Virus record (IMG/VR): IMGVR_UViG_3300031084_000275
Location: 2,102-66,101 of that record
Origin: a virus
Reading direction: 5' to 3' (one strand)
DNA length: 64,000 nt
Under the pieces are notes generated by a model that saw nothing but the letters and a program-made list of their open reading frames with translations, was not told the origin of the DNA and did no database searches. Within the stretch, counting starts at the first letter, position 1. Every line of letters starts with the position of its first letter. Position numbers and translations under genes: made by a program. This document shows, piece by piece, positions 1 through 64,000 of the stretch.

Positions 1-785
1 AAAGAAACACGGGGGAGAACAAAGAGAACAAGGTCCCAGCCGCGATACCCACCGGGATTTCCATAGAGGATAAATCCGCCCAAAGCCGCGAGGCCGAGCA
101 GTGTTACCAAGGCACCAGCAGTAAGGTTCACACTCGATCGTTTGCGCAGGTCTGCTACTTCGGCAGCGAGTCGGCCTACCAGCCGCGTCCTGCCCGTGGC
201 GATAGCGCGCGCGCTTTGTGCACGCTGGTCCTTGCGCCGAAACTCATCCAAAAGCTTGGCGGTAGCTGCCCCTTTGAGAGCTCGAACCGCTTCATCGATG
301 TCCTCGACGGCAAATTCGCCGACGACTGAATCACTGGCCCCTTGAGCAACCATCCCATGAAAGAGGTGGTCGTATTCCTCGTCAAAAAATTCGTCGTCTA
401 GGTCTTCCGGTCGCGAGCCTGTTGGAAATGGCCAGGCCGCAGCTGGGTCCAATTTCGTTCGGCGCCGGGCACCCTGCAGGTATTGATAGACGACCGTTGC
501 GATTGCTGCAAACGTAGCAACTGCATAAATTGCAGCAGGCGCGAGCCCGTCCCAGGTCGGCAGGCCGAGCAGAGGAAGTGTCTGAATTGCTAGTAGAGCA
601 AGGGCTAGGACTCCACCAACGACCGAAAGCCAGTAACGGAGTTGAACTCGCATTTGCTCGAGAGCGAGCCTTTTGGCCTTTCGCTCGACGGCCTCCTGGA
701 AAGAGATTTTTTCTTCCTCGAGCCTCTTCATCTCGTGCAGGTTAGGCAAGGCACTGCCCTCTTCCCGCGTGACGTCAATGTTCAT
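1..785 (-). CDS. Membrane protein of unknown function, runs off the left edge (partial)
   Basis: Hand-translated open frame MNIDVTREEG...; hydrophobic segments YWLSVVGGVLALALLAI, AIYAVATFAAIATVVY and NLTAGALVTLLGLAALGGFILY; absent from the ORF track because no stop lies in the window. Confidence 0.7.
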   Translation of the reverse strand, partial: MNIDVTREEGSALPNLHEMKRLEEEKISFQEAVERKAKRLALEQMRVQLRYWLSVVGGVLALALLAIQTLPLLGLPTWDGLAPAAIYAVATFAAIATVVYQYLQGARRRTKLDPAAAWPFPTGSRPEDLDDEFFDEEYDHLFHGMVAQGASDSVVGEFAVEDIDEAVRALKGAATAKLLDEFRRKDQRAQSARAIATGRTRLVGRLAAEVADLRKRSSVNLTAGALVTLLGLAALGGFILYGNPGGYRGWDLVLFVLPRVS

Positions 786-871
786 GCATATCGCCAGTTA
801 CGTTTTGCTACATCGTAACGCAGAGCAATTAGAACAGATAGTGCCGCCGTTATCTTTTTGTCCACCAATGG

Positions 872-1768
872 GTGAATCAAGACGTAGCTAACCGAGATGG
901 GCGTCAAGCGCAGTCAGTAATTGCTCGCGCCTTGATGAGATCGAGACAGACAGATTCAGCTTCTATATATTGGGAGCTCCTACACCCCGTGACGCCAGCG
1001 ATGAACTCAGCCCAACGCATCCACGACTTTTGTCAGGAAGCGATTTCTAAAAATCCAGGCAGTTACAAGATTGCCATCTTCTGGAATTTCGTTCTTTTTG
1101 GCGAGAAGGTAGAGCCATCGCCCGTTCGGAGTCTAGAAATCACTCGCCGTCTAGGCGAAGTGCATCGTCAACTCGACCTTGCTGTAAAGCAACTTGATCG
1201 TGCCGACGTACCTGCCGAGTTATTTGAAGCAGAGTTCAACCGCCTTTACAACGCACTTTCTCCGTCTCGGCTCCACGAGCCTGGGGCCGACGTGCTCAAA
1301 CTTATCGACAAGTCGTCGTTGAGCAGCTTGCTATGGGCATCATGGGTACTCGGACGACAAGAGAAGCCGGCGAATCCAGCTGATTTGATCGCATTGGCGG
1401 AGCAAATCAAGGCCACCCGCGCTCTGATCAAAGCAGGGGCGTTCCCTATTGGATTGGCTGATATGGTGCTCGCCCAGCTTCATGAGTTGGACGATGCTCT
1501 TGCAGCTTACGGCGTCGCAGGCATTGAACCGCTTCGCAAGGCGATGCAAGCCGCTACGGGAGAGCTCGTCACAAGCGCAGACGACATCCGTGAAGCACTT
1601 GATAAGGCGACCCCGGAAGAGCGGAAAACCGCGATGCAAGCCATGTCGGAACTTGGCCAAAAAGCATCTACCGCGATTCGTAGCGCTGCTACCACAGCCA
1701 AGGCAGCTGAGCAGATCATTGGCTATGGCCAAACCGCCGTAACTCTAATTAAAGACTTGATGAACTGA
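872..1768 (+). CDS. Hypothetical helical accessory protein (start uncertain)
   Basis: 298-aa ORF, divergent from the previous gene, ends at a terminator; no recognisable motif. Confidence 0.7.
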   Translation: MNQDVANRDGRQAQSVIARALMRSRQTDSASIYWELLHPVTPAMNSAQRIHDFCQEAISKNPGSYKIAIFWNFVLFGEKVEPSPVRSLEITRRLGEVHRQLDLAVKQLDRADVPAELFEAEFNRLYNALSPSRLHEPGADVLKLIDKSSLSSLLWASWVLGRQEKPANPADLIALAEQIKATRALIKAGAFPIGLADMVLAQLHELDDALAAYGVAGIEPLRKAMQAATGELVTSADDIREALDKATPEERKTAMQAMSELGQKASTAIRSAATTAKAAEQIIGYGQTAVTLIKDLMN

Positions 1769-1784
1769 AAGCGTAATCGAAACG

Positions 1785-1816
1785 AAAAAGCCCGCAGGCG
1801 AACGCTTAACGGGCTT
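1785..1816 (-). terminator. Intrinsic terminator, tR'-like
   Basis: AAGCCCG...CGGGCTT stem with T-tract on the minus strand, just downstream of the Q-like gene. Confidence 0.7.
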
Positions 1817-1846
1817 GTAGATCGGAATTACTCCGATAATGGGAGA

Positions 1847-1875
1847 GTTTTAGGGTGTTTTGTTCCAATCGTCAA
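1847..1875 (-). promoter_or_regulatory. Putative late promoter pR'
   Basis: TTGACG-N17-TAAAAC on the minus strand between the Q-like stop and the terminator. Confidence 0.45.
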
Positions 1876-1880
1876 GGCGA

Positions 1881-2432
1881 TCAGTAGACAACCGCCCTTT
1901 GCATCGGCACTTGGGCATGCACCAAGCCACCTATTTCCATCGGCGCGCGCAATGCATCGATAGCGCGCTGACGTAAGGCGCTAATCGGACCACGAAGCTT
2001 CCGCTCTTCGCGGCTCAGCACCGACAGGGACATGTCGAAGTTATCCGAGATGGTGCGCAGCACAGGCTTGCGCCGCATGATCCGCATCACCAGCACGTCG
2101 GCCAGCAGTCGTTCGCGCGAGTCCGCAGCGCCCTTGATATGTTCTGACACCGTTTGGATGGCAAGGGCGCCGGGGTAGCCTTTGTGGTATTCGGCTTCGA
2201 CGACTTCCCACAGCATCGGATGCGGCTTCAGCGCACGGCGCGCGATCGACAAGGTGAACACCGCTTGTGCGTGCCAGTCATCCGGCGAAAGGCCGCTGGG
2301 CAACTTCACGATGCCAGCACCGTACCGTTCTTCCAGCGCCTGGACCACAAGCAGCGTCGCGCTCTTTGGCTCGATGGGCAGTTCAATGATGGCGAACGCC
2401 ACAGCAAGGGCGTGTTCCGGGCAGTCAAACAT
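1881..2432 (-). CDS. Putative antitermination Q-like protein
   Basis: Last gene of the early-right operon, before pR'/tR'; C-terminal HTH-like segment (LRTISDNFDMSLSVLSR). Confidence 0.55.
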   Translation of the reverse strand: MFDCPEHALAVAFAIIELPIEPKSATLLVVQALEERYGAGIVKLPSGLSPDDWHAQAVFTLSIARRALKPHPMLWEVVEAEYHKGYPGALAIQTVSEHIKGAADSRERLLADVLVMRIMRRKPVLRTISDNFDMSLSVLSREERKLRGPISALRQRAIDALRAPMEIGGLVHAQVPMQRAVVY

Positions 2433-2624
2433 GAGTGCTGGTCTCCAGGGGGATACGCTGGCCACCGATCAGCGACGGTGCTGCGTTGAGTTCGTGAATG
2501 CGGGCGGCGGCCTGGGCCATCGCCATAGACTGGGGGCGTGCACCGCGCCAGTGGCGGGCGGTCGACGGCGCCGCGCCCAGGGGTGACGACTTGGTGACCG
2601 GCGCTGTCATCGGTACCGGTCCGC

Positions 2625-2813
2625 TCATGCCTGCACCGCCAGGAGTGGGCGCAGATGAATCACCTCGACGCTGTAGACATTGCTGCGGCCAGCGACGCAA
2701 GCGCCATAGAGCGAGTTGTCCACCCGCAAGTCGAACTCAGTATTGGCATCGTTCAGGGCGGCGGACAGTTCCCGCGCGGCAGTTGAGATGCGCTGCTCTT
2801 GTTCTTGGGTCAC
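2625..2813 (-). CDS. Small phage hypothetical protein
   Basis: 62-aa ORF, 4-bp overlap with the upstream gene. Confidence 0.5.
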   Translation of the reverse strand: MTQEQEQRISTAARELSAALNDANTEFDLRVDNSLYGACVAGRSNVYSVEVIHLRPLLAVQA

Positions 2814-3193
2814 GTTGTTTCCTTTAGGGTTATGCCGTGCACATGCAGCATCAGTTTTCGCTTGATGATGTAGGCGGGCAGCTTGCGGGTCGGCTCGGAC
2901 TTCGGGTCTTCCACCACGACAGCCAAGCCTTGCTCGTAGACGAAATCGGCCACGTACCGTACGGCCTCTTCGCGCTCGCCGTCGGCGCGCTTCTGGGCGG
3001 GGATCAGCTCGTAGCTCACCTGGCGGCGCAGGCCGCTGATAAGACTCGCGCGTTGCATGAGCACCAGGGTTTGGTAACGTTGCGCTTCGCGTTTGCTGTC
3101 GAACTTCTCGCCGTTCACCACGATGGGTTCGTTCAGGTATTTGCTGGGCTTACGCTTTCTCGCACGACTGGAGAACAGGGAGCTATCAGCCAT
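2810..3193 (-). CDS. DUF1064-family PD-(D/E)xK nuclease (resolvase-like)
   Basis: FDSKREAQRY...YVADFVY...VVEDPK...KRKLM motifs. Confidence 0.8.
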   Translation of the reverse strand: MADSSLFSSRARKRKPSKYLNEPIVVNGEKFDSKREAQRYQTLVLMQRASLISGLRRQVSYELIPAQKRADGEREEAVRYVADFVYEQGLAVVVEDPKSEPTRKLPAYIIKRKLMLHVHGITLKETT

Positions 3194-3662
3194 CGAATGG
3201 CCTTCCCTTCGGCTTGTCCGTCTGATCTGTGACGCACTGGCTCCAGCCATGCGCCAAGGTTTCGAACCTAGTCTGTTCGCCGATATAGGACAGCCGAACC
3301 TTGCCTGGCTCGCCCTGGCGGATAGGCCCCACGTTCACCTCGGCGGTGCCGCGCTCAGGACTATCTGGGTTGTAGATTTCGTCGCGGTAGAGGAACAGCG
3401 CCACGTCGCAGGCCTACTCGATAGCGCCCGAGTCGCGCAGGTCCGACGGCAGCGGCCGCTTGTTGGGTCGTTCCTCGAGCTTTCGATTCAGCTGCGACAG
3501 CAGGGATGATGGCGATATCCAGTTCCTTGGCCAGCGCCTTCAGGCCGCGCGTGATGCCCTCGATATCGGCATTGCGGTGTTGCCCTCCCCTGCCATCAGC
3601 TGCAGGTAGTCGATCACCAGCAGATCCAGCCCGGCCTTGCGCTTCGCCTGGCGCGCTTTGGT
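3186..3662 (-). pseudogene. dnaB: DnaB-like helicase, C-terminal fragment
   Basis: LLVIDYLQL, SQLNR, SDLRDSGAIE motifs spread over several frames; in-frame TAG at 3414-3416 where the intact paralog (37170-38543) has CAG; N-terminal half missing. Confidence 0.9.
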
Positions 3663-3972
3663 GCAGCGGACTGCGCGTTGGCTGACCTGGGCCATGCCGG
3701 CGAAGTGGCAACGCCCGAACACAGGGCAGCAATGGATGCGATCACCCGGCAGGCAGCCGAACTGGTCGAGGCGCTGGAATGCCGATCACGCAACATCGGG
3801 CACCTCAACGGCAGGTGCCGGCGCGTCGACCACAGCAGGCTCGGTCTGGTAGCGCGCGACGATCCGTGCCGGGCGATCACTGTCGGCCTGCGTCGGCGGA
3901 AGCATCCCGTCAAAGTCAGGAAGGGCGTGGTCGACGCGCGGCAGCACGATCCGGGGATTCCGGTACCGATGG

Positions 3973-4230
3973 CTACGCATGCGCTGCCTCCGCCGATCCG
4001 CTGGGCGGCATCAGATTGCGCGTGTGTGCCCAATCGACATCGGCGCGCAGGTCTTCACAAAGAACCGCCCGAGCCGAGGCGCGCTCAAGGCGGATGCAGA
4101 GGCCTTCACTCAAGGTCGCACGTGCTGATACGGCTTTCCGTAGATAGCCCTCAGTCGTGCCTGCGCGCATCACGAAATCGACGCGCGCCTCCTTGGTGAG
4201 GCTGTTGAGGTAGGCGAGTAGTTTTTCCAT
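3973..4230 (-). CDS. Cro/YdaS-like repressor
   Basis: 85-aa HTH protein (GTTEGYLRKA...EDLRADVDW), divergent from cI. Confidence 0.8.
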   Translation of the reverse strand: MEKLLAYLNSLTKEARVDFVMRAGTTEGYLRKAVSARATLSEGLCIRLERASARAVLCEDLRADVDWAHTRNLMPPSGSAEAAHA

Positions 4231-4238
4231 ACCAGAAA

Positions 4239-4292
4239 TTACCTACAGGTAATCAACAGGTAAAAACCCGTAGGTTGTTTACTCGCAGGTAA
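4239..4292. promoter_or_regulatory. OR-like operators of the remnant
   Basis: 14-bp palindrome TTACCTACAGGTAA (4239-4252), variants at 4264-4277 and 4279-4292. Confidence 0.7.
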
Positions 4293-4312
4293 GTGTTGGT
4301 GGAATCTGGCCC

Positions 4313-5067
4313 ATGGACAAATATGAGTTGCGGCGCGAAGCGCTCGCGGCGCTTGTAGAGCAGCTTGGACAGGCGGCATTGCGCGGGTAGCACGCGCTAT
4401 CGAGAAAGAACCGAGCTACGTGTCTCGGATGCTCTACGGCCCGGAAAAAAAGGCCGAAAAAGAATCGGCGAAGACTCGGTCGAGGCGCTCGAACGCGCCT
4501 TCCCCAATTGGTTGGACGCTGCAGCCAGGCAGGCGCCAGGCGGCCCAATCACGCCCGTGCCTGCGGCCTTAGCCAACATAACTGCCGCACAGGGCCAAAT
4601 CGCGGTGTGGGATTCGCCAGCAGACCTGCCGGAAGATGACGGGCGGGTGTGGATCGATCGCTACGACTACCAGTGCTCAGCGGGTACCGGTGTCATCCAG
4701 TGGGAAATTCGCCAGAAGCGCGCGCTGCCCTTCACCAGTGAGCTCTTCAAGGCAATTGGCTCGAAAACCTGCCAATTGCCGTCTTGGAGTGGCTCGCGGG
4801 CCAAGCATGGAACCGTTCTTGTTCGACAAGGACATGACCATGATCGACATCAGCAAGACTGCGGTGCGCGACGGCAACATCTACGCGGTGTGCCTCGAGG
4901 AAGAGTCGCTCGTCAAGCAGGTGCTCAAGGAATCGGGCGGAGTACTGTCGCTCCACTCCTACAACCCACGGTTTCCGGACAGCAAGGTGCTGCTGGCCGA
5001 GCCGACCAACTTCCACATCGTGGGCGAAGTGGTCTATCGATCTGGGTCGGGATGGACCGGGTCGTGA
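4313..5067 (+). pseudogene. CI-like repressor with S24 peptidase domain, multiply frameshifted
   Basis: MDKYELRREAL... HTH start; GPSMEPFLFDKD and SLVKQV S24 motifs in different frames. Confidence 0.85.
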
Positions 5068-5082
5068 AGCCCGCATCCATCG

Positions 5083-5820
5083 GTGGCGTATGACGCAACT
5101 TGGTATCGGACCCTAAAGCCTTCACGCAACTTTTCCGTGGTAAATTCCCGATCAGCGCAACTCGTTGAGGGAACTGCCTTGAAAGCTCGAGAAGAAGTGA
5201 TGCAGTTACTTGTCCAAAACCTGGACAAGAACTTGGTGCTGGCGATTGAAGAAGCCTTGGTGGCAGGTGCTCGCATTGCACACGCGAATGCAGCCGGAAT
5301 GCATGAAGGCCATTTGGCGCATGCTCTCGGCACCTGGCGACACTACAAGATGAACGAAGCGTTTGCCGCTGCGCTTTTAGCAGCTGGCGCCGCACCTACG
5401 CCCGTGAAAGGGAATTCGATCGTCGTCGGCCATGCTGGAATACTGAAGCTTGCTCGACTGAACGTCAGAAGCGGGCCTTGGGATCGCGCTCGCCGGAGTA
5501 CGCAAAGGTTGATTCTGGCTGCCGCAAACGATCAGTTTGCTGAGCTCTTCCAACCGAGCCTGTTTGACGAGGCGCCGCGCGTAAGCGAGGGGACAGTATT
5601 CTTTGTTTCGGTCTTCAACGATTCGCCACAACACGATGCGGAAGAGCCACTGGAGATCCTCGTAGCTGTTCCGACGCCCGGACTGAAGAGTTGGCCCTTC
5701 TGTCGACCGCTTTCCGCGTTGATCGAGGCTTACAGCCGGCCGGTGGATCAGGTTGATCATGCGAAGCCGAAACTCAAGGCCAGCGTGCGCCGCAAGAATG
5801 GAACAGAGGGACAGCAGTGA
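5083..5820 (+). CDS. Putative toxin of a RosmerTA-like pair (start uncertain)
   Basis: 245-aa ORF whose stop overlaps the start of the HTH-peptidase gene by 4 bp; function inferred from the pairing. Confidence 0.55.
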   Translation: MAYDATWYRTLKPSRNFSVVNSRSAQLVEGTALKAREEVMQLLVQNLDKNLVLAIEEALVAGARIAHANAAGMHEGHLAHALGTWRHYKMNEAFAAALLAAGAAPTPVKGNSIVVGHAGILKLARLNVRSGPWDRARRSTQRLILAAANDQFAELFQPSLFDEAPRVSEGTVFFVSVFNDSPQHDAEEPLEILVAVPTPGLKSWPFCRPLSALIEAYSRPVDQVDHAKPKLKASVRRKNGTEGQQ

Positions 5821-7019
5821 AAAAGGGAACTACGGGCTTTGAGCCGGCACGCATGGAACAGGTGCTCGCGGCGCGAAGACTGTCGCAGGTTCAACTCGCC
5901 GCTATGGTCGGCGTCAGTGCCCCCACCATCAGCAAATGGCGGAATGGAGTTCAGGCGCCAGAAGCTTCAGCTCTGGAGAAGCTCGCCGAGGTCATGAACG
6001 TTGCGCCCGAGTGGTTCACCCGGCCTTTGAATAAGCCGCTCTCGAAGCCTCGTTTTAGAAGCATGGCATCTGCTCACGCCTCGGCACGTCAAATGCTTTG
6101 GGCTCGACTGGAGTGGCTGCAGGACATCACCTTGGCATTGGAGGAGTTCGTCGATCTTCCTGGAGTAGAAGTGCCGACTGGCTCCTTTCGGGATGTTGAT
6201 GCTATCGCCGCCAGTGACATTGAACACCTCGCCCATCAATGCCGTGATGAGTGGCGGCTCGGATCAGGGCCGATTCCCGATGTCCTTCTCGCGCTTGAGA
6301 ATGCAGGGGTCATCGTGGTACGCGAGCTCACCGGGGTAGCAACCATAGAGGGGGCGTCTTCGTGGAATGCCGAGGGGCTTCGCCCGTTCGTCCTCCTCGC
6401 CGCGGATAAAGGCAACGGCTTCCGAAGCAGGTTTGACGCAGCGCACGAGTTGGGCCATTTGGTGCTGCACAAGCACCTTGTAGGTGCTGTGACTCCTGTT
6501 ATTCACACTGCGATGGAGAACCAAGCACATTACTTTGCAGGCGCATTCTTGCTGCCTGCCGCGAGCTTTACGTCCGAAGTTCGACTGCCTGTAACGCTCG
6601 ACAACCTGTTGCTCCTCAAACAGCGCTGGGGGGTGTCGGTTGGGGCGATAATCATGCGGCTTCACGCTCTTGGATTGGTGGACGACGACGAAAAGATGTC
6701 TTTGTTCAAACGCCGATCAGCTCGGTGGGGCGCGAAAAGTGAGCCGGGCGATGATAGGCGGGACCCTGAGTTCCCTCGACTACTTCGCCGCTCAATCGAG
6801 CTCGTGGTTGAGTCCGGTGTTATGGGTCGTGGAGACCTTCAGCGACACCTTGGTCTCTCGCGAGGAGATATTGAAGTTCTTTGCGGTCTGCGCGAGGGAT
6901 ATCTACACGGAAACGCCGAAGTTCTCGAGATGAGCCGCGTGAAACTCCGCTCGAATGGCACGCCGTCAACGGGCGGCCCGGCCAACACGGCGCAGGTTCT
7001 GCCTTTCAGGAAGGCCTAA
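5817..7019 (+). CDS. XRE-HTH plus ImmA/IrrE (DUF955) Zn-metallopeptidase, RmrA-like
   Basis: N-terminal HTH (LSQVQLAAMVGVSAPTISKWRNG); RSRFDAAHELGHLVLH; ENQAHYFAGAFLLP. Confidence 0.9.
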   Translation: MKKGTTGFEPARMEQVLAARRLSQVQLAAMVGVSAPTISKWRNGVQAPEASALEKLAEVMNVAPEWFTRPLNKPLSKPRFRSMASAHASARQMLWARLEWLQDITLALEEFVDLPGVEVPTGSFRDVDAIAASDIEHLAHQCRDEWRLGSGPIPDVLLALENAGVIVVRELTGVATIEGASSWNAEGLRPFVLLAADKGNGFRSRFDAAHELGHLVLHKHLVGAVTPVIHTAMENQAHYFAGAFLLPAASFTSEVRLPVTLDNLLLLKQRWGVSVGAIIMRLHALGLVDDDEKMSLFKRRSARWGAKSEPGDDRRDPEFPRLLRRSIELVVESGVMGRGDLQRHLGLSRGDIEVLCGLREGYLHGNAEVLEMSRVKLRSNGTPSTGGPANTAQVLPFRKA

Positions 7020-7046
7020 ATGCTTGATTAAGCAGAAACTGCCTAC

Positions 7047-7069
7047 TGAACTGCACCCCAAAAGTTAGG
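7047..7069 (+). mobile_element. Solo IS3-family (IS150 group) terminal inverted repeat relic
   Basis: TGAACTGCACCCCAAAAGTTAG resembles IS150-group ends as I recall them; no transposase adjacent. Confidence 0.55.
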
Positions 7070-7080
7070 CGCCCGACGGA

Positions 7081-7422
7081 CTACTTGTTCACCAAATCTC
7101 TATAGCAGCCGGAAAAGGCCTTGTTGGCGTACTCGGCAACGGCGCGCTCCTGGGCTGCACCCGTCGAATACAAGGGTACATCGTAGGCTTCAGCAACCAG
7201 CACACGAAGGATCTTAGCCGCTACGTCGGAGCCTCTGATCCGATCAATCAGCACAGACATGGCCACGCCGTTCTGACGCGAGCTCATCGTCAAAGTCGCG
7301 TACCTCTCAAGCATCTTGCATATCTCCAGATCTCTCTGCGCGCCAGACGCTTGCGCCCATACCGCGCCTGTTCCAGCAAGGGCCCCAAAGCCGATCCCGA
7401 GCGCTACTGCAAATGCCTTCAT
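7081..7422 (-). CDS. Secreted hypothetical protein
   Basis: GGAGG RBS; signal peptide MKAFAVALGIGFGALAGTGAVWA. Confidence 0.7.
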   Translation of the reverse strand: MKAFAVALGIGFGALAGTGAVWAQASGAQRDLEICKMLERYATLTMSSRQNGVAMSVLIDRIRGSDVAAKILRVLVAEAYDVPLYSTGAAQERAVAEYANKAFSGCYRDLVNK

Positions 7423-7710
7423 CAGTACCTCCCTGATGCGTTCGAACGATACGCGCGGCATCTGTGCACGCCCACTTAGCTATTACAGGACATTTCTCGG
7501 ACGAAATTACCAAATAGCATTGACCAGGAGGCGAAGGCTGCCTGCTTTGATCAGTGCCAGCAGCAAGATGGGCGCAGCCTCTTCAAGTGAGCCGCCCCAA
7601 CCAACGAAAGGCACGCCGCCCCCCGGGCAGTTTATCTTTGGGCGCTCGTAATGTGTAGGCCAGTGCAGGGCCTGCCTTGTACAGGAGAGCCATCAAACCG
7701 ACGAGGTGAT

Positions 7711-8136
7711 TTAACCCAGTCCGCACGCAGCGTTGATGCCAGAATTTGCCGCTTCGTCGATATCCGCGTACTTGCCAGATTCGGAGAAAGTCACCTCCGA
7801 AGTGCTCGCGACGAACCGCTTGAATCCGGCATAGCCGCCGTAGGAGTTCTTTCCATTGACCTCCCCGCAGATCACCGCCCTCTGGCTGTAGGGAACCAGC
7901 CGAACTTTCCGGAATTGGGCGCTGCCCGGGTCTTTGAGTGAGTCAGCAACAACGCGCATTGCTTGAGCTATCGTCCTGTCTTCGCTGTTACCTTTAAGGT
8001 ACTCCGCGACCGAAGTGGCATAGCGGTCGACCGTACGAAACGATTCAGAACTCAAGTCATAGATCGGGCGCCCAGCGCATCCGGCCAATAGGGCGGCTGC
8101 AACGGCAACGCTACCCAACAGCTTGAACGACTCCAT
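7711..8136 (-). CDS. Lipoprotein with LKDP...CGEVNGKNSYGGY motif
   Basis: Lipobox LLAGC; paralog at 21725-22081. Confidence 0.8.
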   Translation of the reverse strand: MESFKLLGSVAVAAALLAGCAGRPIYDLSSESFRTVDRYATSVAEYLKGNSEDRTIAQAMRVVADSLKDPGSAQFRKVRLVPYSQRAVICGEVNGKNSYGGYAGFKRFVASTSEVTFSESGKYADIDEAANSGINAACGLG

Positions 8137-8196
8137 TTCTCTCTCCGATGTAGAGGCTGGTTTAAGTAACCAAACTATACAACCTAGGGGACCAAC

Positions 8197-8784
8197 ACGC
8201 CGTAGCCGGCCGCTGGCATGGAAAAAGTGAAATGGAAGAATCGGGAGCGCGCCCGGCGCTTTGAGGTAACAGAAGAGATGTTCGCCTGGGTGTACGCCGA
8301 GGGTGACCAGGTCCTGAAGGACTGCATGGACGTGGCAACGTCGACCGAGCTGCCCTGACGGACGTGCGTACGATCCCGCTGCCGCCGGGCGATCTACTGA
8401 GCCTCACTGCAAGCAAAACCGGCAAGGATGCCGATTTCGATATGTCGCTGTCGGCCGTTTTGCCTGACTTGGTGGCCGGCGCCGGGCAATGCGGGCCACG
8501 CATGGCATGCTCATTTCGACCCACACGGGGCGAGCAGTCTCGGAAAGCATGCTGCGGGACCGCTACGAGGTCGCCAGAGCAAAAGCCGCCTTGAAGGCCG
8601 AGACGGAGAACCGCCCCGGGCTGGCAGCAGCCATTCTGTCGATGTACATGCGTGACATCCGCAAGCGCGCAGCCGATCTCGCGGGGACCTGGAAGGCGCT
8701 GCCAAGTTGTTGCAGCACGGCTCGACCAAAACTACCCAAAGGCACTATCGGACGAAGGCAACTCAACTGAAACCCGTTAGATAG
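8197..8784 (+). pseudogene. Tyrosine integrase, C-terminal fragment
   Basis: Three frameshifts join MEKVKWKN..., LTDVRT...ASKTGK, MRDIRKRAA and LLQHGSTKTTQRHYR (catalytic R, H, Y). Confidence 0.85.
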
Positions 8785-8858
8785 ACGCGGAACAAGCTGC
8801 GGAACGAACGCGGAACAGGTGCAAAGTGCAGCGCTTCCAAAGGCTGACTGCGGACATG

Positions 8859-8897
8859 AAAAAAGCCGTTAATTCTCAATGGAATCAACGGCTTTTT
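8859..8897. terminator. Bidirectional hairpin or terminator downstream of the tRNA fragment
   Basis: AAAAAAGCCGTT...AACGGCTTTTT. Confidence 0.6.
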
Positions 8898-8902
8898 GTA
8901 TT

Positions 8903-8960
8903 TGGTGCCCGAGGCCGGAATCGAACCGGCACGCCTTGCGGCGGGGGATTTTGAGTCCCC
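8903..8960 (-). other. att core: duplicated 3' part of tRNA-Leu(CAA)
   Basis: GGGGACTCAAAATCCCC anticodon arm, long variable arm, GGTTCGATTCC T-arm, ACCA end; 5' acceptor strand and D-arm absent. Confidence 0.9.
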
Positions 8961-9119
8961 TACCGAAATCGAGGAACCATGCGGGTCTCCAAGCGATTTG
9001 TTCCGCACGAAGGTGGCATTTTAGCCCCTAGGTGGGCGATCTGTTGCGGAACGCATTTGTCCACCTCGTACGCACTTCCCCGCCTGCCAGAGTGATGCAG
9101 CCAGCGGCAACCTTGCCGC

Positions 9120-9308
9120 TTGCACCCTCTCCTATCTGGCGCGCATGCCGCCGCTCTCGTCTCAGTCCATCAGCTGCTGCTGGCAGCCCAGTCCCTGCCC
9201 GCCGACTCAACTGCACGCCTGGACTGCGCCGGCGCCGCCGAGGATTTCTTGCTGACGCTCGAAACCTATGCGCACCTGTTCGGTCCAGGGATTGCTGATC
9301 CTGGGTGA
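9120..9308 (+). CDS. Small hypothetical protein (TTG start, possibly frameshifted)
   Basis: 62-aa helical-looking ORF directly upstream of SRAP. Confidence 0.35.
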   Translation: MHPLLSGAHAAALVSVHQLLLAAQSLPADSTARLDCAGAAEDFLLTLETYAHLFGPGIADPG

Positions 9309-9323
9309 CACCAGGAGCAGACG

Positions 9324-10003
9324 ATGTGCAGCCACTACCAAGCACTGAAAGAGCGGGCGAAGCTTGAAAGATATTTCGCAGCGCACGGTTCCCCCTTCCC
9401 GCATCGGATGACCTGTGGCCGCGCCGGGTGGGCGAATTTGTCCGTCGACCGCCGGAGCACGATGCCGGCGACGAGGCGGTGCCAGAGCGCGAAGCGGTGC
9501 CGGGCCGCTGGGGGTTAGTGTCTGGACTGACTCGGGCCGATGGGCTGGAAAAAGCAGAGAAGCTTTCGACGTTCAACGCCAGATCGGAGACGGCTGCCAG
9601 ATCCTTCACGTTCGGCAACGCTTGGCGCAGGGGGCAGCGCTGCATCATCCCAGCCGAGGCGATCTACGAGCCTGACTGGCGCACAGGCCGTGCGATTCCC
9701 ACCAGATTTACCCGTGCCGACGGCGCACCGCTGGGCGTGGCTGGCCTATGGGATCGGTATCGGAACACGGCGGGTGAAATAGTCGAGTCGTACATGATGC
9801 TGACCATCAACGCGGACGAACACCCGCTGTTCAAGCATTACCACCAGTCCGGCAAAGAACGCAGGATGGTCGTCATCCTGCCTGACGGCGCCTACGAGGA
9901 TTGGCTGACCGCGACCGTGGAACGCACGCGGGAATTCCTGCTCCCCTACCCTGCAGACGCCCTGATCGCCAACCCAGTGAAGACAAGCGAAGCGCCTGCT
10001 TGA
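9324..10003 (+). pseudogene. SRAP/HMCES (SOS response-associated peptidase) with one frameshift
   Basis: MCSHY N-terminus (Cys2); RWGLV, TFNARSET, RCIIPAEAIYE, HPLFKHYH motifs in another frame; shift near the C-run at about 9393-9397. Confidence 0.85.
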
Positions 10004-10056
10004 GCCATCACGGCCGAGTTTCCTCGCCTACCGTTCATCGGCGTCAAGTCTGACAA

Positions 10057-10076
10057 TACTGGATATACATACAGTA
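10057..10076. promoter_or_regulatory. LexA (SOS) box
   Basis: TACTGGATATACATACAGTA fits CTG-N10-CAG; overlaps a TATTCT -10-like hexamer. Confidence 0.85.
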
Positions 10077-10108
10077 TTCTGCGGTTTTCCACTGACGGGA
10101 GGCCTGCA

Positions 10109-10306
10109 ATGCCAAGCATCGACGCCGAAGGGCTGCTATACCTGTTCGACCGCCACCCGTCCGGGCGCGTGCTTGCAGAAGATCTGATTGCCGAGGTCGA
10201 GCATTACGAGGTCGAGGCCGACCACGCCCGGGCAGCCCTACGAGACCTGGTCGCGCAGGGCACGCTTCAGTGGGCACCGGGCGCAATGCTGCAGCGTCCT
10301 GAATAA
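10109..10306 (+). CDS. LexA-boxed small hypothetical protein
   Basis: GGAGG RBS; 65 aa; 1-bp overlap with the next gene. Confidence 0.7.
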   Translation: MPSIDAEGLLYLFDRHPSGRVLAEDLIAEVEHYEVEADHARAALRDLVAQGTLQWAPGAMLQRPE

Positions 10307-10731
10307 TGACTGATCTTCATCAACCCGGCCGGACGCCCCGCACCGCGGCGCAGCTGCGGGCGCTGTATGAGGCAAAGCCATCACCTGAACTCGCAGCGGC
10401 GTTGTGGGAAATTCACCGACTGCAAAAAGTGGTTCTCGCGGCGTGGGAGAGGTTCGAAAGAATTTGCTTGCAGCCAGAGGCTGCAGAGCAGGTATCTCGC
10501 ATTGCTGCGCAGGTCATGGGCGAAGAGCCGTGCGTCGTGGCACACCTCGACAGCGAATGGCTTCGTCGTAGCGAGCCCCACACCAGATATCACCATCTCG
10601 CGCATGTGCTCGAGCGGCCTTACTATCGTGCAGGATCCGCACCTCCAGACTCACGCCACCGTGTCGGCGAACGCGCGGCGAAAACGTCGGCGTCACGTCA
10701 GGCAAAGGCGTACATGGAACAAGAGAAATGA
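10306..10731 (+). CDS. LexA-boxed hypothetical protein (LWEIHRL motif)
   Basis: 141-aa ORF coupled to the previous gene. Confidence 0.7.
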   Translation: MTDLHQPGRTPRTAAQLRALYEAKPSPELAAALWEIHRLQKVVLAAWERFERICLQPEAAEQVSRIAAQVMGEEPCVVAHLDSEWLRRSEPHTRYHHLAHVLERPYYRAGSAPPDSRHRVGERAAKTSASRQAKAYMEQEK

Positions 10732-10845
10732 CTCGAGGACGCATACTTGCAACCTGCAAACGCACCCATCGAGCCGCATCTAGTAAATCGTCGCGCGCGC
10801 CGGTGTGCTTGAATTTTCGCGCCAACCATTGCACCGGACCGACCC

Positions 10846-11280
10846 ATGAAACATCTTCTAGCCCTCGTCCTAATAGCGGCAGCTCAGCACACTGCCGCTC
10901 AATCCTTTGACATCAATTGCTCGCATGCCGAGGATTCAATAGGCCGGCAGGTGCGAGCCTCCCAACATCTTTCTTGGGACGGAACTACTCTTCGAACGGT
11001 CACCGGAGATCCTTTAGGTGGGCGCCCTGCATCTACGTCCTCGGTGCCTATGGCATGGACGAAGGTCACCCCCCGGCTACTTCAAGATGCGATCGGTTTC
11101 TCTTTTCGAATGCCAATCGACGAAAAGACGGGGTATCAACATCTGCAAAGCGTCTCGTTCGAACCCCAGGACAATCGGCAATACAGGCTGCGCATCCACT
11201 TCGCCGCTCTGACGCGTGAAGGAATGCTTATTGACGGCTTCGAATCAATTTCGTCGAATTGCGCTTTGCGTCTCGACTGA
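10846..11280 (+). CDS. Secreted moron protein
   Basis: Signal peptide MKHLLALVLIAAAQHTAAQ; convergent with the lysis cassette. Confidence 0.7.
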   Translation: MKHLLALVLIAAAQHTAAQSFDINCSHAEDSIGRQVRASQHLSWDGTTLRTVTGDPLGGRPASTSSVPMAWTKVTPRLLQDAIGFSFRMPIDEKTGYQHLQSVSFEPQDNRQYRLRIHFAALTREGMLIDGFESISSNCALRLD

Positions 11281-11300
11281 CCGACTTTCTGAAGACGGAG

Positions 11301-11825
11301 TCAGGACGCGACACCCGCCTTCGCCAGGAGCTCCGACTTTTTCTGCCCGCCGGCCGTGCTGCCGAAGTAGTAGCTGATCACCTGCGTCCAAGCGGTGCCA
11401 AGTGTGCCGACCAGCACCAGCAGCGGTTCGCGCGATTCAGGCGTGGGCACCAAGGCAAGCAGCAGGATGGCACCGAAGAACCCGCAGGTCACCGCGCCGG
11501 CGAGGATCTTCGGTGTCCAGTCAGCGAGCACGATCTCCCGCTTCCGCGCGCTGTCGCGGTCGCCGGCCGCGAGTGCTTCCAGCTTCTGCTGATTCTCGAA
11601 ACCCAATTCCTGCATTCGGCCGGCGAATGCTTGGTCGGCCTGCTTCAATGCAAGCATCTGCTCCGCCGTGGCGCCCAGCACCGCCTGCTTGATAGCGGTC
11701 TCGGTGCGTTCAGAAAGCCCCAGGGCATCGGCAGCAGCGGTGATCGCCATGCCGCCCAGCGGGCCGCCCAGAGCAGTGCCGATCCACGGCGCCACGGCGC
11801 CCAACAGCGATTTCCAGTCCATCAT
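11301..11825 (-). CDS. Putative holin (3TM/GTA-holin-like)
   Basis: APWIGTALGGPLGG; C-terminal TM segments; ISYYFGSTAG motif; adjacent to the endolysin. Confidence 0.65.
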   Translation of the reverse strand: MMDWKSLLGAVAPWIGTALGGPLGGMAITAAADALGLSERTETAIKQAVLGATAEQMLALKQADQAFAGRMQELGFENQQKLEALAAGDRDSARKREIVLADWTPKILAGAVTCGFFGAILLLALVPTPESREPLLVLVGTLGTAWTQVISYYFGSTAGGQKKSELLAKAGVAS

Positions 11826-12343
11826 GCATCCTCTGCTGCGTAATCAAGTTGCCCGGCAACCCGGTTGACCCAGCCTTTGCCGAAGGTAGGCCAGGTCGAG
11901 AGGCTGGTGTAGTGGCGCAGGCGCTGCGCATTGAACCGCATCAGCACATCGGTAACAGTCATGGCCTTTACCGCAGCGATTGTCAGCGGCCCGACCTGGC
12001 CATCATCGGCAACGCTGGCAGCACGCTGCAACGCGCGCTTGGCAGTGCTCATACCTGCATTCACGGCGAAGTCCCAGAGCTGATAGACGATGGCCGCGTC
12101 GAACTCGTCCGCGCCGGCCTTCAGCCACCAGTCGCGGTAGTAGATGGCCTTGGCCTGGTCGAGCGTCAGCTTGGGGATGTCGAGGTCCGGATAGGTGTTG
12201 GCCGCGATACCAAACTTCGTGCCCAGCAGCACCCCGACGTTCACCCGGCCCCCAGTCCAGTTGCCCGGATCTTTAGAATCGACCGACAGCGCGCCCTCAT
12301 GGCCGATCAGTCGCTCGAAAGCCTTGTCGAAAGCGGCATTCAT
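11822..12343 (-). CDS. Endolysin, glycoside hydrolase family 108 with peptidoglycan-binding domain
   Basis: LIGHEG...DPG...TKFGI...AIYYRDWW; DGQVGPLT; FGKGWVNR. Confidence 0.9.
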   Translation of the reverse strand: MNAAFDKAFERLIGHEGALSVDSKDPGNWTGGRVNVGVLLGTKFGIAANTYPDLDIPKLTLDQAKAIYYRDWWLKAGADEFDAAIVYQLWDFAVNAGMSTAKRALQRAASVADDGQVGPLTIAAVKAMTVTDVLMRFNAQRLRHYTSLSTWPTFGKGWVNRVAGQLDYAAEDA

Positions 12344-12855
12344 GGGGTACCTCCAGTGGTCGCGCCGGGCGAGCGAGACAGCACCGCCCGCTCCGCCCAC
12401 ATCTCGACGAACTTGGCGCCAGCGAACGACGCACCGATCACGAGGCCCAGGCCATACCAGACGTTGAACTGCTGCGCTTGGTTGATGATGAAGGCCAGGA
12501 GCCCAGCCAGCCACGACCCGCCCATGTGTGCCGCGCAGAACAACATCGGGCGCGGCAGAGGTTGGTCAGGCGCCGCCGACAGCTCACGCTCGACCCGGAT
12601 CAGCAGCGCAGTGATGCCGGCCAAGGTCGACAGAAACATCGACACCGCCAGCAACAGGCCGGGCACCTGGAAGCCCTCGACCAGGGCGGCCGCGCGCGCG
12701 GCCATCGGTACCGCGAGCAGGATCACCACAAGCGGCGCCCACAGAATGGCCAGGCCAGCCCAGATGACGATGCGCAGGTACGGCGCAGTCAGTTGCTGGC
12801 TGGTTGCAGTCCTGCAGCGCGCGGCGATCGCACGGCGGAGGTTCGTCCAATTCAT
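12340..12855 (-). CDS. Lysis-cassette membrane protein (holin-like)
   Basis: Four hydrophobic segments; 4-bp overlap with the endolysin start. Confidence 0.6.
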   Translation of the reverse strand: MNWTNLRRAIAARCRTATSQQLTAPYLRIVIWAGLAILWAPLVVILLAVPMAARAAALVEGFQVPGLLLAVSMFLSTLAGITALLIRVERELSAAPDQPLPRPMLFCAAHMGGSWLAGLLAFIINQAQQFNVWYGLGLVIGASFAGAKFVEMWAERAVLSRSPGATTGGTP

Positions 12856-13253
12856 TGCTCACTCCTATACAGATGGAACAGTCCGGTTATGGCCACGAGC
12901 GTCGCGAACGTGGCATCGAGCAGAAACGGCAGAACGAGAGGCGTGTAGCCCACAGCCATCACGCAGACGTAGGACACGCTCGCCAAACCCATGGCCAGCG
13001 CCATGAACACCCAGTGCCGCCAGCGCAGCGCGCGCTTCCAGCGAACGGCTAGGCCGAACATATCGTTCAGCACAGCGTCGACAACAGCAACGCAAGAAAC
13101 CACACCCAGCACGGCCACACACGGCCACCCGATCGGGCCGGACTTGCTGATGATCTGATTACCCAGGCTCGCGGGCTCGATCCAGACCACCAACATCGAA
13201 AGCCCGGCCGACAGCGCCACATAGAGGCGGTACATCCAATAGCGCGGCCTCAT
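12852..13253 (-). CDS. Lysis-cassette membrane protein
   Basis: Four hydrophobic segments; coupled to the next gene. Confidence 0.6.
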   Translation of the reverse strand: MRPRYWMYRLYVALSAGLSMLVVWIEPASLGNQIISKSGPIGWPCVAVLGVVSCVAVVDAVLNDMFGLAVRWKRALRWRHWVFMALAMGLASVSYVCVMAVGYTPLVLPFLLDATFATLVAITGLFHLYRSEQ

Positions 13254-13273
13254 GCGACACCTCCGACAGGCGT

Positions 13274-13296
13274 AAAAAAACCCGCACAAGGCGGGG
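13274..13296 (-). terminator. Intrinsic terminator between tail and lysis genes
   Basis: CCCCGC...GCGGG plus T7 on the minus strand. Confidence 0.6.
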
Positions 13297-13323
13297 TGTT
13301 GGGTGGTGCGTGCGCGGTTCGTC

Positions 13324-13743
13324 TCATAGCTGGATTGCCGCGCGGAACAGGTCGTCGGTGTCCTCGTCAGTGAGGCCTACCGCACCACCCAGCAGGGCTA
13401 CGAACGCGCTACCTCGCTCCACCATCGCGGCAAAGTCCCATTCGATGCGGGCGGCAGCGCGCTGCGTCTCGTCCTCGATCGCATCGATGGCCTGCTCGAT
13501 GGCGGCCAGCTTCCCTGCCGCGAGCAGAGCAAGGCGCGCTTGGCGCATCGAGACCACCGGCGGCACACCGGGCGGGACGACCGGCCCATCATTGAACTCG
13601 CCCGTCTCGCCGTCATAAACCTTGCCGAGCAGCGACGTGTCATAGCTGTCGATCCAAATCATCTGGGCACTGTCGACCGGCCCGGCCAGGTCGCTGATAC
13701 CGACGACCACGTTTCCTGCCCCCAGCGTTGCGTAATAGTTCAT
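13324..13743 (-). CDS. Tail fibre assembly-like protein
   Basis: Position after the fibre genes; VSMRQARLAL...EWDFA motif. Confidence 0.6.
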   Translation of the reverse strand: MNYYATLGAGNVVVGISDLAGPVDSAQMIWIDSYDTSLLGKVYDGETGEFNDGPVVPPGVPPVVSMRQARLALLAAGKLAAIEQAIDAIEDETQRAAARIEWDFAAMVERGSAFVALLGGAVGLTDEDTDDLFRAAIQL

Positions 13744-14015
13744 ATGTACTCCACCACTTGCCAAACTACGTTTGCAAGCGACGTAGATGGAACTCCAGAA
13801 CCAAGGGTGATCGACGTGCTGTCGATAGCAACAAGCCAAACATTCCAGATGGTTTGCCCGTTTTGAGCAATTGTGGCAGTCACTACGCACTTGGCAGGAT
13901 TCACAGCTGAAATGGTTATAACTGCTGCCTGCGAATTTGCCGTGATACTGGTAGTGCCACGCTGAATACTCTTGATAATGCTTGCGCTAACAGGCGCTCC
14001 ACCTGATCGGGCCAT
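13740..14015 (-). CDS. Small tail-associated beta-rich protein (IKSIQRG motif)
   Basis: 91 aa; overlaps both neighbours. Confidence 0.6.
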   Translation of the reverse strand: MARSGGAPVSASIIKSIQRGTTSITANSQAAVITISAVNPAKCVVTATIAQNGQTIWNVWLVAIDSTSITLGSGVPSTSLANVVWQVVEYI

Positions 14016-14356
14016 TATGCGTCCGCCTTGAGAAAGCCAGAAAGGCGGAAGGTCACGCCAGAAGCGACGCTGGAACGCACACCGACATACTGACCGGCGA
14101 GCGCCACTTCACCCGTGTTGAGCAGCGGTGCCGTGCCAGCAGCGCCGACCGGGGAATCGAATTCGATGTGATCAGCCACGGCCGGCGCAGTCGGTGCCGC
14201 AGAGGTCGTCGCGATACGGACCGTGGCGGCGGTGGCAGTAACGCTGGTCGCGCGCACGTTGAACACCAGCGTGAAGCCTGCAGGCACCGGGCCATAGAGC
14301 GTCGCCCACGTATTGGCCACCGAAGGCAGCGATACGACATTTACACCAGAAGGCAT
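14015..14356 (-). CDS. Small virion structural protein
   Basis: 113 aa, beta-rich, in the tail operon. Confidence 0.6.
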   Translation of the reverse strand: MPSGVNVVSLPSVANTWATLYGPVPAGFTLVFNVRATSVTATAATVRIATTSAAPTAPAVADHIEFDSPVGAAGTAPLLNTGEVALAGQYVGVRSSVASGVTFRLSGFLKADA

Positions 14357-14992
14357 TTAGAACCCCGCGTAGAAGAAAAGGTCTGCTGTAGTGAGTGCCG
14401 CGGCCCCGCCGGCGGTCGACTGGGCCTGAAGTTTGCCTATGGCAGTAAGCAGCGAATCGGCAGCGACAACAGCAGCAGCCGAGGTCGTCGACAGCCCAAC
14501 CAGCGGCACGGCCCGCACGAATGCAGGCATACCGGCGTTGTTCGTGAACTGAGTAGGACTGGTGCCAGTGATGTCGCCGACGGCGATGGCCTCGGCCTCG
14601 TTGCGCGCGACCAGGGCGGCAGCAGCCGACGCAGCAGCTTCCGCAGCCTTCGTCGTCGCCGTGGTCGCGCCGGTCGTGGACTCGCCAGCCTTGGTGCTGG
14701 CCGTCGACGCCGACCCAGCCGCAGCGGTCGCGCTGCCGCTGGCCGCCGTCGCACTGCCTGCCGCCGCAGCGGCTTTCGAAGTCGCCACGCTGGCGGCATC
14801 GGTCACCACCTGGATGGACTCGGTGGCAAGCTCTGCAGCGGCCGTGGCTGCCTCAGTCAAACTGACCAGGTCGCTCACAACGACATTCAGCTGCGTGCTG
14901 AAGTTTGGTAGCGCCGTCAGAAAGTAGGCATCCAAGTCAGTGCGAAAGGTTGGACTGGTCCGGTCCAGGGAGGGGAGCGGGGTAATGATCAT
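14357..14992 (-). CDS. Tail fibre-like protein with Ala/Ser/Thr-rich coiled stalk
   Basis: AAAGSATAASGSATAAAGSAS repeats as in Stf-type fibres. Confidence 0.65.
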   Translation of the reverse strand: MIITPLPSLDRTSPTFRTDLDAYFLTALPNFSTQLNVVVSDLVSLTEAATAAAELATESIQVVTDAASVATSKAAAAAGSATAASGSATAAAGSASTASTKAGESTTGATTATTKAAEAAASAAAALVARNEAEAIAVGDITGTSPTQFTNNAGMPAFVRAVPLVGLSTTSAAAVVAADSLLTAIGKLQAQSTAGGAAALTTADLFFYAGF

Positions 14993-15912
14993 TGGGTCAT
15001 GCCCTCGACTTCAAGCGAACAGAGGTGGTGCGTGGGGTAAGCCACATCGATGGAAAAATCTCGGTAGAAGCCGTAGATCAGCAGCGGTTCGTAACCGTAA
15101 ATCTCGGTGCCGATGTACACGCACGGCGTGGCGCGCAGGCTGGCCAGCAGTCGGAAGATGCGGTTGAAACTGGTCTTCTCGGTCATGATCGAGAAGTTGG
15201 CGCGCTTGCTGAATGCGCGCTCGAGAATGCTCACGCGTCCGAACGCATCGCGCTCCTTCTTGCTGAAGTCGAGAATGCCGATTGAGGCCCCGTACTGCGT
15301 GTCACCAATGTCATGAATCGGACCCGGTTTGAATACCCCGACCGCAGCATTCCCGCTGGTGTTTGTGATGGTCAGCGTCAGCTCGCCGCTGGGGTATTGC
15401 CCAGGCAGATCGGTCATCACGACATCTGTCAGCGGCTGATACTCAGCGAAAAACCAGTCGTAGACGTCGGCGATGATCGTCCCGTCTAGATCAACGGTCC
15501 GGTCGAACACCACAGTGCCGCCAGGGCTGTCGGTCAGCACCGCCCGTGCAGTGCGGCCCGCCAACTCGAATAGCGGCAACCCTCCGACGCTGCCGGCACG
15601 AACGACCACCACCAGCGGGGAGGCGCCACTCGACACTGTGCCGACCACATCATCGAACATGGCCCAGCGCAAAGTCGGCCCGATGTCGACCCACGCCGCC
15701 GGCACGGTAGCCGTCGGAATATCGGTCGCTGGGTTTCGGTTGGTGCTGGTGGTCACGGCCCGGTACCGCCGATGCGTCGAGGCTAGATAGACCTCGGCAT
15801 CCACGGCATAGGCGGTCGCAGGGTTCCATGCGACCTCCCCAGGCGCTGGCTCGGGCACCGTGCTGCTGACGAGCATCGAGTCGTTCATGATGGCCGGCCT
15901 GATTATCTTCAT
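14989..15912 (-). CDS. Tail tip or minor tail protein
   Basis: MKIIRP...WAMFD... directly after the tape measure gene. Confidence 0.7.
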   Translation of the reverse strand: MKIIRPAIMNDSMLVSSTVPEPAPGEVAWNPATAYAVDAEVYLASTHRRYRAVTTSTNRNPATDIPTATVPAAWVDIGPTLRWAMFDDVVGTVSSGASPLVVVVRAGSVGGLPLFELAGRTARAVLTDSPGGTVVFDRTVDLDGTIIADVYDWFFAEYQPLTDVVMTDLPGQYPSGELTLTITNTSGNAAVGVFKPGPIHDIGDTQYGASIGILDFSKKERDAFGRVSILERAFSKRANFSIMTEKTSFNRIFRLLASLRATPCVYIGTEIYGYEPLLIYGFYRDFSIDVAYPTHHLCSLEVEGMTQ

Positions 15913-18900
15913 GCGGTAGCTTCCTCCCTCGTTTCGGGCATGCCGTCGACGTCCCAACGGGTAAGTTGTTTGGCCGCCCTGCCGGTGTTCTGCGCGGTCG
16001 CTTGGGCCTCGGCACGCAGCATCTGCACCTCCTGACGCAACGAACGAAGTTCGGCCACGACCTCGGCACTGTCGCCGCCCCCGCGCGGCATGTTCTGCAA
16101 CGAACGGTAGGCGCGAGCCTCAGGCGCAGGAAGAACCGTTTCTTCCTCGTGCAACTCGGCGATGTAGCCATCACGCGGCACCGACCAAAGACCGGTGGCA
16201 TGGCTGCCATCGACCGCCGCCTTGTTCTTGCCGTTATTGATGTCGATGATTTGCTGGGTGACCTCATCAACGCTGTGGCCGTTCTTGATCGCCTCATTCC
16301 AGAACGACCAGCCGCCAGCATCGAGGTATCCGATGCCCGTCGACTTGTATGCATCCCAGATAGCCTGCTCGCTGGCTGAGAGGCCGGCGGGCGCGCCGCC
16401 ACCGACACCAGTCGGCACCCCACCCTTACTGGCGCCAAGTGATGAAAGAGACGCGGCCAACGCCGACAGCGCTTGCGCTACGGTCAGCGTTGCCTCGGTA
16501 TTGCCAAGCGCCGCATCCAGTTGCGCCTGTGCCGTTTCCAGCATCTGGTCGTAGTACTTGATCTGCTCGTCGTAGGCTTTTTGCTCGTTCTTCAACTGGT
16601 CTTTCAGCAGAGCCAGCGTGCGCTCGTCGATCGACAGTTGAGAATCCGTCAGCGCACCAAGTGCCGCGATGTCGTTCGCGGTCTTGAGGAAGTCCACCTG
16701 GTAATCCTCGAAGGTGGCGAACAACGCTTGCGACGGCTGGGAAACGATACCCAGTGCGTTTTCAAGCGTCGCCACATCGGGCAGCCCGCCACCAGCCCGC
16801 GCCGTGGCCAGCGCGCCGGCAATCTGCGCCTGCGCCTGGCTCCGCTGCATTGCTGCATCGGTCTGACCGAACATGCTGTTCAGCGTGGACTTAACCCGAT
16901 CGCTCAGGGCTTTGTGGTTGGACAGAGCGGTGGACGCGGTATCGATGCCTTCCTGCAGGATGATCTGCCGGTCTTGCCAGGCCTTCGTCAGCAGGTTCTT
17001 TTCGGTATTCACTGACCTTGTGAGCGTCGACATTGCGCCGGTCGCTGCAGTCTCTGCAGCATCACGCGCCGCGGTGACAACCGTTGTAATGCGGTCGGCA
17101 AACGTGCCGAAGTCCGTGCTGACGCCGAGCAGCGTGGCGCGGGCCTTTCGTCCGGTCTCGGTGGTCACGTCGAGCGATTCGACCAGCGTCCTGAACCCCT
17201 CACGTGTAGAGGGCACGGCCAATCCCAGGCCGATGAACGCGGCCCGCATCGACTCCATCGATTTGGCATTTCGCTCTGCTTCGGTGGAATACCCCTTTGC
17301 ATACGAGTCTTCGTTGGCCTGCAGGGCGTCAGTGATTGCCTTGGCACCCGCTGCCGCGTAATCAGCCCAGCCAGCAAACGTCTGGTTCATGCCCAACAAA
17401 GTGGCGTACGCTTTCTGCCCGGCCTCGGTGGTGAGGTCCAGGGATTCGACTAGGGACTTGAACTCGTCCTTTGTCCCTGGCACCTCCAAGCTCAGGCCCT
17501 TGAACGTCTCGGTCATGGACGCAAGCGTGTCACCCATGCGCTCAGACTCGGTGTAGTAGGTCTCGTAAAAGCTACCCAGGTTCGAGGTCAGCGCGTCAAG
17601 CCCGCCCGAAAAGCCGGTGAGCGCCGTGCGAGCTTCCCAGCCGAGTTTTTCCAACTCAGGGAAGGTGTGCGACAGCCCATCGAACATGGTGTTCATCGAC
17701 CGAACAGCCTCGAGCGCTGCAGTGATCGATGCGATCTGTTCTTCGCTCAAAGTACCGAGGTTGTCCCCGTACCCTTCGAAGACTTTGGCGAACTCCGGCG
17801 CCAAGTCGGCTGCCTTCAGACCGCCGAGCAGCGCGCGCTTCATCGACAACGCGACGTTGGCCTCCAACTCCTCGTTTTTGCCTTCGAACGACGACCCAAA
17901 GATCTGGGTTCCGTTCTTGTCGTACAGCGCGGTACCGCCCGATGCGCCCTGCCCGTCCGGGCTCTGCGCGGTCTGGCCGTAAATGCTGAGGCCCTCGGCG
18001 TTGCCACCGTAGAGCTTGGCCGTGGCCGCGATCTGGTCGCCCAGCGCACTCAAGCCTGTGGTCAGGCCCGCGCTTGGTCCTTTGTAGCCCCGGTCATCGC
18101 CGTAGAACTTCTCGCGGACATCATCGAGGTCCGCCGAGGCGGTGCCCTCGGCACCAATCTTCGTGAGCGCATTCCCGCCAACAGCAGGCGTCTTGTCCGA
18201 GCCGATAAACGTACTGAGGACAGCAGCCGCAGCGATCGCCCATCCGATGTACGGGATAGCTGCCGCAGCCATCGACCCCGCAGTTGCACCGCCCGCCGCC
18301 GCAGCACCCGCCGCAGCCGTACCGCCGCCGACCGCCGCAGCCGCGCCACCAACAGTCCCAGCGCTGACTAGCGTCCCACCTGAAAGCGCCAAACCGGATG
18401 CCGCAGCACCGCCGCCCAGGGCGCCACCAATTACCGGTGCGGTTGCCGATCCTATGGCACCGAACCCACCCAGCGTGCCCGCAATACCTGCGTTCGCTGC
18501 CGCAGTGCTTGCGGCCAGCCCAGCGAATCCGCCAGTTGCACCAAACGCAGCGGTGGCCGCACCACCACCGAAGTAGCTGCCGATCGCAGACAAGCCGCGC
18601 CCGATCATGCTGTCACCGGTGAAGGCGCTGTAAAGCGAAGACAGGTTGCTGGCAGTGCCCATCAACGATTGACCGCCGGCAGCTGTACCCGCTCCCGCCC
18701 CCCCAGTAAGACCCAGCGCACTGGTTACGTAGTTGGCCGCGCCCTGCGCGATCGGCTGGATGATCGGCTTGAGAACCATGGTCTTGAACAGGTTCACCAT
18801 GGTCGTCTTGAAGTTCTCGGCAAACCCGGCGCCATCCTCGAAGCCGCGCATCAGCGCGTCGGTCAGGCTGTCGCCGATCTGCTCGTTCTGACGCTTGGCC

Positions 18901-21656
18901 TCTTCGGTGAACTTGTCCTGAGCCTCCAGGCGCTCGACCTCATAGGTATCAACTGCCGCGCCAGCCAAGGCATCCGCCCGCCGGCCCAGCGCCGCCACTT
19001 CCTTCTCGATCAGCTCGATTTCGTCCGCACGAGCGCCGCGCATGATCGTCATGGCCAAGCGTGTGCGGGCCATGGATTCTTCTTCGCGAGCACGCACGGC
19101 CACCAAGTCGGCAATAGCGCCCTTTGACATGCCGTACTGATCGATCTGATCGCGCAGCGCCTTTGCCTGCTCTTCAGCAGCATCCGCGCTGGACTCAGCC
19201 GCCGATGTCCAGCCGCGCTGGAACCCCAACCAGTATTGCTGCAGCTCTTCCGCGCCCCTGGCCTCGGCCTCGAACGCATTCAGCACTGCGCGGCTCGTCT
19301 CCGACACCACTTTTGCGCGGTCAGCAGCCCACTTGCGCTGCTCAGCAGCCGTGCCCTTCCCGCTCGCAATGAAGCGTTCAATCACAGCCAGTTCGGCCGC
19401 GCCCGTATCGACGGCGACCAGCTCAGCCTGCGTCGCCAACTCGGTTTTCGTCGTGTAGTACTCGTAGGCGCTTTTCTTGCCGACTTGATACGCAGCCTCG
19501 TTGTCACGGGCAGCCCGGGCAAGGATGTCGGATTCGGCCTTGGCGGCCTGCTCGATCGCTGCGATCTGGGGGTTGTAGTCAGTCGGCTCTGCTGGCGCCT
19601 TGGGGCCTTTCGGTCCGGCTTTTTCTTTGAACTTCTCTTCTACTTTGCGCAGCTGCTCATCCCGCGCAGCGTCGATCTTGGCCCACTGCTCAGGCGCCCG
19701 TTCCAGAGCTTGGTAATACTTGTTCCAGACCTCAGCCGTAGCCCAAATCTTCTGCTGCTCCTTGGTAAGGGACTCGTCGGAGCGCAGATATGCGTTCGCC
19801 ATGCTGCGATCGGCGTCCGCCTTCGTTTGATCGAGGACGAGCAAGCTCTGGCGAACGGCCTTGATCTGCGAATCAAGGTAGATCACGTCTGTGACGGCAT
19901 TTGCGTTGGCGCCCTTGTCGCCATACATCTGGGTAAGGGTCGGGTCTACAGGTTTTCCGCCAGTGATCACTCCGGTGGCGAGGCCCTTGCGCTCGCCAGT
20001 GCCCGCGGCGGCGGCAAGGCGATTCGACTCGGCCTGCAACCGGATGCGCTCTTTCTGCGCTTCCAGCATTTGCAGCTGAGTATTCAGGCCAGCCCGCTGG
20101 TCGTTGTACTGATTTGCCTGCGTGGCATAACCAAGGGCACCTTTCGCAGCCTGGCCAAGCTGGCGGTATTTTTCGATGAGGTTGTTAACGGTCCCTTGCA
20201 GATCGTTGGCTTTGGCAATTGCTTGCTCACCAGCGGTCTCCTGGTCGTGCCCTGACTGGGCAGCAGAACTTCCAACAAGTTGCCATGCAGTCGCGAGCGT
20301 GCCGAGAGCGAGGACCGTCCAGCCAATGGGCCCCATCGCCGCGACGAACCCGGTAACCGCAGTCGATGCGGCTGCAATAGCCGCCGCCGCGCCGCCCGCT
20401 GCTGTGACGGCCGCAGTCAGCCAGCTGGCAAGCTTGACTGCAACCAGCGTGGTGACGAGGGTGACGGCAGTACCCACGTTATCGCTGAGCAGGCCAATCG
20501 CGCCGGTGAAAATGCGCGTCGCGCCGGTGCTTTCGTTTACGGTTCCGATCCACTTCGTGAAGCTGTTGTCCAGCCTGATCATTGCGTCGCGCACCGTCAC
20601 GGGCATCTTGTCCGCTTCGGCACCCAAAATCCCGATCTGGCTGGTAATGCGAGCCATCTTGTCGGCGGTCAATTCGCCAGCCGACACCATCGCCAGCAAG
20701 CCGGCATTGGTTACGCCGAGAGAGTCCGCAAGCGCCTTCTGCAGCCGAGGTGCGCCAGACACGATCGTCTGGAATCCATCCATCTCCATCTTGCCGAGCA
20801 TGATGGCCTTCGACCACGCGTCAATTACCGATGCGCTTTTTTGCGTGTCGGCAGCGGACACCACAAGGCCGTAGGTCAGCGCTTCAACCTGATCCAAACT
20901 CTGCGATGACGAGTAGCCAAGTTGCTTCAGCGAATCAGCCGTGCGGATGTACAACTCACTGCTGCCGGAGAAGCTCTTGTACGAACGATTGCTGATTTCC
21001 ATCAGCCGCGACTGAGCCTCGGTGTACTCGGCGGTGCTTGAGGTGGCCACCTTAAGGCGTGACGAAAGTTGGCCCCACTGATCAGCGCTATCAATGATCT
21101 TCCAGGCGGAAAAGGCGGCGGCGGCGCGACGCACGATTGAATCCAGGCCGTCGACGCTCTTTCCGGCAGCGGAAGCTTTCTTCCCTGCGTCATCCAGGCC
21201 AGCCCCCGCAGTACGCGCGCTCTGGTCGACCTTGTTGAGAGCGTCAGTCGTTCTCACCACGGCCGGGGCCACCTTGTCGAGTTGCGTGGTGGCCGCTTTG
21301 GCGTCGGAATCGAGCTTGGCCATTGCCGCGGAGGTCTTCGTCGCTGCCTGCTGCATAGACGTGGCCTGCCCGGCGTTCCTTGCATAGGCGGCACTCATCG
21401 CGTCCAGCGAGGCTGCCATGCGCTCAACGACGGCGAGCAGTTTTGTCTGCGTGCCACTCATCGAGTCCATCTTGCTGGACGTAGCTGCGGTGCTGGCCGC
21501 AACCTTTTCGATCGATTCGATCCAGGACCGGCTGGTTTTCTTGATGGATTGCTCAGCGCGCTCGCCGGCACCTGCCATTTCATCCAGATTCTTGCGAGCG
21601 TCGACCGCATCCGTGCTGTTGATGCTGACAACCAAGCCGGCGATTTCGGTGCTCAT
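15909..21656 (-). CDS. Tail tape measure protein (1915 aa)
   Basis: Tape-measure N-domain (SADQWGQLSSRLK), Ala/Gly-rich coiled and hydrophobic segments, internal duplicated repeat. Confidence 0.95.
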   Translation of the reverse strand: MSTEIAGLVVSINSTDAVDARKNLDEMAGAGERAEQSIKKTSRSWIESIEKVAASTAATSSKMDSMSGTQTKLLAVVERMAASLDAMSAAYARNAGQATSMQQAATKTSAAMAKLDSDAKAATTQLDKVAPAVVRTTDALNKVDQSARTAGAGLDDAGKKASAAGKSVDGLDSIVRRAAAAFSAWKIIDSADQWGQLSSRLKVATSSTAEYTEAQSRLMEISNRSYKSFSGSSELYIRTADSLKQLGYSSSQSLDQVEALTYGLVVSAADTQKSASVIDAWSKAIMLGKMEMDGFQTIVSGAPRLQKALADSLGVTNAGLLAMVSAGELTADKMARITSQIGILGAEADKMPVTVRDAMIRLDNSFTKWIGTVNESTGATRIFTGAIGLLSDNVGTAVTLVTTLVAVKLASWLTAAVTAAGGAAAAIAAASTAVTGFVAAMGPIGWTVLALGTLATAWQLVGSSAAQSGHDQETAGEQAIAKANDLQGTVNNLIEKYRQLGQAAKGALGYATQANQYNDQRAGLNTQLQMLEAQKERIRLQAESNRLAAAAGTGERKGLATGVITGGKPVDPTLTQMYGDKGANANAVTDVIYLDSQIKAVRQSLLVLDQTKADADRSMANAYLRSDESLTKEQQKIWATAEVWNKYYQALERAPEQWAKIDAARDEQLRKVEEKFKEKAGPKGPKAPAEPTDYNPQIAAIEQAAKAESDILARAARDNEAAYQVGKKSAYEYYTTKTELATQAELVAVDTGAAELAVIERFIASGKGTAAEQRKWAADRAKVVSETSRAVLNAFEAEARGAEELQQYWLGFQRGWTSAAESSADAAEEQAKALRDQIDQYGMSKGAIADLVAVRAREEESMARTRLAMTIMRGARADEIELIEKEVAALGRRADALAGAAVDTYEVERLEAQDKFTEEAKRQNEQIGDSLTDALMRGFEDGAGFAENFKTTMVNLFKTMVLKPIIQPIAQGAANYVTSALGLTGGAGAGTAAGGQSLMGTASNLSSLYSAFTGDSMIGRGLSAIGSYFGGGAATAAFGATGGFAGLAASTAAANAGIAGTLGGFGAIGSATAPVIGGALGGGAAASGLALSGGTLVSAGTVGGAAAAVGGGTAAAGAAAAGGATAGSMAAAAIPYIGWAIAAAAVLSTFIGSDKTPAVGGNALTKIGAEGTASADLDDVREKFYGDDRGYKGPSAGLTTGLSALGDQIAATAKLYGGNAEGLSIYGQTAQSPDGQGASGGTALYDKNGTQIFGSSFEGKNEELEANVALSMKRALLGGLKAADLAPEFAKVFEGYGDNLGTLSEEQIASITAALEAVRSMNTMFDGLSHTFPELEKLGWEARTALTGFSGGLDALTSNLGSFYETYYTESERMGDTLASMTETFKGLSLEVPGTKDEFKSLVESLDLTTEAGQKAYATLLGMNQTFAGWADYAAAGAKAITDALQANEDSYAKGYSTEAERNAKSMESMRAAFIGLGLAVPSTREGFRTLVESLDVTTETGRKARATLLGVSTDFGTFADRITTVVTAARDAAETAATGAMSTLTRSVNTEKNLLTKAWQDRQIILQEGIDTASTALSNHKALSDRVKSTLNSMFGQTDAAMQRSQAQAQIAGALATARAGGGLPDVATLENALGIVSQPSQALFATFEDYQVDFLKTANDIAALGALTDSQLSIDERTLALLKDQLKNEQKAYDEQIKYYDQMLETAQAQLDAALGNTEATLTVAQALSALAASLSSLGASKGGVPTGVGGGAPAGLSASEQAIWDAYKSTGIGYLDAGGWSFWNEAIKNGHSVDEVTQQIIDINNGKNKAAVDGSHATGLWSVPRDGYIAELHEEETVLPAPEARAYRSLQNMPRGGGDSAEVVAELRSLRQEVQMLRAEAQATAQNTGRAAKQLTRWDVDGMPETREEATA

Positions 21657-21667
21657 GCGGCGCCCAT

Positions 21668-21692
21668 AAAAAAGCCCCGCGCTTGGCGGGGC
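21668..21692 (-). terminator. Intrinsic terminator after the moron lipoprotein
   Basis: GCCCCGC...GCGGGGCTTTTTT. Confidence 0.6.
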
Positions 21693-21724
21693 ATCAGATA
21701 AAAACGTGGGAACGGATTAGGAGC

Positions 21725-22081
21725 CTATTGCGCTAATCGGCAATGCAAGTCCCAGAACGTCAAGAAGTGCGTATCAGGCAACTCGCCCCTCTCCCCCTCA
21801 ATGAAGACGCCGACGTTGTCCACCACGACGAACCGCCTAAAACCGGCGTAAGCCCCTAAAGAGTTTTTCCCATTCATCTCTCCGCACAGGGCTTGATCTA
21901 AGAACGCGATTTTCTCGTTCCTTATTTGCACCGCGCCGGGGTCTTTCAAAGAGTTTGTCAGCTGCTCGCGCAGCGCGGACGCAACGGCGGCAGTCTTCTG
22001 GGCTGCGAGTTCCTTCTCCGAAGGCCCGCACCCACCCAGCACCACAAGCGCCGCAATCGCGACGCATGAAATTTTCAGCAC
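21725..22081 (-). CDS. Moron lipoprotein (LKDP...CGEMNGKNS motif)
   Basis: Lipobox LGGC; paralog of 7711-8136. Confidence 0.8.
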   Translation of the reverse strand: MLKISCVAIAALVVLGGCGPSEKELAAQKTAAVASALREQLTNSLKDPGAVQIRNEKIAFLDQALCGEMNGKNSLGAYAGFRRFVVVDNVGVFIEGERGELPDTHFLTFWDLHCRLAQ

Positions 22082-22185
22082 GGAATTCCCCTATGTTGTG
22101 AGAGGAATATAGCCGGGGATGAGTCCAAACCCGGATATCCATTGCAGAGAGCTATCAGCTATAACCTGGCGTCCCTGGAGCTCTT

Positions 22186-22632
22186 ATGCGTACGCCTGCC
22201 CTGGCCTTACTTGCTCTCACCTTGGCTTTCTCGTTCTCCGCAGAAGCGCGCAACTGCACACGCGGCATTCCGTGCGGGAACTCTTGCATTTCGGCAAGCA
22301 AGACGTGCCGGATCAGCGGCGCTACATCAACGACTGATTCCTATCGTTCATACGTTGCCCCACCGGCAGCAGGAGCCGGAGCAGCGCCCCTATCTGCACC
22401 TGGCGGGCCCATAACCGGCTCGATGACAGGAACCGAAGTCCTCTACGCCCGCGACGATGTGAACACCTTCGACCAGCCGGCTCAAAGTGGCGAGGTGAAC
22501 GGCACACTGAAGAAAGGTGCCAGAGTGATCGCATATCAAGTCTTTGGTGCTCACTGGGTCCGCATTCCGCCAGAGCCAGCAGCGTCCCAGCGATGGGTCA
22601 GGCGAGACGCGCTGCAGTCAACGCCGCAGTAG
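22186..22632 (+). CDS. Secreted moron protein: 4-Cys motif plus SH3-like domain
   Basis: Signal peptide; CTRGIPCGNSCISASKTC; C-terminal LKKGARV...HWVRI. Confidence 0.75.
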   Translation: MRTPALALLALTLAFSFSAEARNCTRGIPCGNSCISASKTCRISGATSTTDSYRSYVAPPAAGAGAAPLSAPGGPITGSMTGTEVLYARDDVNTFDQPAQSGEVNGTLKKGARVIAYQVFGAHWVRIPPEPAASQRWVRRDALQSTPQ

Positions 22633-23093
22633 CTACGCGCGCAACACGTTCTTGATATGCCTCGCCACATGCACCTTGCGCTCCGGCTCGGGGAGGTCGT
22701 CCCACTCCTTCGGATCGGGCGTTTCCTCCTCGTTCTGCACGCTTGTCACAGACATGAATGCGGCGTCCATGCCTCGCAATGCCTTAAGCTCCCACCAGGC
22801 AAGCCGGATTCCTTCCAACTGCGACCAAGCTTGAATCTCGATGCTGCTGATCGGATTGGGGCCAAAGCCGCCGGACCCGCGCCCGTTGTGCAGGCTCAGG
22901 AACCAGCGCCAGATGTAGTCGCCAGCAGCCGGCAATCGAGGGGCGTCCGCCAGCCGCAGTGGTAGAACGCCCGTCTTTTCCTCGATCTTCTTCAGCCGTT
23001 CGCGCAGGCTGGTCTTGTCCTTCCGGCGGGCCGAGAGCTCGAACTCCGACCGCGTAAAACCGATCAGGCCTTCGACGAGCTCGGCGTAAAAGC
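22633..23093 (-). CDS. Tail assembly chaperone T-part (probable -1 frameshift extension of G)
   Basis: Frame open across the end of G; YIWRWFLSLHNGRG...GFGPNPIS motif. Confidence 0.65.
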
Positions 23094-23522
23094 GGCGGCG
23101 TCGGCCGACTTTTCGAGCACTTGCTGCACGAAGCTGGGATTTTTCCCGAACAGCTTGCGCAGGTTCGCTTCGCTGAACTCTTCGCGCAGGCCGCGCCAGC
23201 CGGAAACACTGATGACCGCTTTTTCGACGGTCAACTCGACGTCATCCTCGATGGGGCGGATATCGGCATTCTTGCCCTTGCGTTTGGCAATCTCTTCTTC
23301 GCGGCGGCGCGCATTGATCGTGCGGAACACATGCGCCTGGATGCGCTCGGACTGTTCGCCGATAACCTGCAGGATCACACCAGTCTTGGTGCCGTCGGCT
23401 CGCACGAGGTGCAGGTCGACGCCGGTGTCATTCGCGGCACGCTCGTTGAAGTCGTCGATCGAAGCCAGCGGGGTGTCCAGCAATACGTCGAGGTCGATGC
23501 CGGTGTTTTGGGATTTCGTCAT
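23064..23522 (-). CDS. Tail assembly chaperone G
   Basis: Between tail tube and tape measure genes; GWRGL...FSEAN...NPSF. Confidence 0.8.
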   Translation of the reverse strand: MTKSQNTGIDLDVLLDTPLASIDDFNERAANDTGVDLHLVRADGTKTGVILQVIGEQSERIQAHVFRTINARRREEEIAKRKGKNADIRPIEDDVELTVEKAVISVSGWRGLREEFSEANLRKLFGKNPSFVQQVLEKSADAAAFTPSSSKA

Positions 23523-23588
23523 GGTCTGTCCTTGAGATTTCGCCTCGTCGGGCGATGTGGTCGTAAAAAAAACCGGCTCGGGGCCGGT

Positions 23589-24089
23589 TCAGTGGAATTG
23601 CAGTGCGGGTTGAAGCCGGGCGTCGATCCCGTCGAGCCTCGTTTTCAGCGGGGGCTTTCGTGTCTTGTGCTCGCTCAGACCTCGGCCGCAGAGGCTTGCG
23701 AACTTGTCCTGCGCGTCGAGCGCGGCCTTGGCTTCGAACCATTCCTTCATCAGCGAGGGGCCTGCCTGCCGTTGCTCGATGATGTCCAGCGCCCAGCGGC
23801 GGAACTCTTGGGCCTTGGCGGTGCGCGCGAACATTGCGACCAGATGCGCGCCACGCAGACTGAACACACGCGCCTTGGTCATCAGATTCCCCGAGACACC
23901 CGAAGTGGGGGTCTCGACGATTTGCGTCATGGACGCAGTGAACTCGACGCGGTGGCGGTCGAAAAGCCGTGTCACCTTGTCGGGGCTGGCATACCCAAGC
24001 GCCCGCGCAATATCTGCTGCGCTGGCCCACTGCTTCCCGTCTTTCTCGATCATTCGGATCGGCTGGTTCTGGAACATGAGTTCTTGCAT
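23589..24089 (-). CDS. BRO-N domain antirepressor-like protein
   Basis: WASAADIARALGY...RVFSLRGAHLVAMFARTAKAQEFRRW. Confidence 0.85.
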   Translation of the reverse strand: MQELMFQNQPIRMIEKDGKQWASAADIARALGYASPDKVTRLFDRHRVEFTASMTQIVETPTSGVSGNLMTKARVFSLRGAHLVAMFARTAKAQEFRRWALDIIEQRQAGPSLMKEWFEAKAALDAQDKFASLCGRGLSEHKTRKPPLKTRLDGIDARLQPALQFH

Positions 24090-24186
24090 CACCGTCTCCT
24101 TGCGAAGAAAGGCCCGCCAATGCATCGCACGGCGGGCCGAAGAAAAAAGCCCGGCGTGAACCGGGCAAAGGACAGCCAGAGGCTGA

Positions 24187-24648
24187 TTAGGTTGCGGGGA
24201 CTTCGATGATTCCGACGCCGGTCTTGCTGGCGGTGATTTCGAGGTTCACGGTGCCCGAGCGCATGGTGTCAACGCCGGCGGCGTTCTTGACGAACGACAT
24301 GACCTTCGCGGGGAAGTAGTCGATATCGCCGCCCTGGTATTCGACCTTGAAGAAGTAGTCGGCATCGCTGAGGACAGCGGCGTCCAGGATGATCTGTCCG
24401 GCATCATCCTTGTCGATGGCCAGCTGCAGCGTCTTCGTGCCCTGGTTGATCGACCCCTTGAACTTCTGCACAACGCGCGTGCCGATCGGGCTGTGCGTCA
24501 CCAGGGCAGCGGTCTGGCCATGCTGGCCGCCGTCGGTGATCTCACCGATGTTCGTGAAGGTCAGCGCGGCGTAGCCGGAGGCGGTGTAGGTGGCGGGCGC
24601 TGCCACGGAGATGCCGATGGTAGTGCCGGCAACGGTTTCAACAGTCAT
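24187..24648 (-). CDS. Major tail (tube) protein
   Basis: IGEITDGG...KFKGSINQG...DAGQ motifs; position. Confidence 0.85.
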   Translation of the reverse strand: MTVETVAGTTIGISVAAPATYTASGYAALTFTNIGEITDGGQHGQTAALVTHSPIGTRVVQKFKGSINQGTKTLQLAIDKDDAGQIILDAAVLSDADYFFKVEYQGGDIDYFPAKVMSFVKNAAGVDTMRSGTVNLEITASKTGVGIIEVPAT

Positions 24649-24729
24649 GGTCGTTCCTCAAAAAAAAGCCCGCCGAGCTTTCGCAGGGCGGGCGTTGGTG
24701 CTGCCGTTGCCGGCAGGAGTTGGATGGGT

Positions 24730-24951
24730 TCAGGTGGCGCGCTTTCGCGGCGCTCGCTTCGTGGGGGCCGGGGCCGGCTCGACGCCGGCCACTGCTGCGG
24801 CCTCGGCGGCTTCAGCCTTCGTGACGCGCTCGGCATAGCCGTTTTCGGTCAGCCACTTGGCGCGGTCGGCCGGCGCTTCGAACGGCTCGTCCTTCGCGAA
24901 CTTGCCGTCGGGGCCAGAGAAGGACTGCAGTGCAATAAGGGAAATGCTCAT
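24730..24951 (-). CDS. Small structural-operon protein
   Basis: 73 aa; AKWLTENGYA. Confidence 0.55.
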   Translation of the reverse strand: MSISLIALQSFSGPDGKFAKDEPFEAPADRAKWLTENGYAERVTKAEAAEAAAVAGVEPAPAPTKRAPRKRAT

Positions 24952-24960
24952 GTAGTGCTC

Positions 24961-25383
24961 CTATGCAGGAATGACGCGGTCTGCTCGGTATCGGATGCTG
25001 ACCGGGATCTTGGTGCGGTCGGTGCCGGGGATTGCCGGCCCGACTGCGGAGACGGCCTCGATGCGCACCACAACAGCCGACCCCTGCAAGACCAGGTTCC
25101 GTGGGAAATGCGCAGCTACGGCGTCTGCCAGCAGGCGCAGCGTCACAGGGTTGGCCGTGCCAGGCGCGTTGACATCGACTTGGTAGATGCCTAGGAAGCG
25201 CGTGCGCCTGATGCTGATGTCGGGGTTGAAAGGTGTGGCCGGCAGGTGATGGTCGGCCAGGTAGATTTCGGTGGCGGTCGGCGTGAACGGCGTGAGCGCG
25301 TACGCGATGCGCAGCACCGGAGACTGTGCAGCGGCAAACGCCTTCAGCCGCACCTGCAGGGCGGCGACGATCTGATGGTTCAT
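24961..25383 (-). CDS. Tail terminator-like protein
   Basis: GIYQVDV...AVAAHFP...IPVSIRYR; position. Confidence 0.7.
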   Translation of the reverse strand: MNHQIVAALQVRLKAFAAAQSPVLRIAYALTPFTPTATEIYLADHHLPATPFNPDISIRRTRFLGIYQVDVNAPGTANPVTLRLLADAVAAHFPRNLVLQGSAVVVRIEAVSAVGPAIPGTDRTKIPVSIRYRADRVIPA

Positions 25384-25805
25384 TTCTGCTTCGCCGCGGC
25401 TGCGGCCACCATCTGCGGCCACTCGGCGGCGGCGATGCGAGCCATGCCGCCGGGTGCCTGCTCGCTGTGGCCATACTCCAGTGGCACGATGTGGGGCGCG
25501 CTGCTCGAAAGGAAGAACTTCGAGCCAACCTCAACCCCCTCCAGCGCAACGCTCAGACGGGCGATCGCGTTCGCGCCTGTCGGATCTTTCTCGCCGGTAA
25601 ACGACATGTCTGGCGATCCCTCCTGCGCATTCCAGGACCCGCGCGCCGTGCCTTCATCCACCGGCGTCCCGGTGATGACCCGGGCACCGAACCGAGCAAT
25701 CGATTCGCGCATGATGCTGCTGGCTTGGTCCGTTGACTTCACGGCGAAGGTTGCCAGTTGCGCCGCGAATCCTGATTCCTTGCCGGCGTATTTGTTTGTC
25801 GCCAT
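25380..25805 (-). CDS. HK97 gp10-like tail completion protein
   Basis: TPVDEGTARGSW...LEYGHSEQAPGGM. Confidence 0.8.
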   Translation of the reverse strand: MATNKYAGKESGFAAQLATFAVKSTDQASSIMRESIARFGARVITGTPVDEGTARGSWNAQEGSPDMSFTGEKDPTGANAIARLSVALEGVEVGSKFFLSSSAPHIVPLEYGHSEQAPGGMARIAAAEWPQMVAAAAAKQK

Positions 25806-25806
25806 G

Positions 25807-26178
25807 TCATACCCTCAGCTGGATGGTCCAGGTGGCGCCGGCAGGGTCCTTGCCGACGTTCATGGCGCGCTGACCTGCGATCAGGTCGCCGATTTGCGGC
25901 GCCACAGGCACGCCCGGCAATGACACAACCTCTGCCTTCAGGACAAGCAACTTGGTGTCTGTTGCCAGGATCCGGGAGCCATCGATTTCTGCGGCCTTGT
26001 AACCGCTGAAGATGCCGCGCCCGCCGTAGGTGAGCGTCGCGTCTGACGTGCCGGTCTCAGGGTCGTATTCGCCCGGCACCACGCGCGCGGCCACGAACAC
26101 CGTCACCGTGTCGCCCAGCTCATCCTCGGCGTCGAAGGCGGCAGCCAGCTCCGCCGTTATCTCGTCCCGCATGCCCAT
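25807..26178 (-). CDS. Head closure or head-tail adaptor
   Basis: YDPETG...DPAGATWTIQLR; position. Confidence 0.7.
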   Translation of the reverse strand: MGMRDEITAELAAAFDAEDELGDTVTVFVAARVVPGEYDPETGTSDATLTYGGRGIFSGYKAAEIDGSRILATDTKLLVLKAEVVSLPGVPVAPQIGDLIAGQRAMNVGKDPAGATWTIQLRV

Positions 26179-26179
26179 G

Positions 26180-26554
26180 TCAGACCCTTTGCAGCATGAA
26201 AACGGAGGGCCGGCGCGTCCAGGGCACGATCAGGGCAAGCGCGAAAGACTCGCCTGCCGTGATGGCCACCGACCCCGCCGTGTACGACTTCTTCACGTAG
26301 GTACCGGTCTGGGCGCCGACTTCCTTGCTCGACACCTCGCGCTCGGTGGCCGCGAACATCTTGCCTGCGGCTGATTCCTTGGCGATCTCGGCGCCGGCTT
26401 GCTTGATCGCATCCGGCACCGGGTCGGCGACGGGCTGCCGGATCTTGCCGGTGAGCCAGGTATTGGCCATCAGCACCGCACGGTCGGGGTCCCCCTGCCC
26501 GGCCCAGCCCGCACCGAGGATGGCTTCCACATCGGCGGTGGTGATGTACACCAT
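26180..26554 (-). CDS. Head-tail connector
   Basis: YITTADV...; position after the capsid gene. Confidence 0.65.
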   Translation of the reverse strand: MVYITTADVEAILGAGWAGQGDPDRAVLMANTWLTGKIRQPVADPVPDAIKQAGAEIAKESAAGKMFAATEREVSSKEVGAQTGTYVKKSYTAGSVAITAGESFALALIVPWTRRPSVFMLQRV

Positions 26555-26555
26555 G

Positions 26556-26930
26556 TCAGGCGTCCGCGTTGTCGAGCAGCGCGGCCAAGTCCGCCTTGAG
26601 CGTCACGCCCTCGGGGATGCCGATGCCCTTTTCGGCCAACGCGGCCTTGATCTCGTCGACTTTCAGGCCGTCGGACGGCTTGGCATCGCCACTCTTGACG
26701 ACCTCGCGGATGCGGGCTTCGTCATCTTCGGTGAACAGGTCGCCGAAGAACGAACGCATCCCGTTCACCACGTAGTCCGGATCAGTTTGGCTGCCGGGCA
26801 GTTCTGCGATGGCCTTGTCGAGACCCTCGCGCGTGGGCTGGCGGGCTTCTGCCCGCTTGCGCAGCAGGTTGATCTGCGCGAGGGACAGCTGCTCGCCGTC
26901 CTTCGGCAGTTCGATCGTGTCTTTGCTCAT
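26556..26930 (-). CDS. Hypothetical protein with C-terminal HeH/LEM-like motif
   Basis: LKVDEIKAALAEKGI...KADLAALL. Confidence 0.65.
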   Translation of the reverse strand: MSKDTIELPKDGEQLSLAQINLLRKRAEARQPTREGLDKAIAELPGSQTDPDYVVNGMRSFFGDLFTEDDEARIREVVKSGDAKPSDGLKVDEIKAALAEKGIGIPEGVTLKADLAALLDNADA

Positions 26931-26973
26931 GGGATTGCTCCAGGAAGACAGGGGCCGAAGCCCCCGCCCAGGC

Positions 26974-28014
26974 TTAAGCGCCCTTGATCTTCAGGAAGGC
27001 CAGCGGAACGTTCTTGCGCGAGACGACGCGGTTCCAGTTAGCTGCCTTGCGCAGATCGGCCAGCAGCGGCGTGAATTCGTCTTCGCTGGTTGCGGCACCG
27101 GTGCGGCCGTTGGTGTTGGCGCGGTTGGTGATGTCGGCACCGGTGAACTGGAAACCGAACGGGTGCAGCAGCCAGGTCTTGCGCTCCCACAGCGTTTCCA
27201 CGCCGCCGCCGTTGCCCGCGCGCGCTTGGCGCTCGACTTCCACCGGCACCTCGGGCGAGCCCTCGCCGTAGCCGAACGCGCCAGCACCGAACAGCACGGC
27301 TGTGGTGGTGATCACCGACGGGTCCCCGGCCGCGACCGCAGGCATCTCGTCGTCCACGATGATGCGTTGGCCCATGAAGGTCGGGATGGTCAGCTTGCCT
27401 TCACTGTCAGGCACGAAGTCGATGTCGTCGGCGTCGACCATCTGCTTGTAGGCCAACGAGTGCACGGCGATGGCCGACAGCTTGCCGAAGGCGTCGCCAA
27501 GCGTGAATACCGCGGAGGTGAAGGCCTTGCGCGACCAGAGCGCGGCCGAGCCGTCGTAGACCATGTCGCCGTTGTCGTTTGCGACGTTGTCGGCCAGCAC
27601 GCCGAGGGCCGACGAGATCACGCGCTTCTGCCACTGCTTCTTCCAGTAGGTGCCGAAGCGATTGCGGATGCGCTGCATCGGGCTGGAGCCGGCCAACTCG
27701 GTGACCAGGTCAGCGGCGCTGTAACCCTGGTTGAAGTAGCCGATGCGGGCGCGCTGCACGCCCGAGCCCAGCTTGCCGGGTGCGGCCATATCGGCCGGGT
27801 CATCATTCGAAGCGTTCGGCTCGACGCTGGCATCGAGGTCGCGCCAGAACGGGATCTGGATTTCTTGCCCGCCGATGTTGGCCTTCTGGTCCAGGAGTTC
27901 GCTGCGGACGACAACGCCCGATTCGAAGAACGCCGTGTTTTCCGGCGAATCTTCGGCTTGGTAGGCCGCGTAGACGGCGGGGATGACGGCGTCGGAAAGA
28001 CGAGTAACTGCCAT
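26974..28014 (-). CDS. Major capsid protein
   Basis: 346 aa after the scaffold gene; AVHSLAY...TFMGQRIIVDD. Confidence 0.9.
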   Translation of the reverse strand: MAVTRLSDAVIPAVYAAYQAEDSPENTAFFESGVVVRSELLDQKANIGGQEIQIPFWRDLDASVEPNASNDDPADMAAPGKLGSGVQRARIGYFNQGYSAADLVTELAGSSPMQRIRNRFGTYWKKQWQKRVISSALGVLADNVANDNGDMVYDGSAALWSRKAFTSAVFTLGDAFGKLSAIAVHSLAYKQMVDADDIDFVPDSEGKLTIPTFMGQRIIVDDEMPAVAAGDPSVITTTAVLFGAGAFGYGEGSPEVPVEVERQARAGNGGGVETLWERKTWLLHPFGFQFTGADITNRANTNGRTGAATSEDEFTPLLADLRKAANWNRVVSRKNVPLAFLKIKGA

Positions 28015-28020
28015 GGTGGC

Positions 28021-28830
28021 TTATTCCTTTTTTGCGGTGGCGGCCGCTTGCAGTCGCGCGAACTCGTCCGGATTCTTCCGGTAGAGCGCGACGTGCTCGG
28101 CCTCGGTCATTTCGTTGAAGGGTTTCGTGGCCTTGCCACCGGTATTGCCGGGCGCGCCGGCGCCTGCAGCCCTGGGCCACAGGTGAGGGGCGGTTTCCTT
28201 GAGAGATTCCGCCCACTCGGAAGGGGAAAGCGCGGTCTTGCCGTCTTTGCCGAGGATGGCCTGGCCATCCCGGTCGACAGCGATCACCTCGCCGACGTCG
28301 TTGAATGCGAACTGCCCTCGGCTGCGATACACGAAGTCGTCGGCAGCCTCGGGCAGCGCACCCGCTTTCGTCGCGGCGCTGCGCACCGCATCAGCCAGCG
28401 CACGCTCGCGCACCGCAGCAGACGAACGCTCAGCAGCGTCGGCACGATCGTTGGCCGCCTTGATTTGCTTGGCATGCTCAGCCTGCAGGCGCTCGGTGCG
28501 ACGCGCGAACACGTCGTCGATCTTGCCTTCAGCGATCAGCTTGGTTTCCTCGTCCTGGCCGACCTTCTGCAGAAGGCCTTTGACGGCATCCATGTCTAGG
28601 CCTTCCAACTGGCCGTTGAGCGCGTCGAACTTGGTCTTGATATCTTTGTTCGACGCGAGCAGCTCGCTGTTCTTGGCCTTCAGGCCGGCGACCTGCTGCG
28701 CGACAGCAGCATCGATCAGCGCCTGGACCTCGGGGGTGATCTGCGGCGGAGTGCCGCCGCCACCGCCACCGGTTCCATCATCGGCAGGGGCCATCAGGCG
28801 GGAAAGGAGCGCGCGTTTACGGAGGTTCAT
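28021..28830 (-). CDS. Scaffolding protein
   Basis: Coiled coil; GAGAPG C-terminal linker; position. Confidence 0.8.
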   Translation of the reverse strand: MNLRKRALLSRLMAPADDGTGGGGGGTPPQITPEVQALIDAAVAQQVAGLKAKNSELLASNKDIKTKFDALNGQLEGLDMDAVKGLLQKVGQDEETKLIAEGKIDDVFARRTERLQAEHAKQIKAANDRADAAERSSAAVRERALADAVRSAATKAGALPEAADDFVYRSRGQFAFNDVGEVIAVDRDGQAILGKDGKTALSPSEWAESLKETAPHLWPRAAGAGAPGNTGGKATKPFNEMTEAEHVALYRKNPDEFARLQAAATAKKE

Positions 28831-28964
28831 GGATGTGTCCCTTGGACGAGGTGTGCCGACCCTGGGCCGGAAATGAAAAACGCCCGGCTTAGCCAGGCGC
28901 TTGGAAACAAAAAGGCCACCTTGTCGGGTGGCCTTGAACTTTTACGCACTCAGTAATTAAGGCG

Positions 28965-29279
28965 CTAAATGGGCTGCGGAGCGACCTGAGCCTTTAAGGT
29001 CATCCGATTTCCCATGCGGGTGAATCTTTCAATCTTTCTGAGCTTCATTGCAGTCGATTTCGCATTCCCAGGCCACTGAACGTAGAGCGGACACGTCTCG
29101 TTCGCGAGCAGGTAAGCAGCCCAATCAGCATCGGCGGCATTTCCCATTTCAATCGTTACGACGAGATAGTCCTGGTCAATGGAACCCAGCGCCGATATCG
29201 ACAAAAAAGCCCCAAAAAGAGCAAACAGAAGGGGATCTACATCAACAGGCTGTAACGATCTTGGAGCAGACGCGCTCAT
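28965..29279 (-). CDS. Moron hypothetical protein in the head module
   Basis: AGGAG RBS; one hydrophobic segment; lower GC; followed by hairpin terminators. Confidence 0.5.
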   Translation of the reverse strand: MSASAPRSLQPVDVDPLLFALFGAFLSISALGSIDQDYLVVTIEMGNAADADWAAYLLANETCPLYVQWPGNAKSTAMKLRKIERFTRMGNRMTLKAQVAPQPI

Positions 29280-29438
29280 GTGTCTCTCACTCCTGCGATC
29301 TGGGCTTGCAGCTGCATCGAAATAGCCATGAACAGCCAAGCCTGCGGACGCTCATGGAGCGGGTATTCCTCGACTATGTGAATCTGCCACCACTTCATGA
29401 AGAAGTGATCGGCCATATCTGGCTTGCTGGGCTGGGGA

Positions 29439-30620
29439 TTACCTCGACGTGGCACCAAATACCTCTCGGAACGTCTGCGCGTCTTTTGCGCGCAGTTGCT
29501 CGAGAGTGTATTGCCCGCCGCGAGGATCTGCGAAGCGATCCAGGGTGTAACCGCCCTTTTTGTACAGCTCGTAGCGCTTAGGTCCCAGCCACTCACGCTG
29601 GAAAGCTGCGTCCTGGTCGGCGAACCAGTCAGCGTATTTCGTCGTGGCCTGGACCTGCCCGACCTCCAGCCCTGCCCGTTCGCGCTGGCGCTTGGTCATG
29701 TCGCCGACCGACCGGAAGGTCTTGTCGCCGTCGCGGCCCACTACCTTCAGCGCTCGCACATAAGGCCTGGTGCCGACTGGACCATCGTCGAAGTACGGCA
29801 CCTGCACTGTGCGGCAGTGATAGTGGTACGGCGGCTTTGGATGCGGCTCGCTGACCTTGTGGCGCCGGCCGTCTATCGAAGCGCAGAACTTGGACGTCCG
29901 GCCGTCGAGCGTTGCCAGGTCCATCACCTCCTCGACGCCCATCGCCTGCCACGCGGTGTTGTAGGACACGTTCGACACGTGGTTGCGACCGGTGCGCACC
30001 ACGCGCTCGATCTCGTTCTTCGTGATCTGCAGGATGCCGTCGGTGAAATCCAGTTGCTCCGTACCACGCAGCGCGCGCACCACTTCGACGTTGCTCTTGC
30101 CCTCGGCGATGCCAGCGCGGACCGTCGAATACACCCTGTCCTTGGTGTCGGCGCTGACCTTGGCCAGGGCCTCGTCCACCAGCTTGCCGAGCATCGGCTG
30201 GTCCATCGCCGCCTTGTATCCGTTGGGAAGCGACTTCGGCACCAACGGGATCTCGGCGACTTCCCTCAGCAACGATGCGGCGAAGCTGACTTCGTGCGCA
30301 GCGAAAGCCGGTACCGAGGCCGCCCAACTGGCAGCGATCGTTCCACCCAGCGCGACGACCCAGCCTTCAATCGCCGCTTGCAGCGCCTTGAGCCGGCTGG
30401 TGGTGTACTTGCCCTGGGCGAATGCCTGCAACTCGGCGGGGCTCAGCCCTTCGAGCATGTCGCCCAGCTCCAGGCCCAGCTTGCGGGAGAGAGCGTCGAC
30501 CTCGGCATTCAACTCGGCCAGCTGAGCGCTTGCCGCCCGGTAGCCGTAAGAGGTGTGCTGGCTTATCGCCGCTGACAGTGCGCGAATCGCTGCGTCGCGG
30601 TCCTCGTCACTGATTGCCAT
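29439..30620 (-). CDS. Head morphogenesis protein (SPP1 gp7/Mu F-like)
   Basis: ATLDGRTSKFC...PPYHYHCRTV. Confidence 0.9.
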   Translation of the reverse strand: MAISDEDRDAAIRALSAAISQHTSYGYRAASAQLAELNAEVDALSRKLGLELGDMLEGLSPAELQAFAQGKYTTSRLKALQAAIEGWVVALGGTIAASWAASVPAFAAHEVSFAASLLREVAEIPLVPKSLPNGYKAAMDQPMLGKLVDEALAKVSADTKDRVYSTVRAGIAEGKSNVEVVRALRGTEQLDFTDGILQITKNEIERVVRTGRNHVSNVSYNTAWQAMGVEEVMDLATLDGRTSKFCASIDGRRHKVSEPHPKPPYHYHCRTVQVPYFDDGPVGTRPYVRALKVVGRDGDKTFRSVGDMTKRQRERAGLEVGQVQATTKYADWFADQDAAFQREWLGPKRYELYKKGGYTLDRFADPRGGQYTLEQLRAKDAQTFREVFGATSR

Positions 30621-31983
30621 CGTCTACGCCGCCGGGATTCTCCACGTGCAGCGCCTCCTCGTTGTAGTCGTGCTCGGGCATCTTGCCGCTGGTCAGATAG
30701 AGCCAGTAAGTGTTCCAGCTCACTCCACCAGCGATGACGGCGGCCTGCAGCTGCTGCAGCACTTGCGGATCGACCACAACCGGGTTGAAGTCCGGCTTCA
30801 CTCGGAAGATCACTTCCGCCGGGTTCGCGCCCTTCCACTCGGCGGCGTACCGCAAGGCCTGCTCGATGGCTTCAGCTACGGTGATCACCACGCTGTGCAG
30901 GGTTGCGTGCTGGTCGTTCTGCCGGGTCTTGCGAGCCTCGCCCGATTCCGTGCCGCCTACGTCCATGACACGGGCACCGGCTTCGAGCGCGGCATTCTTC
31001 TGGTCGTTCATGGCCTGGCGGTTGGCATCAATGCCCGCGCCCTGGAACTCGAGGTAGCCGCAGGTGCCGTTCGGGCCCAGATCCCATGCTGCAGACGGGC
31101 CGGTCACAGCCAGGTCGGCGTCCTCGTCCAATCCGGACACCCACGGTTGCGGATGGCTGGTCTGGTGCAAGGCCGTGAAGTAATCGGCGCTGATCTGGTA
31201 AGACTTCAGCGCTGCCTTCGCCATGGTCAGCAGCGGCACCTCGTCGATGGCCGAGCCATTGTCCGTAGACCCGCAGAACACGATCGGCAGGTAGGGAATC
31301 GCCTTGACCGTCTCGCCCGCGGTGTTGGTGTGCCCAGGAGTCACCGTCGGCTTGACCTCGCTGCCGTCTTCCTTCAGCACGCGGACGCGGTACTTGCCTT
31401 CATCCAGATCGAGCACCCGATACACCGCGTCGGTGTCGTGCGAGAACTCGTCTGCGTCAGGTTTGGCACGGCGCTCGGCCAGCACCACCAGCGACAGATC
31501 CTCGCGCCCGCCCTGGTTCGTCGACTTCCAGTTGATCGCGCTCATGGCGTTGTAGCGCGCCATGAACGGGCGGCCGTCGTCATCCACGTCGACCAGCAGT
31601 GCCTGGCGGCCCATCGCCAAGACCTCGACCACGGCGCGCATGAACAGCTGTCTCAGGCTGTAGCCGTCGCTGGTGGCGTTGGCTTCCATCTCAGCAATCG
31701 CCGCAGGCAGCTTGATCTCGGGGATCTGTCGCGACACCAGGCCTGTCATTGCCCTGACGCCATCCTTCACCCAGTGCTCGTACTGCGCGCGGTCGGTGTA
31801 GTTCCGGTACAGCCGGCCTTTGTCGTCGCCCTCGCCCGCTTCTTCTGCTGCGGCCATGCCGGCGGGCTTTGGCAGGTTCGACGTGTCCGCCTTGACGGCA
31901 AGCTCGCCCTCCAATGCCTGCGCCATCATTTCCCACTCGGGGAGATGTGCGACATAGTCGGGGTGTTGAGTGGTCACAGGCAT
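30607..31983 (-). CDS. Portal protein (DUF4055-like)
   Basis: MPVTTQHPDY; ESGEARK; follows the terminase. Confidence 0.85.
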   Translation of the reverse strand: MPVTTQHPDYVAHLPEWEMMAQALEGELAVKADTSNLPKPAGMAAAEEAGEGDDKGRLYRNYTDRAQYEHWVKDGVRAMTGLVSRQIPEIKLPAAIAEMEANATSDGYSLRQLFMRAVVEVLAMGRQALLVDVDDDGRPFMARYNAMSAINWKSTNQGGREDLSLVVLAERRAKPDADEFSHDTDAVYRVLDLDEGKYRVRVLKEDGSEVKPTVTPGHTNTAGETVKAIPYLPIVFCGSTDNGSAIDEVPLLTMAKAALKSYQISADYFTALHQTSHPQPWVSGLDEDADLAVTGPSAAWDLGPNGTCGYLEFQGAGIDANRQAMNDQKNAALEAGARVMDVGGTESGEARKTRQNDQHATLHSVVITVAEAIEQALRYAAEWKGANPAEVIFRVKPDFNPVVVDPQVLQQLQAAVIAGGVSWNTYWLYLTSGKMPEHDYNEEALHVENPGGVDDGNQ

Positions 31984-33471
31984 TTAAGACAGTCCTCGAA
32001 TTTTTCTTACGGACGCCGCGCGCCTCCTGCGGCCCATTGCCACAGCGAAGTACCGGAACGCGTCGGAGCCGTGTGAGGCCCAGTCATGAAGCGGCTTGTC
32101 TTTCCAGCAGCCGCGCTTGTCGTCCCACTCCTTTCGGTAGTTCTCCAGGCACGCAATCCCGGTTTCGCAAGTCGCCTGCTGGAAAGCGCACAGCGGCAGG
32201 ATTTCGCGCACCTGGTCGATGCCATCGTCGACGCCGATCTTCGGCACGACCTTGAACGTCAGGGTGTACTTGGCGCCGTCGATCTCGTAACCCTCGCGAG
32301 CCAGCTCGCGGCGCGTCTTGCCGTCGCTGCCGAATTCACGGTTGTCGATGTCGTGCGGCCCCCAGTGCTCACCGTAGGAATAACCCTTATCCTTGAGGAT
32401 CTTCAGGTAGTGCCGCAGGCCTTCGCCGCTGTTCTCGTAGAAGTCGATGATGTGGAACTCTTCACCCACCATCCGCACGAACCAGATCGCCGTCGAATCG
32501 CCGACCCCAATATCCCAGAAGGTGTGCACATCCTGGTGATTGTTGTCGGGCAGGTCTCCGATGCGCTGCTGCGCATAGAGCTTGGCGAACTGCTTGGCGT
32601 AATAGGCGCCGTCGACCGACTGCTGGAAGGCCTCGGCCGGGATCGACGGGTATTCCCGCTTCATGTCCTCACCAAGCGTCTTCTCTTTCGCGTGATACCA
32701 GGCCTTCTGCGCGGCAGTGAGTGCGATGCCGAACTTGCCGGCCAGTTCGGCGAAGTAGTCGACCAGGCGGGCTGGCAGCGTCGTCAGCGGCTCGATCTGG
32801 TATTCCGGGTTCTTCCACCAGCTGAAGAAGAAGAATTTCCAATCCAGCTTGCCGAGCGGCTGTTTGCTGGCAGCCTGCTTCTCTGCCGTCTGTGAGTACT
32901 CGAAGAAGTAGCCTGCACGGCCCTCAGCGGTCGACTCAATCGTCACGAAGCAGTCGGCAGCCACAGCCTCGAATGCACCGGTCACGATCTCGCGCGCCTT
33001 GTGCGGGAACTTCGCGCAGATCTTGCCGAACTCGGACACGTGCAGGTAGCGCAGCGTGCCGCCCCGGAAGGAGGTGCTTACGTAAAGCGAGCCGCCCTTG
33101 CCGAAGACCAACTCGCCGGCCGCGTCATTCCTGGCCGGGTTCGCAAGCCGGATCTCGGCGGGCAGGTGGTCGTAAGCGAACTTGATCTTCTCGCGGAACA
33201 GCCGCTTGGCGTCGTTCAGCGTATGGGCGATCAGCGCGCACTTGGCAGACTCGAACAGCGCGGCATCCAGCTGGATGATGCACTGCTCGGTCGTGAACCC
33301 AAGCTGCCGCGCCTTCAGGATGATGTTCCTGGTGTGCAGCCCTTCGTAATACTCGCGCTGCTCCGCCGTCATGCGGAAGCGGACTTTCTTGCCAGCTTTA
33401 TCGTTGACGAAATAGAGGTTGTTCAGGCGCCAATGCTTGTCCCTGAGCCGCAGCAAGTGCTCGGGCTTCAT
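31984..33471 (-). CDS. Terminase large subunit
   Basis: ILKARQLGFTT (Walker A), ESTAEG, WDIGVGD, HGSDAFRY. Confidence 0.95.
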   Translation of the reverse strand: MKPEHLLRLRDKHWRLNNLYFVNDKAGKKVRFRMTAEQREYYEGLHTRNIILKARQLGFTTEQCIIQLDAALFESAKCALIAHTLNDAKRLFREKIKFAYDHLPAEIRLANPARNDAAGELVFGKGGSLYVSTSFRGGTLRYLHVSEFGKICAKFPHKAREIVTGAFEAVAADCFVTIESTAEGRAGYFFEYSQTAEKQAASKQPLGKLDWKFFFFSWWKNPEYQIEPLTTLPARLVDYFAELAGKFGIALTAAQKAWYHAKEKTLGEDMKREYPSIPAEAFQQSVDGAYYAKQFAKLYAQQRIGDLPDNNHQDVHTFWDIGVGDSTAIWFVRMVGEEFHIIDFYENSGEGLRHYLKILKDKGYSYGEHWGPHDIDNREFGSDGKTRRELAREGYEIDGAKYTLTFKVVPKIGVDDGIDQVREILPLCAFQQATCETGIACLENYRKEWDDKRGCWKDKPLHDWASHGSDAFRYFAVAMGRRRRAASVRKIRGLS

Positions 33472-33473
33472 GG

Positions 33474-33998
33474 TCAGGCCTCATTCGACAGCGCATCCAT
33501 CAGTGCCGACAGCTCGTTGATCGACTTGTCGCCTTCCTCGGTGTCGAGGTTGTACGCCTGGCGCTCGCCCTTGATCACCTTCAACTGGGCATCGACGCCA
33601 GCATTCAGGGCCCTGGAGAAATCACCGAGATTGGCTTCCGTGACCGCCATGGCTCGGAGGGTCGCGCTCAGCTTGTTCGCGATGCTGCGCCACTGGGCCA
33701 GATCAGTGCGATGTGCCAGCACGACAGAGGCGGCTTCGGTGGCAGCCTCCTCGACGATCTCATTGTCGGTTCGCGGTTCGCAGTGCGAACTGTCGGCGCG
33801 AACATCGGTGCGAACCAGCTTGCCCTTTGCGGCCTGGCGCACCTGTTCGGTGAGGTCGCGGCTCCACCCGTTCTTCTTGGCCTTGCTGCGGATGGCCGTG
33901 TCGCTGATCTTGTGGCGTTCAGCTATCGCGCGGACCGAAAGCGACCCGGCCCGGAAGGCGCGCTCGATCGCCTCCCAGTCGGGTTGCTTCGTTGTCAT
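33474..33998 (-). CDS. Terminase small subunit
   Basis: PDWEAIE..FRAG.LSVRAIA...AKKNGW HTH. Confidence 0.8.
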   Translation of the reverse strand: MTTKQPDWEAIERAFRAGSLSVRAIAERHKISDTAIRSKAKKNGWSRDLTEQVRQAAKGKLVRTDVRADSSHCEPRTDNEIVEEAATEAASVVLAHRTDLAQWRSIANKLSATLRAMAVTEANLGDFSRALNAGVDAQLKVIKGERQAYNLDTEEGDKSINELSALMDALSNEA

Positions 33999-34149
33999 GT
34001 TGGATTCCTTGGGGTGCGCGCCATCCGGCTATGCGTGTGCACTGGCGCCTGCGGCTCGCGCCTTCCAGCAATGCCGGCGCGGGCGATATGCGAAGTCCCG
34101 CCGATTTACCCGTCGGCGGCAGGCTGGACCTGTAATTTTCGGGGGCAAT

Positions 34150-34395
34150 TCAGTCGAAGGTGAACTCGACGCGGCCGAACACCTGCTGCAGCTTGAGCCG
34201 GTCGCGGCGGCGGTTGATTGCCAGCCACCCGGCGGCGTCACGCTGATGGATGACTGCGACGCCGCGCTTGGTATCGGCGGTGACGCACTCCTTCTGTTCC
34301 ACACCGTCAACGAAGACGCGGACCTTCCTGCGGCTCGGGCCCAGGGCGCGGTATGCCGCGAAGCCGGGGTCGCCTTTCTCAACGGAGAAGCGCAT
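34150..34395 (-). CDS. Small phage hypothetical protein
   Basis: MRFSVEKGDPG...FGRVEF; AGGA RBS. Confidence 0.6.
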   Translation of the reverse strand: MRFSVEKGDPGFAAYRALGPSRRKVRVFVDGVEQKECVTADTKRGVAVIHQRDAAGWLAINRRRDRLKLQQVFGRVEFTFD

Positions 34396-34545
34396 CGGAG
34401 TTCCTGTAGGTCGTGGGGCCGCTTTCGCGGCGGGCGCCGGTCGGAGCCAGTCTGTGGTGGTCGCCCCGGCGGGCGGGGTGCTTCTCTGGACGATGACGGC
34501 GGCTGCTCCCACTGCAAAACGTCGCGCGCGGCGCTTTGCGGTAGG

Positions 34546-34648
34546 CCCTGTCGGCGGGGATTCGAACCCGCGGAGTACCCAGCATTGCCTGCATCGGCCC
34601 TGGCTACCCTGTAGATGCGTCAGCCTTCAACCTCTCGGCCACGACAGG
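34546..34648 (-). tRNA. Class II (Ser-like) tRNA-like element, anticodon indeterminate
   Basis: 7-bp acceptor stem CCTGTCG/CGACAGG, G73, D-arm TGGCCGAGAGGTTGAAGGC, T-arm GGGTTCGAATCCC; anticodon region expanded and poorly paired; no encoded CCA. Confidence 0.5.
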
Positions 34649-34653
34649 ATTGG

Positions 34654-34724
34654 TGGAGCGGGTACCGGGAATCGAACCCGGGCGGCATCGTTGGCAACGA
34701 CGACGGCAACCACTGCGTACCCGC
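34654..34724 (-). tRNA. tRNA-Gly(GCC) with truncated D-arm
   Basis: GCGGGTA/TACCCGC stem, U73-CCA, TTGCCAA loop, CCGGG-TTCGATT-CCCGG; D-arm GCA-GTGGT-TGC. Confidence 0.75.
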
Positions 34725-34725
34725 A

Positions 34726-34802
34726 TGGAGCAGAAAGGGGGAATCGAACCCCGCCCGGCCGGCCGGCTTGGAAGGCCAGCGACGCGCCACGCGCTTTCCT
34801 GC
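34726..34802 (-). tRNA. tRNA-Gly(TCC) with truncated D-arm
   Basis: GCAGGAA/TTTCTGC stem, U73-CCA, CTTCCAA loop, TTCGATT T-loop; D-arm CGCG-TGG-CGCG. Confidence 0.7.
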
Positions 34803-34812
34803 TCTGAGATGC

Positions 34813-34844
34813 AAAAAAGCCGCCTCGGTTTCCCTGGCGGCTTT
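34813..34844 (-). terminator. tR'-like terminator upstream of the tRNA cluster
   Basis: AAGCCGCC...GGCGGCTTTTTT. Confidence 0.7.
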
Positions 34845-34856
34845 CGGGAGCGTTTG

Positions 34857-35156
34857 CTACGCGCGCAATCGCCCGGCGTCATTGTCGCACCCAGCATTAC
34901 AGATGGGGCTATGTCCGTGTCGCAGACTGCGACATTCCCAGACGTAGTACGCCGACTTCTCGGCGGGTGCCTCCTTCCTGATCTGGCCGGACTCGATCAG
35001 CGAGTCGAGCACGCGCAGGACAGCCTGACGCGCCGCATTGCGCTCCTTCACCTGCAGGACGCGCCCCCGCGAAACGTATCGCAGGATCTCCGCCATGCGG
35101 AACTCGCGGCCCGGGTACGCGCCCATCAAGTCGATGACCTCGTGTGCGTACTTCAT
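34857..35156 (-). CDS. Winged-helix-like phage protein
   Basis: YPGREFRMAEILRYV...; 4-bp overlap. Confidence 0.6.
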   Translation of the reverse strand: MKYAHEVIDLMGAYPGREFRMAEILRYVSRGRVLQVKERNAARQAVLRVLDSLIESGQIRKEAPAEKSAYYVWECRSLRHGHSPICNAGCDNDAGRLRA

Positions 35157-35605
35157 CGCAGAGCCCTCCCCACCGCAACCTGGGCCTGGCCAAGTGCCAG
35201 CGCAAAGTAGGTCGACGCGATGCCCAGCTTGGCGCTGGCCTCTTCCATTCTGGCCTTGCGCGTCTCGGCTTCGAACTCGTGCCGACGCGTGTATTCCGCC
35301 TGAATGATGCGCTGCTCGATCAGCGGTAAAGCCTGATAGATCACGTCCACGGCGCGTGCGCGGTCGTGGTTGACCGGCAGCGGGCGCGGCGGGTCCGCCT
35401 GCATCTCATCTCCTCCCGGAACGTCATAAAGATTCTGGTATTTTTCACCAGGTGCCGGCTCGTAGTGCGGCGTCACGTACTGGCGCTCCAATGACGCGCA
35501 GTCGGTCGGCCCAGGTCCAGGCATCGGGCCGCTCCAGCACCACCGCGACCAGTTGCACAACTCGTGGTGCCCTGCCTCACGCAGGGCCTCGTTCGACTTC
35601 TTCAT
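35153..35605 (-). CDS. Antitermination Q-like protein
   Basis: LCNWSRW...ARAVDVIYQALP...IIQAEY; position before tR'. Confidence 0.65.
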   Translation of the reverse strand: MKKSNEALREAGHHELCNWSRWCWSGPMPGPGPTDCASLERQYVTPHYEPAPGEKYQNLYDVPGGDEMQADPPRPLPVNHDRARAVDVIYQALPLIEQRIIQAEYTRRHEFEAETRKARMEEASAKLGIASTYFALALGQAQVAVGRALR

Positions 35606-35979
35606 GAGCGCATCACCTTCTTGGCCACGGCCGGGGCGCACTCGTCAAACAGGTGGCCGAGCAAGTAGCAAAACGGCTCGCCGTTGCCCGAGTGAGCGTC
35701 GATACCGGCAACCTGGAGGATGTCGAGCGCCGCATGTCCGAGCTCATGAGCCAGCGTGGACAGGCCGCCTTCGTACACCCCGATCAGGTAACGGCGCTCG
35801 CGCCCGCCTCCCCGCTCCAGGCGTGCGAACTGCCCGGCGAATCCCTCAGCATTGATCTTTGCCCCGTATGCATCGGCCGCGGCCTGCATCTGTTTGCGAG
35901 AAAGGATCAGGTGCACCTCGCCGCCGTAGAGTGGCACCGAGCAGATGCGCACGGCTTTGTAGCCGGTCTTCTTGCTCAC
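35602..35979 (-). CDS. Small HExxH metallopeptidase-like protein
   Basis: TLAHELGHAA...GEPFCYL. Confidence 0.6.
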   Translation of the reverse strand: MSKKTGYKAVRICSVPLYGGEVHLILSRKQMQAAADAYGAKINAEGFAGQFARLERGGGRERRYLIGVYEGGLSTLAHELGHAALDILQVAGIDAHSGNGEPFCYLLGHLFDECAPAVAKKVMRS

Positions 35980-36185
35980 ATTTCACCTCGCATCATCTTT
36001 GTCACGGCCGCGCCTGAGAGGTCGAGCTTCTGGTCGATCAGGCTGTGCAGCTTCTCGCGGGCTGCCGCCATGGCCGCATCGTCGCGCTCAAAAACGGCGC
36101 ACCGGTACTCCGCCTCCACGGCGGTGATGCGCTCGTTGTTGGCGGCCAGCTGCGCGAGCATCGGGGTCCAGGGTTTGGCGCTCAT
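35976..36185 (-). CDS. Small phage hypothetical protein
   Basis: 69-aa coiled ORF, overlapped chain. Confidence 0.6.
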   Translation of the reverse strand: MSAKPWTPMLAQLAANNERITAVEAEYRCAVFERDDAAMAAAREKLHSLIDQKLDLSGAAVTKMMRGEM

Positions 36186-36339
36186 CCTGCGATCGCCTTC
36201 GATACCTGCACGTTGGTAGTCAGCGCGACGACGGGGCTTTGCGATGCCGTGGCCAGCGCCTGGACGCGCAGCATCTCGCGCGAACTGGCGAACTCGCCCT
36301 GCTTCCAGTTGCGCACGGGCGGCGCGGTCTTTTCGGTAT

Positions 36340-36486
36340 TCACGCGGGTTGCTCCTGTTTGCTGGCTTCGTGCGCAGCGATGGCCGCCGCTGCGTATTCC
36401 TGCATCTGCTGCGGGGAGAAATAGACGTTGCCAGTCGGCATGCGCTTCAGCGCGGGCTCGGGAAGTGCCGGAAGGTTTTCATGCAT
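36340..36486 (-). CDS. Small phage hypothetical protein
   Basis: LPALPEP...FSPQQMQEYA motif. Confidence 0.5.
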   Translation of the reverse strand: MHENLPALPEPALKRMPTGNVYFSPQQMQEYAAAAIAAHEASKQEQPA

Positions 36487-36967
36487 GGCGGTTCTCCATC
36501 TGGTGTTTTGCAGTGATTGCGACGCCAAGTGCCGGCCACGCATGGGTGGACACGCCGAACAGCGGGCCGGGCTTGGCTTTGATGCCAATCTGCGGGGTCT
36601 TGCCGCCGCCGGTAGCGGGGAAAAGGTCGATCAGTGCTTGGCGGACGTTGCCGTCCTTGGCCTTGGTCGTGCCGCAAAGATGCAGCTTCACGTCTTTCCG
36701 GTAGACGAGGCGCACTGCTTCGGGCTCGGGCCAGGCCTGGATAAACCGGCCAATCCACAGGCAGGTTTCGAAGACCTCGCGACCGACGGGCATGCCGTAG
36801 GAGGCGATCATCTCGACAGCCAGCGTGCCGAAGTCATCAGCCCAGACACCGAGGTGACCAAGCAGCCGACCGTTCGGCCAAACATCTGAACCGATGACGC
36901 TCGAGCCGTCGTACACGCACCAGCCGGACTCGGTCGTGCCAGGGTCGATGGCGACGATTGGGCTCAT
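36479..36967 (-). CDS. RuvC-like Holliday junction resolvase
   Basis: IVAIDPGTTESG; LAVEMI; VKLHLCG...AKD. Confidence 0.75.
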   Translation of the reverse strand: MSPIVAIDPGTTESGWCVYDGSSVIGSDVWPNGRLLGHLGVWADDFGTLAVEMIASYGMPVGREVFETCLWIGRFIQAWPEPEAVRLVYRKDVKLHLCGTTKAKDGNVRQALIDLFPATGGGKTPQIGIKAKPGPLFGVSTHAWPALGVAITAKHQMENRHA

Positions 36968-37173
36968 GCCGTCGCTCCCTTCAGTGCGTTGATCGTGGCC
37001 GCGCGCTGAGCGTCGCTGGCCTGTTTGCCGATGTGGGCCAGCATCCCTTCCTGGACCTTGCGCGCGGTCTTGGGGTCGGCCGGCGAGCGGACGGACTTGA
37101 CCAAGCGCACGCAGCAGTCGAGGCAGCCGGTGTCGTAGATGCTGGTGGTGGGCGTGCAGGTGCAGGCTTTCAT
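36964..37173 (-). CDS. Small Cys-rich phage protein
   Basis: CTC...CLDCCVRL. Confidence 0.6.
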   Translation of the reverse strand: MKACTCTPTTSIYDTGCLDCCVRLVKSVRSPADPKTARKVQEGMLAHIGKQASDAQRAATINALKGATA

Positions 37174-38543
37174 TCCTGGAATCCACGCGTCTTGCGCTGC
37201 ATCGGCATGTCGGGGCTGGGCGCTGGGGCCCAGTCTCGCGACAGGCTTTCGAAGCGGGTTTGCTCGCCGATGTAGGCCAGTCGCACGCGGCCTGGCTCAC
37301 CCTGGCGGATCAGGCCCACATTCACTTCGGCCGTGCCGCGCTCGGGACTGTTGGCGTTGTAGACCTCGTCGCGGTACAGGAACAAAGCAGCGTCGCAGTC
37401 CTGTTCGATTGCACCGGAGTCGCGCAGGTCCGACGGCATCGGGCGCTTGTCGGGCCGGTTCTCCAGCTGCCGATTCAGCTGCGACAGCAGCATGATCGCG
37501 ATGTCCAGTTCCTTGGCGAGGGCCTTCAGGCCGCGCGTGATCGACTCGATCTGCGCGTTGCGGTTGTCGCCCTCCCCGCTCATCAGCTGCAGGTAGTCGA
37601 TCACCAGCAGGTCCAGGCCTTTCTTGCGCTTGACCTGGCGTGCCTTGGTCCGCACGTCGAGCAGCGTCAGCCCGCCCTGGTCATCCACCCACAGATTCAG
37701 TTCCCGCAGCGCTTCCAGGCCGTCGGTGATTGCGCTCCAGATTTCGTCGCCGCCTTGCTTCTCTGGCGGGATGGTGTGCGCCTGGAGCAGGTAGCCCATG
37801 GCAACCTTGCCCAGGCTGGCGACGTTGCGCTGGTGGATCTGCTGCTTCGGCATTTCCATCGACAGCACCAGCGAATTGCCTTCACGTGCCACGTGGTTCG
37901 CCACGTTGAATGCGAATGCCGACTTACCCATCTTCGGCCGCGCAGCAACCACGATCAGCTCACCGCGACGCATGCCGCCGGACATCTTCCGGTCTAGGTC
38001 GTAGAAGCCAGTGCTGATCGCCCTCGGTGCGGTGCCGGCGGCTTGGGCCTCCAGGTCTTCGATGAAGAACAGCAGACCATCAGCGGCAAGCTGCGGCTCA
38101 CTGCCGGTCTTCGACGCGGCCAACTTTTCCAGCTGAGTCTGGGCGTGGTCGATCAGCTTGCTGGCCGGCTCGCCGATGCTGTCGCGCGCCTGCTCCGCCA
38201 AATTCGATGCCAGGTCAAGAATCCCGCGGCGCTGGGCGCGGTCGCGCACGATCTCGGCGTAGTGGCCGATGTTCGAATAGCCCGGCGTGTTGCGCGACAG
38301 GTCGTTCAGGTACTTCAGCGTTTCCGTCGATCGGCCGCCCATGCGGTCAAACACGGTCAGCACGTCAGCGGTGCCGCCCTCGCCGATGATGGCCAGCAGC
38401 TGGGCGTACACGTGGCGGTTCTGCGGCCCGAAGAAATGGTGCGGGTGCAGATCGCCCATGTGCTCTATCGCGTTGTTGTTCAGCAGCAGGCCGCCAAGAA
38501 CGGCTTGCTCCGCCTCGTTTGCGTGAATGGCAGCGTCGTTCAT
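37170..38543 (-). CDS. dnaB: Replicative DNA helicase
   Basis: AARPKMGKS Walker A; VIDYLQL; SQLNR; DLRDSGAIEQD. Confidence 0.95.
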   Translation of the reverse strand: MNDAAIHANEAEQAVLGGLLLNNNAIEHMGDLHPHHFFGPQNRHVYAQLLAIIGEGGTADVLTVFDRMGGRSTETLKYLNDLSRNTPGYSNIGHYAEIVRDRAQRRGILDLASNLAEQARDSIGEPASKLIDHAQTQLEKLAASKTGSEPQLAADGLLFFIEDLEAQAAGTAPRAISTGFYDLDRKMSGGMRRGELIVVAARPKMGKSAFAFNVANHVAREGNSLVLSMEMPKQQIHQRNVASLGKVAMGYLLQAHTIPPEKQGGDEIWSAITDGLEALRELNLWVDDQGGLTLLDVRTKARQVKRKKGLDLLVIDYLQLMSGEGDNRNAQIESITRGLKALAKELDIAIMLLSQLNRQLENRPDKRPMPSDLRDSGAIEQDCDAALFLYRDEVYNANSPERGTAEVNVGLIRQGEPGRVRLAYIGEQTRFESLSRDWAPAPSPDMPMQRKTRGFQE

Positions 38544-39508
38544 GCCGTGGCTTCCTCAGCGTGGTATCGGCCCTCGCGGATCTTCGCGAAGTTCTCGGGT
38601 TTGCAAATCCATTCCAGCGAGGCCAGGAATGGGCGACGGTCGCGGCCTTGCGTTCGGCCGCACAGGAAGTCGGACTTGCCGACGTAGGTGAACAGCTGGC
38701 GCCAGTAGTCCAGGTTCTGGCGCTTGGTGTCCTCAGCCCAGCGAGCCCGAAGGCTTGCAGCCCTGGCTGGTGTCCAATCGCGGATGGCAGGCGAAGCAGG
38801 CAGAAGATCGTGGTACAGCTCGATGATTTTCTGGTGAGGGCAGGAAGAGCGATCAGCCTTCGGCGGTGGCTCGTCGGCAGCAGCGCTGCCGACAAACAGA
38901 CCGGCCGGGCTGTCGGGGTATGAAGCTTTATCCTGTTCCTGTTCCTGTTCCTGTTCCTGATTAGGCATAGGGTTCAGGGAAGTCTTAATCAAAGCCTTTG
39001 CGGTAGGCTTCTCTTTAGGCTGTTCGGCCTGCTCAGGCGGAGCCGCGTCAGGGGGCGAAACGTCAAGCGGCACAACCTTATTGAAGGCATCAACGTAGGT
39101 CGGGCCCACGGTCGCCAGGTGGGCTCGGATAGCCACTAGCGCGCGATGTTTGAGCTCACATTCGGGAAGCAGATCAATTTCGGCGCGCCAGCCGATTACC
39201 ACGTTGGGAGACTCTGGCTTGTTGTGCTTGATGGCATTCGGCAACCATACGAGCTTGGCTTTGAAGTCGGCTTCTGCCATGCCTTGCGTTGTGACTTCGG
39301 CGAAGGCTTTGTCGAAGGCTTCCAGTTCCCATCCAAGCTCTTCGGCCATGGCGGCACGTCCGGCGCGGAACAGGCCGGGGATGGCAGTCGTGTGAGGGCC
39401 AGTCAGCAGGAAGAACCACAGACCCTGCCCTGACGGCAGCAGCGGAGACAGTTCAGCGAACCTCTTGTCTGACCAAGTGCGGACCTCGATCTTGCGATAT
39501 CTGCTCAT
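38540..39508 (-). CDS. Phage replication initiator (O-like)
   Basis: MSRYRKI...W.D..F N-domain; EQEQEQ linker; C-terminal ASLEWICKPENFAKIREGRY. Confidence 0.8.
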   Translation of the reverse strand: MSRYRKIEVRTWSDKRFAELSPLLPSGQGLWFFLLTGPHTTAIPGLFRAGRAAMAEELGWELEAFDKAFAEVTTQGMAEADFKAKLVWLPNAIKHNKPESPNVVIGWRAEIDLLPECELKHRALVAIRAHLATVGPTYVDAFNKVVPLDVSPPDAAPPEQAEQPKEKPTAKALIKTSLNPMPNQEQEQEQEQDKASYPDSPAGLFVGSAAADEPPPKADRSSCPHQKIIELYHDLLPASPAIRDWTPARAASLRARWAEDTKRQNLDYWRQLFTYVGKSDFLCGRTQGRDRRPFLASLEWICKPENFAKIREGRYHAEEATA

Positions 39509-39512
39509 GTCA

Positions 39513-40019
39513 TTATTCCGAGGCGCGCAACACGCCGACGGCCTGCTTCATCGGCTCAATGGCACGCTGATAGAACGCTTCGATCTCCGGCGTCCACTGG
39601 TTGCGCGCGATCAATTCGGCGCGTGTGCGGTCGACGTACACCAGCTCTAGGCGTCGGCGTTCCTCGCGGTTGATTCCGGATCGGTCGTGTAGCTCGTGGG
39701 CGGCGGGCGACAGTGGGAACGAAAGCGAGTCGCAGGCCTTGATGGACAGGCCCTTGCTGAAATTTGCATGGGCGCACTGGCTGAAGCCGATCAGTCCTGT
39801 GACGAGACACGGGAGGGCAGCGACATTGCGACGGTGCTTTTCGCTGCGCAGCAAGGTCGGTTCTTTCGGCACGGCCTTGCGCACCAGGCCGAGCATCTCC
39901 GCCAACATCTGGCCAAGGCCTTTGCTACGCGGGGCTGCCTTGCGGCCGATTGTGCTGCGCGCCATGCCAGCAGATCCGCGCGCCATAGGGGTCTTACGGA
40001 CGAACTCGCTGCGCTTCAT
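39513..40019 (-). CDS. DUF968/NinG-like HNH-type phage protein
   Basis: VAALPCLVTG...QCAH...KACD..FPL...HELHD. Confidence 0.55.
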   Translation of the reverse strand: MKRSEFVRKTPMARGSAGMARSTIGRKAAPRSKGLGQMLAEMLGLVRKAVPKEPTLLRSEKHRRNVAALPCLVTGLIGFSQCAHANFSKGLSIKACDSLSFPLSPAAHELHDRSGINREERRRLELVYVDRTRAELIARNQWTPEIEAFYQRAIEPMKQAVGVLRASE

Positions 40020-40426
40020 GGCATTACCTCGCCGGCAACATTCACGTGAATTTCTTGGGTAGCGCACCAGGCCAGCACGTATTCCAGCAAGCTGGACATG
40101 CGAGCGACCGACATGCGTGCAGACGACTCGCGCACGTTGCAGAACTCGCCTTCGAGGCCGGGAATCATGTCGGCGCCAAGGCCGGTAGCCTGGGCGTGGC
40201 CGGAGATGAACAGCACCTTCCATTGGTCTTCAGTCAGCTTTCGGCCGTGCCAGGTTGCACGCTTGGCGACAGCGGAGAACAGCGCATGCAACAGCGCGTT
40301 CTGGTCACTGCTTCGCGTGCGCGGCTTGATCTCAACTCGGTAGCCCGGCGGCGCTTCGGCGCAGGCGCGAGCGGCGTTACGGCGCACCAGGGGATTGGCG
40401 AGGATGAATACTTGGCGGTCGCTCAT
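40016..40426 (-). CDS. ninB: NinB-family recombination protein
   Basis: RSSDQNALLHA...WK.LF...S.ARMS...SLLEY. Confidence 0.85.
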   Translation of the reverse strand: MSDRQVFILANPLVRRNAARACAEAPPGYRVEIKPRTRSSDQNALLHALFSAVAKRATWHGRKLTEDQWKVLFISGHAQATGLGADMIPGLEGEFCNVRESSARMSVARMSSLLEYVLAWCATQEIHVNVAGEVMP

Positions 40427-40605
40427 GCTGCTTCTGCCTGCATGTCGCCCACGAGACGGTCGAACTCGGCCTGCCACGTCGCGTGCGCATCCGATCCGGC
40501 GGGCCAGGGGTTGGTGATCGATCCATTGCCGAACACGCGGCAGCGGGCGGCTTCGAACGCCTGGGCGCGGATTGCGTCGATGGAAGCGAAAATGTCAGCC
40601 ATCAC
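40423..40605 (-). CDS. Small phage hypothetical protein
   Basis: NPWPAGSDAHATW. Confidence 0.55.
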   Translation of the reverse strand: MMADIFASIDAIRAQAFEAARCRVFGNGSITNPWPAGSDAHATWQAEFDRLVGDMQAEAA

Positions 40606-41114
40606 TTCGCTCCCTTGCCGGCCGCGCGGCGCACCATCGCTTCCAGGCGATTCAGCAGGCGGATGCCCTTGCGGATCTGCGTCACGATCGCGTCGAGGTC
40701 GTTGTTGCAGATGACCAGGTCGGCCATCGCGTGGCTAATGATCCGCGCCAAGATGCCGCTTTCCTCGCCCAGCTTCAGACCCTTGTGCAGGATGGCGGTG
40801 GGCTCCATGTCCTCGGGCGCAACCACTTCGGCCGGCGCCGTGCTGAGGCCATGCTGGGCATTCAAGGCGTGCAGCCAGTCCAGCGCGTCGGGGCGGTTCT
40901 TCTCCTGCATCCACTCGGTCAGCAGGTCGGCGAATTCAATCGACAGCGACTCACCCTCTACGCCGCGCAGCTTGGCGCGCAGCGATTCCGCGTGAATGCT
41001 TTTGCCGCGACGGTTTGTCAGGAACTGCGCAGCATCGGCCACGCCACCGGGCGTCTGGCGCACGGACGTATAGAGAGAGTCGCGCCAGTCGGCGGTCGAG
41101 TAGCGGCACGTCAT
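40602..41114 (-). CDS. CII-like regulator
   Basis: TPGGVADAA...ESLRAKL; position downstream of cro. Confidence 0.65.
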   Translation of the reverse strand: MTCRYSTADWRDSLYTSVRQTPGGVADAAQFLTNRRGKSIHAESLRAKLRGVEGESLSIEFADLLTEWMQEKNRPDALDWLHALNAQHGLSTAPAEVVAPEDMEPTAILHKGLKLGEESGILARIISHAMADLVICNNDLDAIVTQIRKGIRLLNRLEAMVRRAAGKGAK

Positions 41115-41425
41115 ACGGCACCTTGAGCGGGCTGGTGTTTCAGGGTTTCGAGCGGGGAACGAACGCCGGATACTTCAATCCATGCGAACAACCGCGAAAC
41201 AGGGAGAACGAAGTGAGTGATCTGCGCCAGCAGCTGGAAGACTTGGTCGACGATGCCGACGAAGCCATGCGAACGCGTGACCGGCTGCTGGCGGCGCGAC
41301 TGATCGCGCACGACCAGGTCAGTGACGCGGGCGAAGACCTGGTGCTGGAGGTGTTCCGCGAGCTGTGCGCCGTTCGCGCCACGATTGACGACGGGTACGA
41401 CGAGGGGTGCATGGAGACGCTTCAT
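41111..41425 (-). CDS. Hypothetical ORF in the pR operon (has an antisense partner)
   Basis: ATGA overlaps at both ends. Confidence 0.4.
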   Translation of the reverse strand: MKRLHAPLVVPVVNRGANGAQLAEHLQHQVFARVTDLVVRDQSRRQQPVTRSHGFVGIVDQVFQLLAQITHFVLPVSRLFAWIEVSGVRSPLETLKHQPAQGAV

Positions 41426-41428
41426 TGA
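41213..41428 (+). CDS. Antisense small acidic helical protein
   Basis: GGAG RBS, GTG start; GC3-rich codons. Confidence 0.55.
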   Translation: MSDLRQQLEDLVDDADEAMRTRDRLLAARLIAHDQVSDAGEDLVLEVFRELCAVRATIDDGYDEGCMETLH

Positions 41429-41817
41429 GCCGCCCCAGATGAAAACCCCGCATGGGCATGGCCATCCCCGGGATGTACGCTGCCAGTTCCTACGCCGGCA
41501 TCGCCACCCTGAGGACCGCCATGTTCAAAATGACCATCAACAAAAGCGCTTCCATCTCCATTCCCTGCCCGAAGTGCGGCCACAAGCAGAACCAGCTTGT
41601 GAGTCGGCTTCGCGAGGACCCAAAGGTGCCCTGCCCGCAGTGCGGAACCGTTATCGCCGTCGACGGCAAGCAGCTCGACCAGTTCATGCGAACCCTCGAA
41701 GGCTTCGGACGCTAGCCAGCGAAGCCACTCGGGCGAAGCGGACAGCAGTTGCGCTGCCTCGCCTGCCAGCGCCTGGAACTCGGAGCCTTCGACCTGGATG
41801 CTGATGTCGTTACGCAT
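41422..41817 (-). CDS. Hypothetical ORF coupled to cro (has an antisense partner)
   Basis: AAGGAGG RBS; ATGCGTAA overlap with the cro stop. Confidence 0.45.
   Translation of the reverse strand: MRNDISIQVEGSEFQALAGEAAQLLSASPEWLRWLASEAFEGSHELVELLAVDGDNGSALRAGHLWVLAKPTHKLVLLVAALRAGNGDGSAFVDGHFEHGGPQGGDAGVGTGSVHPGDGHAHAGFSSGAAQ
41521..41715 (+). CDS. Antisense Zn-ribbon protein
   Basis: GAGG RBS; CPKC...CPQC. Confidence 0.7.
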   Translation: MFKMTINKSASISIPCPKCGHKQNQLVSRLREDPKVPCPQCGTVIAVDGKQLDQFMRTLEGFGR

Positions 41818-42043
41818 GGGCCGCCTCCTTGGCGTGGATGCGCTTTGCGCGCCGCACCTGCTGTAGCTCGCTCTTCGCGAACAGCTCAGGCCGGATGGCC
41901 TTGAGAAACATCAGCCGCGCCGGCGGAATGCCGGTCTTACGCCAGTCGGACACCGACGGCGACTTGATGTCAAAGATCTCCGCGACAGCGGAGGTTCCGC
42001 CAAGCGCGTCGATAAGGTCCGAGTGGGGGTGTTTGATGTCCAT
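41810..42043 (-). CDS. Cro-like repressor
   Basis: LIDALGGTSAVA...SVSDWRKTGIP. Confidence 0.85.
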   Translation of the reverse strand: MDIKHPHSDLIDALGGTSAVAEIFDIKSPSVSDWRKTGIPPARLMFLKAIRPELFAKSELQQVRRAKRIHAKEAAHA

Positions 42044-42051
42044 GCCTGTAG

Positions 42052-42114
42052 TTAGCCATAGCTAATGAACAGAGTCAAGCCATGGCTAAGTCACAGGTTG
42101 TTAGGATTGCCTAA
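42052..42114. promoter_or_regulatory. OR1-3 operators and pRM (extended -10 TG-N-TAGGAT, leaderless cI)
   Basis: TTAGCCATAGCTAA 42052, CAAGCCATGGCTAA 42076, TTAGGATTGCCTAA 42101; no SD before ATG 42114. Confidence 0.8.
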
Positions 42115-42617
42115 TGCGCACACTTGCCGAAAGGCTCACCGAGGCAATGAAAGGCCCGCCCGAGATAAAGCCGGCGGAGCTAGCTCGTGCCTGCCGAATA
42201 AAACAGCCCTCAGTAAGCGGCTGGCTTTCAGGGAAAACAAAGAAGCTCGAAGGCGCCAACCTGCTGGCCGCCGCAGAGTGTCTGCGCGTCAACTATTGGT
42301 GGCTTGCGGATGGCTCTGGCGAGATGCGACCGACGGGAAAGCAGCAGGAAAGGCCGGTTGCGGTAGCTGAGTGGCCGTTCCCGCGAATCCCAGAAGATCA
42401 AGTCCGGGCGCTTGACGAATCTGATCGGAATAGACTTGAGGGAGCGATCGCGCTCGCAATAGCCCAGCTTAAGCTCAAGATTGATCTACCTGATTTCAAG
42501 ATAGACCGAGCCACTACCCCCGTCGCCGCCGCACTCCTGGACTTTGATCCCGACGATCTCACCACTACCGCTAAGTCCTCAGAGAAGGCCAAGCAGCAGC
42601 GAGAGAAGGCCCAATGA
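42114..42617 (+). CDS. CI-like XRE repressor without S24 peptidase domain
   Basis: TLAERL...AELARAC.IKQPSVSGWLSGK...WLADGSG; only 167 aa. Confidence 0.9.
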   Translation: MRTLAERLTEAMKGPPEIKPAELARACRIKQPSVSGWLSGKTKKLEGANLLAAAECLRVNYWWLADGSGEMRPTGKQQERPVAVAEWPFPRIPEDQVRALDESDRNRLEGAIALAIAQLKLKIDLPDFKIDRATTPVAAALLDFDPDDLTTTAKSSEKAKQQREKAQ

Positions 42618-43345
42618 GGATTGACGAAGCGCAAGTAGTAGGCGGAACGTTGACCTATGTCGGTGACAGCACCACTGGGGCGCAGCGCTGCGTGCTTGCG
42701 CTTGCTGATGGGTCCCGAAGAGCGGCGATAGTCAAATTCGATCCGATAGAGATGGTGGCCGCCGAGTGCTTCTGCGCGCTGTTGCTGAGGTCGTGGGGGC
42801 TCGATGTTCCAGACGCGTATGTTGTCGAAATGGAAGGCAAGATTGGATTTGCGAGCGCCGATGCCGGCTATCCAAACTTGAAGCAACGGATGACGGTTAG
42901 CACAGACCTTCCCGAAGTGATCAGACGCGCGGCCCTTGCGCGTGCATCAGCAGTGGCTGCCGAATTCCGAAGTACGCCTCTGGCGGTTGCTGCTGATGAG
43001 GCAATCGGGAATAGAGATAGGCACTTGGGTAACATCCTCTGGGACGGTGCAAAAGAAACGTGGATTGACCACGCGCTTTCCGTTGGAAACGCTGAGCATA
43101 TGAAAGACGTGAACAAGCTGGCGCTGATCGTGAAGTTTGCGGGCGCGCACGAGCGTGTAAGCAAGTCTGCACTTGCGCACGCATTGGCCATTGATCCGAC
43201 TATATTGCAGGCCGCTCAGGACGCCACTATTGCTGCGTCGATACCATGCACCGCGGCGGAATTCGTAGCAGACCGGCTACCCGGCCTCACCGCTGCCTTA
43301 CTGGCCCGCTTCCCTGCCGCTAACGGCTTATTCTCCACAGCATGA
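42614..43345 (+). CDS. HipA-family Ser/Thr kinase
   Basis: AIVK lysine, AAEC, catalytic NRDRHLGNILW, IDH. Confidence 0.85.
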   Translation: MRIDEAQVVGGTLTYVGDSTTGAQRCVLALADGSRRAAIVKFDPIEMVAAECFCALLLRSWGLDVPDAYVVEMEGKIGFASADAGYPNLKQRMTVSTDLPEVIRRAALARASAVAAEFRSTPLAVAADEAIGNRDRHLGNILWDGAKETWIDHALSVGNAEHMKDVNKLALIVKFAGAHERVSKSALAHALAIDPTILQAAQDATIAASIPCTAAEFVADRLPGLTAALLARFPAANGLFSTA

Positions 43346-44184
43346 CCGCATCGACCTCTACAGCGACTCTTTCGCGATGGCGCGCCCTTTTCTGGGAGCC
43401 AGTCGCGGGCACGGGCGAGCGGCTGGCTGTCGGCGTGGTCTATGAATTCGGTGGAAAGTGGGCGGCGACGCGGATCATTCGCGACGACGTGTTGGATGCC
43501 CTGTATGGCAAGCAGTCGTCCGCGGCTCGCTCGCTGATTGAGCACGGCCTGTCTATCTACCAGGCGGCGGCCGCGGCCGGCGGCATCGAGCACCTGAGCA
43601 TGCCGCTAGGCGGGCTGTTTCCGACAGAGTTACGGCAGACGGAGGCAACGTCGATACCTGACGTGTTACGCACTGCCGCCCTGCTCTATTCCAGCCTGGC
43701 TCAGATCGAGAGCTTTGAGCTGGCGGACGATACCGCCATGCCCCTTCCAGAGGAAGTGAACCGACGATTCAGCACGGATGTGAAGTCTTTGGTGATCGGC
43801 AGGTTGCCAAGTCTGGCCTCCTGCTTCGGCGTGGGCGGCAAGTTGACTGATGGCGGCCAAACTGTGCGCTTCGGGTTCCTCTCACCCAAGGCGGTACTGC
43901 ACTTTTCAGTGCTTCACCCCAATAGGCAGAGCGCGAGCGTGCGCGACGGCCGGGCCAGGCTATGGGAACTGCACCGAGCAAAAGCCGCATCGGGAATTCC
44001 CATAGCCGCGCTGATCATGTCAATGCCGAAGCACGACGACCCTACCCTAGGCTTGAAGCAGCGCGACCAGTTCTTGGCGCACAAGATAGAGCTGCAGAAG
44101 GAGGCGTCCGGGGCGCAGATACTGCTCCACGCGGTGACCACCGCAAGCGAAGCAGCAGACCGAGTGATAGAAGTAGCAGCCTGA
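43342..44184 (+). CDS. Kinase partner with DUF3037-like N-terminus
   Basis: WEPVAGTGERLAVGVV; 4-bp overlap with the kinase. Confidence 0.6.
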   Translation: MTASTSTATLSRWRALFWEPVAGTGERLAVGVVYEFGGKWAATRIIRDDVLDALYGKQSSAARSLIEHGLSIYQAAAAAGGIEHLSMPLGGLFPTELRQTEATSIPDVLRTAALLYSSLAQIESFELADDTAMPLPEEVNRRFSTDVKSLVIGRLPSLASCFGVGGKLTDGGQTVRFGFLSPKAVLHFSVLHPNRQSASVRDGRARLWELHRAKAASGIPIAALIMSMPKHDDPTLGLKQRDQFLAHKIELQKEASGAQILLHAVTTASEAADRVIEVAA

Positions 44185-44220
44185 GTCAACCGTTCCACTA
44201 ATTCACTCCAAGAGGAAGTA

Positions 44221-44409
44221 ATGAACCCTGTGTCCGCAGCTTACGTGTTGGTTATGACAGCCGGCCTCGCCGTTGCTGGCACGATGCTCTACTCGGTGAA
44301 GATGCGCCAGGAAGTGACGCTGTGCGAAGCCAGCGCGGAGGTTGCCCGCTTCTCGAGCGGACAAGAAGCGGCGAAGCTGAGTTTCCAGCGCTGCGTCGAC
44401 AAGATTTGA
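44221..44409 (+). CDS. Small membrane or secreted protein
   Basis: GAGG RBS; N-terminal TM; C-terminal Cys pair. Confidence 0.55.
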   Translation: MNPVSAAYVLVMTAGLAVAGTMLYSVKMRQEVTLCEASAEVARFSSGQEAAKLSFQRCVDKI

Positions 44410-44447
44410 TCTAGCTGCGAAGCTGTTTTACAGCGAATCCAGACGTG

Positions 44448-44469
44448 AAAAAGCCACCCTCGGGTGGCT
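44448..44469 (-). terminator. Terminator of the TPR-HEPN transcript
   Basis: AGCCACCCGAGGGTGGCTTTTT on the minus strand. Confidence 0.65.
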
Positions 44470-44494
44470 CTGCCGATAGGCTGCGCCAATTCCC

Positions 44495-44926
44495 TTAAGC
44501 GGAACTGACGACGTTTTCGTCAGAGGCGGCATCAAGCTTCCCCAGCTCGTCGAAAACTTTTCTCGAGCGACCCAGCGTAGCAACACAATCCTCCAACGGA
44601 TAATTGTCGTTGAGATGATAGTCAGCCCTAACCCTAGAGAGCTTCATCCGCGGCAGCTGCTTCGCCACAATCGCCACGGGCGAGTTAGCGCCGCCACCGA
44701 AAGACCGCGCCCACGCGGAATAGCCATCGACAACAGCATTGTGCGAACCCGTGCCACGGCGTTTTTCGCTCGGCGGGAAAAAATTCCCTGGCAGTGCGTC
44801 AAGCGCACGATGGAGAGCGGCGTAATAAGCCCGAGATGTCGCGGTTCGAAGAACGGCCTCATCAGATGCAGCGTCACAGCCCCACGATTCGACTAGGCTT
44901 AAAAAATCTTGAGCGTCCATGCTCAC
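44495..44926 (-). CDS. HEPN-domain protein
   Basis: LRTATSRAYYAALH; GSH; RVRADY. Confidence 0.8.
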   Translation of the reverse strand: MSMDAQDFLSLVESWGCDAASDEAVLRTATSRAYYAALHRALDALPGNFFPPSEKRRGTGSHNAVVDGYSAWARSFGGGANSPVAIVAKQLPRMKLSRVRADYHLNDNYPLEDCVATLGRSRKVFDELGKLDAASDENVVSSA

Positions 44927-45687
44927 TTCGTCGCCTCGTAGCCGATCCAGTACGCATTCAGGTCAAGATCGCGGATCTCGTCAAAAAGCAGCACCGCAAG
45001 CTCGTCGTCAAGGACATCAAGCACGTCTTGTGAAGCACCGGCCCTAAGGAAGCAGAAGACGCCCCCTTGACGTTGCTCATCATCAACCTCAAAGCGAGCA
45101 CCTTCCACGCGAATCTTGTTCTCGGAAAGCAGCCGCATGGCAACTTCATGGCATCGCGAGGCAAGATCCGGCGCTACCCCTGACGACGCAAGTCTTTCGG
45201 TCAACTGCAAGCCAATCTCCCATGCATCGTTTTGAGTTGGAGCGCGATCGGGGGTCCGTTTTGCATAATCCACGATCATGGCCCCAGCTTTCGCATGCAT
45301 TCCTATGATCTTCGCATCGGCGATCGCTGCCCGGAGAAGATCAAGGTCGGCCTTACTAGTGTCGGCCGCACGCTCGGATGCCGCAGATGATCTGAAATAG
45401 TCTCCAGCCAGCCGAAGAGCAATTGAGTAGTGCCTGAGGAGGCGACTCGACGTCCCTTGCCTGAGGGCCGACTCGAAGTTCGAGACGACGCCCTTGAGGT
45501 TCCACCGCCACCCTTCTATGTGACCAAGTAAGATGCAGCCATCAATGTAGGAAGCATTGGCCCGCACCTTCTCCGCCTTTCGCCTCAAACCCGCTGCACT
45601 AACCTCGTCGATCGTCCCGTCGACGACGGCCGCTCGGATTTCGGCTAGCACTTCAGCGGTGATGTTTGCTTTCTCGGTTTGGTGCAT
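44923..45687 (-). CDS. TPR-like helical protein with C-terminal alpha/beta domain
   Basis: Helical repeats (CILLGHI...NFESAL...HYSIAL); 4-bp overlap with HEPN. Confidence 0.65.
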   Translation of the reverse strand: MHQTEKANITAEVLAEIRAAVVDGTIDEVSAAGLRRKAEKVRANASYIDGCILLGHIEGWRWNLKGVVSNFESALRQGTSSRLLRHYSIALRLAGDYFRSSAASERAADTSKADLDLLRAAIADAKIIGMHAKAGAMIVDYAKRTPDRAPTQNDAWEIGLQLTERLASSGVAPDLASRCHEVAMRLLSENKIRVEGARFEVDDEQRQGGVFCFLRAGASQDVLDVLDDELAVLLFDEIRDLDLNAYWIGYEATK

Positions 45688-46326
45688 GGCTCTCGGGGGA
45701 CAGGAACAAAAACACCCGGTGCCATCGCGTCCGCAATCAACGCTTGGCATTCCGGGTGCTTAGACCGAGCAGGCCGCCGTAGCAGCGAGTTCGGTTGTTG
45801 ACGACTTGGTCAACAAGCCTTGAATCGTACAGCAACCAACAAAAAAAACGGGCAAGATTTTAGGCTAAAGATTGAGGCCGATAAAATAGTAGGGACCTTT
45901 TAGCTAAGTTAACGGCAGCAAATTGGGTTCCTAAAGCACCTAAGTTAGCGCAAAGACAACATTGCGTACCCTAGTAGACCGACCGAAAAGCCTTACGCAC
46001 CGCCGATCATTCCCGTACGAAGAAATCCGGCTGTACCGTTCGTCGGATGCTCGTAGATGATCACGACGCTTCTTTCATATCGGTGCGATGACCGAAGTTT
46101 GCAATCGATTGCACCGTCTATGCCACAGTCGGCCGGCCATGCTCCTGAGCAGATAATCGGTGCCAAGGTGGCCACCGATCGCCGGCCTTTGCACTTAAAC
46201 GCTGCTAGCTAGAGTGGGGCGACGTGAGTCTCAACATTGGGATGATGCAAGGAGGATCGCCGATCAAGCCTTGCGCCAACGAAGCAGACGGACGCCCGCC
46301 AACGTAACCTTTTCGTAACATTGACC

Positions 46327-46974
46327 ATGACCAAGAGCAAAGCACTGATCATGTTGGCGGCAGCAGGCATGCTGGCTTCCGCAATTTCCCCAAGCCAAAG
46401 CGCGGAACCGCCTGCGCCCGCCGCAGGCAGCCAGGGTGCGTTCGGACTAGAAATTGGGTCCACCATCGAGCAGCTCTCGAAAAACGGTGTTCGAGTCACA
46501 CCTGCCGGGCCGCCGCTTCTCTACATGATCAGCTCGGTTCCTCTCCCCCATGCAGCCTTCGAAGGTTACATCCTAACCATCTCTCCTACGGTCGGCTTGT
46601 GCTCGGTCCTGGGGTCGGGCAAAGGCATCACCACCGATTCATTCGGTACCACCCTGCGAGCAGAATTTGACGGGTTGGCTGAAGCGCTTAAGGCGAGGTA
46701 CGGAAATCCGACGACCAAGGTCGATCGTGTTTTACCAGGGAGCATCTGGAACCAGCCTCGTGACTTCATGATGGGCATGCTTCAGCGTGAACGGACGCTT
46801 ATCAGTCTCTGGGAGAGAGACAAAAAATCTGCGTTGCCTTCGACGCTCCAGGAGATCGTCCTGGGAGCGAGAGCACGGCAATCCGATACGGCATCTATTG
46901 CTCTGCAATACCGGTTCACGAACTATAAAAAATGCGAAGCTGAGGTTGCTTCAGCTGCCAACAAGGGCCTCTAG
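46327..46974 (+). CDS. Secreted or periplasmic protein in the immunity region
   Basis: Signal peptide; AFGLEIG...; ends at a terminator. Confidence 0.75.
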   Translation: MTKSKALIMLAAAGMLASAISPSQSAEPPAPAAGSQGAFGLEIGSTIEQLSKNGVRVTPAGPPLLYMISSVPLPHAAFEGYILTISPTVGLCSVLGSGKGITTDSFGTTLRAEFDGLAEALKARYGNPTTKVDRVLPGSIWNQPRDFMMGMLQRERTLISLWERDKKSALPSTLQEIVLGARARQSDTASIALQYRFTNYKKCEAEVASAANKGL

Positions 46975-47046
46975 GCCTTCTCCCGCCTGGCGAAGCTGTC
47001 TTCTAACGGCTTACTTTGCCCGATCAGCCCTTAAGAGGTCTTGACT

Positions 47047-47070
47047 AGCCCGCCATGCGCGGGCTTTTTT
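47047..47070 (+). terminator. Intrinsic terminator upstream of OL
   Basis: AGCCCGC...GCGGGCTTTTTT. Confidence 0.75.
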
Positions 47071-47104
47071 TCGTCCACTGGAATCTGGCCCGACCAGCTT
47101 CCGC

Positions 47105-47178
47105 TATGGCATGGCTAACTCTCCAAAAGCAAATAGTTAGCCATAGCTATTGACACGATGTTAGCTATGGCTAATACT
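47105..47178 (+). promoter_or_regulatory. OL1-3 operators and pL
   Basis: TATGGCATGGCTAA 47105, TTAGCCATAGCTAT 47137, TTAGCTATGGCTAA 47161; TTGACA-N17-AATACT. Confidence 0.85.
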
Positions 47179-47262
47179 CCATCAACGGTTCAAACAAAGC
47201 CGCCAGCCCTCCCCGCCAGACAGCAATGCCAGCGGACGAGGCACGACCGAAGACCGCAAGAC

Positions 47263-47274
47263 CGCTCCTTAACC
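47263..47274 (+). promoter_or_regulatory. boxA-like antitermination element
   Basis: CGCTCCTTAACC versus consensus GCTCTTTAACA, about 80 nt after pL. Confidence 0.5.
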
Positions 47275-47626
47275 ATCGGCGCGCCAGCAGAACCGGCCGC
47301 CAACGATCCGATAAACAGTGCGCCACCGCCAACGCGGGAGTTTGCGCACCAGCCCGACTCCCCTGGGGCTGAAGACAAACCAGGGCAATCCGTCAGTCAC
47401 CGGAACGCTGCGCTCAATGGGGAGCGTGCATCGGCCTGGCGGGGACCGCGAGAGCGGCGCCTATCGAATGGGGGCGAGATACCCGAGTTCGCGCAGCTGG
47501 AGACAAACGGCGCATGGAGACAGACATGCAAGCGCGGGCTGAGACGAAACGATTCGGCTGCTGGATACGGCAGCCGGCATCTACCGCCGCCCTGATAACA
47601 GGACGGCGATTCATGCGGAGAACGAT

Positions 47627-47899
47627 GTGGAAATCAACCAGCTCAAGCAGGTCAAGGTGAACGCCAAGACCTTAAAGATCCACTGCAAAGTGACTGACCG
47701 CTTCCAGTACTCGATCGAGGACGCGGACGGCCAAGTGCTGCACGAGCAAGACGATGGCTACGTGCCCGACTTTATGCCCGGCCAGCACTACGGCGACTAC
47801 GTGATCCTCGACATCGACCTGGACACCGGCGTTGTGAAGAACTGGAGGACGCCGAGCGCCGAGCAGATCGAGCAGGCAATCAAGAACGCTGACGACTGA
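47627..47899 (+). CDS. Conserved phage hypothetical protein
   Basis: GGAG RBS; GYVPDFMPGQHYGDY. Confidence 0.75.
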   Translation: MEINQLKQVKVNAKTLKIHCKVTDRFQYSIEDADGQVLHEQDDGYVPDFMPGQHYGDYVILDIDLDTGVVKNWRTPSAEQIEQAIKNADD

Positions 47900-47941
47900 T
47901 CAACCCTCTCCGCCCAGGCGGGCAGCACTCAAGGAAAGAGC

Positions 47942-48274
47942 ATGGCATCGAAAGAAGAGCTTGAAACCGTAGTGGCCCAGGCCCGGGCGTCGCTGGAGGC
48001 TGCCGAGGCGGAGCTTGCAGCCTTTGAGTCGAAGGCTGAAAACCACGTGTATGCCTCCACGGAGGAAGCTGAGGGCGTTCTTGAAGAGCTCCTGCGTGAT
48101 CGCGCGTTCGAGGATTGCCAAGGCGCAGGCAACTGCGGCGCCGACGAGTATCGCCAGGAATTCATCGTCGATGGTGTGACCTGGGTCGGCGTGCTGAACG
48201 TCGAATACAACCGCCACGACAAGACCTACTACTACATCGAAAGCGCCGACTTCAGCATCGAATCGAAGCCTTAG
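47942..48274 (+). CDS. Acidic phage hypothetical protein
   Basis: 110-aa ORF with RBS. Confidence 0.7.
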   Translation: MASKEELETVVAQARASLEAAEAELAAFESKAENHVYASTEEAEGVLEELLRDRAFEDCQGAGNCGADEYRQEFIVDGVTWVGVLNVEYNRHDKTYYYIESADFSIESKP

Positions 48275-48412
48275 CCCTCTCGTCCGGCAAAATATTCGAC
48301 CTACAGCAAAGAAAGTTAGCAGCATCCTCAGCTTGCGTGCCTATACAAGTCGACCGGTTCGCCAAGGCCGGCCGGGCGCCCGGCTCTTCACGGGCAGCAA
48401 ATGGAGATGTCG

Positions 48413-48481
48413 ATGCCAAATACCCCATGGGCTTGGATTGTCGTACTGCTGATGATGCTTCTCTTCAAGCTCTACGGCTGA
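48413..48481 (+). CDS. 22-aa hydrophobic peptide MPNTPWAWIVVLLMMLLFKLYG
   Basis: GGAG 6 nt upstream; single TM helix. Confidence 0.45.
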   Translation: MPNTPWAWIVVLLMMLLFKLYG

Positions 48482-49030
48482 TGCTGTATCGCCCTGGCGA
48501 GGCAACAGATTGAAGCTAACAAGCAGCGGCGCGTGACTGCGCCAATGCAACCCAACCGTTCGGCACGCGCCGAAGCTGGAACCGTAACCAGCACCTTCAT
48601 ACCCCGGATTTTTGAATCACCGGCCGACATGTGGGATGCGCATGCGGCGGAGCTTGGTACGAACAGGCGCGGGACATGAGGGTGAGCAGGAATCCAGCAG
48701 GTCACCGGACTATGTAAGCCGGCCAGCCAGGAACAACACGGCGGTAAGTCGTGCCGCTGGGATACGGGTAGCACCCGGCCTAACCTCTTCAAACAGCGGA
48801 CACCACGACCAGCATATTCCCCCCGCGTGCGCACAACGAGTGACGGCTGGGCGCGCACGCGCCGCCAGTACTGACCGGCTTGCCGGCATAGGGGTGGAAG
48901 TCCCTGTTGCGCGATGAAGTGGCCGCCTGCCCTGGGTGGCAGCGCGAGGCAATGCCCGATTCGGTGGAAAGCCGGTCCCATTCGATTCCGCGCCCGGCGG
49001 GTTATCTCCGGGCATTCCCCTGGAGCACCG

Positions 49031-49222
49031 ATGACCCCGCGCTGGGATAGCCCCCGCCTGGGCGGCGCCCGCTCGACGCGAGCCGAGGCCGCCTTCTACG
49101 ACACCGACCCGCCGCCTGAGCCTGACGCTGATCCGCATGCGATCTGGTGGGCACGCCGGCGCGCCGCGATCAAACGACTGGCCGAGCGGCGTGAGCGCCG
49201 GGCCGCCCTGGAACCGACATGA
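49031..49222 (+). CDS. Small phage hypothetical protein
   Basis: GGAG RBS; ATGA overlap downstream. Confidence 0.5.
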   Translation: MTPRWDSPRLGGARSTRAEAAFYDTDPPPEPDADPHAIWWARRRAAIKRLAERRERRAALEPT

Positions 49223-49335
49223 ACTGGATCGACGCCGTACTGATCGGCCTCGCCGCCGCCGCCCCGACGATCATCCTGTTCGCCGGGTTCGATGCGTTTC
49301 TGCAGGACAGGAAGAACAAGGGAGAAGAGCGATGA
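49219..49335 (+). CDS. 38-aa single-TM peptide
   Basis: MNWIDAVLIGLAAAAPTIILFAGF...; ATGA overlaps at both ends. Confidence 0.55.
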   Translation: MNWIDAVLIGLAAAAPTIILFAGFDAFLQDRKNKGEER

Positions 49336-49655
49336 GCTATGCGCACACACCAGGGCCTTGGCGTGTGGCCGAGGCCTGCGCCACCAAGTATCAGCAGACT
49401 TCGATGAGGCGTATCCGAAGTGAGAAGGAAGGCATGGAGCACGGTGCGGTCTGTGAGGTGTACGGCATAGCGGACGGCTCTGAAGCTGCTGCGAATGCCC
49501 GCCTGATCGCCTCCGCGCCCGAGCTTCTTGGAGCGCTGGAACGCCTGCACCGGTGGACGCAAGCGGCGTCGCCAGCCTGCGAGTTCGCTGGCGACCATCC
49601 CATCGCCGTTGCTCGTGCTGCCATCACCAAAGCCACCGGAGAAACGCCGTGCTGA
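49332..49655 (+). CDS. HTPGPW-motif phage protein
   Basis: HTPGPW...ANARLIASAPELL. Confidence 0.75.
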   Translation: MSYAHTPGPWRVAEACATKYQQTSMRRIRSEKEGMEHGAVCEVYGIADGSEAAANARLIASAPELLGALERLHRWTQAASPACEFAGDHPIAVARAAITKATGETPC

Positions 49656-49900
49656 AGATGACACCCTACCGCTGCTTCCTCTTCCTGATGTTCGCCCTGT
49701 GCGTCGGCCTGGCTGGCCGGAACGACATGCTCCGCGACGAGCAGGACATGGCCGAGTTCGCTGACGAATCGCGGGCCGGCATGGTGGCTCGCATGGCTGA
49801 AGACCAGTGCGGCGAGCCTGCAATCAAGACGAGCCGCGGCCTTCGCTGCGCACGAGACATCAACCCGGCGCTTGTCGCCAATGCAGGAGAGACGCGATGA
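49649..49900 (+). CDS. Small phage protein with N-terminal TM
   Basis: Overlapped chain. Confidence 0.55.
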   Translation: MLKMTPYRCFLFLMFALCVGLAGRNDMLRDEQDMAEFADESRAGMVARMAEDQCGEPAIKTSRGLRCARDINPALVANAGETR

Positions 49901-51126
49901 GCGAGATGGCAGAACTCGAGGTGCTGGATGCTCCGAGCACGATTGTCGAGTACAGCGCTACTGAGGCGGCGCTGGCCGATCTGCGCCAGCGCTTCGCCGG
50001 TGTGCAGTTCGATCTGACCACCACCAAGGGCAGAGACGCGATCACAAAGGGCCGCGCCGAAGTTCGTGGCTACCGCACCGGCCTGGAAAAGAAGCGGAAA
50101 GAGGTCAAAGCGCCAGTTCTGGAGCTGGCACGCAGGATCGACGCGGAAGCCGAGCGGATCACCGCCGAGTTGCTGCTGATCGAGGAACCTCTGACAGCGC
50201 AGATCGATGCCGACGACGCACGCCGAGCCGCCGAGAAGGCGGAGCGCGATCGCCTCGAAGCCGAGCGCGTCGCCGCGGCCCAGGCCAAGATCGACGAAAT
50301 CAACGCCTACCCGGTGCGCGCCGCCACGGCGGACGCCGCCGGCATCCAGGACCTGCACGACGAACTGGCCGGCATCGAGCCCAGCTTGGAGGCCTACGGC
50401 AACCGCGCCGGCGAAGCCATCCAGGCGCGCGACAAGGCGCTGACGACGCTGGCAGGTCTGCATGCCGCCGCGCTGGCTCGAGAAGAAGCCGCCCGCGTGC
50501 TTGCCGAACAGCAAGAGCAGCTGCGCCAGGCTCAGGCAGCGCAGGCCGAGCGCGAACGCATTGCCCAGGCTGCGCTCGCCGAGCAGGAGCGGATTGCGCG
50601 TGAGGCCCGCGAAGCTGAGGACGCCAGGATCGCCCAGCAACGCCAGGCTGAGGCAGACGCCGCCCGCGCTCGACAGGAAAAGATCGAAGAAGCCAACGCA
50701 GCGGCTGCCGCCGAGCTGAAGCGGCAGCAGGACGAGTTCGAAGCCCGCCAGCGCGCTGACCAAGAGCGCCGTGACGCCGAGGCCCGTGCGGTGCGCGAGG
50801 CCGCCGAAGCTGCGGAGCGCGAGCGCCAAGCAGTGATCGATGCCGAAGCCGCCCGCGTGGCGGCCGAAGCCGACGCCGAACGCAAGCGCATCCAGGCGGA
50901 AGCTGACGAGGCCGCCCGCGTCGAGCGCGAAGCCGCCGAAGCGCGCCAGCGCAAAGAAGAAGCGGAGCGCGCCGCCCGTGTCGCCGCTGATACCCGTATG
51001 CGCAACGCAGCGCCGGCTATGCACCGCGCCCTCACCCTCTGGATCGCCGCCGAGCAATCAGGCGACGCCGACGAACTGCAGCAGGCACGGGAAGCGCGCG
51101 ACGAAGCGCTGACCGAGGCCGAGTAA
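49897..51126 (+). CDS. Long coiled-coil phage protein
   Basis: EKKRKEVKAPVL...IDAEA; A/E/R-rich. Confidence 0.8.
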   Translation: MSEMAELEVLDAPSTIVEYSATEAALADLRQRFAGVQFDLTTTKGRDAITKGRAEVRGYRTGLEKKRKEVKAPVLELARRIDAEAERITAELLLIEEPLTAQIDADDARRAAEKAERDRLEAERVAAAQAKIDEINAYPVRAATADAAGIQDLHDELAGIEPSLEAYGNRAGEAIQARDKALTTLAGLHAAALAREEAARVLAEQQEQLRQAQAAQAERERIAQAALAEQERIAREAREAEDARIAQQRQAEADAARARQEKIEEANAAAAAELKRQQDEFEARQRADQERRDAEARAVREAAEAAERERQAVIDAEAARVAAEADAERKRIQAEADEAARVEREAAEARQRKEEAERAARVAADTRMRNAAPAMHRALTLWIAAEQSGDADELQQAREARDEALTEAE

Positions 51127-51142
51127 CCACCAAGGAAAAGCA

Positions 51143-51928
51143 ATGAACGCAGTTATCGATGCAACGCGGCAAGAGTTGCCGGCGGTGCAGCAGGAAAGCG
51201 CCCTGGCGCTTACGTCGCCCGCCGGCATGATGATGGCGGCACTGAAGGCCGGTGCATCGCTGGAGCAGGTCGAGAAGATGATGGACCTGCAGGAGCGCTG
51301 GGAGGCGAACGAGGCGCGCAAGGCCTTTGTCGAATCGATGGCGGAGTTCAAGAAGAACCCGCCCGAGATCTTCAAGACCAAGGCCGTGGGATTCGACAGC
51401 AACAACGGCGGGTCACGCACCTCTTACATGCATGCGACCCTGGCCGACGTTGTCGGGCCAACTGTGGCGGCCCTGGCGCGGCACGGCTTCAGCCACCGGT
51501 GGGACACGCAGCAGCCGGACGGCGGGATGATCGTCGTGTCCTGCATCCTGACTCACGCCAAGGGGCACAGCGAGTCCACCACCCTGCGCGCCGGTAGCGA
51601 CCAGTCGGGCAAGAAGAACGCCATCCAGGCGGTGGCGTCCACTGTGACCTACCTGGAGCGCTACACACTGCTTTCTGCCTGCGGCTTGGCGACCAAGGAC
51701 ATGCAGGAAGACGACGGCGCCGGATACAGCGCTGGCGACGGCGAGCGACCGGACATCAGCGTCGAGGCCATGATCAACGCGGCCCGCCAGACGACCACCG
51801 ACGCGGACGCACTGCGCTACTGGAAAGATCACAACGCCTTGCTGAAAGACTGGCCGCGTGAACACCGCCTTCTGAAAGACGCCGTATCCCTTCACCGTGC
51901 CAGCCTGGCAAAAGGAACACCGCAATGA
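51143..51928 (+). CDS. erf: ERF-family ssDNA annealing protein
   Basis: YMHATL...LARHG...HAKGHSE...QAVASTVTYLERY. Confidence 0.85.
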   Translation: MNAVIDATRQELPAVQQESALALTSPAGMMMAALKAGASLEQVEKMMDLQERWEANEARKAFVESMAEFKKNPPEIFKTKAVGFDSNNGGSRTSYMHATLADVVGPTVAALARHGFSHRWDTQQPDGGMIVVSCILTHAKGHSESTTLRAGSDQSGKKNAIQAVASTVTYLERYTLLSACGLATKDMQEDDGAGYSAGDGERPDISVEAMINAARQTTTDADALRYWKDHNALLKDWPREHRLLKDAVSLHRASLAKGTPQ

Positions 51929-52584
51929 TCATCCTCACCCACACCCAGGGCAGCAAAGAATGGCTGCAGGCGCGTGCCGGTGTCATCACCGCGTCGCGCT
52001 TCGCTGATGCCCGTGCCAAGCTGGAGCGCGCCAGCAAGAACGGCAAGGCCGGCGACCCGGCCGCTTCGGCGCTGAAGTATGCGTGGACGATCGCCATGGA
52101 GCAGATCGCCGGCGAGCCCCTCGACCAGACGTTCGTGACCTGGCAGATGGAACGCGGCACGAATCTGGAGGGCGAGGCCCGCATTGCGTACGAAGCGCGC
52201 ACCGGTGCGCTCGTTGAGGAATCCGGCCTGCTGCTAACCGACGACGGCGTGTTCGGCTACTCGTCCGACGGCTTCGTCGAGAGCGACGGGATGATCGAAG
52301 TCAAGTGCCCGTCGGCCTGCGACAAGCTCGGCGCCATCTGGACCAACCCTGAAGACGCCCACCTCGAATACATCGACCAGATCAACGGCGGCATGTGGAT
52401 CGCCGGCCGCAAGTGGTGCGACCTAGTCGTGTACTGCCCCTGGCTCGCACCGGTGGGGAAAGAGCTGTTCATCAAGCGCATCGTGCGCGACGACAACGCG
52501 GTCGATGCCCTGGTCGCCGACCTGTGGCAATTCAAGCTGCTGACCGACAGCTACATCACCGCCCTCAAGAAGGAAGCTGCGTAA
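51925..52584 (+). CDS. YqaJ/lambda-exonuclease family nuclease
   Basis: QGSKEWLQARAG.ITAS; YSSDG; IEVKCP; QINGGMW. Confidence 0.9.
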   Translation: MIILTHTQGSKEWLQARAGVITASRFADARAKLERASKNGKAGDPAASALKYAWTIAMEQIAGEPLDQTFVTWQMERGTNLEGEARIAYEARTGALVEESGLLLTDDGVFGYSSDGFVESDGMIEVKCPSACDKLGAIWTNPEDAHLEYIDQINGGMWIAGRKWCDLVVYCPWLAPVGKELFIKRIVRDDNAVDALVADLWQFKLLTDSYITALKKEAA

Positions 52585-53036
52585 TGCCCCAACTTTTCGG
52601 ATTTGCGCGGCTCGGCCGCGATGCGGAACTGCGCCACACGAGCCAAGGCGATGCGGTCGCCGGCCTTGCACTTGCGTTCAACTACGGCCGCAAGGGTGAT
52701 GATGGCAACCGGCCTACGCAATGGGTCGAAGCCTCGCTGTGGGGCGCCCGCGCCGAGGCGCTGGCCGATCATCTATTGAAGGGCACAGCGCTGTGTGTGA
52801 CCGTAGACGACGTTCACATCGAGACCTATGAGAAGAACGGTGGCGGCCAGGGAGTGAAGCTCGTCGGCCGCGTCAGCAGCCTGGAGTTCGCTGGTGGTGG
52901 TCAGCAGCCGGAGCGGCAAGCACCGGCGCAGCAGCAACGCTCCGCGCCTCGCCCCTCGGCACCGCGCCACGCTAGCCGCCCTGCACCGGCGCCCGCGCCA
53001 AACTTCGCCGACATGGACGACGATATTCCCTTCTAG
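52584..53036 (+). CDS. ssb: Single-stranded DNA-binding protein
   Basis: RLGRDAELR; C-terminal DDDIPF. Confidence 0.95.
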   Translation: MPQLFGFARLGRDAELRHTSQGDAVAGLALAFNYGRKGDDGNRPTQWVEASLWGARAEALADHLLKGTALCVTVDDVHIETYEKNGGGQGVKLVGRVSSLEFAGGGQQPERQAPAQQQRSAPRPSAPRHASRPAPAPAPNFADMDDDIPF

Positions 53037-53674
53037 GCTGGTCGCATTTTTCTCCACTCACCTAAATCGGCAACAGCATCAAAGATGTCGGGCAAGTCAT
53101 CGACTCGGCACATCAGCTTTCCCAACTTTCCGGCCTCGGTCTGGATGAAACCAGCGGTCAAAATGCACGAATCAACGTGATTCTGAAGAGCGCACTGCTG
53201 TCGATGCTCGGCGTTGCGTTGAATGCGGGTTGTTCTGCCGAGCGCCTCACCTAACGCCATCGATCGTGCTTCGCCGAGCACATCCAAACGGTCGAAACAC
53301 CGCTCGACCGCGGGCATGCTCAGATCGCGCGATAGATCAAGGATGCGCGCAGTAGTTTCTTGATCAGGAGCGCATGGCATGCACGACACCTTTTGCGCGA
53401 GAGATAAGAGCTCGCAGCATTTGATGTAGACGTGCTGCACGTCTGGGAGCACGAACGCAGTGATGGTCTGGCCAGCTGCACGCCGACTGCGGTTAGCGTC
53501 ACGCAGAGCCGCCGTACCGAAGAAACCGGCCACTGCCGCGGCGGCTATTGTCCCTATCGCAGAGGCCACGGCCCAGCCGTCACCTCTCAGGTCGGGCCAA
53601 CCTCTCACCATCACTGCACCAAAAGTCATCACAGCCAGCACGCCTACGACCTCCGGCCATATCGAGTTCTTCAT
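53033..53674 (-). CDS. Moron: two-TM membrane protein, antisense to the pL operon
   Basis: Two N-terminal hydrophobic helices plus a helical domain. Confidence 0.65.
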   Translation of the reverse strand: MKNSIWPEVVGVLAVMTFGAVMVRGWPDLRGDGWAVASAIGTIAAAAVAGFFGTAALRDANRSRRAAGQTITAFVLPDVQHVYIKCCELLSLAQKVSCMPCAPDQETTARILDLSRDLSMPAVERCFDRLDVLGEARSMALGEALGRTTRIQRNAEHRQQCALQNHVDSCILTAGFIQTEAGKLGKLMCRVDDLPDIFDAVADLGEWRKMRPA

Positions 53675-53727
53675 CGCCGCTCCCAAGTAAAGGCGGCCAA
53701 TCATACCCATCCCCAAAGGAGTTGCCG

Positions 53728-54183
53728 ATGTCTGGCATCAACTACTTCCCGCTCGCGGTGCATGCCGTGCGCGTAGATCCGGCCGCGCGGCTGCCGGAGT
53801 ACGCCACCGATGGCAGCGCGGGCTTGGACCTGCGTTCGCTTGAATGGGCCACGGTCGAGCCGGGTCACGCCGTCACGATCGACACCGGCATCGCGATACA
53901 GCCCCCATCGGGCTATGCAACGTTCGTCTATGCGCGCAGCGGCCTTGCGTTCAACCACGGCCTGCGGCTGGCCAATGGCGTCGCTGTGATTGATCGCGAC
54001 TACATCGGGTCGATACAGGTGCGACTGCACAACGACGGGGAGCGGTCCTATGAGGTTACGCCCGGCGAGCGCATCGCCCAGGCCGTCGTCCAGCCGGTAC
54101 CGCGCGTGCAGCTGCTCGAGGTCGAAACGCTCGATGAGACGGCGCGCGGCGCTGGCGGGATTGGCTCGACGGGGAGATCGTGA
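53728..54183 (+). CDS. dut: dUTPase
   Basis: SAGLDL, ARSGLA, GVAVIDRDYIG, ERIAQ, RGAGGIGSTG. Confidence 0.95.
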   Translation: MSGINYFPLAVHAVRVDPAARLPEYATDGSAGLDLRSLEWATVEPGHAVTIDTGIAIQPPSGYATFVYARSGLAFNHGLRLANGVAVIDRDYIGSIQVRLHNDGERSYEVTPGERIAQAVVQPVPRVQLLEVETLDETARGAGGIGSTGRS

Positions 54184-54614
54184 TGGGCACTACGTCGGTA
54201 TTCGTGATGAAGCTGCCCGCGACGATCGCCCGCCGAGACCGCATCCTGAAGCTGATCGACAAAACGCCCATGTCAGCGCCAGAGATCGCTCAGGCCATCC
54301 ACGCCCACCCGCGTACTGTGAATACCTACCTCGCCTTTTTGCTCGACAAGCGGCATGGACGGTGCGCGCGGATCGCTAAATGGCGCATAGACCCTAAGCG
54401 CGGGAATCGCGCGCCACTTTATCAAGCTGGCGCCGAGCCGGACGCAAAGCCGCCGCGGGCGCTGACGAAGCAAGAGACGAACAGGCGGTACCGGCGCAAC
54501 TTGCCCGAGCGAAACCCTGAGCTGTATGACCGCCTGGTCGCACAAAAGAAGGCGTCACGCATCCAGCCTCGGCATGACCCCATGGTTTCCGCCATGTTCG
54601 GCGCCTCGCCATGA
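54180..54614 (+). CDS. Winged-HTH phage protein
   Basis: MSAPEIAQAIHAHPRTVNTYL. Confidence 0.65.
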   Translation: MMGTTSVFVMKLPATIARRDRILKLIDKTPMSAPEIAQAIHAHPRTVNTYLAFLLDKRHGRCARIAKWRIDPKRGNRAPLYQAGAEPDAKPPRALTKQETNRRYRRNLPERNPELYDRLVAQKKASRIQPRHDPMVSAMFGASP

Positions 54615-55120
54615 ACCGCCAGCAGCGACGTGCCGCCGGCAAGGCCACACCTGTGCTGAGGTTCGACAAAGCAGCCGCAGCCGTCGCGCAGCGCGCCGCC
54701 ATCATGGGCGCGCGCACCGACCCGATGACTCCGGAAATCAGCACCCGCCTTCTGCTGCCGGCCTACGCTGCGCTGGAGAACCTGACACACGGCCGCGCCG
54801 ATGATGACGACTTCATCCGACTGGTGAAATTCAACCTCTTCGGCTACGAGCTGTCGGCCAGGCTCTGGCAGTACGGAAACGCGAAGGAACAATTCGCGAA
54901 GCTTGAGCCGGACTTCCAGGGCGCGGCCGACGCGCTGGAGCTGGTCGGCAAGCGCAAGGAGGCCACGGGCCGGTATGGCACCGCCGCGGCCGAGCTTGCG
55001 GCGATCAGGGCATCCCTGGTGCTGCTGGCCGAGCTGCTCGCCCTCTCAACGGAAGGCCACGCCATCACGGCGCTCACGAAAGCCGACGAAACGATCCGCG
55101 CCAAGCTGGCCGGACGCTGA
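54611..55120 (+). CDS. Phage hypothetical protein
   Basis: MNRQQRR; 169 aa, overlapped chain. Confidence 0.7.
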   Translation: MNRQQRRAAGKATPVLRFDKAAAAVAQRAAIMGARTDPMTPEISTRLLLPAYAALENLTHGRADDDDFIRLVKFNLFGYELSARLWQYGNAKEQFAKLEPDFQGAADALELVGKRKEATGRYGTAAAELAAIRASLVLLAELLALSTEGHAITALTKADETIRAKLAGR

Positions 55121-55178
55121 TATCACCGCCGCGCCCTGGCGCCGGCCGCACTGCCACGCCACACTCAAGGAACTCCCC

Positions 55179-56081
55179 ATGCCCTGGTTCAAGAACCTGC
55201 AGGTGTATCGCCTGCCCGCGCCCTGGCCGATCACGGCCGAACAGATCCACGAAAAGCTTCTGCCCTATGCGTTTACGCCAGGCGGCACGCTGGATGGCCA
55301 GACCAAGGGATGGGTCTCGCCGCGCGAGAACGACTCGCTCGTGCATGGCATCAGCGGCCAGCTGCTGCTGAGCATGCGCACCGAGAAGAAGCTGCTTCCG
55401 GCCAGCGTGATCAACCAGTTCACGAAAGCCAAGGCTGCCGACATCGAAGCCCAGCAAGGTTTCAAGCCCGGCCGCAAGCAGATGCGTGAGATCAAGGAAG
55501 CGGTCACCGACGAACTTCGGCCCAAGGCCTTCAGCATTTTCAAGGACGTGCTGGTCTGGATCGACACGGCGAACGGCTGGCTTGTGATCGACGTCGCATC
55601 GTCGGGACCATGCGACGAGGTGATCGAGCTGATGCACAAGAGCATCGACCCCCTGCCCTTGGCCCTGCTGCACGTGAACCAATCACCCGCTGCAGCAATG
55701 ACCGCATGGCTGGTTGCAGACGAAGCGCCGGCCGGCTTCAGCATCGACCAGGACACTGAGCTGCGCTCCACTGGCGACAGCAAGGCCTCAGTCCGCTACC
55801 AGAAGCAATCAATCGAAATCGACGAGGTGCGACGCCACGTCGAAGCCGGCAAGCAAACGACCAGGCTGGCAATGACCTGGGCCGACCGCGTGTCGTTCGT
55901 GCTGACCGACTCGCTGGCAATAAAGCGTGTCACCGCACTGGACGTGCTCAAGGAACAGGCCGACACGGGCGGCACCGGTGACGACGAACGCTTTGACGGC
56001 GACTTCGTGCTGATGACTGGCGAGCTCGGCAAGCTGATCGCAGATCTGGTGGGCGCGCTGGGCGGAGAACAGAAAGCATGA
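55179..56081 (+). CDS. rdgC: Recombination-associated protein RdgC
   Basis: WFKNLQVYRL...EKKLLPASV...FDGDFVLM. Confidence 0.95.
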   Translation: MPWFKNLQVYRLPAPWPITAEQIHEKLLPYAFTPGGTLDGQTKGWVSPRENDSLVHGISGQLLLSMRTEKKLLPASVINQFTKAKAADIEAQQGFKPGRKQMREIKEAVTDELRPKAFSIFKDVLVWIDTANGWLVIDVASSGPCDEVIELMHKSIDPLPLALLHVNQSPAAAMTAWLVADEAPAGFSIDQDTELRSTGDSKASVRYQKQSIEIDEVRRHVEAGKQTTRLAMTWADRVSFVLTDSLAIKRVTALDVLKEQADTGGTGDDERFDGDFVLMTGELGKLIADLVGALGGEQKA

Positions 56082-58591
56082 TCGCCGCGCCGGGAGTCGA
56101 CCCCTACCTGCAGTTCCTGCGCGAGAAGATCAAGCTGGCCAGTTTCAAGGGCTTTCAGGTCGAGCCCGGCGAAGTTCACCCCATTCTGTATCCGCACCAG
56201 CGCGACATCGTGCGCTGGGCCGTCCTGGGCGGGAACCGCGCAGTGTTTGCGAAATTCGGCCTAGGCAAATCGATCATGCAGTGCGAGTGGCTGCGACAGA
56301 TCCTCGCGGCAGCCGGTGGCGATGGCCTGATCGTCTGCCCGCTGGGCGTGCGCCAAGAGCTGATCCGAGACGCCGCCATGCTGGGCATCCATCTGACCTT
56401 CATCAGATCGGCCGCCGAGATGGAGGCTGGCCAGCACCACTACATCACGAACTACGAGACGATCCGCGACGGCAAGCTGGATCCTGCTCTGTTCACCGCG
56501 GTCAGCCTCGACGAGGCAAGCGTGTTGCGCAGCTTTGGCAGCAAGACCTACCAAGAGTTCTTGCCGCTCTTCACAGCAGTGAAGTTCAAGCTGGTGAACA
56601 CGGCCACGCCGAGCCCAAACCGATTCAAGGAGCTGATCCATTACGCCGCATTCCTGGGCGTAATGGACTCTGGCCAGGCGCTGACCCGGTTCTTCCAGCG
56701 AGACAGCGAGAAGGCCGGAAATCTGACGCTCTATCCGCACAAGGAACAAGAGTTCTGGCTGTGGGTGTCGAGCTGGGCCGTCTTCGTGCAATACCCGAGC
56801 GACCTGGGCTATTCCGACGAGGGCTACGAGCTGCCGGAGATGGAGGTGGTCTATCACGAGGTGCCCACCGACTACACCCAGGCGGGCGCTGATCGTGACG
56901 GCCAGAACCTGATGTTCCAGAACCCCGCCCTCGGGCTGAGCGCCGCCGCCACCGAGAAGCGCGACAGCATGCCGGCGCGAGTGGCAAAGGTAGCCGAGCT
57001 CGTGAACGCAGCGCCTGACGATCACTTCGTCATTTGGCACGACCTCGAAGCCGAGCGCCACGCCATCCAAGCAGCCTTGCCCGACGCTGTGAGCGTGTGG
57101 GGCAGCCAGGAGCTCGAAGTGCGCGAAGAACGCATCGTGGACTTCGGCAACGGAGTCCACCGCTTGCTTTCCACCAAGCCAGTGATCGCCGGCAGCGGCT
57201 GCAACTTCCAACGGCACTGCCACCGCGAAATCTTCGCGGGCATCGGCTTCAAGTTCAACGACTTCATCCAAGCCATCCACCGAGTGCAGCGCTTCCAGCA
57301 GCCGCGCCGAGTGCGCATCGATGTCGTTTACAGCGAGGCGGAGCGCGAGGTATTGCGCACGCTGCAGATCAAGTGGGCCCAGCACGACGAGATGGTGAGA
57401 AACATGACCGAGATCATCAAGAAATACGGCCTGAACCAACTGGCCATGCAAGAGACGCTGGCCAGGTCGATCGGCGTCGAGCGCCTGGAGGTAAAAGGCG
57501 ACCTGTTCACTGTGGCGAATAACGACTGTGTCGAGGAAGCAAAACTGCAGCCAGAGAATCACGTCGACCTGATCGTGACCAGCATCCCTTTCGCCAATCA
57601 CTACGAGTACTCGCCTTCCTACAACGACTTTGGGCACACCGAGAGCAACGACCACTTCTGGGCGCAGATGGACCACCTGACGCCCGAGTTGCTCCGCACG
57701 CTCAAGCCGGGACGGCTGTACTGCTGCCACGTGAAAGACCGGATCCTGTTCGGCAATGTCACCGGCGCCGGCGCGCCGACCGTGAGCCCGTTCCACTGCG
57801 AAGCCATCATGCACGGCCGCAAGCATGGCTTCGACTATATGGGCCTGATCACCGTGGTTACGGATGTAGTGCGCGAGAACAACCAAACCTACCGACTGGG
57901 CTGGTCGGAGCAGTGCAAGGACGGCTCGAAGATGGGCGTTGGCTCACCGGAATACATCATCCTATTCCGGAAGCCGCAGACCGACCGATCCAAGGGCTAT
58001 GCGGACGTGCCGGTGAGCAAGACAAAGGCAGGCTACACCCGAGCGCACTGGCAGGTCGACGCGCATGCATTCTGGCGCTCAAGCGGAAATCGCCAGATCA
58101 CCGCCGACGAGCTCGCAGGCCTGGGCCCCGACAAGCTGGCCAGCATGTTCACCAAGTTCAGCCTGCAGCATGTTTACGACTACGACTTCCACATCAAGAT
58201 CGGCGAAGAGCTCGAGGCGCGCGGCGCGTTGCCGTCGACCTTCATGAGTTTGGCGCCAGGCAGCCATCACGACGATGTTTGGCACGACGTGAACCGCATG
58301 CGCACGCTCAACGGCCAGCAGACAAACCGTGCCGTCGAGAAACACGTGTGCCCCCTGCAGTTCGATATCGTCGATCGGCTGATCGAGCGCTATAGCAACG
58401 CTGGCGAGTTGGTCTACGACCCATTCTGCGGGCTCGGTACCGTTCCATATCGAGCCATCCTCAAAGGTCGACGCGGCGGCGGGTCGGAGCTCAACCCGGC
58501 GTACTTCCTCGACCAAGTGCATTACCTCAAGGCCGCTGAGAAAGAGGTGTCGATGCCCTCGCTCTTCGACGCGCTCGAATTGGAATCCTGA
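56078..58591 (+). CDS. SNF2-like helicase fused to an amino (N4/N6) DNA methyltransferase
   Basis: GLGKS, DEAS; TSIPF (motif IV), DPFCGLG (motif I). Confidence 0.85.
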   Translation: MIAAPGVDPYLQFLREKIKLASFKGFQVEPGEVHPILYPHQRDIVRWAVLGGNRAVFAKFGLGKSIMQCEWLRQILAAAGGDGLIVCPLGVRQELIRDAAMLGIHLTFIRSAAEMEAGQHHYITNYETIRDGKLDPALFTAVSLDEASVLRSFGSKTYQEFLPLFTAVKFKLVNTATPSPNRFKELIHYAAFLGVMDSGQALTRFFQRDSEKAGNLTLYPHKEQEFWLWVSSWAVFVQYPSDLGYSDEGYELPEMEVVYHEVPTDYTQAGADRDGQNLMFQNPALGLSAAATEKRDSMPARVAKVAELVNAAPDDHFVIWHDLEAERHAIQAALPDAVSVWGSQELEVREERIVDFGNGVHRLLSTKPVIAGSGCNFQRHCHREIFAGIGFKFNDFIQAIHRVQRFQQPRRVRIDVVYSEAEREVLRTLQIKWAQHDEMVRNMTEIIKKYGLNQLAMQETLARSIGVERLEVKGDLFTVANNDCVEEAKLQPENHVDLIVTSIPFANHYEYSPSYNDFGHTESNDHFWAQMDHLTPELLRTLKPGRLYCCHVKDRILFGNVTGAGAPTVSPFHCEAIMHGRKHGFDYMGLITVVTDVVRENNQTYRLGWSEQCKDGSKMGVGSPEYIILFRKPQTDRSKGYADVPVSKTKAGYTRAHWQVDAHAFWRSSGNRQITADELAGLGPDKLASMFTKFSLQHVYDYDFHIKIGEELEARGALPSTFMSLAPGSHHDDVWHDVNRMRTLNGQQTNRAVEKHVCPLQFDIVDRLIERYSNAGELVYDPFCGLGTVPYRAILKGRRGGGSELNPAYFLDQVHYLKAAEKEVSMPSLFDALELES

Positions 58592-58593
58592 TC

Positions 58594-58890
58594 ATGACTG
58601 CACCCTTCCCGCCGCCCGGCTACGCCGAGGTGGCAAGCACCCCTGCGCCCAAAACGCTGTACGACTGCCTGCCCGGCGACACGGTGATGCTGCGTGGGCA
58701 GATGCTTTACCTCGGCGAGTTCCGCCAGGGCGTCGACTCCAGCGCGCCGCGGGTACGCGAGCGCGGCAACTACGCGCTGCTCTGGCAAAGCCGCGCCGAT
58801 CACCGGGAGAGCCGGCCCTACCTGATCCTGGCCGCCAGCCGGTCGCACCACGTCGCAGCGCCACACGAAGGTGGCCCCGATGGCAGGTAA
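58594..58890 (+). CDS. Phage hypothetical protein
   Basis: 98-aa ORF in the operon. Confidence 0.5.
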   Translation: MTAPFPPPGYAEVASTPAPKTLYDCLPGDTVMLRGQMLYLGEFRQGVDSSAPRVRERGNYALLWQSRADHRESRPYLILAASRSHHVAAPHEGGPDGR

Positions 58891-59452
58891 GTCCACCCAC
58901 GGCCTCTCATACACGCCCGAGTACAAGGCCTGGCAGACGATGCGCCTGCGCTGCACTGAGCCAAGCAATTCGGCGTGGCCTGACTACGGCGGCCGTGGCA
59001 TCACGGTGTGCGATCGATGGCTGGACGATCCGGTCGCCTTCCTGGCGGATATGGGCAAAAAGCCGTCGGCGCTGCACGAGATAGACCGGATCGACAACAA
59101 CGCCGGGTACTCGCCGGAAAACTGCCGGTGGGTGCTGCGCTCCGAGAACGATCGGAACCGGCGCAGCAACCGCCACGCAACCCTGAATGGCGAAACGCTG
59201 ACGATCGCAGGCTGGGCGGAGCGCCTTGGCATATCGGCAACCGCAATCATCAAGCGCCTAGACGCCGGCTGGACCGAAGAGGCCGCCCTGACCACGCCGG
59301 TGCGAGCAAAAGCGAAGAAGGGCCAAGCCAAGAGCCTGCAGCGCAACGCCTGCGCCGGCTGCGGCGTGCAGGTGACCGGCATGCGCTGCCACGCATGCGA
59401 GAACAAGGCACGGGCCCACCGGGGAAACAATATCGAGGAAACAACGCCATGA
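58880..59452 (+). CDS. HNH-type homing endonuclease-like protein
   Basis: YGGRGITVCDRW; IDRIDNNAGYSPENCRW. Confidence 0.8.
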   Translation: MAGKSTHGLSYTPEYKAWQTMRLRCTEPSNSAWPDYGGRGITVCDRWLDDPVAFLADMGKKPSALHEIDRIDNNAGYSPENCRWVLRSENDRNRRSNRHATLNGETLTIAGWAERLGISATAIIKRLDAGWTEEAALTTPVRAKAKKGQAKSLQRNACAGCGVQVTGMRCHACENKARAHRGNNIEETTP

Positions 59453-60372
59453 CGATGACCGCGATCGACATGTTCGCAGGCCTGGGCGGCAACAGCGAAG
59501 GCGCCAAGCAGGCCGGTGTGCACGTGCTATGGGCTGGCAACCACTGGAAGGTGGCCAAGGAATACCACGAACGCAACCACCCCGAAGCCGTGACCGTCTG
59601 CCAGGACATGCATCAGGCCGCATGGGATCGGGTCCCATCGCATGACCTGCTGATGGCCTCGCCGGCCTGCACTGGGCATACCGAGGCGCGCGGCAAAGAG
59701 CAGCCCCACCACGACGCGGCTCGCAGCACTGCATGGGCGGTCATCGACGCGGTCGAATTTCACCGCCCGCCTTTCTTGCTGGTTGAAAACGTGCCGGCGT
59801 TCGCAAAGAAGTGGGTGCTCTACCCGGCCTGGTGCGCGGCGCTTAGCGCCTTGGGCTACGCGCTGGCGCCAATAATCATCGATGCGGCGGATTGCGGAGT
59901 GCCGCAGCACCGGAAACGCCTCATTGTGATCGGCACCAGGACGCGGCATCCGGTCGTGCTGGACCTGCCGAAGCTGCAGCACCGGCCGGCAACCGAAGTC
60001 ATCGACTTCACCGCAGGTTCCTGGTCACAAGTGAACAAGCCCAGCCGGGTGCCGGCGACATTGGCACGCATCGCACGCGGCCGACGCGAGTTCGGCGACC
60101 GATTCGTGATGCCCTACTACGGTGGCGGCTCCGGCCTCACAGGCCGCGACTTGGCCAGGCCCATCGGCACGATCACCACGCGCGACCGCTGGGCGATTGT
60201 TGACGGCGAGCGCATGCGCATGCTCACCCGCGACGAGAACCGCCGCGCCATGGCCTTCCCGGACGACTACCAGCTGCCCGAAGAACACAAGCTGGCCGTG
60301 CACATGCTCGGCAACGCCGTGCCACCGCCAATGACCCGCGAGGTCATCACCGCATTGAGGAAAGCCGCATGA
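59449..60372 (+). CDS. C5-cytosine DNA methyltransferase
   Basis: DMFAGLGG, SPAC, ENV, QHRKR, GNAV. Confidence 0.9.
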   Translation: MTMTAIDMFAGLGGNSEGAKQAGVHVLWAGNHWKVAKEYHERNHPEAVTVCQDMHQAAWDRVPSHDLLMASPACTGHTEARGKEQPHHDAARSTAWAVIDAVEFHRPPFLLVENVPAFAKKWVLYPAWCAALSALGYALAPIIIDAADCGVPQHRKRLIVIGTRTRHPVVLDLPKLQHRPATEVIDFTAGSWSQVNKPSRVPATLARIARGRREFGDRFVMPYYGGGSGLTGRDLARPIGTITTRDRWAIVDGERMRMLTRDENRRAMAFPDDYQLPEEHKLAVHMLGNAVPPPMTREVITALRKAA

Positions 60373-61019
60373 ACGCACATCCGCTGTCCTGGCCCTCGGG
60401 CTGGCCGCGCACGAAGCCGCATGCCAAGCAAATCGGGAAGTTCGGCACCAAGGTGCGCGAGTCGGGGAACAGCTACGACACGAGCAAGAAGCTGACCCTT
60501 GCCGAAGCAGTCCAGCGCGTGCTTGACGAACTTGGACGCATGCGCGTCGCACGCAAGGACGTGATCGTCTCGACCAACGTGCTGCTGCGCCTTGACGGCC
60601 TCCCTCGGTCCGGACAGCGCGAGCCAGAAGATGGGGGCGCGGCTGTTTATTGGCGAGAGCGGGGCGGCACGCAGCGGGTCATTGCCATCGACCGCTACAG
60701 CCGAGTGGCCGACAACCTGGCTGCGATCGCCGCGACATTGGATGCAATGCGCGCAGTGGAACGCCACGGCGGCGCGGTGATCCTGGAGCGCGCATTCACC
60801 GGATTCACCGCCCTGCCGCCGCCTGGTGGCAGGACAGAGCGCACGTGGCGCCAAGTGTTCGGTCTGCAACCTGGCCAGCCGATCACTGCCGACACCCTTC
60901 GCGCCCTCTTCCGCCGGCTCGCAGCCGAGCGCCACCCCGACAAGGACACCGGCAGCGATGCCCTGATGTCCGAGCTCAACGTCGCCTACGAGCAGGCGAA
61001 ACAGGAAATCGCAGCATGA
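60369..61019 (+). CDS. Phage protein with C-terminal J-domain
   Basis: HPDK motif; LNVAYEQA. Confidence 0.85.
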   Translation: MNAHPLSWPSGWPRTKPHAKQIGKFGTKVRESGNSYDTSKKLTLAEAVQRVLDELGRMRVARKDVIVSTNVLLRLDGLPRSGQREPEDGGAAVYWRERGGTQRVIAIDRYSRVADNLAAIAATLDAMRAVERHGGAVILERAFTGFTALPPPGGRTERTWRQVFGLQPGQPITADTLRALFRRLAAERHPDKDTGSDALMSELNVAYEQAKQEIAA

Positions 61020-62323
61020 ACACCAACACGAACACCCCCGCAGCACCGTATGACGCTGTACTCACATGCCCGCACCAGATCACCGATGAGCGCGTCGTTC
61101 TACGCTTCGACCCGAAGCAACCAGGCCACAACGCGCTGAATCAGCTGGGCCGACGGATGACTGCCGCTGCAGGCGACGCGGTTGCCCCTGCTGCGCCCCA
61201 GGATGAGCTTGGATTCCAGCTTCTGATATCTGCCTTCGCTCGCGCCTGCGCATTCGGGGATGCGGCGGACCGAACGAAGGCAGGCGATGAGTTGCTGGCC
61301 TGCTATCGCGCAGCACTGCCCGCCCATGCTGTCGCACCTGTGGTCGATGAGCAGGTGCCCGTGCTTGCCCGCGCAGCTTTCGATGATCGGCACTTGGGCT
61401 ACGAGTTCCCGAGCGACGCCTTGCGTGCGGGCGCTTACGACGAGTTCGCAGCCGGGTGGCGTGCGTGCAAGGCTGCCCAGGACCGCTACCTGATGGCAGC
61501 GCCCGTACAGGACGTAGCGCCGATCACGCTGCTGGAAAGCGTCCGCGAATACCTCAAGGAGGGCGTCGAAAACGCCACCGGATGCGAAGAGGCAGATCAG
61601 GATTACGACTTCGCCAATCAGCTTTTGGTGCTGCTGCACACGCCGATTTACGTCAGCGCGCCCCCGGCAGTCGCAAAGGACGTAGCGCCGAGCGATGCGC
61701 GAGCCGATCTGGACGAGGTGTATTCCATGCTCAGCATCGGCCACCTGGCGCGCAACCTGGGCACCCTCCGCATGAACATCGAGAACATGGAGCGACGCTC
61801 GCGCTGCCTGTCTGCCATCGAGGGCGCGTTCTTCACCGTAGCGACCGAGCCGGACCCTGACGAGGACGGCGATGAGCCCGGCACGGAATGCCTGCTGAAT
61901 TGGGGTTCCGACCCGAAAGACTACGTCGAGCAGTTCCGCGTGGCCCTTGCAAAGATTGCCGCACCTGCTGCGCCGCAGGCCGTGCCGACCGGCGAGGAAA
62001 TCGTCGCAGCATTCACGGCGGCGGGCCTGAACACGGACATGCACCAAATGCCGAACATGCTGTATTCGGTGCGCGGCCAACTCGCCCAGCTCATCAACGG
62101 TGCGCGTTCACTGCTCGCCACCTACGCGCAGCCCGCAGCCCAGCCGGCCGATGCGCAGGACGCGGCTCGGTATCGCTGGCTTTGCGACAAGCTCGGCGTG
62201 ACAAAGCTGCCGTGCGCAATCGAGCGGATTATCGAAGGCGGATATATCGCTGACGGGAAGCCCTCCATAGACGCCGCTATCGACGCGGCAATAGCTCGCA
62301 CGCAGGAAGGCGCAGCATCATGA
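61016..62323 (+). CDS. Mosaic early phage protein
   Basis: Modules joined by AAP..Q/DVAP linkers; ends DAARYRWL...IDAAIDAAI. Confidence 0.7.
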   Translation: MNTNTNTPAAPYDAVLTCPHQITDERVVLRFDPKQPGHNALNQLGRRMTAAAGDAVAPAAPQDELGFQLLISAFARACAFGDAADRTKAGDELLACYRAALPAHAVAPVVDEQVPVLARAAFDDRHLGYEFPSDALRAGAYDEFAAGWRACKAAQDRYLMAAPVQDVAPITLLESVREYLKEGVENATGCEEADQDYDFANQLLVLLHTPIYVSAPPAVAKDVAPSDARADLDEVYSMLSIGHLARNLGTLRMNIENMERRSRCLSAIEGAFFTVATEPDPDEDGDEPGTECLLNWGSDPKDYVEQFRVALAKIAAPAAPQAVPTGEEIVAAFTAAGLNTDMHQMPNMLYSVRGQLAQLINGARSLLATYAQPAAQPADAQDAARYRWLCDKLGVTKLPCAIERIIEGGYIADGKPSIDAAIDAAIARTQEGAAS

Positions 62324-62718
62324 GCGCGAACCACCACCGAGTTTCTAAAGAGGGCCAGTACCTAGGGCGCCTCACTGCGGGGCTGGAGCACGAAGGCGCG
62401 AAGGTTCTCGTTCGAGAAGGACTGTCCAACGTTGCCGCGCCCCGCGTCCGTGGCCAGATGTGCGCCAGCTGCGCGTGCAAGCTGGGCACCATTCCGAATG
62501 GCTGCGTACAGACCCAAATGGACATGCTGAAGGCTGTGGTTGAAGGGGCGCCCTTCCTCTGCCATGCGCCAAACAATGGCGACTTGTGCCAGGGCTGGGT
62601 GCATGCGCGGGCCGCGCATGTGGCACGCCCCCTACCAACTGCGGTGCAACAGATGGCGGCGGAATGGGACTTCTCGCCGCCGGACCAGGACGCCACCATT
62701 CCCACGGAAGAATCATGA
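62320..62718 (+). CDS. Cys-rich phage protein
   Basis: CASCAC...FLCH...LCQGW. Confidence 0.7.
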   Translation: MSANHHRVSKEGQYLGRLTAGLEHEGAKVLVREGLSNVAAPRVRGQMCASCACKLGTIPNGCVQTQMDMLKAVVEGAPFLCHAPNNGDLCQGWVHARAAHVARPLPTAVQQMAAEWDFSPPDQDATIPTEES

Positions 62719-63104
62719 ACAACGCCGATGCGAACCTCGCGGCTTTGCTGCTGGATCGGCTTGACGTGTCGCCGGACGATGATGCCCGTGTCGATCAGAT
62801 CACCGAAATCGTTCGCGGCCTGGCAGCCGACCGACGCAACCAAGCTGCCGAGATTACCCGCCTTTCCGCCGCCCTGTCCGTTGCCCTGGCGCAGCTGGAG
62901 GAAGAGCGGGCGCGGAATGCTGCGGCGCGCGAGTCTGCGCTGATCGACGCGACCAATGAGCTGACGCGCCGGCGGCGTCTACTGCACAGCCAGTTCGAGG
63001 TGCTGGACATCCAGCATGCCGATGCGATGTACGAAATTTGCATCGACGCAGTGCGGTCATTGGCCGCCCCTCCCCTAGCCATCATCCCCGGAGGCGCATC
63101 GTGA
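62715..63104 (+). CDS. Coiled-coil phage hypothetical protein
   Basis: ATGA overlap; helical. Confidence 0.6.
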   Translation: MNNADANLAALLLDRLDVSPDDDARVDQITEIVRGLAADRRNQAAEITRLSAALSVALAQLEEERARNAAARESALIDATNELTRRRRLLHSQFEVLDIQHADAMYEICIDAVRSLAAPPLAIIPGGAS

Positions 63105-63313
63105 GCAACGCCGAATTGCAAGACCGGCTGATCGCCGAGATCGGCCAAATCATCGACGACCACATCGCGCCCATCTTCAAGCCGGGCGCCAAGATCACCG
63201 TGCTGGTGCGCCATCCCGGAATGGATGACGCCGACGGTGTGGTGACCAGCGACACAGACGAAGGCGTGCGCGCGATCGTGCAGCGGCGATTCCCTGGAGG
63301 CGCCGCAGCATGA
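63101..63313 (+). CDS. Small phage hypothetical protein
   Basis: FKPGAKITVLVR. Confidence 0.6.
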   Translation: MSNAELQDRLIAEIGQIIDDHIAPIFKPGAKITVLVRHPGMDDADGVVTSDTDEGVRAIVQRRFPGGAAA

Positions 63314-63528
63314 CCACCACCCATTCCCATACTGCCGCGCCGACGTGCCCGCACTGCGATCACGAGATGGATACGGACGAGATGCTTGCAGACCCGAACG
63401 ACCTGTTCGCGGCAGCGCCCGACGAAACCCAGCACGAGGTCACCTGCCCGGCGTGTGATCGCGAGTTCCACCTGCAAGGCGGATACACCCCGTACTACAC
63501 GACGGCGATCGACGAGGATGACCTATGA
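63310..63528 (+). CDS. Zn-ribbon phage protein
   Basis: CPHC...CPAC. Confidence 0.7.
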   Translation: MTTTHSHTAAPTCPHCDHEMDTDEMLADPNDLFAAAPDETQHEVTCPACDREFHLQGGYTPYYTTAIDEDDL

Positions 63529-64000
63529 CCAACACCAACGCAGTACCGGCGCGCGAGCGCGGCATCCTGTTCAACGGCGCCATGGTGCGCGCGCTGCTGG
63601 CCGGCACAAAAACGCAGACGCGGAGGGCCATCAATCCCCAGCCGCCCGCCATCGGTGCCAACGGCGGCGCTTTCCGCGAAGTGGTGCCGTCCCTGCTGCC
63701 CAACGACGGCAGCCTGTTCGATTTTCGCTACGCGCTCGACAACCCCATCGCGGTGCGCTGCCCCTTCGGCCAGGTCGGCGACCGGCTGTGGGTGCGCGAA
63801 GCCTGGAAGGCGCACACCACGTTCGACCACCTGCCGCCGTGTGACATTCCCGAAAGCCACGTCTGGTACATGGCCGACGAGGGATACAAAGCCCAGTCGC
63901 GCTACCGCCACGGAATGTTTATGCCCCGCTGGGCATCGCGCATCACGCTGGAGATCACCGGTGTGCGGGTGGAGCGGCTTCAGGACGGCGACGGGGAAAC
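63525..64000 (+). CDS. ASCH-like phage protein (partial, runs off the right edge)
   Basis: ILFNGAMVRALLAGTKTQTRR; GDRLWVRE; MPRWASRITLEI. Confidence 0.8.
   Translation, partial: MTNTNAVPARERGILFNGAMVRALLAGTKTQTRRAINPQPPAIGANGGAFREVVPSLLPNDGSLFDFRYALDNPIAVRCPFGQVGDRLWVREAWKAHTTFDHLPPCDIPESHVWYMADEGYKAQSRYRHGMFMPRWASRITLEITGVRVERLQDGDGE

Follow-up and report, generated by a model that had tools for sequence, protein, structure and literature searches.

The 64,000-nucleotide stretch of DNA analysed here (the window), which comes from a 68-kb IMG/VR provirus record with a host tRNA-Leu(CAA) at its end, carries two adjacent glycine tRNA genes with a strongly reduced D-arm. On balance, and judging from sequence comparison, we take them for two working elongator tRNAs that form a two-gene accessory cassette ('moron') in a variable slot of the prophage. 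Their design consists of 0–1 nt after the acceptor stem, a D hairpin of 4–5 bp capped by an NGG triloop, a linker of 1–3 nt and often a 6-bp anticodon stem. It retains only the G18–G19 contact to the T-loop and drops the U8–A14 core, as in tRNAPyl, mitochondrial (mt) tRNA-Ser(UCN) and tRNASec. The same design is present in phages and in mobile tRNA arrays, and coliphage T5 is among its carriers.

The window belongs to a lambdoid prophage of the Pseudomonas type, the TerL DNA being 81% identical to that of Pseudomonas phage PS-1. On the minus strand a DnaB-type helicase, a RusA-like resolvase and small conserved genes are followed by genes for a 150-aa and a 99-aa protein, a hairpin with a U-run, the tRNA pair, a third tRNA-shaped element, a small phrog_3540 gene, TerS, TerL and portal. 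ARAGORN called exactly two tRNAs in the 64 kb, both on the minus strand and separated by 1 nt: a tRNA-Gly(UCC) gene of 77 nt at 34802..34726 (score 105.6) and a tRNA-Gly(GCC) gene of 71 nt at 34724..34654 (score 108.9). The pair starts 10 nt past an intrinsic terminator and lies upstream of the terminase genes. The third element (34546..34648, minus strand) was called by ARAGORN only with the intron option. It combines a Ser-type D arm and a good acceptor and T arm with an expanded middle that lacks a normal anticodon arm, and had no BLAST match among phage records. It adjoins the tRNA pair and lies outside the conserved cassette. Between this element and TerS, the 120-aa frame at 34150-34512 matches phrog_3540, and a 162-aa ORF at 34029-34517 was not accepted as a gene on account of its composition.

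Both tRNA genes have a 7-bp acceptor stem with G1–C72 and C2–G71, U73 and an encoded CCA, a 7-nt anticodon loop with U33, C35 and C36, and a T-loop of the TTCGATT type. All five elements of the bacterial glycine identity set (U73, G1–C72, C2–G71, C35 and C36, as in PMC9976931) are found in each gene; G3–C70 occurs in the GCC gene only, the UCC gene having A3–U70. The canonical core (U8, a 2-nt linker, a D-loop of 7–11 nt and a single nucleotide at position 26) is found in neither. In place of U8 the GCC gene has C and the UCC gene A, both D-arms are hairpins of 4–5 bp with a UGG triloop as cap, and the distance from acceptor to anticodon stem is 15 nt in both (14–16 nt with alternative boundaries) compared with the usual 18–22 nt. 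The G18–G19 and T-loop elements of the tRNA elbow are kept in both.

An earlier note made from the sequence had described two tRNA-Gly genes with intact acceptor stem, anticodon loop, T-loop and CCA, without U8 and with a shrunken D-loop that keeps the GG. ARAGORN and direct reading agree on the genes and their intact parts at the coordinates given above, and the sequence has C8 and A8 together with the UGG triloops. The 3-nt linker before the anticodon stem, which the note had ascribed to both genes, applies to the GCC gene; the UCC gene is best read with a 1-nt linker and has 3 nt only if a 4-bp D stem and a 5-bp anticodon stem are drawn. The design had also been called unusual. The Rfam covariance models do rate both genes as atypical, with marginal scores, but the term needs qualification because the same design occurs in coliphage T5.

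In its best reading, the D-arm of the GCC gene comprises one linker nucleotide (C8), a 4-bp stem (GCAG/UUGC), the UGG triloop and a 3-nt linker, and is followed by a 5-bp anticodon stem, a 4-nt variable loop, a 5-bp T stem, U73 and the encoded CCA. The gene scored 31.9 bits with RF00005, which is above the gathering score of 29. It can form a C8–G65 pair and thereby an 8/4 branch, as its minimum-free-energy fold does, whereas other members of its class cannot.

This class of compact-D tRNA-Gly(GCC) was defined in the present analysis and corresponds to no published family. A search pattern was fixed at the five initial bases, the anticodon loop, the T-loop and the spacing of a short 5′ half and was left open elsewhere. 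Its matches comprised 5 viral loci, 29 genome loci and at least 119 metagenome stretches. Many of these were 3′ halves of ordinary tRNA-Gly located at integration sites and preceded by GCGGG by chance, and others were archaeal tRNAs that start 2 nt earlier; both kinds were set aside. The remaining matches have a single architecture with an NGG triloop and eight different, fully complementary D stems. An alignment of 18 sequences (A1; the window GCC gene, which fits the register without gaps, and 17 others) was 94.5% paired, compared with 37–47% when the partners were slid against each other. Its D helix was 97% paired, and three of the four pairs had changed on both sides. The layout common to the class is a 7-bp acceptor stem, 0–1 nt, a D hairpin of 4–5 bp with an NGG triloop, a linker of 2–3 nt and U73.

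Members of the class are located in tRNA clusters of large viral contigs (107–350 kb; metagenomic jumbo phages) and in arrays of 14–23 tRNA genes in Steroidobacteraceae-like metagenome-assembled genomes (MAGs), seven MAG arrays in all. Those arrays also contain tRNAs of other identities (Cys, His, Trp, Ala and Arg) whose D-arm is the same hairpin. As far as the pattern can detect them, housekeeping tRNA-Gly(GCC) genes with the compact spacing were not encountered in 185,579 species genomes. BLAST of the GCC gene and two further compact members against cultured phages returned only ordinary tRNA-Gly or att-type 3′ fragments. By these searches the class to which the GCC gene belongs appears in uncultured phages and tRNA arrays only. 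In arrays on mobile elements (PMC4758250, PMC8421152, PMC6409571) the GCC-type compact tRNA-Gly is conserved beside other low-scoring tRNAs, whereas the window holds only two or three tRNA genes; the D-arm design is not described in this array literature as far as it was searched.

The D-arm of the UCC gene starts with A8 and has a 5-bp stem opened by a G·U pair, a UGG triloop and a 1-nt linker that leads into a 6-bp anticodon stem. Its 3′ part consists of a 9-nt variable loop, a 4-bp T stem with positions 49 and 65 unpaired, U73 and the encoded CCA. The best Rfam match was tRNA-Sec (RF01852) with 36.9 bits, below the gathering score of 47, and RF00005 scored lower still. A scan for a pattern of acceptor, TGG and anticodon loop gave only chance matches in coding DNA. 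The relatives of the UCC gene were found by BLAST against phage records, 220 of which matched. Full-length homologues in cultured phages include T5 tRNAG1 and its counterparts in AKFV33, the rV5-like phage 4MG, Klebsiella phage DP and the Aeromonas phages AhSzw-1 and AhP_Mru1. They span Tequintavirus, the Vequintavirinae (4MG and Klebsiella DP) and the Aeromonas Shenzhenvirus, align over the whole length and share U73 and the encoded CCA with the window gene. T5 is listed as specifying a tRNA-Gly (PMC4810235), and the T5 tRNA-Gly detected biochemically may be tRNAG1. The T5 tRNAG1 homologues likewise match the tRNA-Sec model better than the tRNA model. With default settings ARAGORN did not call the copies of T5, 4MG, Klebsiella DP and the Aeromonas phages, and most of the matching records, among the matches listed, have no annotated feature at the site.

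In an alignment of the window UCC gene with T5 tRNAG1 and the genes of AKFV33, 4MG, Klebsiella DP and AhP_Mru1 (A3), mean column identity was 86%. A8, the G·U-opened 5-bp D stem, a GG loop of 3–5 nt, a single linker C and the 6-bp anticodon stem are traits of the whole family. Positions 49 and 65 are unpaired in seven of seven sequences, and A8 faces C65 in the UCC family. Pairing reaches 97% in the D helix, where both partners have changed at two pairs: these two pairs and one T-stem pair are G–C in the window lineage and A–U in the T5 lineage, which represents compensatory change. The A3–U70 pair of the window gene is also present in AhP_Mru1 and in the metagenomic prophage L118. By sequence, the UCC gene can be assigned as a new member of an existing family that includes the long-annotated T5 gene. 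Compared with T5 tRNAG1, its anticodon stem is free of the bulged C and its variable loop is 9 nt long. The setting differs as well, since the window pair is a two-gene cassette in a temperate prophage of high G+C content whereas the T5 type belongs to a cluster of more than 20 tRNAs in a virulent phage.

Compact cores are known from tRNAPyl of M. barkeri, D. hafniense and M. alvus and from mammalian mt-tRNA-Ser(UCN), which have 0–1 nt between acceptor and D stem, a D-loop of 4–5 nt, no U8–A14 and a 6-bp anticodon stem, adopt the L-shape and work on the ribosome (PMC7609411). The mitochondrial tRNA keeps G18–G19 and the T-loop motif, whereas tRNAPyl has neither, and the anticodon stem of M. 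alvus tRNAPyl contains an unpaired base on its 3′ side (PMC7609411), a 3′-side interruption that recurs in the T5-type genes. The same review describes tRNASec, with a long D stem and a 4-nt loop, as working on ribosomes; it does not mention phages (PMC7609411). Both window genes share with tRNAPyl and mt-tRNA-Ser(UCN) the 0–1 nt between acceptor and D stem and a D-loop of at most 5 nt, a likeness of shape that involves no sequence homology. The 6-bp anticodon stem of the tRNAPyl type is present in the UCC gene and in many members of the GCC class, but not in the window GCC gene. Further differences are the biological setting and the 3-nt variable loops and Pyl or Ser identities of those tRNAs, compared with variable loops of 9 and 4 nt and a smaller, 3-nt D-loop in the window genes.

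With its long D stem, tiny loop and 6-bp anticodon stem, the UCC gene also resembles tRNASec and the allo-tRNAs. Identity as a tRNASec was rejected on account of the UCC anticodon, the armless variable region of 9 nt, the 7/4 branch and U73; the tRNASec markers, namely a UCA anticodon, a long variable arm, an 8/5 or 9/4 branch and G73, are absent from both window genes. Phage tRNA clusters contain 8/4 tRNA-Ser and tRNA-His as well as irregular tRNAs (Mukai et al., PMC5389517). Membership in the allo-tRNAs was rejected too, because the variable loops of 4 and 9 nt have no stem, the identity is that of glycine and not of serine, and the discriminator is U73. The 12-bp branch of allo-tRNAs is 8/4 or 9/3, whereas the acceptor/T branch of the window genes is 7/5 or 7/4, although the GCC gene can also be drawn as 8/4.

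Upstream of the pair, a hairpin followed by six U residues is located at 34813..34844 on the minus strand (G+C stem about 34841..34819, U-run 34818..34813). It begins 13 nt past the stop codon of the 99-aa gene and ends 10 nt before the first tRNA. The predicted RNA fold has −22.3 kcal/mol and a z-score of −2.8; a simple consensus terminator scan missed it because of an internal loop. We regard the hairpin with its U6 run as a credible intrinsic terminator. In L118, which was extended as L260, a hairpin of different sequence with a U-run lies at the same place (−24.3 kcal/mol, z −3.7). A different hairpin in the same arrangement suggests that the arrangement matters. The late genes TerS, TerL and portal are located downstream of the terminator and the tRNA pair. 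The earlier note had placed the pair behind tR′ and considered its expression to be Q-dependent. The hairpin with its U-run, 10 nt upstream, agrees with the first part of this claim, but no Q protein was identified: none of the four upstream proteins matched the Pfam Q family, no solved Q protein matched in a PDB profile search, and no promoter-like (pR′-type) site was recognized upstream of the pair. Q-dependence of the tRNA pair is thus no more than a possibility.

Two small proteins are encoded directly upstream of the terminator. The 99-aa gene (P0001; 34857..35156, minus strand) matches phrog_20616 (function unknown; 9.7e-26) and no Pfam family. It lies beside the cassette slot in all relatives examined, a homologue of 96–99 aa following the homologue of the 150-aa protein in L257–L261. 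The 150-aa protein itself (P0002; 35153..35605, minus strand, read from a conserved Met13) has an N-terminal NWSRWCW motif and a C-terminal helix-turn-helix resembling sigma region 4, and aligns with eight homologues (alignment A4). Its AlphaFold model has a pLDDT of 60.8 overall and of 70–88 over the C-terminal helices. The best Foldseek matches were –35-binding domains of ECF sigma factors with weak E-values, the antiterminator AlpA appearing first at rank 29, and a profile search of PDB sequences found nothing. The protein, encoded two genes upstream of the tRNA pair, is a candidate late-gene regulator and the one lead that the search for Q yielded.

In Stx-converting lambdoid phages, the ileZ-argN-argO tRNA genes lie between Q/pR′/tR′ and stx; these tRNAs are ordinary cloverleaves that read rare codons. 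The window resembles this arrangement in having a small tRNA cassette directly after a terminator at the start of the lambdoid late region. It differs in that no Q gene or pR′ was identified in the window and in that its GCC tRNA reads the commonest glycine codon.

L260 contains the same cassette downstream of the same two protein genes and was the only true homologue of the gene pair that we found. Its order is a hairpin of unrelated sequence with a U-run, the UCC gene (4798-4870, with a 5-nt variable loop), a 1-nt spacer and the GCC gene (4872-4942). The tRNAs of the window and L260 are 91–97% identical, whereas the 60 nt upstream are only about 55% identical. Six transitions separate the two GCC genes and none of them breaks a pair: two make up a double compensatory change from A7–U66 to G–C, three lead to or from G·U and one is in the variable loop. 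As simulated random transitions left all pairs intact in 7–16% of cases (P = 0.07–0.16), this comparison is suggestive only.

The region between the terminator and a conserved junction at about 34515-34541 is a variable slot whose contents differ among relatives. In the window it holds the two tRNAs and the Ser-like element, in L260 the two tRNAs only, the GCC tRNA running straight into the conserved junction, and in L257, L258/L259 and L261 unrelated genes. The slot is a cargo hot spot at the boundary of early and late genes. As the cassette is missing from four of five close relatives of the slot, it is dispensable. Among 80 loci related by TerS, 10 have tRNAs upstream of TerS, all of them ordinary cloverleaves and none homologous to the pair.

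The compact shape is an inherited design that is kept by selection, without decay, because the oddities of the UCC gene are covarying traits of the T5 family, the D stems of the GCC class are complementary and the changes between window and L260 keep the pairing. The suggestion of the earlier note that the shared deviation is selected rather than decayed is borne out by the covariation in the T5-family alignment, by the eight D stems of the GCC class and by the pair-keeping changes in L260. Random, uncompensated decay of homologues, which it had named as refuting its view, was not what we found in the D stems, whose helices are 97% paired in both alignments (A1 and A3).

The slot immediately follows the terminator at which the early-right genes end, and the packaging genes come directly after it. 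Transcription of the pair would depend on terminator read-through or antitermination alone, because the 10 nt between terminator and first tRNA are too short to accommodate a promoter. The two RNAs would be freed from a dimeric precursor by RNase P and by trimming of the 3′ ends, given the 1-nt spacer and the encoded CCA, and charging by the host GlyRS would be expected since all five glycine identity elements are present. The UCC tRNA would read GGA and GGG and the GCC tRNA GGC and GGU, so that all four glycine codons would be covered. In the prophage, GGC accounts for 59–64% of glycine codons, GGG for 15–17%, GGT for 11–17% and GGA for 7%. Rare-codon supply can explain the UCC gene at most, because the GCC gene serves the commonest glycine codon. 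The benefit would probably be a glycine-decoding set independent of the host tRNA-Gly pool, either as an extra supply or as protection from attack.

The T stems bear on whether the RNAs would enter translation. Staphylococcal cell-wall tRNA-Gly has T-stem pairs that are weak for EF-Tu, A49–U65, U50–A64 and A51–U63 (PMC7826273), whereas the GCC gene has C–G, C–G and G–C and the UCC gene an unpaired 49:65 followed by G–C and G–C. The commonest 49–65 pair in the GCC class is G·U, the tight EF-Tu type of proteinogenic tRNA-Gly (PMC7826273). In the UCC family, binding to EF-Tu could be weaker because 49:65 is unpaired. The glycine identity set, the canonical loops, the ribosome-active look-alikes and the proteinogenic-type T-stem pairs of the GCC class are the reasons for which we read the pair as working elongator tRNAs.

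Protection from attack, which the earlier note had proposed in the form of nuclease-resistant or decoy tRNAs, could also be the main purpose of the pair. The compact copies would then be poor substrates for a host or competitor immunity system that cuts or modifies cellular tRNA-Gly, and late protein synthesis would continue on them. Phage tRNAs do rescue infection from tRNA-targeting systems, as T5 tRNAs do against PARIS and retron Eco7 (PMC11464382, PMC11555353), and the UCC gene belongs to a family that includes T5, whose other tRNAs are known anti-defence factors. A complete glycine-decoding set that includes the commonest codon, which rare-codon supply leaves unexplained, and the restriction of the compact architecture to phages and mobile tRNA arrays, with none among the housekeeping tRNA-Gly(GCC) of the 185,579 species scanned, point in the same direction. 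However, the literature searched contained no defence system that targets tRNA-Gly or recognizes the D-arm, and the known escape changes of T5 tRNAs are in the anticodon stem-loop and not in the D-arm. Furthermore, the design spans many tRNA identities and may be a general feature of fast-evolving mobile tRNAs. We hold this explanation to be possible but doubtful. An extension of it, to which we give somewhat less credence still, regards compact-core tRNAs as a distinct class confined to phages and mobile arrays, with at least six identities and a range from T5 to soil jumbo phages, that is maintained because it escapes host factors reading the normal core. Such factors would be, for example, defence nucleases, toxins or modification-dependent quality control, and the prophage would carry a self-sufficient, immunity-proof pair for the decoding of glycine.

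The window copy of the UCC gene has four extra bases in a (GCCG)n run, which give the variable loop of 9 nt compared with 5 nt in L260. In the minimum-free-energy fold of the window copy this insertion pairs with the D strand, and the fold is 6 kcal/mol more stable than the cloverleaf, whereas the cloverleaf with its D hairpin is the predicted fold of the L260 sequence itself. Because this slippage insertion favours a fold other than the cloverleaf, the window UCC copy may be impaired. The slippage and its competing fold would also fit a cassette of hitch-hiking relics that was picked up from a tRNA-rich phage and is on its way to being lost, with no function left in the window UCC copy at least. 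The low detector scores of both genes, the aberrant third tRNA-shaped element next door, which is missing from L260, the lack of the cassette in most relatives and a pairwise substitution test that is only suggestive are in line with such drift. On the other hand, all 'defects' except the insertion are conserved and covarying family traits, the tRNAs of window and L260 are far better conserved than their flanks, and identity elements, loops and CCA are intact, so that decay of the cassette as a whole is unlikely.

Most improbable is a role outside translation, as decoys for nucleases or toxins, as non-ribosomal aminoacyl donors or as signals for processing or stability of the late transcript: the unpaired 49:65 of the UCC family does alter a T-stem position on which the affinity for EF-Tu depends (PMC7826273), some irregular tRNAs have been reported to be charged yet unused in translation (PMC5389517) and a site right after a terminator would suit RNase P processing. 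However, the pair keeps G18–G19, the T-loop, U33 and the full glycine identity set, none of which would be required of a decoy or processing signal, the T stem of the GCC gene is strongly paired in contrast to that of staphylococcal cell-wall tRNA-Gly, and the proteins scanned included no Fem-type transferase. The non-ribosomal role raised in the earlier note is disfavoured for the same reasons, the canonical G18–G19 and T-loop and the GCC T stem that is not of the weak type, and by the ribosomal function of similarly compact tRNAs.

The architecture of the pair is a variant of known compact-core tRNAs whose spread in phages seems to be under-appreciated. Standard tRNA finders and most deposited annotations miss such genes; therefore phage tRNA counts and analyses of codon supply are biased. 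If the genes function as their sequences suggest, bacterial translation would tolerate a natural tRNA core as reduced as that of tRNAPyl or mt-tRNA-Ser(UCN), which bears on tRNA engineering. Locally, the cassette represents an accessory gene pair in a cargo hot spot of the prophage. Since the same design is found in T5, a model phage is available in which it can be asked experimentally why such odd tRNAs are kept by phages.

The tRNA-Gly pair of the window occupies a slot (about 34515-34812) bounded on one side by the terminator that follows the 99-aa gene and on the other by a conserved GC-rich junction. In three relatives (L257, 4780-5470; L258, 2100-5300; L261, 2100-5580), the same slot holds unrelated genes in place of the tRNAs, with contents including PhageMetallopep, putAbiC, DUF4145, DUF6173 and small reverse-strand ORFs. 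The slot is a cargo hot spot.

Downstream of the pair lies a Ser-like tRNA-shaped element (34546-34648, minus strand). It is absent from the homologous cassette of L260, a metagenomic prophage locus in which the conserved junction comes almost directly after the GCC tRNA, and BLAST gave no match to it among 50,697 phage records. Because of both absences, the element appears to lie outside the conserved pair, either as a later insertion or as a sequence lost in L260. The UCC tRNA also differs from its L260 counterpart: the (GCCG)n run in its variable region (34750-34767, minus strand) is 4 nt longer, an expansion that looks like replication slippage. Thermodynamic folding predicted that this expansion competes with the D hairpin.

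Of the ORFs that lie between the tRNAs and the terminase gene TerS, the longest (34029-34517, minus strand) encodes 162 aa with a high share of Arg, Pro, Ser and Ala; it looks like a spurious out-of-frame reading produced by high G+C content. An overlapping 120-aa frame (34150-34512), which matched phrog_3540, is the likelier gene.

On the other side of the slot, a 150-aa protein (35153-35605, minus strand) combines an invariant NWSRWCW motif with a C-terminal domain resembling sigma region 4 and is a candidate late-gene regulator without a family assignment. Only eight homologues were found in a search of 5.8 billion proteins. At all five loci examined, a homologue of the 99-aa gene lies immediately downstream of the homologue of this protein.

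In tRNA arrays of Steroidobacteraceae-like MAGs, a tRNA that ARAGORN reads as having a four-base anticodon (gaga) set in an enlarged loop (L093, 7807-7891; L094, 6613-6697) adjoins many other low-scoring tRNAs, among them compact-D genes of Arg, Trp, His and Ile(UAU)-like type that carry long inserts.

Members of the compact tRNA-Gly(UCC) family of coliphage T5 tRNAG1, to which the window UCC gene belongs, occur in T5 (L249, 130-205), 4MG (L250, 145-218), Klebsiella DP (L251, 145-218), AKFV33 (L252, 130-205) and AhP_Mru1 (L081, 1501-1574). ARAGORN at default settings called the gene in none of these phages, its top Rfam match was tRNA-Sec with a score under threshold, and most phage records among the matches listed carry it without annotation. 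The T5-type compact tRNA-Gly(UCC) is a phage tRNA gene that has been missed systematically.

Follow-up and report, generated by a model that had tools for sequence, protein, structure and literature searches.

We found that two overlapping genes in the window, the 64,000-nucleotide stretch of viral DNA analysed here as a whole, form a self-contained, horizontally swapped, mobile two-gene unit of temperate phages, in which a gene for a TPR-like protein (P0002, the partner) precedes a gene for a small protein with the HEPN fold that typifies RNA-cutting toxins (P0001). The cassette is a good candidate for a phage-borne defence module of the toxin/antitoxin type that would be new, and on balance we think it probable that it is a toxin-antitoxin-like or abortive-infection-like exclusion module with a free TPR sensor. 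The coupled pair of open reading frames described in the first-pass annotation is present on the minus strand where that annotation had placed it, and the features of the locus are as follows.

44923–45687, minus strand: partner gene, 254 residues (P0002), with an N-terminal TPR array followed by an acidic α/β domain at its C terminus; candidate antitoxin/sensor.
44495–44926, minus strand: HEPN gene, 143 residues (P0001), with an AF0298-type HEPN-T domain; candidate RNase toxin.
44923–44926, minus strand: GTGA start/stop overlap from partner to HEPN gene, a sequence feature pointing to translational coupling.
45178–45687, minus strand: TPR-like helical-repeat domain of the partner, residues 1 to ~170.
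44926–45165, minus strand: acidic C-terminal α/β domain of the partner, residues 175–254, pI 4.3; predicted HEPN-binding module.
44448–44471, minus strand: terminator-like hairpin with a U-run, from the RNA fold, 24 nt after the HEPN stop; putative downstream boundary of the cassette.
45791–45835, minus strand: 45-nt block upstream of the cassette with the pattern GTTGAC-N6-GTCAAC, kept in the sister phage L003; candidate promoter/operator and upstream boundary of the cassette.

For the HEPN gene the start codon is GTG 44926, which lies inside the stop of the partner gene (a four-base overlap) and has GAGG 7–8 nt upstream; its close homologue in L003 has its start at the corresponding place in the alignment. 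For the partner we prefer ATG 45687 because the starts of all 43 aligned homologues lie no more than a few residues away; the alternative ATG 45750, which would give 275 residues, goes against this alignment. Both reading frames are real genes and not chance ORFs of GC-rich DNA, given that an exhaustive search returned 52 representative relatives of the partner with a uniform length of ~250–265 residues, that the pairing is recurrent, and that the models of both proteins have pLDDT >93. Word-index searches returned only the window's own proteins, or one relative when the profile was used; with 52 representatives found by the exhaustive search, these sparse matches reflect a limit of sensitivity and not orphan status.

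As to its surroundings, the pair had been called antisense to cI, and it is indeed convergent with a plus-strand operon that comprises a cI-like HTH gene, a HipA-like kinase gene and a gene of 280 residues. The window is likely a Pseudomonas prophage, with the cassette in its lysogeny/immunity region. Among the sequencing runs listed for the sequence none is of RNA, and the only complete match is a phyllosphere metagenome, which may be the source sample. The cassette stands back to back with a pair formed by the HipA-like kinase and its partner, a kind of pair that has been validated as the defence system DS-6/HipAD (PMC13092281).

The sister phage L003 carries the cassette in the same slot, where the flanking genes are 87–95% identical and the cassette proteins only 45–46% identical. 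The 87% DNA homology between the two phages ends at 44469, within the hairpin, and from 44470 to 47046 the 45-nt block is the only DNA match (87%); in both phages it lies a short way upstream of the partner gene. Divergence is faster in the partner, with a mean identity over 36 pairs of 20%, against 30% for the HEPN protein. Judged from the sequences, this allele-for-allele swap in one slot is the signature of an arms-race gene. The terminator of its own that was suggested for the module is present as a sequence pattern. The hairpin has a GC-rich stem of six core G-C/A-U pairs (up to nine with its base), a CGAG loop and five U, but the consensus terminator scan leaves it unlisted and the 65-nt fold is no better than those of shuffled sequences (z −0.62), and the terminator reading rests on the hairpin-plus-U form and the homology breakpoint. 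The consensus scan also found no sigma-70 promoter.

The pair is found again in ~50 loci of phages, prophages and chromosomes, where it occupies a variety of cargo slots. Pairing was surveyed in 22 IMG/VR loci, 17 GTDB genome loci, 9 metagenome/genome look-ups and 4 cultured-phage records, and in all of these loci the HEPN gene is directly preceded by a co-directional ORF that overlaps or abuts it. This upstream ORF is mostly ~245–300 residues long (~200–220 in three non-proteobacterial loci) and matches the partner profile in most of the loci surveyed; those that do not match the full profile give weak matches to its halves in the right place (E 0.02–0.1), suggestive of homology at the level of sequence similarity. 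Partners without the TPR profile retain the C-terminal pattern. Carriers include temperate phages of Pseudomonas, Burkholderia, Klebsiella, Yersinia and Vibrio, and the cassette is found next to cI/cro (the window, L003–5 and L007), between the tape measure and baseplate genes (L002 and L055) and beside head genes (L011). In L008 it lies in a chromosomal island with VapBC pairs. Decay is seen in that same locus, which has a truncated HEPN gene beside an intact partner, and in P0047, an orphan C-terminal domain without HEPN. In the L017 provirus the partner is split by a frameshift and the HEPN protein retains all of its invariant residues; the frameshift may stem from an error in sequencing, or it may leave the C-terminal half still expressed.

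The 143-residue protein had been recognized as HEPN from its motifs, and its four-helix up-down fold (model pLDDT >93) and sequence profile both agree with that identity. The profile of 27 HEPN relatives, which are 21–46% identical to P0001, matches PDB entries 9xbd (E 1e-9) and 2hsb (E 1.4e-4), and 18 of the 27 match PF05168 (best E 1.4e-7); P0001 searched alone against Pfam stays below threshold, with no match. The motifs first picked out by eye, SRAYYAALH, SH and R..ADY, turn out to be exactly the invariant columns of the 27-sequence alignment (R32-x-Y34-Y35-x-A37-x-H39, S61-H62 and R98-x2-A101-D102-Y103), and the ten invariant residues include two His, three Arg, three Tyr and one Asp. The Arg of the Rx4-6H motif is kept as R98, the canonical His is replaced, and an alternative His, H62, lies N-terminal to it, with R98, D102, Y103 and H62 invariant in all 27 sequences. 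P0001 also has a histidine, H104, that gives R98-x5-H, and this residue is present in only 6 of the 27 relatives. The family has a median pI of 8.4; at 5.9, P0001 itself is mildly acidic, not basic.

These features place P0001 with the AF0298-like HEPN-T proteins (PF05168; UPF0332; PDB 2hsb, 9xbd/9xbc, 1wwp and 1o3u), with which it shares the fold, detectable sequence homology and the same motif variant: the Arg is kept, D-Y follows it, and a conserved His stands at the start of the preceding helix. For this branch, a D in place of the motif H and a conserved H elsewhere have been described and an alternative His active site has been proposed, the PF05168 clade, which has both standalone members and members fused to MNT, has been counted with the nucleotidyltransferase-associated HEPN families, and HEPN domains without the motif have been suggested to act through RNA binding (PMC3710099). 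In the literature searched we found no documented RNase activity for the AF0298-type HEPN-T branch and, on the classical PF05168 branch without the canonical histidine, no biochemical work. The P0001 family differs from the AF0298-like proteins in its added invariant R27/R32-x-YY-x-A-x-H39 block, in being phage-borne and in having no MNT gene as a neighbor in any of the loci seen. PDB entries 9xbd and 9xbc, for which we found no paper, show a Y-to-F difference.

The partner had been described as a helical-repeat protein with a C-terminal α/β segment that lacks the GS motif. Its AF2 model (pLDDT 93.4) agrees, with residues 175–252 folding as helix-strand-strand-helix-strand, and the 25 families listed when 43 members were scanned do not include PF01909. 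P0002 has no match in Pfam, NCBIfam, PADLOC or PHROG. The alignment of 43 partner sequences has neither an invariant column nor an invariant polar residue and shows no nucleotidyltransferase signature (G-S, DxD), and the partner thus appears, by sequence, to be without a catalytic signature. The profile of the C-terminal domain matches nothing significantly in the PDB (the best match is ribosomal bS6 at E 0.11, and there is no MNT), and an Atlas feature search with this domain gave no usable match. Structural neighbors of residues 172–254 include an 89-residue PF01909 cluster (TM 0.55/0.62 over 74 residues), with RimP_N tied. No DNA-binding (HTH/RHH) family recurs among the 43 partners, where a single weak HTH_AsnC-type match was seen in one. 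The partners are acidic, with a median pI of 5.0 and a C-domain pI of 4.3.

Modeling of the complex, which the first-pass annotation had called for, gave a confident predicted interface, with an ipSAE of 0.85 versus 0.01 for the best control. Three runs have at least 85% of contacts in common, with partner pLDDT of at least 81. Among solved complexes 58 of 80 attain this mark, as do 2 of 110 mismatched pairs; these figures are approximate here, our own alignments having been used. The predicted interface joins partner residues 200–249 to HEPN residues 57–103, at a site on HEPN helices 3–4 beside H62, R98 and Y103. On the partner, every confident contact is made by residues 200–249, which leaves the TPR array free of the interface. 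In the model the contact residues of the partner include E200, D202, D203, E204, D227, D228, D236 and D242, and the acidic contacts face HEPN residues R57, R74, K89, R93 and K95, a predicted charge complementarity between the acidic C-terminal domain and the basic face of helices 3–4. The predicted contact positions are no more conserved than the remainder of the two proteins (p 0.19 and 0.56), and interface conservation is therefore not counted as support. The predicted complex fits a sensor-gated design, since the TPR array is free and the C-terminal domain holds the HEPN protein.

In the model that we infer, from RNase activity and toxicity through neutralization and trigger to defence itself, the partner would be made first and be translationally coupled to the HEPN toxin. 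The presumed active site of the toxin comprises R98, the alternative H62, D102-Y103 and the R32/Y34/Y35/H39 cluster, with which it would cut or bind RNA. In the lysogen the acidic C-terminal domain of the partner would hold the basic face of HEPN helices 3–4 and keep the HEPN protein inactive, while the TPR array, free of the interface, would be the likely sensor or scaffold. Binding of a protein from an incoming phage, or loss of a labile partner, would free the HEPN protein, and the freed toxin would arrest translation and thereby exclude the superinfecting phage.

Much of the evidence for this exclusion module would also be expected of a purely addictive toxin-antitoxin pair serving prophage stabilization or selfish spread, in which the TPR array is only a structural or proteolysis-control element: the two-gene architecture, the predicted binding and the charge pattern are common to both readings, and the chromosomal-island copies among VapBC pairs and the decayed copies favor addiction. 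We nevertheless judge it unlikely, as one would more typically expect of defence cargo that alleles are replaced in one slot between near-identical phages and that the genes sit in moron slots beside a defence-type kinase pair, and as a conserved TPR array of 170 residues seems too costly for a protein that serves only as antitoxin. The ten residues that stay invariant across 21–46% identity look like an active site, and together with the alternative His active site proposed for the same branch (PMC3710099) and the related AbiV, reported as an rRNA-degrading RNase (bioRxiv 10.1101/2024.05.05.592566), they argue against a non-catalytic HEPN protein in an RNA-binding, nucleotide-binding or regulatory complex that would, for example, modulate translation or a host pathway in the lysogen. 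That explanation, to which we give the same low credence as to addiction, draws on the non-conserved canonical His of Rx4-6H, on the RNA binding suggested for motif-less HEPN domains (PMC3710099) and on the mildly acidic character of P0001. Counter-defence or host takeover, with the HEPN protein destroying host defence RNA or binding signaling nucleotides and the TPR protein as targeting subunit, is the reading we find most improbable; although the cassette is carried by phages and the HEPN fold has historically been regarded as nucleotide-binding (PMC3710099), it lies in a lysogeny-expressed region convergent with cI and not in an early lytic operon, it has non-phage chromosomal-island copies, and its pairing is toxin-like.

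In the MNT fold, the helix that follows the GS motif sits between strands 1 and 2. The C-terminal domain of the partner, ordered helix-strand-strand-helix-strand, has no helix between these strands, shows no G-S/DxD signature, has no PF01909 among the families listed and returns no MNT in the PDB search, and RimP_N scores equal to the PF01909 cluster that is among its structural neighbors. It is accordingly improbable that the cassette is a degenerate type VII system, in which the C-terminal domain is a dead MNT remnant that inhibits by binding or Y103 is modified by a host enzyme, even though the invariant Y103 adjoins R98, a placement like that of the AMPylated Tyr in HepT (PMC13000451), the PF01909 cluster is a structural neighbor, and the HEPN protein belongs to the nucleotidyltransferase-associated PF05168 HEPN-T clade (PMC3710099). 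The proposal that the module derives from MNT-HEPN thus stands for the HEPN half, through its clade (PMC3710099), whereas for the C-terminal domain of the partner, with weak fold likeness and no MNT sequence support, an MNT derivation is not supported at the sequence level.

Type VII HepT/MntA systems are comparable in organization, with a small HEPN toxin and one cognate protein that binds near the active site (here as predicted), a Tyr adjacent to the motif Arg and frequent occurrence on mobile elements (PMC13000451 and PMC11586414). The present partner differs in not being a nucleotidyltransferase, so that enzymatic AMPylation is not expected and inhibition is predicted to occur by binding, and in additionally carrying a TPR array. 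The HEPN proteins differ in belonging to the PF05168 branch, with the motif R-x3-D-Y, and not to the DUF86 Rx4HxY branch; HepT-like_2 is matched, weakly, by only 2 of the 27 HEPN members. Type II toxin-antitoxin pairs share the adjacency and coupling and, by our model, would share the binding of the toxin by its partner, but the present partner has no DNA-binding domain and is in this respect unlike a classical autoregulating type II antitoxin.

HEPN toxins are recurring effectors of bacterial immunity, among them Cas13, Csm6, AbiV and HepT. We put forward only tentatively, as an extension that may well fail, that the cassette is the founding example of an undescribed, widespread phage-borne abortive-infection family, in which a TPR sensor releases an AF0298-type HEPN protein that cuts RNA through the alternative His/Arg/Tyr site, and in which the acidic α/β domain is a new portable HEPN inhibitor that also occurs without TPR in other phyla. 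If true, this would provide the first functional handle on the large and biochemically obscure PF05168 HEPN-T clade. The compact pair with its confidently predicted grip is a tractable test case for whether the PF05168 branch contains RNases, and it allows one to ask how a non-enzymatic partner silences a HEPN protein and whether the TPR array reads out infection. Many prophage pairs now annotated as 'hypothetical protein' could gain a label from the TPR-HEPN finding.

The first-pass annotation could not match the pair to a named system, and we likewise found none, either in PADLOC-DB v2, Pfam and NCBIfam or in the literature that was searched. With the known and candidate defence models of PADLOC-DB v2.0.0 (2023), neither protein has a match at E up to 1, and no TPR-HEPN or HEPN-TPR system was found in the literature searched. 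Four HEPN systems have been reported with DefensePredictor. In AbiV, the alternative His has been placed where the first HEPN-T family has it (PMC3710099). AbiV, an anti-phage HEPN protein, is neutralized by RNA (type III; bioRxiv 10.1101/2024.05.05.592566), and not by a TPR protein as proposed here; HEPN_AbiV is absent among the families listed for the 27 scanned HEPN members. The pairing of a HEPN gene with a repeat-protein gene has precedents, noted computationally, in the LA2681 family, fused to or in an operon with TPR, and in AbiU2, in an operon with a Sel1-repeat protein (PMC3710099 Table 1). The operons are alike in this respect, but LA2681 and AbiU2 keep the canonical Rx4-6H, no description of either includes an acidic C-terminal binding domain, and neither is among the 21 families matched by the 27 HEPN members at E up to 1.

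No T6SS genes are present in any locus seen, and the ImpE Pfam family is absent among the 25 most frequent families listed for the partners. The ImpE/SciE (TagJ) T6SS accessory proteins are nonetheless similar in layout to the partner, with an N-terminal TPR-like array and a small C-terminal domain, and an AFDB cluster that carries the automatic name ImpE/SciE aligns over the whole partner model with a TM of 0.68/0.65.

Reading of the ORFs confirms the coupled two-gene pair reported at 44495-45687 by the first-pass annotation: both genes lie on the minus strand, and the TGA stop of the partner falls inside the GTG start of the HEPN gene in a four-base GTGA overlap, with GAGG ahead of it. The pair is also antisense to cI, as annotated, and converges with a plus-strand operon that encodes a cI-like HTH protein, a weak HipA-like kinase and proteins of 280 and 62 aa. 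A 275-aa form of the partner (ATG 45750) is unlikely, since 43 of 43 aligned homologues begin no more than a few residues from M1 of the 254-aa form. The GC content of the cassette (0.56-0.58) is lower than that of the phage backbone (0.62-0.66). The source record is a 68-kb IMG/VR provirus, and because its large terminase shares 85% identity with the Pseudomonas phage PS-1 enzyme and the only full DNA match of the window sequence is a phyllosphere metagenome, we infer that the host is probably a Pseudomonas.

Features of the cassette and its surroundings
34654-34802, minus strand: two adjacent tRNA-Gly genes (GCC, TCC; ARAGORN)
42614-44184, plus strand: HipA-like kinase (243 aa) overlapping the 280-aa protein, directly 3' of the cI-like HTH gene
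44448-44471, minus strand: GC-rich hairpin, then a U-run, 24 nt past the HEPN stop (RNA fold)
44495-44926, minus strand: HEPN gene P0001, 143 aa, downstream member of the pair (ORF reading)
44923-45687, minus strand: partner gene P0002, 254 aa, start ATG 45687, upstream member of the pair (ORF reading)
45791-45835: 45-nt block just upstream of the partner gene, with a perfect inverted repeat GTTGAC-N6-GTCAAC, conserved in the sister phage L003
46321-46974, plus strand: 217-aa ORF with a signal-peptide/lipoprotein-like N-terminus, divergent from the cassette

P0001 alone finds no match in Pfam, NCBIfam or PADLOC, and its sole PHROG match is phrog_5176 (function not assigned; E 2.7e-15). We aligned 27 HEPN relatives drawn from phage records, IMG/VR, metagenomes and GTDB genomes; these are just 21-46% identical to P0001, and ten positions are nonetheless invariant (R27, R32, Y34, Y35, A37, H39, H62, R98, D102 and Y103). 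The profile of this alignment matches PDB entries 9xbd/9xbc (‘HEPN domain-containing protein’, E 1e-9) and AF0298 (2hsb, E 1.4e-4), and 18 of the 27 members match PF05168. In the HEPN-T variant of PF05168, the Arg of the Rx4-6H motif is retained, the His is replaced by Asp, and a second strongly conserved His lies N-terminal to the motif (PMC3710099, Anantharaman et al. 2013), where it may make an alternative active site, a feature common to AbiV (PMC3710099). The corresponding residues of P0001 are R98, D102 and H62; H104, which gives R98-x5-H, is present in only 6 of the 27 relatives. The profile matches and the motif variant bear out the HEPN assignment made at first pass and, at the level of sequence, place P0001 among the AF0298-type HEPN domains, within the PF05168 HEPN-T clade. 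The aligned regions of 9xbd and 9xbc, the nearest solved HEPN structures, differ at the tyrosine equivalent to Y103 (SDY versus SDF), which hints that its role is being tested by someone; a literature search found no paper on these entries.

An exhaustive phmmer search for the partner gave 52 representatives, nearly all of 249-267 aa. Their alignment (43 sequences) has no invariant column, and Ala, Leu and Gly occupy its nearly invariant positions, a pattern that suggests a role in binding or scaffolding rather than catalysis. The P0002 model (pLDDT 93.4) has at least eight helices arranged as a TPR array from residue 1 to about 170, followed at residues 175-252 by a helix-strand-strand-helix-strand domain that is acidic (pI 4.3). 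Full-length structural relatives exist among the AFDB clusters, nameless save for one automatic ‘SciE type’ label. PF01909 is not among the Pfam families listed for partner members, a PDB profile search with the C-terminal domain returned no minimal nucleotidyltransferase (MNT), and G-S/DxD columns are absent from the alignment, all in agreement with the earlier description of a helical repeat plus C-terminal alpha/beta segment lacking a nucleotidyltransferase motif.

The cassette is not a type VII HepT/MntA system, since its partner fails the nucleotidyltransferase test; nor does it fit the textbook type II module, whose antitoxin carries a DNA-binding domain that this partner lacks. Operons of HEPN and repeat proteins have been noted computationally in other HEPN families, LA2681 with TPR and AbiU2 with Sel1 (PMC3710099); neither is among the families matched by the 27 aligned HEPN members. 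The first-pass annotation could not match the pair to a named system; PADLOC-DB v2 likewise has no model for the cassette, and our literature searches turned up no report of a TPR-HEPN pair. RefSeq labels both proteins ‘hypothetical’, and one phage record labels the small protein ‘HEPN domain-containing protein’. We thus regard the cassette as a candidate toxin module in which a HEPN is joined by a partner not described before; it is recurrent and present beyond this window. Pairing a HEPN toxin with a repeat protein is conceptually no surprise; the module hangs together, is widespread and unannotated, and lends itself to experiment.

The two genes form an obligate pair. In four cultured-phage records (Pseudomonas phage YMC11/02/R656, Burkholderia phage vB_E192a, Pseudomonas (Stutzerimonas) phage PG1 and Klebsiella phage ST405-OXA48phi1.3), the HEPN homologue is directly preceded by an overlapping or abutting ORF of 245-266 aa, that of vB_E192a being 26% identical to P0002 (E 2e-13). 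Conversely, a HEPN gene of about 130-141 aa lies directly 3' of the full-length partner in all eight representatives whose contigs were examined. The HEPN motif led to 22 IMG/VR loci; in 17 of them the partner-profile match ends at the HEPN start, and the other five have an ORF in the same position that is of 248-266 aa or interrupted by the contig end. The partner is found in 13 of 17 GTDB genome loci, mostly in Burkholderiales and Nitrosomonadales, the rest in other Pseudomonadota. The four without a TPR profile (Anaerolineae, Syntrophales, Brocadiia and a deltaproteobacterium) have upstream ORFs of 248 aa (Syntrophales) or about 200-220 aa; their C-termini retain the helix-strand-strand-helix-strand pattern, with weak profile matches, so the portable unit appears to be the acidic C-domain plus HEPN, with the TPR a proteobacterial/phage elaboration. 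A third conserved gene (216-218 aa; N-terminal motif QFNP-x-I-x3-HWLIK-x-GI) lies upstream of the pair in TPR-less or divergent variants, at L049 2660-3316 (Syntrophales), L053 2632-3282 (a deltaproteobacterium) and L022/L023 1660-2316 (two IMG/VR contigs), which suggests that a three-gene form exists.

With both family alignments, the P0002-P0001 complex was predicted with an ipSAE of 0.85, whereas the highest of three controls gave 0.01; the three runs have at least 85% of contacts in common and partner pLDDT is at least 81. Of 80 solved complexes 58 attain this mark, as do 2 of 110 mismatched pairs, frequencies that apply here only approximately, as the alignments were our own. The value of 0.85 is the confidence of a model, not a measurement. 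We know of no like complex, so the prediction is unlikely to reproduce a structure already solved. All confident contacts of the partner are predicted in its residues 200-249, on the hairpin, the LDDELAVLLFDEI helix and the final strand, leaving the TPR array outside the interface. On the HEPN side they fall within residues 57-103 (helices 61-76 and 83-103, with N63, V99 and Y103), and the modeled interface directly adjoins H62, R98 and Y103 and places eight acidic partner residues opposite R57, R74, K89, R93 and K95. Contact positions are no more conserved than others, which in a co-diversifying pair argues neither for nor against the interface.

The cassette occupies varied cargo slots: beside cI/cro in the window, in L003-L005 and in L007 (there adjoining an S24 repressor), between tape measure and baseplate genes in vB_E192a and PG1, beside head genes in L011, near one genome end in YMC11/02/R656, and among VapBC pairs, of which there are two, in a Burkholderiaceae chromosomal island (L008). 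Mobility and swapping show most clearly in the metagenomic phage L003, which is syntenic with the window: identity is 90% for the kinase gene, 95% for the 280-aa gene and 87% for the 62-aa gene, and just 46% and 45% for the cassette proteins. DNA homology (87%) ends at 44469, within the terminator-like hairpin, and returns solely as the 45-nt block 45791-45835, then again beyond 47047; a unit of about 1.3 kb, from promoter to terminator, has therefore been swapped for a distant allele in one slot. The hairpin with its U-run and the breakpoint inside it lend partial support to the terminator proposed at first pass. The 45-nt block, the only L003-conserved DNA between the cassette and the pL region, may act as a promoter/operator, or it may mark the boundary at which recombination exchanges cassettes. 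Over 36 distinct pairs, the partner is the more diverged (mean identity 20% versus 30% for HEPN) and the distances correlate (Spearman 0.39), as expected under joint inheritance and no proof of co-evolution. Decay is also seen: L008/L009 have an intact partner beside a HEPN truncated ahead of R98 and the R-x2-ADY motif (L008 5764-6033), P0047 (L058 3001-3294) is an orphan 97-aa C-domain with no HEPN, and a provirus (L017 2251-3014) has a frameshift-split partner and an apparently intact HEPN carrying G79R.

The evidence best supports reading the cassette as an exclusion module of toxin-antitoxin-like type. In this scheme the HEPN protein, basic by its family median (pI 8.4), would be a dormant toxin directed at RNA; the partner, made just before it, would use its acidic C-domain to mask the face adjoining the active-site residues, and the free TPR array would sense a trigger or govern partner stability. 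Domain identities, pairing, the predicted interface and conflict-type evolution support this scheme; catalysis, toxicity, release and defence are the steps that we infer. The sensor-gated HEPN RNase proposed at first pass is partly supported: the domains and the pairing stand, the predicted interface, which leaves the TPR free, is compatible with it, and the suggested MNT derivation finds no support on the partner side. Residues 150-254 do resemble an 89-aa PF01909 cluster among Atlas structures (TM 0.55/0.62 over 74 residues), a likeness tied by RimP_N and too weak for an evolutionary claim; the partner bears no MNT sequence signature, and a degenerate MNT-HEPN system is quite improbable. A plain addiction module is unlikely, as, to the same degree, is a complex that binds RNA or nucleotides without catalysis, and a counter-defence device is the least probable of these readings.

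Among the neighbors of this putative exclusion module, the kinase and 280-aa pair resembles DS-6/HipAD, a validated defence system of a HipA-like kinase and a DUF3037/DUF1829 protein (PMC13092281). The kinase matches PF07804/PF20613 below threshold and the pair has no PADLOC v2 match; the block is 90-95% conserved in L003. The 217-aa ORF, with no family match and missing from L003, is probably another swappable moron.
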